Shown: positions 1 to 32,000 of the stretch, piece after piece
Numbering within the stretch: position 1 is the stretch's first letter
How the letters are laid out: every line of letters begins with the position of its first letter
Assembly: GCF_900079115.1 (NCBI RefSeq)
Contig: NZ_LT549890.1
Span: 1,950,001-1,982,000 of the forward strand
Source of the DNA: Saccharolobus solfataricus
GTDB taxonomy: Archaea; Thermoproteota; Thermoprotei_A; Sulfolobales; Sulfolobaceae
Direction of reading: 5' to 3'
DNA length: 32,000 nt
The notes under the pieces: generated by a model
What the model saw: only the letters and a program-made list of their open reading frames with translations
Told to the model about the DNA's origin: nothing
Databases searched by the model: none
Made by a program: the position numbers and the translations under genes

Positions 1-930
1 GGTCATATAACCAAATAACCACATTGAGACAAGTATTCCAAACCTCTTTATATAAAGTGAGGAACTAAATATGGTCTTTAATGCATCTAAATAGGAATAC
101 CTCTCTGCAATATAAGGCTGAATTATATTGGGTAATGGTGGGAGATTACCTAACTTGCCAGTAGCTTTCTTCTCCATCACCTCAACTATCCTTTCAGCTT
201 CAGTTAATTTACCCTTAGATATTAACCATCTTGGAGATTCAGGTAAGCTAAACCTTAAGAGCAATCCTATTAAAGCCAATAACGCACCTATCCCGTACAT
301 TACTCTCCATCCATTAACCGCAAAGAACCCACTTCCACCAAGTGCAAACGGTAATCCAAGAGGAAATGGAGCAGAGGGCGTTGTTAAGAACAATCCTAAC
401 CATATGCCTAGTGTTGCGCCTAGTGTTGAAAATAAGAATACTAGACTAGTGTATCTAGCCCTTCCGTTAATGGGAGCTACTTCTCCAATATAAGTATTAA
501 CTATTGCTAAATCAGCACCAACACCAATACCAGTTATGGTCCTTGCTACTAAAAAATTAACATAATTATTCGCCAATGCGTTATATAAACTGCCAAGGCC
601 TGTAATGATCATAGTTATCATTAGCATCCTCCTCCGGCCTATTACGTCAGATATTGGAGAAAGTATAAGGGCTCCTATTATATACCCTACTAGGTTTAAT
701 AGGACTATGGGGCCTAGTAATGCTGGAATCTGAGGAGAAGTTGGATTGCTAACGTGAAATAGCGTTAATGCCGTTTGTATAAATGATACATTTATATCGA
801 AAATGTCATAAAATGTGAAGAGAAACCCTATACCTAATATTCCTATAAAAATATATGAAAGTCCCCATATTGGGATTCTATCCATTCTAGCAATCGCTTC
901 CCCTGCTTTTACTGCAGCCTTTTCTGCCAT
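1..930 (-). CDS. MFS transporter, sugar-porter-like (partial; C-terminus lies beyond the window start)
   Basis: My translation of the minus strand from the ATG (complement of 928-930) gives MAEKAAVKAGEAIARMDRIPIWGLSYIFIGILGIGFLF... It is open to position 1. It contains the MFS motif-A-like SDVIGRRRML and the sugar-porter signature LPESPRWL, plus many hydrophobic helices. It is absent from the ORF track because it has no stop inside the window. Confidence 0.6.
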   Translation of the reverse strand, partial: MAEKAAVKAGEAIARMDRIPIWGLSYIFIGILGIGFLFTFYDIFDINVSFIQTALTLFHVSNPTSPQIPALLGPIVLLNLVGYIIGALILSPISDVIGRRRMLMITMIITGLGSLYNALANNYVNFLVARTITGIGVGADLAIVNTYIGEVAPINGRARYTSLVFLFSTLGATLGIWLGLFLTTPSAPFPLGLPFALGGSGFFAVNGWRVMYGIGALLALIGLLLRFSLPESPRWLISKGKLTEAERIVEVMEKKATGKLGNLPPLPNIIQPYIAERYSYLDALKTIFSSSLYIKRFGILVSMWLFGYMT

Positions 931-952
931 ATTTGGCTTTTCAAATCAATAA

Positions 953-980
953 TTTAATATTCTATATTAAACTAGTTTAA
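953..980. promoter_or_regulatory. Two overlapping perfect AT-rich palindromes in the divergent MFS / HTH-regulator promoter region
   Basis: TTTAATAT-TCT-ATATTAAA (953-971) and TTAAACTAGTTTAA (967-980), read directly. They lie 23-50 bp upstream of the minus-strand MFS start. They may be TATA elements and/or an operator. Confidence 0.25.
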
Positions 981-1061
981 TAAACATACGACTAACAGTA
1001 TACTATATTATAGTTTCTTATAATACATAACATTTATATTTTTAAAGAGTTTAAATAGTAC

Positions 1062-1694
1062 ATGATTAACTTGATTAAACATGTAGATATAGTTGTAAGC
1101 CATGAAGATTGTTGGACTTCACACATGCCATTTACCGCATATACTATTAATTTAGAAGTTTATCCACATAAGAACTATTTAAGGAGTAGGATTCTTATCG
1201 ATTCAATGGAAAATAAGGTTATATCAAACTTAATGAAAACACACAGAAGCGTTATAAAGGTTATGAAGGTAGATAGGTTTAAGGGAGGAACTTATGTGGA
1301 TTTTTTAAATAAATACAAGGGATCAATAGCTGGGGTCCTCTACGATAAGGAAGTGTTGATTCTGGGTAATCTCATAGAAGGTAAAGACGAAAAATGGTCA
1401 TTTGTAACTTCCAGCAAAAATCTTCGAGAGATTCTTACTGAGATCGAAAGTTTAGGAAAGGTGAAAAGAGTGGAGACAACTGACTTTAACCCAATTCTCT
1501 ACCCTAATCTGACTGAATGGGAAAAGAAAGTGCTTACGGTATCCTATTCCTATGGTTATTTAGACTATCCCAGAAGAGCAACTGCCGATGAATTAGCTAA
1601 GCTATTAGGAATAAGTAAAGTAACGTTCCTCTATCATTTGAGAAATGCCCAAAGGAAGTTAATTGCGTTTTCCATAAAAAACATTTTAGCTTAG
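1062..1694 (+). CDS. HTH_10 (Bat-like) family transcriptional regulator
   Basis: 210 aa. The C-terminal LTEWEKKVLTVSYSYGYLDYPRRATADELAKLLGISKVTFLYHLRNAQRKL resembles the archaeal HTH_10 / bacterio-opsin-activator-type DNA-binding domain. Confidence 0.55.
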   Translation: MINLIKHVDIVVSHEDCWTSHMPFTAYTINLEVYPHKNYLRSRILIDSMENKVISNLMKTHRSVIKVMKVDRFKGGTYVDFLNKYKGSIAGVLYDKEVLILGNLIEGKDEKWSFVTSSKNLREILTEIESLGKVKRVETTDFNPILYPNLTEWEKKVLTVSYSYGYLDYPRRATADELAKLLGISKVTFLYHLRNAQRKLIAFSIKNILA

Positions 1695-3554
1695 GCTCTT
1701 CAACGCCTCCTTAAGTTCCTCCATTATCCTTATATCGTCCAATGTTGATACATCACCTGGATTCTCGTTAGCTAGGATAGCCTTTAGTAGCCTTCTCATT
1801 ATCTTCCCGCTTTTGGTTTTAGGCAGTCTCTTCACAAACACTACTTTATCAACTATGTAACCAGCGTTCCTACAATAGTTCTTAATGTCATTTCTGAGTG
1901 CGTCACCAACCTCAACCCCTTGTCTTGGGACTACAAACGCTATTATGTTACCGCCTTGACCTATTACGGCAGCTTCGGCCACGTTGGGATGAGTTACTAT
2001 TACACTTTCAACTTCAAGTGTTCCTATCCTCTCCCCTTCAGCTCTTATTACATCATCAGCTCTTCCCAGCACGAACAGATATCCATCCTCATCAACATAA
2101 CCGTAATCTCCAGTGTAGAAGTATCCTGGGAACCTAGACCAATACTTCTCCTTTATCTTCTCGTAATTGGGATCATTCCACATTTTAGCTAAGGCTGGGT
2201 TAAGCGGTTTTAACACTATATATCCCTTTTGCTTAGGAGGTAATGGTTTTCCCTCATCGTCAACAATTAAGAAATATGTTCCTCCTGGGAATTGTATACC
2301 AGCGGAACCTGCCTTAAAGGGAATTTCGCCGATTCCGTAAGGAGTTGCACCAACTGGCGATAAATGCTCTGTCATCCAGTACGCATCTGCTATCTTAACT
2401 TGAGGAAGATTCTGATTTAACCACATCCACGCTCCAACGTTTAAAGGTTCTCCTGTATTAAGAATCATTCTTAAGCTTGATGTATCTCCGCTCTTAACTG
2501 ACTCCTCTCCTAAACTCTTGAGAGTGTAAAGAGTTGTGGTAGAACTCCAAACTAGGCTTACATTATATCTCTCAATTACTCTCGAGAATAGATCCCTTTT
2601 ATAACCAACATATCCCTCAAAAAGCACACCAGGTATTCCCATTACTGGTATCGTGTATAAATTTGCCATTGGCCATACTGGCCAACCTAATTCTGAAACA
2701 GTCCACCAAACGTCATTCTCTGTTGGGTTAAATATTGCCTTAAAAGCCCAATTGAGTGCTATCACATACCCTCCATTACTATGGTATAATCCCTTAGGTC
2801 TTCCCGTAGTTCCAGACGTGTAATAAACTGTCGCTGGCTCGTTAGCCTCAACTTCCACTGGTTTAACGTAAACTTTCCCTTTAGGTTTCACACCATCATA
2901 CACAACATCCCTTTTCCCATTAACATTAAAATCTGAATATCCCCTCGGCACTGTCAAGACTTTCTGTATGGGTGTAGTATGAGATTCCAAAACTTTATCC
3001 ACAAAATCCTTAATTCTTATCTCATTTCCATTCCTAAACGTCTTTGAAGCAACAATCAATACTTTTGAACCGCAATCATTAAACCTATATGCCACTGTTT
3101 CCTCGCTCAAACCTACATAATGTATTATTAGAATTGCCCCCAGTCTGTGTGTTGCTAAGGAGAAGTATACAGCTTCTGGTATATTAGGCATTAGCATGGA
3201 TACCGTATCGCCTTTTTTCACGCCCAATTCACTTAAGACATAGGCTGCCTTGTTTACTTCTTGATAAAGATCTTGAAAGGATATTGACCTAAAACTATCT
3301 AATCTCTCATTGGTCCAATAAAATGCCACCTTATCTTTCTTATCTGGTAAATGCCTATCTATGGCATTATAGGATATATTAAGTGTTCCTCCGACGAACC
3401 ATTTCTCGTATGGTGGTTCTCCCTCAAGTATTTTCTCTGGTTGCCTAAACCAACTTACGTAATTAGCCTTATCCCGCCAGAAGGCTTCTGGATTTTCCAT
3501 GGAGAATTTTGCCAGTGCTTTAATCTGATCTAGAGAATATATTTTCCAACTCAT
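1686..3554 (-). CDS. AMP-forming acetyl/acyl-CoA synthetase
   Basis: 622 aa with the AMP-binding signature YTSGTTGRPKG, the GWPVWP core, and a C-terminal LPKTKSGKIMRRLLK typical of the ACS family. Its 3' end overlaps the convergent regulator gene by 9 nt. Confidence 0.85.
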   Translation of the reverse strand: MSWKIYSLDQIKALAKFSMENPEAFWRDKANYVSWFRQPEKILEGEPPYEKWFVGGTLNISYNAIDRHLPDKKDKVAFYWTNERLDSFRSISFQDLYQEVNKAAYVLSELGVKKGDTVSMLMPNIPEAVYFSLATHRLGAILIIHYVGLSEETVAYRFNDCGSKVLIVASKTFRNGNEIRIKDFVDKVLESHTTPIQKVLTVPRGYSDFNVNGKRDVVYDGVKPKGKVYVKPVEVEANEPATVYYTSGTTGRPKGLYHSNGGYVIALNWAFKAIFNPTENDVWWTVSELGWPVWPMANLYTIPVMGIPGVLFEGYVGYKRDLFSRVIERYNVSLVWSSTTTLYTLKSLGEESVKSGDTSSLRMILNTGEPLNVGAWMWLNQNLPQVKIADAYWMTEHLSPVGATPYGIGEIPFKAGSAGIQFPGGTYFLIVDDEGKPLPPKQKGYIVLKPLNPALAKMWNDPNYEKIKEKYWSRFPGYFYTGDYGYVDEDGYLFVLGRADDVIRAEGERIGTLEVESVIVTHPNVAEAAVIGQGGNIIAFVVPRQGVEVGDALRNDIKNYCRNAGYIVDKVVFVKRLPKTKSGKIMRRLLKAILANENPGDVSTLDDIRIMEELKEALKSLS

Positions 3555-3654
3555 GTTATCATATATATTTGTAAATTAAAAATTATATATACCTTTCGTT
3601 CAACAATGATAGATTTGTATAAGATTTAAAAGTTATTTAATGTAAGATAAATAT

Positions 3655-4770
3655 ATGAGCGAAAAAGAGCTCTTTATACAATCATTAAGGGAGTTTCTAA
3701 ACAGAGATGTTGAGAAGATAGTGAATAAAATAGACAAAGAAGATTACTACCCCAGAGATTTAGTTAGAAAGCTTGGAGAGTTAGGCTTTCTAATCCCTTT
3801 AACTAGTGGTCTATCAAACTACGACATGATGATTATTTTAGAAGAGATTGCAAAGGTTAGCGGGTCTTTAGCATTAATTGCTGATGCTCAAGGAGAGTTA
3901 GCCGGTGAGATGATTAGATTGTATGCAAATGAAAGGCAAAAGAAGGAGTTTATGGAACCATTGAGTAAGGGAGAAATTATAGGTAGTTTTGCCTTAACTG
4001 AACCTTCAGGTGGAAGCGATATAGGTTCCATGAAGACTCTCGCTGAGAAAAGAAATGGATCGTGGATAATAAAGGGACATAAGATGTGGATAACTCAAGG
4101 GCTTTACGCTGACGTTTTCATCACAGTAGCGAAAACGGGTTCATCTAGACGTGATTTATCAGTTTTTATAGTGCCCAGAAGTAATTGCGTTGAGACTAGA
4201 AAAATAGAAGTCATGGGTAATAGGGGAACTGGGACCGCTGAGGTAATCTTTCATAATTGCGAAGTGTCAAACGATTACGTTGTTGGGGAGGTGAATAATG
4301 GGTGGAACATGGTCAACTCAGTATTAGAAATAGGTAGGCTTGCTATCTCAGGTATTGCAATAGGTTTGGCTGAGGCGGCTTTGGAAGAAGCTTTTAAGTG
4401 GGCTAAATCAAGATTTGCATTTGGGAATTCGATTTATGATTTTCAAGGGATAAGATGGTATTTCGCAGATGCCATAGCTAAACTTAACGCAGTTAAGTCA
4501 ATGGCTAAGGATGTCAGTAGTAAGTTCGATGAGAATTCAAAGGATAAGGGAGTTTACGTCTCAATGTTAAAGTTATTATCTGCAAATATTGCTAACGAAG
4601 TAATAGACATCTCCTTACAAGTATTCGGTGGTATGGGTTACGCTAAGGGAACTAACATAGAACGAATATATCGTGATGCTAGACTACTTAGGATAGGTGA
4701 GGGAACTGATGAAGTACAGAGGCACATTATAGCTAAATATATTGAACAGTATGGAATACCGTATATCTAG
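3655..4770 (+). CDS. Acyl-CoA dehydrogenase
   Basis: 371 aa. ALTEPSGGSDIGS, KMWITQG and the C-terminal RIGEGTDEVQRHIIA match ACAD family motifs. Confidence 0.85.
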   Translation: MSEKELFIQSLREFLNRDVEKIVNKIDKEDYYPRDLVRKLGELGFLIPLTSGLSNYDMMIILEEIAKVSGSLALIADAQGELAGEMIRLYANERQKKEFMEPLSKGEIIGSFALTEPSGGSDIGSMKTLAEKRNGSWIIKGHKMWITQGLYADVFITVAKTGSSRRDLSVFIVPRSNCVETRKIEVMGNRGTGTAEVIFHNCEVSNDYVVGEVNNGWNMVNSVLEIGRLAISGIAIGLAEAALEEAFKWAKSRFAFGNSIYDFQGIRWYFADAIAKLNAVKSMAKDVSSKFDENSKDKGVYVSMLKLLSANIANEVIDISLQVFGGMGYAKGTNIERIYRDARLLRIGEGTDEVQRHIIAKYIEQYGIPYI

Positions 4771-4832
4771 TTACTTTTGATCCTTTCTGACATTAGGCTA
4801 AAAAGTTTTAATAGGATGAGAAGAGAATATTT

Positions 4833-5978
4833 TTGGGGACTTTTTTGAATCGAATCGCAATAATAGGCTTAGGTTGGTACGGCTTCAAGCCTACGACTCA
4901 TGAGGTCTCGTTTAGGGAAATGGTTTTTGAGGCTGCATCGAGAGCATATAAAGATGCAGGGGGTATAAATCCTAGAAGCGATGTTGACTCCTTTATATCT
5001 TGCCAAGAGGATTTCTGGGAGGGAATATCAATAGCAGATGAATTCGCACCAGACCAAATGGGGGGTGCAATGAGACCCACAATGACTGTAGCTGGAGATT
5101 CTCTTCAAGGATTAGCCCATGCGGCAATGCATATCAATTCCGGTGTAGCTAACGTAGTGTCAATTGAAGCCCATTCTAAGGTAAGTGATATACTAACATT
5201 TAGTGACCTGGAGAAATTCGCAATGGATCCAATATACATCAGATCCATTAATCCACCAAATTTCCACTTTATTGCAGGGTTAGATGCTGTAAAGTTCATG
5301 CATAGAAAAGGGATAACAAGAGAAGATCTGGCATTAGTAGTGGAGAAAAATAAGAAAGCTGGACTCTCATCTCCTAGAGCTTCTTTTGCCAGTAATATAT
5401 CTGCTGTAGACGTGATGAAGAAAAATTATGTAGTTTACCCTCTTAGTGAATTAGATATTGCGCCTTTTGTGGATGGAGCAATAGTCATAGTAGTTGCTGA
5501 TGAGGAAGTCGCTAAAAAGCTTAAAAAAGATGATTATCTAGTAGTCAAGGGAATAGGATTCGCGACAGATTCTTCAAACTTAGAAACTGCAGAGCTAGGA
5601 AAGGCAAATTACATGAAGATAGCCTCTGATATGGCATATAAAATGGCTGGAGTTGAGACGCCTAGAAGGTATTTTGATGCCGTTTTCGTTGATGATAGAT
5701 ATAGTTACAAAGAATTACAGCACTTGGAGGGATTAAGAGTTTCTGAAGAACCATCAAAGGATTTAAGGGAAGGTAATTTCTCTCCTCAAGGAGAAGTTCC
5801 TGTAAATCCATTAGGGGGACATATGGCTAAAGGAGTTCCTTTAGAAGCTTCCGGTTTTTCATTATTGCTAGACGCGATAGAGTATATTAAGCAAGGGAAG
5901 GGTGAAAGAGCTGTAGTCGCGTCTTGGCGTGGAATTCCCACGCTTACTGGATCAGTCGTGGTGGTGGAAAAGCCATGA
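4833..5978 (+). CDS. Thiolase-fold protein (SCP-x/lipid-transfer type), apparently lacking the canonical catalytic Cys/His
   Basis: 381 aa with a TTG start per the ORF track. Overall thiolase architecture: N-terminal RIAIIGLG, central ...INSG helix, C-terminal NPLGGHMAKGVPLEASG. The nucleophile position reads VAGDS with no Cys, and GVP replaces GHP. Confidence 0.7.
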   Translation: MGTFLNRIAIIGLGWYGFKPTTHEVSFREMVFEAASRAYKDAGGINPRSDVDSFISCQEDFWEGISIADEFAPDQMGGAMRPTMTVAGDSLQGLAHAAMHINSGVANVVSIEAHSKVSDILTFSDLEKFAMDPIYIRSINPPNFHFIAGLDAVKFMHRKGITREDLALVVEKNKKAGLSSPRASFASNISAVDVMKKNYVVYPLSELDIAPFVDGAIVIVVADEEVAKKLKKDDYLVVKGIGFATDSSNLETAELGKANYMKIASDMAYKMAGVETPRRYFDAVFVDDRYSYKELQHLEGLRVSEEPSKDLREGNFSPQGEVPVNPLGGHMAKGVPLEASGFSLLLDAIEYIKQGKGERAVVASWRGIPTLTGSVVVVEKP

Positions 5979-7153
5979 AGGTAAATATTCATTTAAATAA
6001 AAGGGTTGCAATAATAGGAGCTGGCTTAACTCTATTTAGGAGAAGACTACTAGAAACTCCACAAGAAATAGCATGGGAGGCTGCAAGTAAGGCACTGGAC
6101 GAAGCTGGACTAGAGTTAAAGGATATCGACTGTGTCGTTATTGGAAGTGCACCAGATGCTTTTGATGGGGTTAACCTAAAGGGTGAATACTTATCACATG
6201 GTGCTGGAGGAATCAAGAAGCCAGTAAGTAGAGTTTATGTGGGTGGTGCTACTGGAGTTATGACTGCAATAACAGGCTGGTATCATGTCGCCAGTGGGTT
6301 GTGCCAGAAAGTATTGGCTGTAGCTGAGGAAAAGATGAGTCCAGCTAGACCTCATCCACAATCAATATTCAGATATATATGGGATCCAATTTTAGAAAAG
6401 CCCTTGAATCCTAATCTGATATGGATATTCGCAATGGAAATGCACAGATATATGGCAACTTATGGAATTAAAAAAGAGGAGATTGCACTAGTCTCTGTAA
6501 AGAACAAAAGGAATGCAATAAACAACCCATACGCACAACTAGGTTCAAATATAACAGTAGAAGACGTACTAAAGAGTGAAGTCTTAGTTTGGCCAGTTCA
6601 ACTCTTAGATGTTAGCCCAGTTAGTGATGGCGGGGCAGCGATTGTATTGGCCTCAGAAGACGTTGCAAGAAGGTACACTGATACACCGGTATGGGTTGAA
6701 GGTGTTGGATGGACCTTAGATAATACGGAATGGCCTGCCAGAGATTTAGCCTATGCTAGATATGTGGAATTCGCAGCTAGAATGGCTTATAAGATGGCTG
6801 GGATTGAGAGGCCAAATAAGGAAATAGATGTTGCTGAACCATATGATCCGTTTGATTACAAAGAACTACATCATTTAGAGGCATTACAATTAGCTAAAAG
6901 GGGAGAAGCTCCAAAATTATTAAAGGAGGGAGTATTCGACATTGATGGCGATATACCCAGTAGTCCTAGTGGAGGTTTACTGGGAGTGGGTAATCCTATT
7001 GCAGCTGCTGGCTTAATGAAGGTTATAAGTATATATTGGCAACTTAAGGGGATTGCTGGAAAAATGCAAGTTAAGAGACCAGTACATACTGGCGTAGCCC
7101 AAGCTTGGGGAGATTTAATGCAAGCGGGTACGGTTATAGTTTTACGTAATTGA
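5975..7153 (+). CDS. Thiolase-fold protein (SCP-x/lipid-transfer type), apparently lacking the canonical catalytic Cys/His
   Basis: I place the start at the ATG at 5975 (MKVNIHLNKRVAIIGAGL...), which forms an ATGA overlap with the upstream stop. The ORF-track start at 5924 would overlap the previous gene by 55 nt. The nucleophile position reads VGGATG with no Cys. GNP replaces GHP, and AEPYDPF replaces the ElHDcF motif. Confidence 0.7.
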   Translation: MKVNIHLNKRVAIIGAGLTLFRRRLLETPQEIAWEAASKALDEAGLELKDIDCVVIGSAPDAFDGVNLKGEYLSHGAGGIKKPVSRVYVGGATGVMTAITGWYHVASGLCQKVLAVAEEKMSPARPHPQSIFRYIWDPILEKPLNPNLIWIFAMEMHRYMATYGIKKEEIALVSVKNKRNAINNPYAQLGSNITVEDVLKSEVLVWPVQLLDVSPVSDGGAAIVLASEDVARRYTDTPVWVEGVGWTLDNTEWPARDLAYARYVEFAARMAYKMAGIERPNKEIDVAEPYDPFDYKELHHLEALQLAKRGEAPKLLKEGVFDIDGDIPSSPSGGLLGVGNPIAAAGLMKVISIYWQLKGIAGKMQVKRPVHTGVAQAWGDLMQAGTVIVLRN

Positions 7154-7163
7154 GGGATATGAG

Positions 7164-7661
7164 ATGGTAACTCCTCTTAAAGAAGAAGAATTAAGTAAAC
7201 ATTACATAATATCATATAAGCCAAATGCTAAGTACGCATACACTGCGGGACAAGCTCAAAGCAAATATCTACTTGGACTTAAGGAAGGGAAAATTTATGG
7301 AAGAAAATGTAATAAATGCGGTAGAATCCACGTACCACCAAAAATGTATTGTGAGGAATGCTTTAGACCTACTGACGAGTGGGTTGAGGTAAAAGATGAA
7401 GGGATTGTAATGACTGCAGTTGCCAGCTTCATAAGTTGGACTAGGGCTAAACTGGAAGAGCCAGAGATAGTAGGGGTAATAAGACTATTACCTTCTAATG
7501 ATAGAGATTTCGTATACCCAGGAATATTCCATAGAATATGTGCAAGTTATGAACAAGTGAAGAGTATGGAAATCATAGGGAAGAGAGTTAAGGCAGTATG
7601 GAGGCCAAAGGAGGAAAGGAAAGGAAGTATTGAAGATATTCAATGCTTTAAGGTGATCTAA
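7164..7661 (+). CDS. DUF35 family protein (rubredoxin-like zinc ribbon plus OB fold)
   Basis: 165 aa. CNKCGRIHVPPKMYCEEC is a four-Cys zinc ribbon followed by an OB-like C-terminal half. This is the typical thiolase-associated DUF35 architecture. Confidence 0.75.
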   Translation: MVTPLKEEELSKHYIISYKPNAKYAYTAGQAQSKYLLGLKEGKIYGRKCNKCGRIHVPPKMYCEECFRPTDEWVEVKDEGIVMTAVASFISWTRAKLEEPEIVGVIRLLPSNDRDFVYPGIFHRICASYEQVKSMEIIGKRVKAVWRPKEERKGSIEDIQCFKVI

Positions 7662-8096
7662 ATGTCTTGGGAAAAGAGTGGAAAAGAAGGAAGCCTATTG
7701 AGATGGTATGACGTAATGGAAGCTGAGAGATACGAGTATACAGTAGGTCCAGCGGGTGAACAATTCTTTAACGGATTGAAACAAAATAAGATTATAGGAA
7801 GTAAGTGTAGTAAGTGTGGAAGAATATTCGTCCCCGCTAGATCCTATTGTGAACACTGTTTTGTCAAGATAGAGAATTACGTGGAAATAAATAAGGATGA
7901 AGCTTACGTGGATTCGTATACAATAATTTACAATGATGATGAAGGTAACAAATTAGCACAGCCAGTGTATATTGCCCTAATTAGATTTCCTAATATTGAA
8001 GGAGGATTACTATGTTACGCTGAAGGAAATGTTAAAGTAGGAGCAAAAGCTAAGATTTTGAGCTTCCAGTGGCCTTTACGAGTCAAGGTTGACTAA
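7662..8096 (+). CDS. DUF35 family protein (second paralogue)
   Basis: 144 aa. CSKCGRIFVPARSYCEHC zinc ribbon. The ATG directly abuts the TAA of the preceding gene (taaatg). Confidence 0.75.
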   Translation: MSWEKSGKEGSLLRWYDVMEAERYEYTVGPAGEQFFNGLKQNKIIGSKCSKCGRIFVPARSYCEHCFVKIENYVEINKDEAYVDSYTIIYNDDEGNKLAQPVYIALIRFPNIEGGLLCYAEGNVKVGAKAKILSFQWPLRVKVD

Positions 8097-8997
8097 TTTT
8101 TTCGAAGATATTCTCACCCTTATATGTATATACTGAATTCACATCCAACTCAACGTTGCAAGAAACCATTCCATATAACGTGCTACCAGATAAGAATATG
8201 CAGAAATCCTCTACTTTACGCAAAAGCTTCACTGAGATATTTGGGCTTTCCCTTAAATTCAATATTTCCTTAGCGGTAGCGAAACTTATCAAAACGTTTA
8301 TAATTCTTCCCTCTTTGTCCTTTACCTTACTAATAGTAAAAACTTCGCCCATAAGTTTCTTATTTCTTATTTTATCTTCCTCATCTAATAACAATTTTAA
8401 CGCATTACTAAGTCTAAAACTATCAGAGGACTTCTTTTCATTATCGCTTAATCCATTAATTTTTAACTCATATATATTATTACCCAGAATTAAATTAAAC
8501 ACCTCGTCCCTCATTATAAGAAACGCCTCATCGGCTTCACCTTGTATGGAAGCTAGATAATTGATCAAAATTTTTTTCATATCGCTGATAGTTTCAATAC
8601 TCTTCCCCAATTGAACATCCTTAACCTCTTTTTTCTTATTAAGTTCTAATAGATAATTCTCCAATTCTTCTAATTCTTTCCATGCTAAATCTATGTTATA
8701 TTCCGTTACTATTCTACTAAGTTTATCCATTAAAAGATAATATAACTCTGGAGTGGTAGGTGTTGATTGTAACCATAAATATGCGTTACTTAGACCTTCT
8801 TTTATTTTCTTAGTTTTGTCATTACCAAATTTTCTCCTCGCGATACCTATGGATAGATCCACTGCAATATCACTAGATACTTTCAAAAGTCTATCTAAAT
8901 TATTGGCGTCGATATCTATGTTCATTAACTCGCTTATAATTACTAATTTAAGAAAATTATTTAAAAATTTCTCTAACATTTCATGAGTTTGAGCCAT
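8083..8997 (-). CDS. Hypothetical protein, helical / coiled-coil rich
   Basis: 304-aa ORF with no motif I recognise. It has a charged heptad-like stretch, WKELEELENYLLELNKKKEVKD. It is the longest ORF on either strand here. Its 3' end overlaps the convergent DUF35 gene by 14 nt. Confidence 0.5.
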   Translation of the reverse strand: MAQTHEMLEKFLNNFLKLVIISELMNIDIDANNLDRLLKVSSDIAVDLSIGIARRKFGNDKTKKIKEGLSNAYLWLQSTPTTPELYYLLMDKLSRIVTEYNIDLAWKELEELENYLLELNKKKEVKDVQLGKSIETISDMKKILINYLASIQGEADEAFLIMRDEVFNLILGNNIYELKINGLSDNEKKSSDSFRLSNALKLLLDEEDKIRNKKLMGEVFTISKVKDKEGRIINVLISFATAKEILNLRESPNISVKLLRKVEDFCIFLSGSTLYGMVSCNVELDVNSVYTYKGENIFEKISQP

Positions 8998-9140
8998 ACA
9001 ATACAGTTTGCGTTGATAGATTAAAAAGATTAAACTACTTATGTACTAAAATAAACTTTACTTCTGAAGTTTAATCGAATTGTTAAGATCTTAAACTTTA
9101 GAAAGCAACACTTATTAACATATAAACTATAATTATAAAT

Positions 9141-10979
9141 GTGATTGAACTTTCTACGACCAAAAGGCTAATCTTGGGAAATGAGGCAATAGCTTTTGGT
9201 GCGTTAAGTGCTGGAGTATCAGTAGCTGCAGGGTATCCAGGCACACCATCTACTGAAATAATAGAAACATTAATGAAATTTGGAAAAATATATGCTGAAT
9301 GGAGTACTAATGAGAAAGTGGCATTTGAAACAGCCTATGGGGCAGCTATCAATGGAGCTTTTGCCCTAACCACAATGAAGCATGTAGGGTTAAACGTAGC
9401 TGCCGACCCATTAATAAGCTCATCATATACTGGAGTTGAAGGAGCGTTAGTTATAGTTTCTGCTGACGATCCTTCCATGTGGTCGTCGCAAAACGAGCAA
9501 GACAACAGATACTACGGTTTACATGCGTTAATCCCGGTTGTAGAGCCGTATGATCCGCAATCCGCTCACGACTTAACCATAGAGGCCTTTAAGTTAAGTA
9601 ACAAAGTTAAACACCCAGTAATTTTCAGATCTACTACTAGAATAGGTCACATTAGAGGACCAGTAGAACTTAAACCTCCATCTCGACCAGTCATGGGCAA
9701 AGTTATTAAAAACCCTAAACGTTATGTTTTAGTACCAGAAAACGCTAGAAGGGATAGAGTTGAACAGTTAAAGAGATGGGAGAGAATTGAAGAGGAGGTA
9801 GAGGGTTTAAACGAGCTAATTGATAACGATAGTGAAAATCTAATAATTGCCTCGGGTATTTCATTCGGTTATGTAATCGATGCCATAAAAGAGTTAGAAA
9901 TTAAGGCAAATATATTGAGATTAACCACTCCCGTCCCTATACCTAAAAGGTTAATTCTTAAGGCTGTGAGTAACTCTAAGAGGGTTTTAATAGTCGAGGA
10001 GGGTGAGCCCATAGTAGAATATCAGGTAAAGGATCTCCTATATGATCAAGGAGTAAGAGTAGAACTACATGGAAAGGATTTGGTAAGTAGAGTTGGAGAG
10101 ATGACATTAGACAAGGTATATTATGCCTTTAGCAAATTCTTTGGATTGGACATAGTGACGGATTACTTAGAAGTTCCCCAAGATATACCACCAAGACCTC
10201 CAGCTCTGTGTCCAGGGTGTCCACATAGAAGTTCGTTCATAGATTTAAAGAAGGCGATTACAATGGCTTCCTTCAAGCCTAATGAAACCTTCATTTCTGG
10301 CGATATTGGGTGTTATACATTAGGATTATTGCCACCCTTTGACGCTCAAGACTCCTCTACAGATATGGGATCTAGTATAGGAATTGCCAACGGTGTTTAT
10401 AGGGCTACTGGGAACATACCGATAGCAGTTATTGGAGATTCCACATTCTTTCACAGCGGTATTTCAGCCCTTGCAAATGCCGTATATAATCAAACTCCAA
10501 TGCTTGTTCTCGTCTTAGATAATAGGTCGACTGCGATGACGGGACAACAGCCAAGCCCATCAAAGGAAATCGATATAGGAGAGGTTGCTAAGGGTTTAGG
10601 AGTAAAATATGTAAGGTATGTTGATCCTTTTGATGTTAACTCCTCAATAAGAGAGTTATCCAATGCGTTAAAGTGGGTTAAAGATAATAAGCAACCAGCA
10701 GTTGTTATAGCTAAAAGAGCTTGCGCGTTACTAGTCATGGATAACGTTGAGGAGAGCAATTTACCAAAGGCCATAGTCGATCTAGAGAAATGTACTGGTT
10801 GTAGCATATGCTATGACTACTTTACGTGTCCAGCAATTATTCCTAGAAATGATAAGAAAGCTGAAATAGATAATTACACTTGTATAGGCTGTGGAGCTTG
10901 TGTACCAATTTGCCCATTTAAGGCAATATCCTTAAAGGGTGACAAGCCAGAAAAATGGGATGAATTATGGCTTGGGTAA
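9141..10979 (+). CDS. iorA: Indolepyruvate:ferredoxin oxidoreductase, alpha subunit
   Basis: 612 aa with a GTG start. N-terminal [17 protein letters not shown]-binding GDIGCYT...GDSTFFHSG, and two C-terminal 4Fe-4S motifs, [14 protein letters not shown] and [12 protein letters not shown]. Confidence 0.85.
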
Positions 10980-11551
10980 ATATTTTAATAGCTGGTGTTG
11001 GAGGCCAAGGTATAATAACTGCTGGTAAGATAATAGCTGAGGCTGGAAATTATTCAAATACTAAGGTCTTAATAGCTGAAACTCATGGCTTAGCCCAGAG
11101 AGGTGGAGGGGTTAACGTTCATGTGAGAATAGGTGACGTTAACTCTCCATTAATACCGTTAGGAAAGGCTGATTACCTAGTTGGTTTAGAGGCTATCGAG
11201 GTTTTAAGAAATTTAAATTATGCTTCTAGAAAGCATACTACAATCGTTGTAAATAACTATGTTGTGAGGCCCGTCTTACCTAAAGTTAAGTTACTTACTT
11301 TGCAGGAGATTTTCGATAAACTAAAAGGTTGTAAAGTCTATGTAATTGATGCTAATCAAATAGCCATAAAGGCTGGGAATATTAAGGCAGCAAATGCTGC
11401 AATGCTAGGGTTTTTATACTCACTGGGGGCATTTGAAGGTTTGATAAACGAGGAATCTTTCATTAAAGCATTGAAGTACGAGAGTAATATAAAAGCGTTT
11501 AAAATTGCCCAAGCTATAAAAATTAATGGGATAGATATTAATGGTATTTAA
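10967..11551 (+). CDS. iorB: Indolepyruvate:ferredoxin oxidoreductase, beta subunit
   Basis: 194 aa. N-terminal [17 protein letters not shown]...[11 protein letters not shown] is typical of the 2-oxoacid:Fd oxidoreductase gamma/IorB domain. Overlaps iorA by 13 nt. Confidence 0.8.
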
Positions 11552-13367
11552 TCCAGATAAGGAATGGATAGAGAACAGTAACGTATATAAGTTCATGATT
11601 AAAAGGAACCTTAATAGATTAGAAGACTTCGTAAGGTATACATATGAGAATCCTGAATTTTGGGACCAGTTTGTAAAGCTTATTGGAGTGGAATTTAAAG
11701 AACCTTATGCCAAGGTTTTGGATCTGAGCAGAGGAAAACAATGGCCACAATGGTTCATAGGAGGGAAGTTAAACATTGGAGATCAATTACGTGATAGTTC
11801 TGATGTGTTCATTAAGTGGATGGATGAAGACCTCAACACCAGAACTGTAACTTATTCTCAAATACTAAATGAGAGCAAGTCTATTGCAAGTTGGTTAAAG
11901 AAGATAGGTTTGAAGAAGGGAGATAGGGTCGCTATTTACATGCCAATGATCCCGGAAATAGTATCAGTAATGCTGGGAGCAATAAGGGTAGGGACGATAA
12001 TCGTACCCTTATTTTCCGGATTTGGTCCAGAGCCCATAAGGGTTAGAGTGGAGGATAGTGAGGCGAAAGTAATCTTCACAGTTGATAAGAGCATTAGAAG
12101 AGGAAAAGAAGTCGACATGTTAAAAAATCTAGAAGGACTAAACGATAATATAACTAAAGTAGTATTGAATAGAGGAGGCACTAAGGGTGATTTTTATGAG
12201 TATAAGGATGTCATAAAAACTGCTGGAGATTATGTAGAAGATACCAGTACTGAAGACCCAATGATGATAATTTACACTTCTGGAACTACTGGAAAACCCA
12301 AAGGATGCGTTCATACTCACGATGGGTTTCCAATAAAAGCTTCAGCTGACATTTACTTCCAATTCGATTTGAAAAATGGAGAGACGTTAATGTGGGTTAC
12401 TGACATGGGGTGGATGATGGGACCCTGGATGGTATTTGGATCACTCTTACTAAACGCTAAAATGGGAATGATTGAAGGATATACAAGTGGGGAAGTCCTA
12501 CAGAAATTCGTTGAAGATATGAAAGTTGATGTTTTAGGGGTCTCAGCTAGTCTAGTTAGGGCACTGAGAAGTCAAGGCGAAGTTAAGCTAAACGTTAGGT
12601 TAACTGGAAACACTGGAGAACCAATTGATTCGGAAAGCTGGTATTGGTTATTCAACGCCAGTGGAAAGAACCCCATAATAAACTACTCTGGAGGTACTGA
12701 AATCTCTGGAGGTATTTTGGGGAATTACGTTATAAAGAAGATAAAGCCATCTTCATTTAATGGACCTTCTCCGGGAATTAACGCCTCAGTATTTAATGAG
12801 GAAGGAAAAGACGCCCCACCAAATGTTGAAGGAGAGTTAGTCGTATTAAGTGTTTGGCCAGGTATGACTAGAGGATTTTGGAGAAACCCGGAAAGGTATA
12901 TAGAGACCTACTGGTCAGTGTGGAAAGATGTATGGGTTCATGGAGATTTGGCTTATAGAGACGAAGAAGGGTATTTTTACATCGTAGGTAGGAGTGATGA
13001 TACGATAAAGGTTGCTGGGAAGAGAGTAGGTCCGGCTGAAATCGAAAGCGTATTAAATTCATTCCCAAACGTAGTGGAATCAGCATGTATAGGAATACCT
13101 GATCCGATGAAGGGGGAGAAAATAGTCTGTTTTGTAGTCTCTAAGGTTAGTGGGATTGAAAATCAATTAATAGAATACACAGAGGATAAACTGGGTAAGG
13201 CATTTGCACCATCTGAAATAAAGATTGTTAAGGAGCTACCTAAGACTAGAAATGCTAAAATAATGAGGAGATTGATAAGAGCCATATATTTAAATAAACC
13301 CTTAGGAGATATATCCTCACTGGAAAATCCGTCAGCTTTGGAGGAAATTAAGAAGGCCATCAGTTAG
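11541..13367 (+). CDS. AMP-forming acyl-CoA synthetase (ACS-like)
   Basis: 608 aa. [11 protein letters not shown], the C-terminal [15 protein letters not shown], and N-terminal ACS-like WFIGGKLNI. Overlaps iorB by 11 nt. Confidence 0.8.
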
Positions 13368-13825
13368 CTGATCTCTTCCTCTTTAATTTGTTTTAATGCC
13401 TTAAGAGCCTCATTAACGTGATTAGCTGGATTCATCTGCGAATTGTATATATGCCTTATTATTCCCTTCTTATCAATAACAAACGTTATCCTTGCTGGTA
13501 ATATGAAGCCTTTTGCCCCATAAAGTTCTCTTATTTTCTTATCCGGATCACTAACTAGGATAAACGGGAGTTTATATTTTTCCTTGAACCTTTTGTGAGA
13601 GTTTATATCATCTGAACTAACTCCTATAACTACAACATCATAATCCTTAAGGAGATCCCAATTGTCTCTAAATGCACAAGCTTCCCTTGTACACCCTGGT
13701 GTATCATCTTTAGGGTAGAAGTAAAGGACTATATTATGTTTCCCTATATAATCGGAAAGGGAAATCTTCTCACCATTATCTGCTATCCCCTCGAATAAAG
13801 GTGCCTTATCCCCCACTTTTACCAT
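13364..13825 (-). CDS. bcp: Peroxiredoxin, Bcp (bacterioferritin comigratory protein) type
   Basis: 153 aa. [17 protein letters not shown] contains the Prx peroxidatic Cys and the Bcp-type CxxxxC. Its stop overlaps the convergent ligase stop by 4 nt. Confidence 0.85.
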
Positions 13826-14565
13826 AATATAGATATATCTAACTATGGTAAAAAACTTACCTTATAAATCTTTCAGATTTTTCGTAGTTTGCTGAAAAAT
13901 ATCACTTAGAAGTTAAACTCGGGAGATTCAGTTACCCATTGTAAATTTACTTTATTTCAAAGATTCCTACGAAATTAACTAAATGAAGGCGACTAACTTG
14001 CAGAGAAATACAATTAGCATTTATAGGAAAATCGTTACACTTTTACGTTACGTTAAAAATATATAATAAATCTTTCCTGATTAGATGAAAAATGTTTATT
14101 GATAAGCTATAATATTAAGAAGTACAATGAAAGATATTTATAAATACATGGATAAATATTTTGACTTTTTATGATAAGGGAATTTCCTAAAACTACTATA
14201 CAATTATCAATGCTAACATTTTTACAACTATATTGTTTACAAATTACATTCCACAAAGAAGACTTGAATCACCCTTAAACTCCTATCCTTAACTCCTTAA
14301 ATTCTCTTTCATAGACGCTTTTTACCTTAAATAGTTCCCACCTATTAGTTATCAGTTTATAATTGTGTTTTATAAGCGTAATTCAAAATTTCGAAATGTT
14401 TTAAAATATTTCACTTTCTTGCTTTATGGGCTTATTGAATTTTCTTAAAGAGTTAAGAGGTATTAGAAATCTAAATTGAATATATAATCATTAGTTGAAA
14501 GGAAGAGATAATACTAGCTCATCGGAAAAAATTCAACAGATCAACTAAGCATCATCTCTTTTTTC

Positions 14566-15309
14566 TTAAATCACACCTTCTAAATTCTTCCTTATGTAAT
14601 CATCAAATTCCTTAGGCTTAGGCATTTTAACTTCTCTAATTCTATTTACGAATTCATCTTTATTGTTTATTCTAAATAAACTATTGAATCTCTTTTCAAA
14701 ACCTATTGTAGAACTAGGTTTTCCGCTTATACCAATACCACATACTGAACCAGCAGTATGTGCTGGATAAATTTCAACATAGTCAGGCAATTCTTTTAGT
14801 TTAGCTAGACTGTAGTATAAATTCTCCTCTGCGTTTTCCCCGCCTATATCAATTCTTCCCAGACCACCCACAAATAATGTGTCCCCAGTTAATATAGCCC
14901 ACGGTTCATTCCAACTTTCGTCTCTTCTTCTATCATATATTAGAACTGAAATACTATCTGGAGTATGTCCGGGAGTATGAAGTACCTTTATTTTAACATT
15001 TCCAGCCTTTATTTCCTCTCCATTCTTAACCCTTTCCACCTTGAATTTGACCTGCGATAACTCATGATAGTAAACGTTAGCATTAGTTAAAGACGCCAAT
15101 TTCTTAGCACCAGATAGGTGATCAGCATGAGTGTGTGTATCTATTATATAAGCTATTTTCATATCCCCTAAATCTCGGGCAAGCTCAATAATTTCATCTA
15201 CCATTTCATACTTAGGATCCACTACAAACAACTCTCCAGCTTGAGTGCAACCGAAAACGTAAGTAGCGCAACCGCCACTTTTGCTTATAATCTGCCTGAA
15301 TATCATCAA
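14566..15309 (-). CDS. Metallo-beta-lactamase-fold hydrolase (glyoxalase II / persulfide-dioxygenase-like)
   Basis: 247 aa. HxHxDH motif (THTHADH), later HTPGHTPDS and a GDTLF aspartate. Size and motif spacing match the glyoxalase II/ETHE1 branch. Confidence 0.7.
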   Translation of the reverse strand: MMIFRQIISKSGGCATYVFGCTQAGELFVVDPKYEMVDEIIELARDLGDMKIAYIIDTHTHADHLSGAKKLASLTNANVYYHELSQVKFKVERVKNGEEIKAGNVKIKVLHTPGHTPDSISVLIYDRRRDESWNEPWAILTGDTLFVGGLGRIDIGGENAEENLYYSLAKLKELPDYVEIYPAHTAGSVCGIGISGKPSSTIGFEKRFNSLFRINNKDEFVNRIREVKMPKPKEFDDYIRKNLEGVI

Positions 15310-15340
15310 TTTACTTTAAATAAGTAATTAGATATAAGAG

Positions 15341-16012
15341 TTATTCACTCTTATAAGTTAATAGATCAAAGTGCTCTTCTGCTTGAAGTACACATCCTCT
15401 ACAAGAGTCCACAACAATCTCATCTTGATCATTGAAAGTAACCAATACTGAATCGTCAAATATTATAAATTTCGATTTGATATTCTTAACATATTTAACC
15501 TCAGCATTCAAGCTTAAATTATTGGAAGAAGTTATCACAGTTAAATTACCCTTATACTTTTTAAGAATCTTAATCAACCACTCAGGCAGGATATCCCAGA
15601 CCACCTTAATCTTGTTACTTTTATCCACCAATTCCCTTATCATTCTCATGACAATCGTTTTACCCTTAATGTGCAAACTACGGTCAGCTTCTCCTTTTCC
15701 CTTTTCACTCCAATAAGAAATAACATTACCTATCGCATAGTCTAATTCACTAACAATTTTATCCCTATATACCTTTAAAGATATCGACGGATCTATTAGT
15801 TTGACCTTTTTTGGTCTTCCTTCAATTACCCTCACTAAACCCTTATCCTCTAACGACTTCACCACTTCATAAACTTTTTGATAAGGTATTTCAGCATTTT
15901 CTGAAAGCTCCTTCATCGTGGAGTTGCAAAGGTTCAATAACGTTAGATAAACTTTGGCCTCATACACTGAAAACCCTAACTTTCTCAAATTGATTTCTAA
16001 TTCACTATTCAT
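15341..16012 (-). CDS. TrmB-family transcriptional regulator
   Basis: 223 aa. The N-terminal LRKLGFSVYEAKVYLTLLNLCNSTMKELSENAEIPYQKVYEVVKSLEDKGLV is a typical TrmB winged-helix domain. Confidence 0.75.
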   Translation of the reverse strand: MNSELEINLRKLGFSVYEAKVYLTLLNLCNSTMKELSENAEIPYQKVYEVVKSLEDKGLVRVIEGRPKKVKLIDPSISLKVYRDKIVSELDYAIGNVISYWSEKGKGEADRSLHIKGKTIVMRMIRELVDKSNKIKVVWDILPEWLIKILKKYKGNLTVITSSNNLSLNAEVKYVKNIKSKFIIFDDSVLVTFNDQDEIVVDSCRGCVLQAEEHFDLLTYKSE

Positions 16013-16052
16013 AGTGAATAATCGTTTTTATCACTTTTAAATCTTAGTACTT
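16013..16052. promoter_or_regulatory. 40-bp divergent promoter with back-to-back TATA-like boxes and an imperfect palindrome
   Basis: Only 40 bp separate the two start codons. TTTTTATC (16025-16032) lies about 27 nt upstream of the MFS ATG. TTTTAAAT (16035-16042) lies about 27 nt upstream of the TrmB ATG on the other strand. This implies leaderless transcripts. AGTGAATAA...TTATCACT (16013-16035) is an imperfect inverted repeat. Confidence 0.4.
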
Positions 16053-17153
16053 ATGATGAATAGACAGTTTATTTTGTTTACAATATTAGTCTTTTTTACA
16101 GGATTATATCTAGGAACTCTAAGAATAATTATTCCGGTATTTGAGAAACAAATAAACATCTCAATAATGTTAAGCCTATTATTACCCTTGGTATCCTTTG
16201 GGTTTGTAAAAGGCGCATTTAACTTCATTGCGGGAAAGCTCTCTGATGACTTGGGAAGAAAGAGAGTACTCGTAATAGGCTGGTTAGTGGCGTTGATTTC
16301 AGTCCCTTTATTTCTCTCAATTAACATATATACAGTCATCATTATTTCGATTCTGCTTGCAATAAATCAAGCTTTGACGTGGACTACTACCGTCACTTCA
16401 CAAATAGACATTAGCGGTAAATTAAGAGCAGGCTTCGCTACTGGAATAAATGAAATGTCGGGATATTTGGGAGTCTCTTTTGGAAGTCTCTTCGCTAGTT
16501 ATTTATTTAAGCTAAGTAGTATTTTCATCGGAATAATTTGCTTGATAGCATTAATTTCTTCCTTTAACGTAATTGAGACTAAAACATTAATACCAAATGC
16601 CACTTTATCGAAAAAGGAAAATAATCATATAAATTACTTTTCCATTACTAAAATAAGCATTGCAGGACTCCTAGAGAAGTTTGTAGATTCAGCATTCTTT
16701 ATCTTGATACCCACATTTCTATTATTACAACATTATACGTTATTTTTGATAGGAATAACTGTATCTAGCTATACGTTTACTTGGTCACTTTCGCAACCAC
16801 TATTCGGGTACTTGGCAGATACTTACAACAAAAGAAGACTAATACTTGTAATAGGTTTTTTATTAATGTTTGTTGGCTTTATAAAATATTCTGAACTTCC
16901 GATTTTATTTTCAATAATAGAAGGTATTGGTATGGGCATGATCTATCCTAATTTAATAGCTTTTGTTAACGATAAGATTAACGAGAGTGTAAGAGGAAAA
17001 GCATTAGGCTATTACAGGTTATATAGGGATAGTGGATATGGTGTGGCTGGCTTACTACTACCATTACTTTACTCGTTTTATGGATACGAATATACTTTAT
17101 TGATAGTAGGAATATTGCAAGTTGTAGCTCTCTTACTAGTAGTAAGATCTTAA
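16053..17153 (+). CDS. MFS transporter
   Basis: 366 aa and highly hydrophobic with roughly 10-12 predicted helices. The motif-A-like GKLSDDLGRKRV lies between helices 2 and 3. Confidence 0.7.
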   Translation: MMNRQFILFTILVFFTGLYLGTLRIIIPVFEKQINISIMLSLLLPLVSFGFVKGAFNFIAGKLSDDLGRKRVLVIGWLVALISVPLFLSINIYTVIIISILLAINQALTWTTTVTSQIDISGKLRAGFATGINEMSGYLGVSFGSLFASYLFKLSSIFIGIICLIALISSFNVIETKTLIPNATLSKKENNHINYFSITKISIAGLLEKFVDSAFFILIPTFLLLQHYTLFLIGITVSSYTFTWSLSQPLFGYLADTYNKRRLILVIGFLLMFVGFIKYSELPILFSIIEGIGMGMIYPNLIAFVNDKINESVRGKALGYYRLYRDSGYGVAGLLLPLLYSFYGYEYTLLIVGILQVVALLLVVRS

Positions 17154-17341
17154 TCTCTCATATTTTCACAAATAAAGTATTTCAACTCTTGATAAAAATA
17201 ATGATGATCACCATAATCCCCAGACGGACACCGAAATATTAAGGTATAAGGTGCTTAAGGTAGATTTTCCTAAAGTACTGACTATACTTGAATTTGATCT
17301 ATATTACTTACTCAATGGAGGTAGGCTATTAGATGTAATAC

Positions 17342-17644
17342 TTATAAGTGCAGTATTCCCACAAGCCCTCCCGCTACAATCATAGCAACGGTAAGGAAAT
17401 ACGCTAATAATCTGGTCTTAGTGTAGGCGTATTTACCCATGATCCTCTTATTGCTTATTAATATACCCACTAGTACTGCTGGTATTGCAATTACTACGGG
17501 TGATAGAGATAATAGGGTTAAGGCGAAGTTAATTATGGAAGAGTATTTGCCGAGCATTAGGGAAACTATTAATATGGCTGGTATTGACTCAATAATGTAA
17601 ACCTTCACAGAGTTTTTGTAGTTGTTTTTCCCTAAAGCTTCTAG
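17342..17644 (-). pseudogene. mntH: Nramp/MntH divalent-metal transporter, C-terminal fragment (cut off by the IS insertion)
   Basis: The minus-strand frame ...LLEALGKNNYKNSVKVYIIESIPAILIVSLMLG...VGILHL continues in frame from the N-terminal fragment once the IS and one duplication copy are removed. The 119-aa ORF in the track (17342..17701) is a chimera that starts inside the IS terminus. Confidence 0.7.
17639..17644. repeat. Target-site duplication, left copy (TTCTAG; identity extends to TTCTAGTAG)
   Basis: TTCTAGTAG occurs at 17639-17647 and again at 18792-18800, directly flanking the GC-rich element. Confidence 0.7.
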
Positions 17645-18791
17645 TAGCACTTTACGGTTTTCTCCTCCTCTTGAACAGTTTTTTGATCCCACCCGCCTCA
17701 CGGTAAATACTTTTTATCAATCTGGCCAACCTTTTGGCCCCGAGCATCAGACCCGTGGAGTACTTGAAGTATTGAACAACGAGGAGGGAGAGAGCCTTCA
17801 AGGCCACGAAGCCTGAGTTCCTAACCCAGGTCAAGAAGGACCCACCCTCGAGTCCCAAGGCCTTGAGCTCCCTGATCAAGACCTCTATGTCCCAACGGTT
17901 CTCCCAGGTCGTTATGATATCTTCAGCCGTGTCGTTAAGGTCGGTGGAGAAGAAATACCTCCTCCCGTAACCCTTATAGTCATCTATAACAAGTAACTTT
18001 ATGGGAGTCCCCAAGTACTCTACCAGGTACTCCCCTTGGGGGAACTCGCTAACGGGCACGGATCTGCCACCCTCGACGACTCGCGCGCTGGACTTGAGTT
18101 CCCCCACAGTATTCCCTTGGAGAGTCCTCGAGTTCACGTACCATGAGTCGAAGACCCTAGCTTTTACATTCAAACCTGAGAGGGAGGAGAGAAACTCCAA
18201 GAGGGCATCTATCTTGGTCTTGAACTTCACCTCCTCACCCCTACGCTTGAGCTCCTCTTCCACCTTTCGGGGTATGTAGGCAATTATGTGGATCACGTAG
18301 ATCTGGTTGTTCACCAGATCCTTGACGCCAATCACAAGGAGTTGGATCGCGGGTTCGAACCTCTTGTGCGCCCTACAGTAGAAGATCTGCGCCCCGTTTC
18401 TGGAGACCGGCATGGCCCTAGCGTAGAGCTTGTGGTCGTGGGTGTCGTCCACTATGAGAAGGACAGGATGATCCCCGACTAACTTCTTCACGACCTCGAT
18501 TAGTTTGGCTTGAGCTGCCTTGTCCAAGTTATTCAGTACGGTCTCGTAGTCCATCTCGGCCTCTTGAGCTATCTCGGTAGCATTTCTTCCCACAACCGCC
18601 CCCAAGAGTAGCCTCTTGGCAACGTCCTTCCTCGTTCCAGTCATGGATAGTATGACCTCGTTAACTGCCTTTTCCAATGCCTTATAGTACTCCTCCCTCG
18701 TCAATTCTTTGGTCATACCAAAATTAAAGGTTCTAATTTTAAAAAGTTTTTATGGGCCTCTTGAACTGCCAGGATTTTCCGATAAATGCTA
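17645..18791 (-). mobile_element. Insertion sequence of about 1147 bp, ISC1217-like (family name from memory, unverified)
   Basis: The imperfect terminal inverted repeats are TAGCACTTTACGG (17645-17657) and the reverse complement of the right end, TAGCATTTATCGG, matching 10/13. There is a single 354-aa transposase ORF. Flanking direct repeats are 6-9 bp. G+C jumps sharply: by hand count 36/60 at 18001-18060 versus 15/60 at 19701-19760. Confidence 0.8.
17652..18716 (-). CDS. IS transposase (DDE-type presumed)
   Basis: 354-aa ORF filling the element. It has an N-terminal HTH-like segment (RNATEIAQEAEMDYETVLNNL). LLIVDDTHDHK and SWYVNS resemble DDE transposase blocks. Confidence 0.75.
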   Translation of the reverse strand: MTKELTREEYYKALEKAVNEVILSMTGTRKDVAKRLLLGAVVGRNATEIAQEAEMDYETVLNNLDKAAQAKLIEVVKKLVGDHPVLLIVDDTHDHKLYARAMPVSRNGAQIFYCRAHKRFEPAIQLLVIGVKDLVNNQIYVIHIIAYIPRKVEEELKRRGEEVKFKTKIDALLEFLSSLSGLNVKARVFDSWYVNSRTLQGNTVGELKSSARVVEGGRSVPVSEFPQGEYLVEYLGTPIKLLVIDDYKGYGRRYFFSTDLNDTAEDIITTWENRWDIEVLIRELKALGLEGGSFLTWVRNSGFVALKALSLLVVQYFKYSTGLMLGAKRLARLIKSIYREAGGIKKLFKRRRKP

Positions 18792-19667
18792 TTCTAGTAG
18801 TCCCCACGCACTACTTAGAGATACAACTATTAGGGTTAAGAACCCAGCGCTTATTAACGTTATTCCAAATATGTAATGAACACTCCCTAAGTTATATAGT
18901 AATTGGGCCGGATCAATAGGATCTATATTACCGATCGATGTTCCTATCATTTCAGATAGTACTATTATCAGTTCAGTTATTATAGCCCCCAGTAATGTCT
19001 CTATGCCTATCCACGACGTCTTTTTAGAGTTATCAATACCTATCTTAGAATACTTAATTGCTGTAGCCGAACTTTGATAAACCAACATACAAGGTGGAGT
19101 TACCACAGCACCAACGTTTACTGCGATGAAGAAAAGGAAATTCTTAGACGTAGAGAAGTAGAAGACGTCTTGTCCAGTAAAGCTCAGTTTAGGCCCAACC
19201 ATAATTAAGGCTGATAATAATAGAATTACGGAAATCACTACTAAATATTTTTCAGTTATTTCATAATTTTTAGTTAACACCACTAGAACGTGAAGGATGA
19301 AGAATACTATCAAGCCGAATAGAGGATTGACACCAATTAAGTAACACCCAATTGCAATTCCCGCATACTCACTTAGATATGTAAAGAAATCAACTAAGAA
19401 TATGGGGAAAATAGATAAAATGGATATTCTGGTAGAGTAATGTTCTCTGATAAGCTCTCCAATACCCTTCCCAGCTATGGCACCCAATCTCCCTGAAGCC
19501 TCTTGTATTATGAAGATAGGAAGAGATAATAACATCACGAACCATATTAGCTTATACCCATATTCTTCTCCAGTTGATAACCCTCCTAATATACTCGCAG
19601 CATCGGCATCTGCCAATAGTGCTATCCAAGCTGGTCCGAAGAGTTTTGCAGAATCCCTTATGCTCAA
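18789..19667 (-). pseudogene. mntH: Nramp/MntH divalent-metal transporter, N-terminal fragment (292 codons, ends at a stop created at the IS junction)
   Basis: The N-terminal FGPAWIALLADADAASILGGLSTGEEYGYKLIWFVMLLSLPIFIIQEASGRLG matches the Nramp family signature region (DPG/N-type first helix). The frame terminates with ...SSAWGLLE followed by TAG, whose first base is the IS terminus. Confidence 0.75.
18792..18797. repeat. Target-site duplication, right copy
   Basis: The same TTCTAG(TAG) as at 17639. Confidence 0.7.
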
Positions 19668-19914
19668 TCTTAAAACACCTCGCTTAAGTAATTATAAATT
19701 CCTTTTTTAGGTAAAAAGCTATTATAATAAAGAGTAAGTGCAAATGTTGTATTCATTATGTAACCACTATTATACTCTAATAAGCTCTAACTTATAAAGA
19801 TTTCTATTTCAGAATAACTATTAAATAGTATAAACTTCACATTATCTTAGTTAGGTTTTCTGTAATCTTAAAAGATAGACCTTTGTTTGCCTTATCATTA
19901 GTTTGAAACTACTT

Positions 19915-19929
19915 TTAACTATAAGTTAA
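19915..19929. promoter_or_regulatory. Perfect palindrome TTAACT-ATA-AGTTAA upstream of dps (candidate operator)
   Basis: Read directly. It lies 63-77 nt upstream of the dps ATG, just 5' of the TATA-like CTTAAATAGA (19937-19946). An SD-like GGGTG sits at 19982-19986. Confidence 0.25.
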
Positions 19930-19991
19930 AATGACTCTTAAATAGAAGGATTTATTAACTAGAAATGAGTATTGACTATTAGGGTGTATGA

Positions 19992-20558
19992 ATGCAAGAG
20001 AAACCCCAAGAACCAAAGGTAGTCGGAGTAGAAATCTTGGAAAAATCTGGGTTAGATATCAAAAAGTTAGTAGATAAACTAGTTAAAGCAACAGCTGCAG
20101 AGTTCACCACATATTACTACTATACCATATTGAGAATGCACCTAACTGGTATGGAAGGAGAGGGTCTTAAGGAAATAGCTGAGGACGCTAGGCTTGAGGA
20201 TAGACTTCACTTCGAACTAATGACTCAAAGGATTTATGAACTGGGAGGAGGTCTACCTAGAGACATAAGGCAGCTTGCTGATATTTCAGCTTGCTCCGAT
20301 GCGTATTTACCAGAGAATTGGAAAGACCCTAAGGAGATATTAAAGGTTTTGTTAGAAGCTGAGCAATGCGCGATAAGAACTTGGAAAGAAGTATGTGATA
20401 TGACGTATGGAAAAGATCCTAGAACTTACGATTTAGCGCAGAGGATACTTCAAGAAGAGATAGAGCACGAAGCGTGGTTCTTAGAGTTACTATACGGAAG
20501 ACCATCGGGTCATTTCAGAAGAAGTTCACCAGGGAACGCTCCATATTCCAAGAAATAA
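19992..20558 (+). CDS. dps: Dps-like ferritin-superfamily protein (DNA-binding protein from starved cells-like; oxidative-stress iron sequestration)
   Basis: 188-aa four-helix-bundle protein with di-iron ligand-type motifs (EDRLHFELM ... EEIEHEAWF). I recognise it as the Sulfolobus solfataricus Dps-like protein (SsDps). Confidence 0.85.
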
Positions 20559-20610
20559 TAAAAGGTAACTGTATTTTTTCCTATTTCTATTTTTAATTGG
20601 TGATTATTCA

Positions 20611-20937
20611 ATGCTAGTCAGAGTGTCTAGCTTATCAGACTTGGAAGAGAAGAAACCAAGAAAATTCTCCATCAACGGCATAGAAGTAGTCATAGTTAGG
20701 GTTGGTGATAAAGTGTTTGCTATAGAAGCATATTGTCCTCATAAGGGAAGGAATCTGGAATATGGAGAGGTAGAGGGATATAAAATAAGGTGCGATTTAC
20801 ACGGATATGAATATAGTCTTGAAAACGGTGAGTTGATATTTAATCCTTATGGTAAAACGTCAGGGTGGTACTTCTCACCTAACTTAAGGATTTACAAAGT
20901 GGAGATAAAGGGCAAAGATATTTTTATACAAATTTAA
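20611..20937 (+). CDS. Rieske [2Fe-2S] domain protein
   Basis: 108 aa. CPHKG ... CDLHG (CxH-x16-CxxH) is the Rieske cluster-binding motif. A GGTGA Shine-Dalgarno-like element at 20599-20603, 7 nt before the ATG, suggests co-transcription with dps. Oligo-T tracts at 20574-20579 and 20590-20594 could give partial termination. Confidence 0.8.
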   Translation: MLVRVSSLSDLEEKKPRKFSINGIEVVIVRVGDKVFAIEAYCPHKGRNLEYGEVEGYKIRCDLHGYEYSLENGELIFNPYGKTSGWYFSPNLRIYKVEIKGKDIFIQI

Positions 20938-21470
20938 ATTTCAAATTCTATTGATCTAGCGTCTTGCACAATTAAACTGCAATAGGTTTCCTTCATTTCT
21001 TGCCTACATTCACCTCTATTCTTGATCTCGGGTATTTCCTTTAACTCCCTTACTTTCTTGGAAATCTTATTGTAATCGTCTTGTGGGATTATTGAAGTTA
21101 TTATTTTGACCCCCTTATTTTTAGCTGCTAAAGCGGCAGCAACACTCATACTCTTCCTCCCTCCGGTTATATCTAAATAGTCCCCCTCACCTAACTGTTT
21201 TTCAACGAATTCCCTAACTTTCCTTAAGTCATCTTCACTGTAAATATCTTCAATATCAAGTGGATGCTCACTAATTTCTACCTTAGGGAATTTCTCTTGA
21301 ATACAACATACAAACATTAATCTTACTATTCTCCATGCCTTCTTTACTTCTGCATTAGATGTAGTCACTACTCTTACTTCATCGATGTTTTCTCCCTTTT
21401 TTACTAGGTAAAGAAAAGATTCTATTACTCCACCCGGGGATGTACCTAATGTAGCTACTAGTTTAACCAT
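20934..21470 (-). CDS. crn1: Stand-alone CARF-domain protein, probable cyclic tetra-adenylate ring nuclease (Crn1-type)
   Basis: 178 aa, essentially one Rossmann-like domain. It has the N-terminal strand plus loop VATLGTSPGG (residues 5-14) and the second signature loop DITGGRKSMS (residues 100-109). These are the two hallmark CARF ligand-binding motifs. There is no fused HEPN, nuclease or wHTH effector domain. I believe it is identical or near-identical to S. solfataricus Sso2081. Confidence 0.75.
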   Translation of the reverse strand: MVKLVATLGTSPGGVIESFLYLVKKGENIDEVRVVTTSNAEVKKAWRIVRLMFVCCIQEKFPKVEISEHPLDIEDIYSEDDLRKVREFVEKQLGEGDYLDITGGRKSMSVAAALAAKNKGVKIITSIIPQDDYNKISKKVRELKEIPEIKNRGECRQEMKETYCSLIVQDARSIEFEI

Positions 21471-21493
21471 GTTATGGATAAAAAGTTCAAGTT

Positions 21494-21506
21494 AGTATTT
21501 ATTTTT
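21494..21506 (-). promoter_or_regulatory. TATA-like box for the CARF gene (leaderless or short-leader transcript)
   Basis: The minus strand reads AAAAATAAATA, spanning about -36 to -26 relative to the ATG at 21470. It lies in the 35-bp gap after the upstream gene stop. Confidence 0.35.
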
Positions 21507-22009
21507 TATTGTCTTTTGCCTCTACCTCTGAGGAATAGTACTAAACCAACTAATAGCACAATTACACCGATAATAGCTAGAAAGAAACCAAGGCCAGTAT
21601 ATAACGCAACGTTTATCAATGAGGACGCAAACTCTTGGCTCAAGACGTATTTCACTGAAATGGGAGTAGTGAGATTGTTTACCATTATAGCGTCATATTT
21701 AGGACTTAATAACGCTAATATATATCCTTTTTCTGCAATTTGTGGAACTGACTGGTTCGTCCCATTTACTTCCTGTAATATCTTTAACACTTGTCCAGAA
21801 CTGGTATTGTAAAGTAATATTGATAGTTTGCTGGGAACTCCTAAGTCCTGCGATGACCCAGGCTGTAAAGTAGTTGGAGATGCTGTACTTAGTGTGTTAA
21901 CTATTTTAATGAGTCCAGAGGAGGCTAAATACCCTCCTATAAAGAATAGTGCAATACCAACTATTAATATTATTGCCCCTACTATTAGAACTGTTTTACC
22001 TATAGCCAT
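21506..22009 (-). CDS. Membrane protein, bitopic ends with an extracellular middle domain (hypothetical)
   Basis: 167 aa. N-terminal TM (VLIVGAIILIVGIALFFIGGYLA) and C-terminal TM (LGFFLAIIGVIVLLVGLVLFL). Several N-x-S/T sequons lie between them. Preferred over the overlapping plus-strand 112-aa ORF. Confidence 0.55.
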   Translation of the reverse strand: MAIGKTVLIVGAIILIVGIALFFIGGYLASSGLIKIVNTLSTASPTTLQPGSSQDLGVPSKLSILLYNTSSGQVLKILQEVNGTNQSVPQIAEKGYILALLSPKYDAIMVNNLTTPISVKYVLSQEFASSLINVALYTGLGFFLAIIGVIVLLVGLVLFLRGRGKRQ

Positions 22010-22051
22010 AATTTAATAAAGTTTAAAGGAAATATTAAGTCTTTTCAAAAG

Positions 22052-22981
22052 TTATATTACGTCTAACGGATTAGTGGACACGAACTCAATATTTTTTATA
22101 ACATACTTGCTGACATTTACGCTCCCGAAGCTCTTCAACTCCTTATGAACTTCGAATGTGACTATCGAAGGATCACCCAATTGATATAAACTACCAGGGT
22201 TTATTGCGATAGTCTCGCCTACCTTATCCATTGATGTACTTTCGTGAACGTGACCATGAAGTGAAATAATAGGTTGAAATTCAGTAATTAAATCAAGTAC
22301 TGCCTTTGAACCTACATGGGACTTCCTCAAACCGACCTTCGCATTATCCAATTTTGTGTTTAAAGGGGGCATGTGGAAGTTCATAATTAATCTTTCCTTA
22401 TCAGCGTCCTTAAGTAACGATTTACCTTTTATGTATAATTCAGAGTCTGGAATTTCTCTGTATGAATTACCTATTGGAGAACCAAAACCTAGTGAGACTA
22501 TCTGAATTTCCTCTAGATTTATAACGTTTTCGTTAATCAGATTACTGCCATAATTCTTAAGAATGGAATCCAATTGCGGAATATCTCCATGTGCTGGGGA
22601 CCAAAATACCTTTTCTAAACGAAAAATTTCCTCAGCTATTTTAACCCATCTTGACATTTGCTCAGATGCTTTCTCAATAACTATTTTCTCCAGTTTACTC
22701 TTATCACTCTTTATATCCTCAATAACCTCTTTTTTGTCTACTACTATATATTTCCCAGACCTTAACGCATCTTCATTAAGGTTATTCAAATTAACCTTTT
22801 TACCGTTTAAAAAATATCTTCCTCCGATATCCTCTACAAAGAGTATTTCTTTAGCAATTAACCCCCCACTTATAATGAGAAAGTCGACTCTCTTCGATTT
22901 TGCAATATTTAGTGACCTCTTAAATGAATACTCCGAACCATGAAGATCGGTGAAGAATCCTAACTTAAATTTAAAGACCAT
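22052..22981 (-). CDS. Metallophosphoesterase (calcineurin-like), divergent motif set
   Basis: 309 aa. N-terminal FFTDLHGS (DxH motif) and C-terminal LHGHVHES (GHxH motif). The middle GD and GNHD/E motifs are not canonical (ISGG, PAHGD). Confidence 0.6.
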   Translation of the reverse strand: MVFKFKLGFFTDLHGSEYSFKRSLNIAKSKRVDFLIISGGLIAKEILFVEDIGGRYFLNGKKVNLNNLNEDALRSGKYIVVDKKEVIEDIKSDKSKLEKIVIEKASEQMSRWVKIAEEIFRLEKVFWSPAHGDIPQLDSILKNYGSNLINENVINLEEIQIVSLGFGSPIGNSYREIPDSELYIKGKSLLKDADKERLIMNFHMPPLNTKLDNAKVGLRKSHVGSKAVLDLITEFQPIISLHGHVHESTSMDKVGETIAINPGSLYQLGDPSIVTFEVHKELKSFGSVNVSKYVIKNIEFVSTNPLDVI

Positions 22982-22995
22982 CCTAACTTAAATTT
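22957..22995. repeat. 16-bp direct repeat (ATCCTAACTTAAATTT x2, period 23) straddling the phosphoesterase start codon
   Basis: Copies at 22957-22972 and 22980-22995, read directly. Confidence 0.8.
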
Positions 22996-23116
22996 GCAAT
23001 TACAAATTAAAAAATTAATTAGTCCCTTTTCTCCTTCTTTTCTAATACTTCTAGCAAGTGAACCCACGCCAAAAAACACGGATCCACTTGTTGCTTATTA
23101 TTCTTCTTTTCCTCGC

Positions 23117-23890
23117 TCACTTTGACACCCTCCTTAGAAAGCTCTTTACTCTTTCCCAAGCATCTTCAGCTGCTTCCTTATTATACGAACGCCCTCTATC
23201 ATTAAAGAACGCATGATACGCTCCGGGGTAAATTTTGAGTTCTAAATCCTTCTTATATTTTATTATAGCGGAAATTAGATCTGGTAACCCCGCATCTATT
23301 GGCGGGTCCTCTCCAGCATATAGACCTAATATTGGCCCCTTTATCTTCTGGATTGCCTCCAATGGTTGTGGATTTCTGCCGTAAAAGACTATTGTCCCAT
23401 CTAGTGGTACTTCGGTCGCTAACTGAAATGCCAAACCCCCACCCATACAGAAGCCCATACTGACTATCTTTTTAACACCTTGTGAGCTTACGTACTCGTA
23501 AGCCTTAATAGCGTCCTTTATCATCTGTTCCTCCGTCTTTTGTCTATTTAAGACCAATAACTCAGCTACTTTTTTACCTTTTTCATCTAACGCTGACATT
23601 ATTTGTTGATAAGAATTTGGATCATTCCTCTTCTCTGGTGGTATACTCCATACTTTCATCATTACATTTTGAATGTTCCCCTCGTTTAGAACATCCTCAT
23701 TCCTAGTGTATAATTGAGGAGCTAGTGCCATATAGCCCTCATTTGCTAACCTTCTTGAAATATCTTTTATATTATCATTAAGACCCCATATTTCATGTAT
23801 TACTATTACTGCCAATTTAGGATTTTCTGGGGTAGCTAGGAAAGCCCTTATTTTAGCTCCGTCTGAATCATAAAATATCTCCTTTTCCAT
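23117..23890 (-). CDS. Dienelactone hydrolase family protein (carboxymethylenebutenolidase-like)
   Basis: 257 aa. VIHEIWGLN, nucleophile motif GFCMGG, and C-terminal YPGAYHAF. This gives the DLH Cys-His-Asp arrangement. Confidence 0.8.
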   Translation of the reverse strand: MEKEIFYDSDGAKIRAFLATPENPKLAVIVIHEIWGLNDNIKDISRRLANEGYMALAPQLYTRNEDVLNEGNIQNVMMKVWSIPPEKRNDPNSYQQIMSALDEKGKKVAELLVLNRQKTEEQMIKDAIKAYEYVSSQGVKKIVSMGFCMGGGLAFQLATEVPLDGTIVFYGRNPQPLEAIQKIKGPILGLYAGEDPPIDAGLPDLISAIIKYKKDLELKIYPGAYHAFFNDRGRSYNKEAAEDAWERVKSFLRRVSK

Positions 23891-23953
23891 ATTAACTTTT
23901 ACTGGTGAATGGTTTAAAAGTTAACTATCTATTTTTGTTAGATAAAAAAATAA

Positions 23954-25774
23954 TTAACTTTCAATTAAGCCAGAATATAGCAACAAATCGTAAACCATTG
24001 CGTACGCATTATATGTTCCTGGACCTGTGACATAGTTCCATCCATAATGGGCTGGAAGTGGATTATTTCCACTAGTTATTGGTATCCAGGCAACCTTACC
24101 GACAAAATTGCCTAGTGGAGATTCTATTATACCTTGATACGAAATGTGATACAATGCGAAGTTGAGTGCACCTAATCTGGTACCAGCTAAGGCTACCATT
24201 GCAGCAGTCATTGGTGCAGCTCCACTGGTTCCATACCATACGAACAATTGACCTTGAAATACTAAAGGCAGACCGAAACCGAATTCTGGAATATTATAAC
24301 CCCCAGCTGAGACGAATGCGATATCTGGATAAGTCCTTACAATAACGGGAGTAAATGGAATCAGTGAAGTTATTTCATAAATTTGTGCTGGATAAACAAC
24401 ACTATTACCTCCAGTACTATAATCCCACCCACTAATTTCCACAATACTACCATTAGACGACGCATTAAGAAATATCCCGCCAACTGACGTTACGTAGGGA
24501 TCAGACTCAGGGTACCATATCGTATTATATGTTCCGATATGGAAATTAGGAGGCGGGTGATCACTCTCATATCCCCAGTCTCCAGAGGCTGCTAAGACAG
24601 AAATTCCTTGCGCTGCAGCTTGCAACATTATGTTATGAATCATGTCTAACATTGCTGGATAGTATGCTGCTAGAAAACTTTCTGGAACGGTTACAGAAAT
24701 TGAAATGACGTTAGGATTTAAGTAGTTAACCATGTAATAATACTCATAATAATAGTTTAGTAAATTGCCCACTAGCTGGGGACCGCCCACGTAACCGTTA
24801 CTGAAGACTATTGTAACGTTAGCTGCTGGTGCGAAGGCACCAGACCATTCCGCATCAAGCTCATTCTCTCCTGATTGCCCTCCAGTTGTAACATTCCCGA
24901 AATATATAACGTTTAGATGACCAGTTCTAGGTATACCATAAAGTTGCCAAAAACTATAGATGTCTGATACGTTTACAAAGGACTCAGGTACTCCCTCAAT
25001 CGCAATATTACTACCTCCGCCAGTATAACCTCGCTCATAGGCTAAGGTAAAGTTAAAATATTGCTCTATTGTTATCGGTGAAATTATGGCTTTTGAAACC
25101 AGTCCGCTTTGGGCTTTAACCATAGGTAAATGCCATGTTTGTGTAACCACGTTAACTACCTTGGGATCTAGACTATCTATCCCAACTACTCCTAATACAT
25201 ATTTTCCAATATTAAATGGTAATGATGGAGTAACGTTATTTGAGTAGTAGTAAAATGGACCAATGTTCTTAATTCCTAGTAGACCAAACCAATAGAGGTT
25301 CTTGAATGGATAGTAGTAAACGTTAATGTAAGTGTTGAATGCTTTCTCTATATTCCCCACAGTTCCACTAAATACTAGTATTAAACCATAATTACCTAAA
25401 AATTGTAAGTTATAAGATTCCAGATACTTTATTAGTGAGTTTACATAGGACCTTGAAGGATAATAATATTCTCTAAACTGTGATGGAGTCAACCAGTGAT
25501 GGAACTGTGGGGCAGAGAGGTAAATTTCGTTAAGGTATGATTGTAAAGAGGCTAAATTAGTGAAATTTAAGAGAACTGCTATGTATAAGGTTTGACTACT
25601 GTTGAGGGGTTCTACAAATACTGATCCGGGAATTATTGTGTATTGTGGAGAAGATGTTTGTATATAATAGTATTGTGCTTGACTTTGCGCTATAATTGTT
25701 AGGAAAGTTGTAGTGCTTAAAATCAACACTAGAAGTAACATTACCCTTTTTAATATTACATTCTTACTTTCCAT
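23954..25774 (-). CDS. Secreted sedolisin/kumamolisin-like (S53) serine-carboxyl peptidase
   Basis: 606 aa. N-terminal signal/anchor (VMLLLVLILSTTTFLTIIAQSQA), a pro-domain-like region, GENELDAEW (the E/D of the S53 triad context) and GTSGAAP (catalytic Ser motif). Confidence 0.65.
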   Translation of the reverse strand: MESKNVILKRVMLLLVLILSTTTFLTIIAQSQAQYYYIQTSSPQYTIIPGSVFVEPLNSSQTLYIAVLLNFTNLASLQSYLNEIYLSAPQFHHWLTPSQFREYYYPSRSYVNSLIKYLESYNLQFLGNYGLILVFSGTVGNIEKAFNTYINVYYYPFKNLYWFGLLGIKNIGPFYYYSNNVTPSLPFNIGKYVLGVVGIDSLDPKVVNVVTQTWHLPMVKAQSGLVSKAIISPITIEQYFNFTLAYERGYTGGGSNIAIEGVPESFVNVSDIYSFWQLYGIPRTGHLNVIYFGNVTTGGQSGENELDAEWSGAFAPAANVTIVFSNGYVGGPQLVGNLLNYYYEYYYMVNYLNPNVISISVTVPESFLAAYYPAMLDMIHNIMLQAAAQGISVLAASGDWGYESDHPPPNFHIGTYNTIWYPESDPYVTSVGGIFLNASSNGSIVEISGWDYSTGGNSVVYPAQIYEITSLIPFTPVIVRTYPDIAFVSAGGYNIPEFGFGLPLVFQGQLFVWYGTSGAAPMTAAMVALAGTRLGALNFALYHISYQGIIESPLGNFVGKVAWIPITSGNNPLPAHYGWNYVTGPGTYNAYAMVYDLLLYSGLIES

Positions 25775-25829
25775 TTATGCTTTATATGCCATTTTTTAAT
25801 ATTAAACTTTACTCTCATTTCAATTACTG

Positions 25830-26450
25830 TTAATGAGTTGTATATACTGAGTCCCAGAAGGACTTCTCATAATATTGAATAGTGTAAGCGATTCCCCTAA
25901 GCCTCTCAACTTGACTGTTCTCAACTAATCTGACTATTCTATCCTCTAACTCCTTATAAGAACCTCTGAAAGCTTCGAAGAAGCCCGTCTCCCTTATATT
26001 AAATTTCTCTTTTATCATATCTCCGAATCTAGTGACAACACTAGCCCATACTGGTAAATTCACAATCCCGGCAAATAGGAACTCGGAGGGCTTAGCATAA
26101 CTAGCTAGCCAAGATAAATAATGAGTATAACTTACAGCCGGAGGTGATACGTTATACAGTAGTGGATCCTTTACCTCAATCCCTAGCTCGTTCATAAGCT
26201 TTACTATTTCCTTTAACGCATGGTAATCCCCATCCACTAGTATCTTAAATATATCAAGTTCTTCTAAATTAGTACTCCTTGATAGACCTATTGCCAGCGA
26301 TCTTAAATCGTGATTGACAATATACCACTGATTTATAACAAAACTATGAACTACTTCCTTCTTCAACTCCTTCTCCTTTAATAAGGGGTGGTTGATTATT
26401 TGATCATTTAATCCTTCTAGCTCTTTTCTTATCTGTTCTAGTACGTTCAC
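25830..26450 (-). CDS. TenA/PqqC-like (haem-oxygenase-fold) protein
   Basis: 206 aa and all-helical. The N-terminal HPLLKE...FVINQWYIV pattern and the size resemble the TENA/THI-4/PQQC family. Assigned by eye only. Confidence 0.35.
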   Translation of the reverse strand: MNVLEQIRKELEGLNDQIINHPLLKEKELKKEVVHSFVINQWYIVNHDLRSLAIGLSRSTNLEELDIFKILVDGDYHALKEIVKLMNELGIEVKDPLLYNVSPPAVSYTHYLSWLASYAKPSEFLFAGIVNLPVWASVVTRFGDMIKEKFNIRETGFFEAFRGSYKELEDRIVRLVENSQVERLRGIAYTIQYYEKSFWDSVYTTH

Positions 26451-26571
26451 ATTTATAAATTACAAAGCTAGATTATAAATTATTTTATAACTTACTTATA
26501 TCTATCTATGATAAATTGCTTCTTCATGATAACTAGATAAATTTTTATGTTAGTTAACTAACAAACAAGCA

Positions 26572-28668
26572 ATGAGAAGAATAGACGCATATGACCTATT
26601 AATAGGAAAGGGTAATTATGTAGATGATATATCGTATAAGGGAAAATACGCAGTATTTATCAGAAGCCCATACGCCCATGCTAGAATAGTCAACATCAAT
26701 AAAGAAGATGCAGAAAGAAGAGGCGCATTAGTTCTAACAGGTAAAGATTTAGTATCTAGAAATGTAGAATCTGGCGAAAGAGAAGGAGCAAGTTTGACAA
26801 CTCCATTAATGGCGATAAATAAGGCACTATACGTTGGCCAACCAGTAGCTTTAGTTATTGCAAATGATCCATATGAGGCTACGGATTTAGCGGAATTAGT
26901 TCAAATCGATTATGAACCTTTGGAAGGCATAGGAAATATTGAAAAAGCTTTAGAGAATAAGGTAACAGTATTTGAGGATTTGAAGACAAACGTAGTAAGA
27001 GAACAAACCTTTGAATTCGGAAAACTGAGCACACAAGGTAGGCACTTAGAATTAGACCTATACTGGTCTAGAAGCTCTGGAAATCCAATAGAACCTTATG
27101 GGGCAATCACAATTCCAACAGATGATAGTTTGACCATAATTTCGAATCAGCAAGCAGGGAACGTAGTATCCAACGAAATACAGAAGGCGTTAGGAGTTAA
27201 GGTAGTACATAAAAACGCTAGGCAAGGAGGAAGCTTCGGTGAGAAGTTCTCCCTAGTCAGATACTTGACAGTATTAGGCTTTGCAGCATTGAAGTTTAAA
27301 GTACCAATAAAGTGGATTGAGACTAGAAATGAGCATTTAATGGCATCAAATGGAAGTGGACCAGAGAGGAAATTCAAAATCCACGCCTATTATTCCTCTG
27401 ATGGAAGGGTAAATAGTTTAGATGTTCACATATGGGAAGACGTTGGTGCCTCTAGGGATGCTGGTCAACCTTTTAAACCTTTAGCGTTCTTAACTGGACC
27501 ATATAAAATTGGAGGTATAAGATATACTGGAACTTTAGTTGCCACAAATAAGAACCCAGCTGGAGCATTTAGAGGTGCTGGCACTCCGCCTCATACTTGG
27601 GCGCTAGAAAGAACAATGGATGCCATAGCTGATGACTTAGGTATTAGTAAGGCTGATGTGAGAAAGATTAACGCAATAGATACTTTCCCCTACGATTCTG
27701 GATTTGCATACTACGATTCTGGAAATCCAAGAGGCTTACTAGATTTAGCGTTATCAAGAAAAGACATCTTTGCATTGAGGAATAAGAACACTGGAGTAGG
27801 TTTAGCGTTATCAACTGATCCCAGTACACCTTCTGGCAGCGAGAGAGTGAAAATTAAGGTTAAGAATAATAAAATTGTAATCGGTTTGGGATTTGGTCCG
27901 GAGGGTCAAGGTAACGAGCATTCAGCAGTGGTAATGGCTTCAAGACTATTAGGGATAACCCCAGATGACGTCGCATATGAGATTCTAGATAACACTGAAT
28001 TGCCAACGTCCTTTGGACCTGGAGGAAGTAGAATGGCGATTTACACTTTTGGAGCTGTTTCTGGGGCAGTGGAGGAGCTAAAAGCTAGATTGAGGAGGAA
28101 GGCAGAAGTTGTCCTAAACGATAAAGTCATTGATTACAGAGATGGGTACTTTATAGGAGAAAACGGAGGAAAAGTTAGAATTACGTCACTCGAGGGAGAA
28201 GAGGTCGACTTCACTTACACATTACAAGGTAAGTATAGATTCAATGCCTATCCATTCGCTTGTGACTTGGCAGTTGTTAGAATTGAAGACGGCAAGATAA
28301 AGCCAATAAAACACGTAGTTTACATTGATCCAGGAACTCCGATAGACGAGGATTTAGTAAAGGAACAAGTAATAGGAGGTACTGCAATTGGAATTTCTCT
28401 AGCATTATACGAACATTACGTATACGATGAGAACGCTAACTTACTAACTACAAACCTAGCGGACTATGGAATGCCAACCGCTGCTGATTTACCGGAAATA
28501 GAGGTCAACATAGTTCCGACTCCCTCTCCATCAACTCCTTATGGAGCTAAGGGAATAGGGGAAATCCCAGTTGGAATAGCTGCAGCTGCAGTAACTAGCG
28601 CCATTGAAGACGTTATAAAGAGAAGGATAAATAGAGTTCCAGTAAGCCTAGAAGACCTTTTTGAATAG
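26572..28668 (+). CDS. Molybdopterin-binding large subunit of the xanthine dehydrogenase / aldehyde oxidase / CoxL family
   Basis: 698 aa. N-terminal a/b-hammerhead region (RIDAYDLLIGKGNYVDDI...AHARIV), GAFRGAGTP, and C-terminal PYGAKGIGEIP, typical of this family. Confidence 0.8.
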   Translation: MRRIDAYDLLIGKGNYVDDISYKGKYAVFIRSPYAHARIVNINKEDAERRGALVLTGKDLVSRNVESGEREGASLTTPLMAINKALYVGQPVALVIANDPYEATDLAELVQIDYEPLEGIGNIEKALENKVTVFEDLKTNVVREQTFEFGKLSTQGRHLELDLYWSRSSGNPIEPYGAITIPTDDSLTIISNQQAGNVVSNEIQKALGVKVVHKNARQGGSFGEKFSLVRYLTVLGFAALKFKVPIKWIETRNEHLMASNGSGPERKFKIHAYYSSDGRVNSLDVHIWEDVGASRDAGQPFKPLAFLTGPYKIGGIRYTGTLVATNKNPAGAFRGAGTPPHTWALERTMDAIADDLGISKADVRKINAIDTFPYDSGFAYYDSGNPRGLLDLALSRKDIFALRNKNTGVGLALSTDPSTPSGSERVKIKVKNNKIVIGLGFGPEGQGNEHSAVVMASRLLGITPDDVAYEILDNTELPTSFGPGGSRMAIYTFGAVSGAVEELKARLRRKAEVVLNDKVIDYRDGYFIGENGGKVRITSLEGEEVDFTYTLQGKYRFNAYPFACDLAVVRIEDGKIKPIKHVVYIDPGTPIDEDLVKEQVIGGTAIGISLALYEHYVYDENANLLTTNLADYGMPTAADLPEIEVNIVPTPSPSTPYGAKGIGEIPVGIAAAAVTSAIEDVIKRRINRVPVSLEDLFE

Positions 28669-28711
28669 GAGTTTTAATATCATAATATCATTTAAATTTA
28701 TTTTTTGGAAC

Positions 28712-29212
28712 ATGAAGAGTAAACCTATGAATGTAATTTTCGATGTACTAAACGAGATTCATGGGTTTTTTGGCGCCTTGTGGGCAGGAGCGGCATTACT
28801 CAATTTCTTAATTAAACCTCAAGATAAGAGGCAATTTGAGAGAATAGGGAGATTCTTTCTAATAACGTCAATTATTACAATAATAACTGGGATAATAATC
28901 TTTGCCTACATTTACCTAGCTCCTTATCAAGGGAATCTATTCCTAGTTGCGGCAATTCTGCGTTCAAGTTTAGATATTAGAATAAGGGCCTTTCTAAACT
29001 TAATAGGAGGAGCATTTGGGTTATTGGCGTTTGGGGCGGGGATTGTAATAAGCAATAGGATAAGGCTTATGGTACGTGTTAAGGAAGGAGATGTTACAAT
29101 ATTGGAATTAAGAAATAGCGTAAGCAATTTATCTAAAATAAGCCTAGTCTTCCTACTCATCTCATTGGCAATGATGATACTAGCTGGTTCAATAGCACAA
29201 GTTATAACTTAG
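28712..29212 (+). CDS. Small integral membrane protein (hypothetical)
   Basis: About 4 hydrophobic helices. I prefer the ATG at 28712 (MKSKPMNVIF...) to the TTG at 28661, which overlaps the upstream gene. Confidence 0.5.
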   Translation: MKSKPMNVIFDVLNEIHGFFGALWAGAALLNFLIKPQDKRQFERIGRFFLITSIITIITGIIIFAYIYLAPYQGNLFLVAAILRSSLDIRIRAFLNLIGGAFGLLAFGAGIVISNRIRLMVRVKEGDVTILELRNSVSNLSKISLVFLLISLAMMILAGSIAQVIT

Positions 29213-29232
29213 ATAAGTGAGGAAACGTATAT

Positions 29233-30918
29233 ATGACGTTTGGTTATAAATTAGATGAAGACGGCGTAACCTTTAATTTATGGGCTCCCTATCAAAGGAA
29301 AGTTAAGTTAAAGATATTAAATAGGGGAATTTATGAGATGGAAAGAGATGACAAGGGATACTTTACTATTACTCTAGATAACGTGAGAGTTGGTGATAGA
29401 TATAAGTACATTCTAGATGACAACAGTGAAGTACCAGATCCAGCTTCTAGGTATCAGCCCGAGGGAGTTCACGGCTATTCTGAAATTATTTCACCAGATT
29501 TCGAATGGGATGATGAGAATAGCGTAAAGGTAAAAAGGGAGGATCTCGTAATTTATGAACTTCATATAGGTACATTTACATCAGAAGGTACTTTTGAAGG
29601 GGTGATAAAGAAGCTAAACTACTTAAAGGAACTTGGAGTAACTGCAATAGAGATAATGCCAATTGCACAGTTTCCAGGGAAAAAAGACTGGGGCTATGAT
29701 GGGGTTTACTTGTACGCTGTACAGAACTCTTATGGAGGACCAAGTGGATTTAGGAAACTAGTAAATGAGGCCCATAAGCTGGGATTAGCGGTAATATTAG
29801 ACGTAGTTTATAATCACGTTGGGCCAGAAGGAAATTATATGGTAAAGTTAGGGCCCTATTTCTCAGAGAAATATAAAACCCCTTGGGGTTTAACATTTAA
29901 TTTTGACGATGCTGGAAGTGATGAAGTTAGAAAGTTCATACTGGAAAATGTTGAATATTGGATAAATGAGTTTCACGTTGATGGATTTAGACTTGACGCT
30001 GTTCACGCCATTATTGATAATTCTCCAAAACATATCTTAGAGGATATTGCTGATGTAGTCCACAAATATGACAAGATTGTAATAGCCGAGAGTGATTTAA
30101 ATGATCCCAGAGTTGTTAATCCTAAAGAGAAGTGTGGATATAATATTGATGCCCAGTGGGTAGATGATTTTCATCATGCAATACATGCTTTCTTGACCGG
30201 TGAGAGACAAGGTTATTATAGTGACTTTGGTAGTATAGGTGATATAGTTAAATCGTACAAAGATGTCTTCATATATGATGGGAAGTACTCGAACTTTAGA
30301 AGAAAAACTCACGGAAAATCGGTCGGCGATCTAGATGGTTGTAAGTTCGTAGTTTATATACAAAATCACGATCAAGTTGGCAATAGGGGTGGAGGGGAAA
30401 GATTAATTAAACTGGTTGATAAGGAGAGCTATAAGATCGCTGCAGCGCTTTACATACTTTCACCATATATTCCAATGATCTTTATGGGAGAGGAATACGG
30501 TGAGGAAAATCCGTTTTACTACTTTTCCGACTTTTCTGATCCTAAACTAATACAAGGAGTTAGAGAGGGTAGAAGAAGAGAGAATGGACAAGAGACTGAT
30601 CCACAGTCCGACTGCACATTTAACGATTCTAAGTTAAGCTGGAAGATAAATGACGATATTCTTTCATTTTACAAGAGTTTAATAAAAATAAGGAAAGAGT
30701 ATGGTTTAGCTTGTAATAGAAAATTGAGTGTTGAAAATGGGAATTATTGGTTAACCGTGAAAGGAAATGGGTGTTTAGCTGTTTACGTGTTTTCCAAATC
30801 TGTAATTGAAATGAAATATAGTGGGACTTTAGTTCTATCCTCCAATAGCTCTTTTCCATCACAAATTACAGAAAGTAAGTACGAATTAGATAAGGGATTT
30901 GCTTTATATAAACTTTAG
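29233..30918 (+). CDS. treZ: Malto-oligosyltrehalose trehalohydrolase (GH13)
   Basis: 561 aa. GH13 regions [24 protein letters not shown] and [10 protein letters not shown], plus an N-terminal CBM48-like domain. The context with treX downstream matches the Sulfolobus TreX/Y/Z system. Confidence 0.85.
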
Positions 30919-31086
30919 GGCAGGAGAGTTTAAAAATTCCTATAAATGATTATACTTTAGATGACAAGTAAAAATAAAATAGATGAGGAAGAGAGAAGGA
31001 GAAGAGAAGAAGTTAAAAGGTTAATAATGCTCTTAGCAATGTTAAGATAAGGTTTTTAAAAAACTAAATAATAGTTAAGTACAACT

Positions 31087-32000
31087 ATGGCATTATTCTT
31101 CAGAACTAGAGATAGGCCTCTTCGTCCCGGAGATCCATATCCATTAGGTTCGAATTGGATAGAAGATGATGATGGTGTGAATTTTTCATTATTCTCAGAA
31201 AATGCAGAAAAAGTCGAATTACTCCTTTACTCACTGACAAACCAAAAGTACCCAAAGGAGATAATAGAGGTTAAAAACAAAACGGGAGATATTTGGCACG
31301 TCTTCGTCCCGGGACTGAGACCCGGGCAACTTTACGCATATAGGGTTTATGGCCCATATAAACCGGAGTTGGGATTAAGGTTTAATCCAAATAAGGTTTT
31401 AATAGACCCTTATGCTAAAGCCATAAACGGTAGTGTAATTTGGAACGACGCGGTATTTGGTTATAAGATAGGAGATCAAAATCAAGATTTGACCTATGAC
31501 GAGAGGGATTCCGGCGAATATGTTCCTAAAAGTGTTGTGATTAATCCATACTTTGAGTGGGACGATGAGGATTTCATTAAGGGAAAGAAAGTTCCATTAA
31601 AGGATACAGTAATTTACGAAGTTCACGTAAAAGGGTTTACAAAACTTAGGTTGGATTTGCCGGAAAACATAAGGGGAACTTATGAAGGTCTTGCCTCAGA
31701 ACAAATGATCAGCTATCTCAAAGATCTAGGGATTACTACTGTGGAACTAATGCCAGTTTTCCATTTTATCGATCAAAGATTTCTGACAGATAAGGGGCTA
31801 ACGAATTACTGGGGGTATGACCCAATAAATTTCTTCTCTCCTGAATGTAGATATTCCAGTACTGGCTGTTTAGGAGGGCAAGTATTAAGTTTCAAAAAAA
31901 TGGTAAACGAATTACATAACGCAGGAATTGAGGTTATAATCGATGTAGTTTATAATCACACTGCTGAGGGGAATCATTTAGGCCCAACGTTAAGTTTCAG
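31087..32000 (+). CDS. treX: Glycogen debranching enzyme / isoamylase-type GH13 (partial; continues beyond the window end)
   Basis: My translation from the ATG at 31087 gives MALFFRTRDRPLRPGDPYPLGSNWIEDDDGVNFSLFSENAEKVELLLY...YWGYDPINFFSP...DVVYNHTAEG. It is open to the window end. Confidence 0.85.
   Translation, partial: MALFFRTRDRPLRPGDPYPLGSNWIEDDDGVNFSLFSENAEKVELLLYSLTNQKYPKEIIEVKNKTGDIWHVFVPGLRPGQLYAYRVYGPYKPELGLRFNPNKVLIDPYAKAINGSVIWNDAVFGYKIGDQNQDLTYDERDSGEYVPKSVVINPYFEWDDEDFIKGKKVPLKDTVIYEVHVKGFTKLRLDLPENIRGTYEGLASEQMISYLKDLGITTVELMPVFHFIDQRFLTDKGLTNYWGYDPINFFSPECRYSSTGCLGGQVLSFKKMVNELHNAGIEVIIDVVYNHTAEGNHLGPTLSF

Follow-up and report, generated by a model that had tools for sequence, protein, structure and literature searches.

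A conserved archaeal set of thiolase-fold and DUF35 genes predicted to encode an aldolase-type complex rather than acetyl-CoA acetyltransferases

In every solved DUF35 complex, the DUF35 protein is bound to a thiolase-fold partner. Two such complexes, the steroid side-chain enzyme Ltp2-ChsH2(DUF35) (PDB 6OK1) and the bile-acid enzyme Sal-Shy(DUF35) (PDB 9MYR), are aldolases, and mutagenesis has proven that Tyr294 of Ltp2 and Tyr302 of Sal are the catalytic base (PMC12329534). The passages of PMC6593523 and PMC6678751 that cite Wilbrink 2012 describe Ltp3-Ltp4 as a heteromeric aldol-lyase of C24-branched sterol side chains, a role that is defined by genetics only; our literature search found no published biochemistry or structure of Ltp3 or Ltp4. 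The actinobacterial Ltp4/Ltp3 pair, with its adjoining Rv3521-type double-DUF35 protein, is the closest known system to the locus described here. This locus belongs to a gene set which is conserved across archaea and usually labelled as acetyl-CoA acetyltransferases, and which, judged from its sequences, most likely encodes a four-part complex with one thiolase-fold subunit that bears the active-site signature of a C-C-cleaving aldolase.

The four-gene unit and its surroundings

The window analysed is a 32,000-nucleotide stretch of S. solfataricus (GCF_900079115.1, NZ_LT549890.1, positions 1,950,001-1,982,000), of which positions 4833-8096 form a four-gene operon in the order A-B-D1-D2 (Table 1). 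The product of the fourth gene matches 3IRB_A (structure paper PMC2954200), that is, SSO2064, with 100% identity over 144 aa, and the locus is therefore SSO2061-2064 of Saccharolobus solfataricus. The coordinates agree with the tight packing described in the initial annotation: A and B overlap by ATGA (5975-5978), a 10-nt gap (7154-7163) separates B from D1, and the TAA of D1 (7659-7661) abuts the ATG of D2 at 7662. Shine-Dalgarno-like motifs (GGTG, GAGG and GGTGA) lie inside the operon, 6-15 nt 5' of the starts of B, D1 and D2, and an AT-rich box about 26 nt 5' of the A start is a possible promoter for a leaderless A-B-D1-D2 transcript.

Table 1. Features of the locus and its neighbours, in window positions
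Feature	Position	Strand	Description
ACS1	1686-3554	-	ACS-like acyl-CoA synthetase, divergent from ACAD (Pfam/NCBIfam)
ACAD	3655-4770	+	Acyl-CoA dehydrogenase directly upstream of A; all three Pfam ACAD domains
Candidate promoter	4800-4813	+	AT-rich TATA-like box AAAAAGTTTTAATA, from sequence reading
A (SSO2061-like, named from adjacency)	4833-5978	+	TTG start, 381 aa, SCP2-type thiolase-fold
B (SSO2062-like, named from adjacency)	5975-7153	+	ATG start, 392 aa, thiolase-fold
D1 (SSO2063-like, named from adjacency)	7164-7661	+	165 aa, DUF35 zinc-ribbon/OB-fold
D2 (SSO2064)	7662-8096	+	144 aa, DUF35, solved structure PDB 3IRB
Internal Shine-Dalgarno-like motifs	5960-5967, 7152-7156, 7652-7656	+	Ahead of B, D1 and D2
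IorA/IorB	9141-11551	+	Indolepyruvate:ferredoxin oxidoreductase between D2 and ACS2; TIGR03336 IOR_alpha 656 bits, Pfam POR match
ACS2	11541-13367	+	AMP-forming short-chain acyl-CoA synthetase paralogue, commonest companion gene in other genomes

Pfam matches bore out the composition first proposed, namely two SCP2-type thiolase-fold proteins (Thiolase_C_1/Thiolase_N) and two DUF35 proteins (zf-ChsH2 and OB_ChsH2_C), each of the latter with a CxxC...CxxC pattern; the title of that proposal could, however, be read as an alternation of thiolase and DUF35 genes, which is not the order found. A scored 694 bits against NCBIfam NF004722/PRK06066 (cut-off 516) and B 846 bits against NF004721/PRK06065 (cut-off 455). 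D1 scored 39.9 bits against zf-ChsH2 and 19.4 bits, under the Pfam cut-off of 27.1, against OB_ChsH2_C, and matched 3IRB with E = 1.8e-16. The CxxC...CxxC pattern was retained in 58/59 D1 orthologs, while the C4 zinc ribbon of D2 was retained in only 26 of 56; D1 and D2 fell into separate orthologous groups in all 115 cases of a nearest-neighbour test (115/115). The AF2 models of A and B gave Foldseek TM scores of 0.80-0.89 with archaeal and SCP2 thiolases, and A has been seen as SSO2061 in S. solfataricus proteomics.

A survey of the co-occurrence of the 2+2 arrangement, which had been suggested at the outset, showed that most of the 80 loci inspected share the A-B-D1-D2 order, which is conserved in Sulfolobales, Desulfurococcales, Acidilobaceae, Thermocladium, Bathyarchaeia, Thor-/Baldr-archaeota and Thermoplasmata MAGs. 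Loci of Vulcanisaeta and Thermoproteaceae had no DUF35 genes beside A-B. A bacterial contig (P0243) carried a natural B-D1-D2 fusion with an A-like gene just before it, modules of a small A-like, a large B-like and a DUF35 gene were found on Rhodococcus and Simplicispira plasmids, and adjoining small/large pairs occurred in Streptomyces and Nonomuraea records. The conserved order, the overlapping or abutting genes, the separate D1 and D2 groups and the B-D1-D2 fusion together indicate that the four genes act as a unit.

Beyond these genes the genomic context was variable. The adjacent ACS and ACAD genes had been proposed as the source of acyl-CoAs, and both are indeed neighbours of the unit in some lineages, but the commonest companion was ACS2 and not ACS1. 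ACS2 was present in 23/80 loci, immediately 3' of D2 in seven Sulfolobaceae-type loci and divergent, upstream of A, in Desulfurococcales and Acidilobaceae; it scored under every NCBIfam cut-off, its best partial matches being the acetate-, propionate- and acetoacetate-CoA ligase models. By neighbour clustering, ACAD accompanied 17/80 loci, in some lineages only, and occupied the same position in S. acidocaldarius. ACS1 was a Sulfolobaceae-specific neighbour (loci L001, L004, L006 and L007, and S. acidocaldarius). IorA/IorB, like ACS1 an operon neighbour in some lineages only, was found directly 3' of D2 in S. acidocaldarius and upstream of ACS1 in Acidianus copahuensis.

Residues at the thiolase catalytic positions of A and B

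HMMER alignments to the solved thiolases 7YVY and 6ESQ and MAFFT alignments all agreed on the register of B, in which the thiolase cysteine is replaced by Gly91, the HDCF histidine by Tyr290 (YDPF) and the GHP histidine by Asn340, the same Gly, PYDPF Tyr and GNP Asn that were given in the initial annotation. Gly91 was present in 69/69 orthologs, Tyr290 in 65/69 (with a histidine in the other 4), Asp291, Pro292 and Phe293 in 69/69, and Asn340 in 65/65. Invariant blocks occupied the four classical catalytic loops (RVxVGGxTG, EEKMS..PHPQ, EPYDPFDYKELHH/GNPIAA and WGDLMQ), and His127, His299/His300 and several Asp/Glu residues were also invariant. The AF2 model of B (pLDDT 75.5) was of low confidence in the catalytic loops.

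For A, the initial assignments of Asp287 (VDDRY) to the HDCF histidine position and of Val335 (GVP) to the GHP histidine position stood, while that of alanine to the nucleophile position proved ambiguous because of a 3-4 residue deletion of A there: the position is Ala87 in some MAFFT runs and Ser90 by HMMER and by a larger MAFFT run. The helix at this site begins at residue 90 in the AF2 model (pLDDT 88; Foldseek TM 0.89 to 6ESQ). Neither register places a cysteine at the nucleophile position, the sole cysteine of A being Cys57. The canonical positions of A varied across 80 orthologs; in the same orthologs E59, D60, G64, I67, E70, F71, D89, E112, H114, K116 and S118 were invariant and W62, D69 and P73 nearly so, and R366 was conserved at 99% over 120 homologues. 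Residues 61-70 were predicted to be disordered in the monomer model.

The claimed loss of the catalytic Cys and His was upheld: the thiolase Cys/His/His were missing from both A and B in all orthologs examined, and no invariant cysteine column was found in the 80 A or the 69 B orthologs, the commonest cysteines being Cys57 of A (68/80), Cys53 of B (57/69) and Cys110 of B (53/69). Since the substitutions are family-wide, they are not due to chance. Public annotation names A and B acetyl-CoA C-acetyltransferase or acetoacetyl-CoA beta-ketothiolase, and Cys57 of A does lie in a highly conserved loop; true thiolases using one of these three cysteines as a non-canonical nucleophile, possibly across the dimer interface, are nevertheless very improbable, since none of the three is invariant, both activating histidines are lost as well, neither A nor B belongs to the canonical Cys/His/His clade of an NJ tree, and the NCBI curators name the two families only 'thiolase domain-containing protein'.

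Median ortholog identity over 56 loci was 72% for B, 49% for A, 51% for D1 and 39% for D2. A and B are not equivalent, with a conserved aldolase-like site in B only. A is probably a non-catalytic partner subunit, as its canonical positions vary, although its many invariant charged residues may mark a second or different active site.

An aldolase-like site in B and the proposed assembly

B was aligned by MAFFT with the sequences from PDB 6OK1 (TcLtp2) and 9MYR (CtSal). Gly91, Tyr290 and Asn340 of B aligned with Gly89, Tyr302 and Gln352 of CtSal, and Gly91 and Tyr290 aligned with the Gly of Ltp2 and with Tyr294 of TcLtp2. Like B, Ltp2 has an SCP2-thiolase fold (Foldseek TM 0.77-0.79 with the B model) with a glycine replacing the nucleophilic cysteine and a tyrosine, its catalytic base, replacing the HDCF histidine (Y294DHF); its DUF35 partner is obligatory, and B has DUF35 genes alongside. 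Unlike A/B, Ltp2 forms a homodimer, its single type of DUF35 is a domain of the hydratase ChsH2, and it belongs to another family: an Ltp2-like plasmid protein scored 401 bits on PRK07855 and B 129 bits. Pro292 and Ala343 of B take the places of His296 and Tyr344 of Ltp2. Sal, also a homodimer, has its essential Cys304 (YDCY) at Pro292 of B and its oxyanion-hole Gln161 at Leu148, and in Sal-Shy the DUF35 carries a Cys3His zinc site and forms a fusion with a MaoC hydratase. Since the second catalytic residue is missing from B, both that of Ltp2 (Tyr344, His296) and that of Sal (Cys304), B would be a third active-site variant.

The signature of B is common to the aldolases and to Ltp3-like proteins, and B, with Gly91, Tyr290-Asp-Pro-Phe and Asn340, is probably a catalytic subunit of the aldolase type. 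Convergence, or a different chemistry, could also account for the Tyr/Gly match. The grouping of B with other Gly/Tyr/Asn proteins was recovered in only about half of the 30 NJ bootstrap replicates. We give a probability of about 0.55 to a D-A-B-D complex in which B is a C-C lyase of the retro-aldolase type and A a non-catalytic partner. A and B would be joined at the dimer interface that is usual for the thiolase fold and each would hold its own DUF35, so that a pseudo-symmetric D-A-B-D assembly would be the heteromeric counterpart of the Ltp2-ChsH2(DUF35) aldolase and of Sal-Shy(DUF35), which is alpha-beta-beta-alpha with its DUF35 domains on the flanks. B, rather than being a thiolase, would work without an acyl-enzyme intermediate because it has no nucleophile. 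Tyr290 would act as general base on the beta-hydroxyl of a 3-hydroxyacyl-CoA held by the Gly91 backbone, and the acyl-CoA enolate would be stabilised by Asn340 together with backbone amides. The retro-aldol cleavage would be reversible and would yield acetyl- or propionyl-CoA and an aldehyde or ketone. The invariant acidic loop of A (59-73) and its charged residues may shape or close the B site or bind DUF35. We infer the assembly, its stoichiometry, its chemistry and the pairing of each DUF35 with a subunit; every computational test run supported the hetero-oligomeric, non-thiolytic C-C lyase or condensing enzyme of the initial annotation.

A retooled thiolase-fold site with a non-aldol chemistry on acyl-CoAs is unlikely. 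It could decarboxylate a CoA ester of the malonyl or 3-oxoacid type, as TbSLP does weakly and Cys-to-Gln ketosynthases do, or catalyse an isomerisation, a hydration or, like PhlABC, an acyl transfer that is independent of CoA. In TbSLP the Tyr-for-His replacement is likewise present (YDCF), and its only known activity is that of a very slow malonyl-CoA decarboxylase; moreover, the acid residues of the two characterised aldolases are absent from B, which has invariant His127, His299/His300 and Asp/Glu besides, and a short-chain acyl-CoA synthetase paralogue accompanies the operon. However, the Gly/Tyr pair has proven roles in the thiolase fold only in retro-aldol cleavage, the PhlC- and MucB-type acylases retain a nucleophilic cysteine that is absent from B, and the authors of the Sal paper propose that SLPs may be aldolases.

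It is still less likely that A and B are both pseudoenzymes and that their assembly with D1 and D2 serves without catalysis, as a scaffold, a sensor or a carrier of acyl-CoA by which other enzymes are organised or regulated, in the way of DUF35 in the fatty-acid-synthase assembly of S. acidocaldarius. The absence of all canonical catalytic residues, the known scaffolding role of DUF35 proteins, the inactive thiolase-fold subunits of PhlABC and MucABC and the variable context outside the four genes would fit such a role. A decayed site would drift, as in A, whereas B keeps its high identity across orders, and its catalytic loops are precisely where its invariant polar residues lie, among them the Tyr that serves Ltp2 and Sal as catalytic base; the known heteromeric cases also keep one catalytic subunit.

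Comparison with heteromeric and DUF35-associated thiolase-fold systems

PhlABC and MucABC (PDB 5M3K and 9VBO) likewise combine two differing thiolase-fold proteins, one of them catalytically dead, with DUF35. The nucleophilic Cys and GHx, absent from B, are retained in their active subunit (PhlC or MucB); their partner subunit is HMGS/FabH-like whereas A is SCP2-like, and they have a single DUF35 type and perform a CoA-independent Friedel-Crafts acylation. The archaeal thiolases with DUF35 share the fold family of A/B (TM 0.85-0.89 to 6ESQ) and have a DUF35 encoded next door, which mediates complex formation. These, unlike A/B, are true thiolases with CxS, HDxF and GHx retained, and each of their complexes contains a single type of DUF35 rather than D1 and D2. 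The A-B/D1-D2 set would count among the published 'ketothiolase/DUF35 pairs' without being a ketothiolase.

Like A-B, Ltp3-Ltp4 consists of two differing Cys-less thiolase-fold genes in tandem beside two DUF35 modules, with an acyl-CoA ligase nearby. A Tsukamurella locus mirrors Mtb Rv3521-ltp4-ltp3, and from gene order and family hits we infer that its genes are ltp4/ltp3 orthologs. Its large subunit has, like B, a Gly at the Cys position, Y-x-P-F (YVPF) and x-N-P (SNP), and its small subunit has lost, like A, 3-4 residues at the nucleophile helix. This subunit, of about 355 aa against the 381 aa of A, keeps the His/Asn, and the pair is only 21-37% identical to A and B. The gene order of the Ltp4/Ltp3 type is DUF35, small, large instead of A-B-D1-D2, and the two Tsukamurella DUF35 modules lie in one 309-aa OB-fold protein instead of in separate D1 and D2. 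The NCBIfam families also differ (PRK07937/PRK08313 for the Ltp4/Ltp3-type pair, PRK06066/PRK06065 for A/B): A scored 72 on the Ltp4-type model (PRK07937, cut-off 419) and B 264 on the Ltp3-like model (PRK08313, cut-off 514). The substrates of Ltp3-Ltp4 are sterols, which archaea with the A-B type are not expected to meet.

Layout and family assignment of the four genes

The genes coding for the two thiolase-fold proteins (A and B) and the two DUF35 proteins (D1 and D2) lie on one strand with near-zero intergenic space, and their coordinates agree with the tight packing described in the initial annotation: an ATGA overlap, a 10-nt gap and a TAA abutting an ATG. The presence of GGTG/GAGG/GGTGA motifs 6-15 nt 5' of the starts of B, D1 and D2, together with a TATA-like box upstream of A, suggests that the four genes are possibly carried on a single transcript, which is perhaps leaderless. 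Along its full length, D2 is 100% identical to SSO2064 as solved by structural genomics (PDB 3IRB), and this identity and the adjacency of the genes identify A-B-D1-D2 as SSO2061-2064. The paper describing 3IRB (PMC2954200) treats DUF35/thiolase neighbourhoods generally and leaves aside the active sites of the two proteins encoded upstream; proteomics of S. solfataricus has detected the SSO2061 protein, there named acetyl-CoA acetyltransferase.

Features of the A-B-D1-D2 operon and its surroundings (window positions)
Feature	Position	Strand	Description
HTH_10-domain transcription regulator	1062-1694	+	beside ACS1
ACS1	1686-3554	-	acyl-CoA synthetase
ACAD	3655-4770	+	
TATA-like box	4800-4813	+	AT-rich; ~26 nt upstream of A start
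A	4833-5978	+	TTG start, 381 aa
B	5975-7153	+	ATG start, 392 aa; ATGA overlap with A at 5975-5978
D1	7164-7661	+	165 aa; 10-nt gap after B
D2	7662-8096	+	144 aa; ATG abuts TAA of D1
304-aa ORF	8083-8997	-	no Pfam/NCBIfam match; overlaps last 14 nt of D2; between D2 and IorA
IorAB	9141-11551	+	
ACS2	11541-13367	+	acyl-CoA synthetase
ISC1217-family archaeal transposase (insertion sequence)	17652-18716	-	Pfam DDE_Tnp_2, 604 bits; ~9.5 kb downstream of operon

Pfam assigned A and B to Thiolase_C_1 + Thiolase_N and D1 and D2 to DUF35. Both DUF35 domains (zf-ChsH2 and OB_ChsH2_C) of D2 scored above the cut-off; in D1 the zinc ribbon was above the cut-off, the OB domain reached 19.4 bits for a cut-off of 27.1, and the protein aligned with 3IRB at 1.8e-16. 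D1 and D2, encoded beside thiolase-fold genes, combine a rubredoxin-like zinc ribbon with a C-terminal OB fold, the arrangement that defines a DUF35 scaffold. A scored 694.5 bits on the NCBIfam equivalog NF004722/PRK06066 (cut-off 516) and B scored 845.7 bits on NF004721/PRK06065 (cut-off 455), two families whose sole name is 'thiolase domain-containing protein', without a functional name. Foldseek comparison of the AF2 models of A and B (pLDDT 88 and 75.5, respectively) gave TM values of 0.80-0.89 to the archaeal/SCP2-type thiolases 6ESQ, 7YVY and 6HSP, so that the thiolase alpha-beta-alpha-beta-alpha fold is present.

Residues at the thiolase catalytic positions

Comparison of B with 7YVY and 6ESQ by HMMER and in several MAFFT alignments placed Gly91 at the position of the nucleophile, Tyr290 (YDPF) at that of the HDCF-His and Asn340 at that of the GHP-His, which confirmed the by-eye reading of a protein with PYDPF and GNP motifs and without the catalytic Cys and His. 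In A, Asp287 and Val335 occupy the HDCF-His and GHP-His positions, respectively; the VDDRY and GVP motifs and the lack of Cys read by eye were found again, while the Ala proposed for the nucleophile is one of two possible registers, the column being Ala87 or Ser90 depending on the placement of a 3-4 residue deletion. Neither is a Cys, and C57 is the single cysteine of A. Both proteins lack the thiolase CxS Cys at the N-terminus of the N-alpha-3 helix as well as the HDxF-His and GHx-His, and the alignment to thiolases left no Cys or His at the catalytic positions of either paralogue.

A genome scan returned at least 398 loci with relatives of A, the best 80 of which were analysed. Gly91, Thr93 and Gly94 of B were each present in 69/69 orthologs, as were Asp291, Pro292 and Phe293; Tyr290 was found in 65 of 69, the other four having His, and Asn340 in 65/65. 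In the 80 orthologs of A, the nucleophile column was variable (Ala, Ser, Thr, Pro or Gly) and contained no Cys in either register, the HDCF-His column was Asp or Glu, and the GHP-His column was again variable (Val, Asn, Tyr and others). The invariant residues of A lie outside these columns (E59, D60, G64, I67, E70, F71, D89, E112, H114, K116 and S118), with W62, D69 and P73 near-invariant, E338 in 79/80 and R366 in 99% of 120 homologues. The median identity of the window protein to its orthologs in 56 complete loci was 72% for B, 49% for A, 51% for D1 and 39% for D2, and the B proteins of Sulfolobales and Thermoproteales are 72-75% identical.

Because the columns and overall identity of B are conserved whereas the catalytic columns of A vary, B looks like a strongly constrained, retooled enzyme and A like a partner whose former active site has been released from selection. 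The public labels of these proteins, acetyl-CoA acetyltransferase or beta-ketothiolase, contrast with sequences that appear unable to support thiolase chemistry. There is no invariant Cys column in the A family or in the B family, and we consider a thiolase with an odd nucleophile very improbable. A purely non-catalytic scaffold would suit the loss of the canonical residues from both proteins, but the constancy of Gly91, Tyr290 and Asn340 in B speaks for an active site, which makes this explanation improbable as well. Residue 67 of the window B (~6173-6175) is an Asn and is a His in 66/69 orthologs (DGVH.kGEy), a lineage-specific change within an otherwise near-invariant loop.

Distribution of the unit and its genomic context

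The survey of the 2+2 arrangement showed that it recurs across archaeal orders. The order A-B-D1-D2 was found in Sulfolobales, Desulfurococcales, Acidilobaceae, Thermocladium, Geoarchaeota, Bathyarchaeia and Thor-/Baldr-archaeota, and also in Thermoplasmata or Methanomassiliicoccales MAGs. A and B are near each other in every locus long enough to judge, almost always as A then B; in two Thermoproteales loci, B is ~1 kb from A on the opposite strand. No DUF35 genes adjoin A-B in the Vulcanisaeta/Thermoproteaceae loci inspected, where A and B lie among housekeeping genes, and the search for D1 homologues, in which 96 word-sharing candidates were scored, gave no named Vulcanisaeta or Pyrobaculum match.

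D1 and D2 form two orthologous groups, the nearest neighbour being in its own positional class for 115/115 sequences. A C4 zinc ribbon is present in 58/59 D1 orthologs and 26/56 D2 orthologs; SSO2064 itself has one. The other 30 D2 orthologs (L008, L013, L016, L022, L025, L029, L035-L046 and others of the loci inspected) lack two of the four zinc-ribbon Cys ('KC.dg.vYVPPkTfCPD'); the same degeneracy is seen in the D2 module of a bacterial B-D1-D2 fusion and in the first module of a Tsukamurella double-DUF35 protein.

This fusion (P0243, 731 aa, on a bacterial contig beside a PBP1 gene) carries the motifs GGGTG, EPYDPFDYKALHH, GVGNP and WGDLMQ, and an A-like gene lies directly 5' of it with 2 nt between them. 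It argues, in the Rosetta-stone sense, for cooperation of B with both DUF35 modules and, with the conserved synteny, gives indirect support to an A-B heteromer. An A-B fusion protein, P0180, may be a gene-calling artefact. A contig labelled Anaerolineales bacterium (L073, SOIH01000269.1) has A-B-D1-D2 as in the Thorarchaeota loci L075 and L067; its gene spacing and scores are nearly equal to theirs (B 574-580 bits in all three), which suggests a mis-binned archaeal contig, not a bacterial copy.

Clustering of the neighbours of the 80 loci showed that, besides the four genes, ACS-like (25/80) and ACAD (17/80) genes are the only ones to recur. The commonest accessory gene, in 23/80 loci, codes for an AMP-forming acyl-CoA synthetase of the ACS family (ACS2 type); it comes directly after D2 in seven Sulfolobaceae-type loci, and in Desulfurococcales and Acidilobaceae it lies 5' of A in divergent orientation. 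The adjacent ACS1 and ACAD, taken in the initial annotation for the suppliers of acyl-CoA, are neighbours in some lineages only, the synthetase most often present being of the ACS2 type. ACS2 reached no NCBIfam cut-off, its best partial matches being acetate-, propionate- and acetoacetate-CoA ligases. This context points to short acyl-CoA metabolism and singles out no substrate; a leucine-to-acetone or an aryl-propionyl-CoA route can be imagined, and neither is claimed. In Vulcanisaeta loci L015, L019, L020 and L027, hydantoinase/oxoprolinase genes (Hydant_A_N + Hydantoinase_A) follow A-B at a distance of 0.2-4 kb, beyond an inserted resolvase/TnpB element in L019; they were discarded as a substrate clue, being present in only some Vulcanisaeta loci and at variable distance.

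In the window, a minus-strand ORF and IorAB stand between D2 and ACS2. The order in S. acidocaldarius is ACS1(-), ACAD, A, B, D1, D2, IorA, IorB, and IorAB was found near the operon in Sulfolobaceae only. Since IorA directly follows D2 in S. acidocaldarius (L087), the minus-strand ORF looks like a local insertion or not a real gene; the GC content is reduced in this part (0.345 over 8001-10000). In S. acidocaldarius SUSAZ, the ortholog operon has other surroundings, at 1.90-1.92 Mb of the 2.06-Mb genome, and therefore appears to lie outside the saci_1103-1126 fatty-acid cluster, as judged by neighbouring genes and not by locus tags. The HTH_10 regulator, a possible local regulator of the cluster, is also next to ACS1 in a Saccharolobus MAG (L001), and S. 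acidocaldarius has an IclR/TrmB-type regulator there.

Comparison with thiolase-fold aldolases and proposed chemistry

In the aldolases Ltp2 (YDHF) and Sal (YDCY) and in trypanosomal SLP (YDCF), a Tyr replaces the HDCF-His and is the catalytic base, the substrate hydroxyl is held by a Gly backbone amide (Sal Gly89), and Ltp2 has Tyr344, and Sal Cys304, as the acid (PMC12329534; Rolfe et al. 2025). The sequences of Ltp2-ChsH2 (6OK1) and Sal-Shy (9MYR), mostly recovered from HMMER alignments, were aligned with A and B. Sal Gly89 corresponds to Gly91 of B at the thiolase Cys position, Sal Tyr302 and Ltp2 Tyr294 to Tyr290, and Sal Gln352 to Asn340 at the GHP-His position. The essential Sal Cys304 and the oxyanion-hole His296 of Ltp2 are replaced by Pro292 in B, which has the Tyr without the His of YDHF, and the Gly and Tyr without the Cys of Sal. 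The second catalytic Tyr of Ltp2, its general acid, is absent from both proteins, with Ala343 in B and Glu in A. Direct alignment set aside two earlier equivalences, that of Ltp2 Tyr344 with the GHP-His column (both 50 residues after the Tyr), since it falls on Ala343, and that of Sal Gln161 with Glu155 of B, since it falls on Leu148. B scored 129 bits on the Ltp2 family model PRK07855 (cut-off 469), and A matched none of these catalytic residues. As B keeps the two elements that the proven aldolases have in common and lacks the lineage-specific acid of each, it is, on sequence grounds, a third active-site variant.

In the assembly that we propose, the products of A-B-D1-D2 would form a D-A-B-D complex in which B would be a cofactor-independent retro-aldolase-type C-C lyase or an aldol-condensing enzyme for substrates of the 3-hydroxyacyl-CoA type. 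Tyr290 would be the base, the hydroxyl would be held by the Gly91 backbone and the enolate stabilised by Asn340; invariant His127 and His299/His300 are candidates for the acid, and A would serve as a partner with a structural or regulatory role. We give aldolase chemistry of B a probability of about 0.55, and a heteromeric, non-thiolytic assembly of the four products is considerably more probable. Some other chemistry at the retooled site would accord with the loss of both known acids, but the Gly and Tyr shared with Ltp2 and Sal favour aldolase chemistry, and this explanation seems unlikely. More tentatively, the operon could encode an ancient and widespread archaeal (sporadically bacterial) four-subunit thiolase-fold aldolase with a Gly / Tyr-x-Pro-Phe / Asn-Pro site of the third type, which would break or make C-C bonds of small acyl-CoAs in an as yet unrecognised reaction of central or amino-acid-derived metabolism. 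An example would be the cleavage of non-oxidisable 3-hydroxyacyl-CoAs (tertiary or aryl-substituted), whose products would go to the ACS paralogue that accompanies the operon. The same operon is present in the genetically tractable S. acidocaldarius, so the question is directly testable.

No study of this operon came up in literature searches on the locus tags, on DUF35 + thiolase in Sulfolobus/archaea and on archaeal thiolase-like proteins without the Cys, and a recent survey of archaeal 'ketothiolase/DUF35 pairs' did not set Cys-less members apart. A and B proteins are likely counted among these pairs, which are taken as indicators of archaeal fatty-acid synthesis; if the aldolase reading is right, part of them would not be ketothiolases. 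Confirmation of the aldolase would extend thiolase-fold aldolases (Ltp2 2019, Sal 2025) beyond bacterial steroid catabolism into archaea, add a class of heteromers that have two DUF35 subunits of their own, and give a function and biological context to SSO2064, an orphan structural-genomics structure of 2010.

B has 5751 relatives at E <= 1e-5, the best 120 being 71-95% identical. When all 1.84 billion cluster representatives were scanned with HMMER, the 109 full-length proteins nearest B included 27 canonical Cys/His/His thiolases, ~30 B-type proteins (Gly / Tyr-like / Asn) and 37 A-type proteins, defined by an Asp or Glu immediately before the nucleophile position. In an NJ tree, the canonical thiolases and the A-type proteins formed clean clades; of 30 bootstrap replicates, about half placed B with other Gly/Tyr/Asn proteins and none with thiolases. 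Searches of plasmids by tblastn found modules of a ~304-aa A-like small subunit, a 392-399-aa B-like large subunit (RVHTGGATG / Y(A/D)P(F/Y) / xNP) and a DUF35 protein in Rhodococcus qingshengii and Simplicispira suum, and small/large pairs side by side in Streptomyces and Nonomuraea records. A Mycobacterium branderi plasmid match (H28) first taken for Ltp3/4 is another OB-fold/ketosynthase-like pair. The Simplicispira cluster (L082:6698-8328 region, 97-kb plasmid) has, besides its Ltp4-like/Ltp3-like/DUF35 module, an Ltp2-like gene (YDHF; PRK07855 401 bits) followed by its own OB-fold gene, as well as MBL-hydrolase, SDR and another thiolase-family gene, and has the look of an island for the catabolism of steroid or branched side chains.

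The Tsukamurella locus is ordered AMP-ligase, crotonase, a protein of 309 aa carrying two DUF35 OB modules, a small thiolase-like protein (NF005924/PRK07937, 593 bits) and a large one (NF006180/PRK08313, 734 bits; Gly / YVPF / SNP), which mirrors fadD19, echA19 ... Rv3521, ltp4, ltp3 of Mycobacterium tuberculosis. Rv3521 is still annotated as a hypothetical protein. DUF35 partners of thiolase-like pairs (D1 orthologs P0394, P0402 and P0404, and Rv3521 homologues) are often annotated 'DNA-binding' or 'nucleic-acid-binding protein'; one paper proposed DNA binding as possible for an Rv3521 homologue, and Sso2509 (Trf), another S. solfataricus DUF35 protein, has been described as a translation recovery factor. 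The literature (Wilbrink 2012, as cited in PMC6593523 and PMC6678751) presents Ltp3-Ltp4, on genetic evidence, as a heteromeric aldol-lyase that takes off the C24 branch of plant sterols.

Comparison of B (GGATG / YDPF / GNP) with the large subunits of Tsukamurella (AGSVG / YVPF / SNP) and R. qingshengii (GGATG / YAPF / ANP) showed the same signature of Gly at the Cys position, Y-x-P-F and x-N-P. B and A lie outside the Ltp3 and Ltp4 families themselves, with 264.5 bits on PRK08313 (cut-off 514) and 72.3 bits on PRK07937 (cut-off 419), respectively, and the order double-DUF35, small, large of Tsukamurella differs from A-B-D1-D2. DUF35-dependent thiolase-fold aldolases are already known, including the proposed heteromeric Ltp3-Ltp4; what is new and widespread, as judged from the sequences, is a four-gene version in archaea whose two DUF35 subunits are separate and whose site reads Gly / Y-x-P-F / N-P. 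Confirmation of its activity would help to understand the Ltp3/Ltp4/Rv3521 module, so far uncharacterised, of the M. tuberculosis cholesterol regulon. Since two unlike Cys-less thiolase-fold subunits and two adjoining DUF35 units are present in both, the archaeal operon is the domain-for-domain counterpart of the Ltp3/Ltp4/Rv3521-type module.

Follow-up and report, generated by a model that had tools for sequence, protein, structure and literature searches.

The locus described here raises the question of what a small CARF-domain protein does when no effector is attached to it and no CRISPR-Cas genes surround it. The window, i.e., the whole 32-kb stretch of DNA that was analyzed, contains on its minus strand an ORF (20934..21470) that starts with ATG and encodes a product of 178 aa plus a stop codon, the end coordinate in the ORF list including the stop; the N-terminus of the product reads MVKLVATLGTSPGG. 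The sequence-only reading had taken this ORF for Sso2081, a ring nuclease of the Crn1 class that linearizes cA4, and the guess proved exact. A PDB sequence search returned 7YHL, the “CRISPR system ring nuclease SSO2081”, which is a crystallized protein identical to the ORF product at 178/178 residues (E = 4e-114), and ranked after it the mutant or tagged entries 7YGH, 7YGL, and 8HTW, followed by the S. islandicus ortholog 7Z55. The profile HMM search with CARF and Crn1 models that had been suggested gave 227 bits for the NCBIfam equivalog NF040581 (cas_Crn1), the cut-off being 125, with residues 3–176 aligned to model positions 1–178; the published conversion of cA4 to A2>P, which likewise concerns the identical protein, bears out the assigned function. 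The PADLOC model CARF_m13 matches the ORF with 261 bits, and the CARF_m13 clade is the literature assignment of Sso2081. The identical protein occurs in an identical neighborhood in the complete S. solfataricus genomes CP160827.2, where crn1 is located at ~2.135 Mb, and CP050869.1. We regard it as practically certain that the ORF is Crn1 (Sso2081), the stand-alone CRISPR-associated ring nuclease of Saccharolobus solfataricus.

Sso2081/Crn1 was the first ring nuclease ever described, and it ends the type III CRISPR alarm by cutting cA4. Athukoralage et al. purified a cA4-degrading activity from S. solfataricus lysate, in which a band of ~18 kDa was Sso2081. The recombinant protein is metal-independent and converts cA4 into A2>P, with A4>P as a minor intermediate, as observed by TLC and LC-MS, at a rate of ~0.2–0.8 per min at 60 °C (0.23 per min in Athukoralage et al.). 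Among the mutants, S11A is slower, R105A/K106A is inactive, and the single R105 or K106 mutants are impaired. In view of such inactive mutants and of the crystal structures with bound ligand, a contaminant is an unlikely source of the published activity. When Sso2081 is added to a reconstituted reaction of Csm (III-D) and Csx1, the activation of Csx1 is abolished, while no activity of the protein is seen on linear RNA. Kinetic modeling indicates that Sso2081 resets signaling only at low viral load. No in vivo crn1 knockout phenotype is described in the publications consulted. Since the protein is the characterized founding member of the Crn1 family, the novelty of its identification in the window is nil; its function, mechanism, and structure were all published before, and no new biology is added. 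Every assay suggested earlier, i.e., product analysis, mutants, Csx1 shut-off, and dimer structures, is already in print for the identical protein.

The same biochemistry decides whether the protein acts on its ligand as an enzyme or as a sponge, both of which had been offered as explanations for a CARF domain with nothing to regulate. As a non-catalytic sponge or sensor, Crn1 would bind cA4 without cutting it. The affinity is high, with a KD of about 50 nM, and such tight binding combined with slow turnover means that sequestration would add damping at high enzyme-to-ligand ratios; furthermore, the structurally closest CARFs, those of Can2 and Card1, bind cA4 without cleaving it. However, A4>P and A2>P have been found by direct product analysis (published LC-MS and TLC), point mutants lose activity, and Crn1 contains a conserved GTS motif I, by which CARFs that cleave are distinguished from those that do not. 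A purely binding role is therefore extremely improbable and is refuted by the published product identification and mutants; the enzyme half of the earlier alternative stands, and the sponge half does not.

The sequence carries the two CARF hallmark loops that had been noticed about 90 residues apart, both of which are present with a spacing of 93. The motif I loop TLGTSPGG (aa 7–14; 21429..21452, minus strand) is read from the sequence, and its role is taken from crystal structures and mutants, in which G9-T10-S11 places the ribose 2′-OH and contacts the scissile phosphate. The motif II loop DITGGRKS (aa 100–107; 21150..21173, minus strand) is defined by sequence, conservation, and published mutants; within it, R105 serves in substrate binding and K106 in the stabilization of the transition state. 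The crystal structures of Sso2081 cover apo, phosphate-bound, cA4-bound, and cleavage-intermediate states and reveal a butterfly-shaped CARF homodimer with a basic pocket above the dimer axis. The CARF domain has been modeled as aa 1–125 and is followed by what has been described as a “40 residue C-terminal insertion”. This helical insert comprises helices E and F at about aa 126–165 (20976..21095, minus strand; boundaries approximate, from the literature) and contains Y133, C155, and C164. The two helices, together with Y133, swing about 12 Å and lock the ligand in; the S. islandicus ortholog shows the same behavior.

The absence of an attached output domain, as claimed from the letters, was upheld, since Pfam finds only CARF-type families on the ORF; PF09623 reaches 40.9 bits against a cut-off of 23, and the Card1 CARF family stays under its cut-off. 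No HEPN, PD-(D/E)xK, or credible HTH domain was found by Pfam, the HTH_40 match at E = 0.4 being noise, and a C-terminal HEPN ribonuclease domain of the Csx1/Csm6 type has no match in the protein, which ends at residue 178. The description of the product as little more than a single CARF domain agrees with these CARF-only matches; nevertheless, it needs correcting in that the last ~50 residues form a functional lid with Tyr133, even though the lid is not an output domain. Residues ~126–178 are present and align across the family in an alignment of 23 homologs.

A C-terminal extension of this kind also invites a reading of Crn1 as a regulator similar to Csa3 or Sso1393, in which the CARF domain would be coupled to DNA binding. 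The paralog Sso1393 does carry a wHTH domain, and the Csa3 proteins of S. solfataricus bind cA4. Nonetheless, the HTH_40 match to Crn1 is not significant, and the C-terminal 50 residues are the helical lid rather than a wHTH. Such a DNA-binding role has next to no probability and is refuted by the crystal structures.

The mechanism of Crn1 as a ring nuclease is as follows. Two CARF (Rossmann-like) subunits assemble into a homodimer, in which a single composite pocket is located over the dimer axis. Cas10 of the type III-B and III-D complexes, which are encoded elsewhere in the genome, produces cA4, which binds in this pocket, and the C-terminal helical inserts then swing inward and cover the bound ligand. 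In the in-line attack, motif I (G9-T10-S11) positions the ribose 2′-OH while R105 holds the ring, and K106, with the help of Y133, stabilizes the transition state. Cleavage of cA4 requires no metal and proceeds in two steps, of which the first yields linear A4>P and the second two A2>P. Since these linear products no longer activate the HEPN ribonuclease Csx1, the antiviral state is reset; moreover, as Crn1 is slow, it clears residual signal and does not abolish immunity.

The conservation of the family was assessed in an alignment with 37–100% identity, whose 23 homologs come from Sulfolobales, a Methanomethylicia MAG, and metagenomes. G9, T10, E17, D75, D100, T102, G103, G104, R105, and K106 are invariant in 23/23 Crn1 homologs, S11 is kept in 22/23, and Y133 is found in at least 90%. 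R172 varies among the 23 homologs; in Sso2081, this residue makes a contact with adenine. Unexpectedly, the alignment of these small Crn1 proteins, which reaches down to 37% identity, also displays conserved cysteines: C55, C56, and C164 never vary, and C155 is retained in at least 90% of the members. Of these, C155 and C164 are located within the movable lid or next to it. The main text of the structure publications on Sso2081 and its S. islandicus ortholog makes no mention of Cys, cysteine, or disulfide. It may be speculated from the sequence that C55, C56, C155, and C164 are joined as a disulfide staple or bind a metal, which would render lid closure and cA4 clearance redox-sensitive. An additional layer of control on Crn1, exerted through these cysteines or through the block of genes upstream of crn1, is considered improbable.

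Cas Pfam domains are absent from the about 30 ORFs of the 32-kb window, PADLOC reports on the window only Crn1 and one weak generic metallophosphoesterase match, repeat searches reveal neither a CRISPR array nor spaced repeats in the 32 kb, and tRNA and Rfam RNA scans of the window returned nothing. The nearest cas module in strain P2, comprising Cmr and type I-A genes around SSO1986–SSO2004, is presumably separated from SSO2081 by roughly 80 genes. The earlier statement that no cas gene or CRISPR array occurs in the 32 kb is thus confirmed by Pfam, PADLOC, and repeat searches in agreement, and, since none is linked to crn1 in the window, the tie of the gene to type III systems rests here on published biochemistry and not on context. 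Type III loci elsewhere in the genome, whose presence was to be checked, are documented in the literature as III-B and III-D loci of S. solfataricus.

The neighbors were rightly described as oxidative-stress and housekeeping genes, the former being a Dps-like ferritin (SSO2079; 19992–20558, plus strand), a Rieske ferredoxin (SSO2080; 20611–20937, plus strand), and a peroxiredoxin (13364–13825), and the remainder being metabolic. SSO2079 and SSO2080 show the strongest peroxide induction of all S. solfataricus genes, at 37- to 41-fold; SSO2081 is not named in the main text of the peroxide-induction publication. The Dps-like and Rieske genes look like one operon, with a gap of 52 nt and a GGTGA Shine-Dalgarno motif before the Rieske gene. 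The pair converges on crn1, such that the stop-codon regions overlap by 4 bp (20934–20937), and no obvious T-rich terminator is located 3′ of the Rieske stop codon. On this arrangement, read-through from the Rieske gene under oxidative stress would give RNA antisense to crn1. The convergent overlap with crn1 is confined to Saccharolobus.

Several further features of the window differ among strains and species. The stretch of 647 bp at 13917–14563, which lies between the peroxiredoxin gene and a gene of the metallo-beta-lactamase fold (14566–15309), contains no ORF of at least 90 aa and no Rfam match; its counterpart in S. shibatae consists of just 251 unrelated bases, and no second copy is found in the window. 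The counterpart of the metallo-beta-lactamase-fold gene in CP050869.1 (locus positions 16719–17938) is cut short at 184 aa and has a DDE_Tnp_1 transposase gene behind it, which points to an extra IS insertion that is absent from the window and from CP160827.2. An Nramp/MntH metal-transporter gene (17351–19667, minus strand) is split by a 1,144-bp ISC1217 element at 17648–18791, whose transposase occupies 17652–18716 and which is flanked by a perfect 9-bp target-site duplication, TTCTAGTAG, at 17639–17647 and 18792–18800. The insertion was defined by mapping the intact S. tengchongensis Nramp onto the window, where residues 1–292 correspond to 19667–18792 and residues 290–388 to 17647–17351, and the duplication was read at the junctions. 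The gene is intact in S. shibatae and S. tengchongensis, with products of 374 and 390 aa, respectively. Maaty et al. (2009) listed SSO2078 and SSO2076 as two separate peroxide-induced ‘metal ion transporters’, and the two halves of the Nramp gene appear to be these entries.

On the other flank, crn1 is the last gene of a co-directional series. The block at 21506–25774 on the minus strand contains genes for a sedolisin-like protease, a dienelactone hydrolase, a metallophosphoesterase, and a two-TM protein (165–167 aa), after which crn1 follows; TenA is also encoded in the same direction upstream of crn1. In the window, the metallophosphoesterase (22052–22981, minus strand) has 309 aa, and the two-TM protein (21506–22009, minus strand) has 167 aa with hydrophobic ends and matches no Pfam or PADLOC family. 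The block is kept in S. solfataricus, S. shibatae, S. tengchongensis, and Sulfolobus sp. A20; it survives at Crn1 identities as low as 59% and also next to a different downstream flank. None of the other loci surveyed has it, including those of S. acidocaldarius, Stygiolobus, Metallosphaera, Acidianus, and Vulcanisaeta. Because the block is limited to one clade, it is read as inherited synteny and not as a family-wide partnership. In Stygiolobus, a phosphoesterase with 36% identity lies about 8 kb from crn1. At the edge of the block in S. shibatae B12, a TnpB/OrfB_IS605 (Cas12f1-like TNB) gene abuts a TenA gene shortened to 145 aa, the TenA of the window having 206 aa.

The gap between the membrane-protein gene and crn1 (21471..21505, minus strand) spans 35 bp according to the ORF coordinates, as had been stated, and reads AAAATAAATACTAACTTGAACTTTTTATCCATAAC, with the ATG following directly. 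The TATA-like box that had been proposed in it, AAAATAAATA, is found at −35 to −26 from the ATG (21496..21505, minus strand) and represents a candidate promoter, with a spacing to the ATG that suits a leaderless or near-leaderless transcript. Of the 29 window genes, 15 have a TATA-like hexamer at −38 to −21, compared with 6% of random 18-nt windows, which makes the crn1 box plausible, although this enrichment alone is not proof. A Shine-Dalgarno motif of the GGTGA type is missing from the 35-bp gap, and such a motif is present at the internal operon genes of the window that start at 7662, 20611, and 29233. From these sequence features, it is plausible that crn1 has a promoter of its own and is independently transcribed, with little or no leader on the mRNA. 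The additional suggestion of constitutive expression fits the purification of Sso2081 from uninfected lysate.

The upstream arrangement bears on a further explanation, according to which Crn1 would be an ordinary sensor for the two-TM protein and the metallophosphoesterase, all three being encoded in one operon. The metallophosphoesterase gene, the two-TM gene, and crn1 are arranged head-to-tail with gaps of 42 and 35 bp, and the order metallophosphoesterase, ~165-aa membrane protein, and crn1 is kept in S. shibatae, S. tengchongensis, and Sulfolobus sp. A20. However, the block is missing from all other surveyed Crn1 loci, crn1 has the TATA-like box and lacks a Shine-Dalgarno motif, the membrane protein has no Pfam or PADLOC match, and Crn1 alone is fully active in vitro. 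A sensor role for these upstream partners is thus very unlikely. It is also speculative that the metallophosphoesterase of the block might process the A2>P product of the ring nuclease.

The stand-alone position of the ring nuclease gene was compared with that of its orthologs in other genomes. A contig search with the single Crn1 protein, based on exact 8-residue patterns, yielded 149 pattern matches and no relative, and a contig profile search with the family alignment yielded 13 loci. Enough flanking DNA to judge was available for 17 species contexts. CRISPR arrays or cas homologs lie within 10 kb of small crn1 in 6/17, namely in two Metallosphaera, Acidianus sp. HS-5, Ca. Aramenus, a Methanobacteriota MAG, and Vulcanisaeta. 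One Metallosphaera crn1 adjoins Csx1, RAMP genes, Cas6, and an array of ~95 repeats; arrays of 63–95 repeats were detected beside the Metallosphaera and Acidianus orthologs with a direct-repeat finder and a k-mer scan. Tandem Repeats Finder, applied to the gene-free stretches beside these orthologs, returned nothing, since CRISPR spacers differ from one another. No CRISPR-Cas was found near crn1 in the other 11 of the 17 contexts, six of which were judged by tblastn with Sulfolobales cas queries plus an array scan, by which divergent cas genes can be missed.

The location of some orthologs inside CRISPR-Cas loci fits a CRISPR-ancillary origin of crn1. In the resulting picture, crn1 is a CRISPR-ancillary gene that works in trans and has frequently been relocated from the loci that it serves. 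The ring-nuclease census in PMC12409355 looked only within 6 kb of type III loci; since most small Crn1 genes, the founding member included, are found outside CRISPR-Cas loci, censuses confined to the vicinity of such loci would undercount them, and this one would miss Sso2081 and the majority of its orthologs. Ring nucleases set the outcome of type III CRISPR immunity, i.e., recovery versus dormancy and death, and this principle was discovered in Sso2081. The sequence-only reading, having reached both the right gene and the right function, can serve as a positive control.

Compared with known systems, the ORF is the same gene as Sso2081/Crn1 of S. solfataricus P2 (UniProt Q7LYJ6; PDB 7YHL, 7YGH, 7YGL, and 8HTW), from which it shows no difference. 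Sis0455 of S. islandicus REY15A (PDB 7Z55/7Z56; CARF_m13) shares with Sso2081 the CARF domain and the ~40-residue C-terminal insert. With a full-length match of 261 bits, the same key residues, and an RMSD of about 0.8 Å, it is an ortholog and not an identical protein; the effects of mutation differ as well, as S11 matters more in Sso2081, whereas K106A is more severe in Sis0455. Sso1393/Sis0811 (large Crn1, CARF7) resembles Sso2081 in its CARF dimer, its metal-independent conversion of cA4 to A2>P, and its use of Ser11 and a central Lys, but contains a C-terminal wHTH where Sso2081 has the helical lid; moreover, Sso1393 is about 10-fold slower than Sso2081 and is located inside a CRISPR-Cas region, where it adjoins Csx1. 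AcrIII-1/Crn2 (DUF1874), which occurs in viral and cellular forms, shares with Sso2081 the cA4 reaction, the off-switch logic, and a mobile element over the ligand; in contrast, its fold is unrelated, it is about 60-fold faster, and it is used by viruses as an anti-CRISPR. Finally, the CARFs of Can2 and Card1 are attached to nuclease effectors; they have neither the GTS motif I nor the motif II arginine and leave cA4 uncut.
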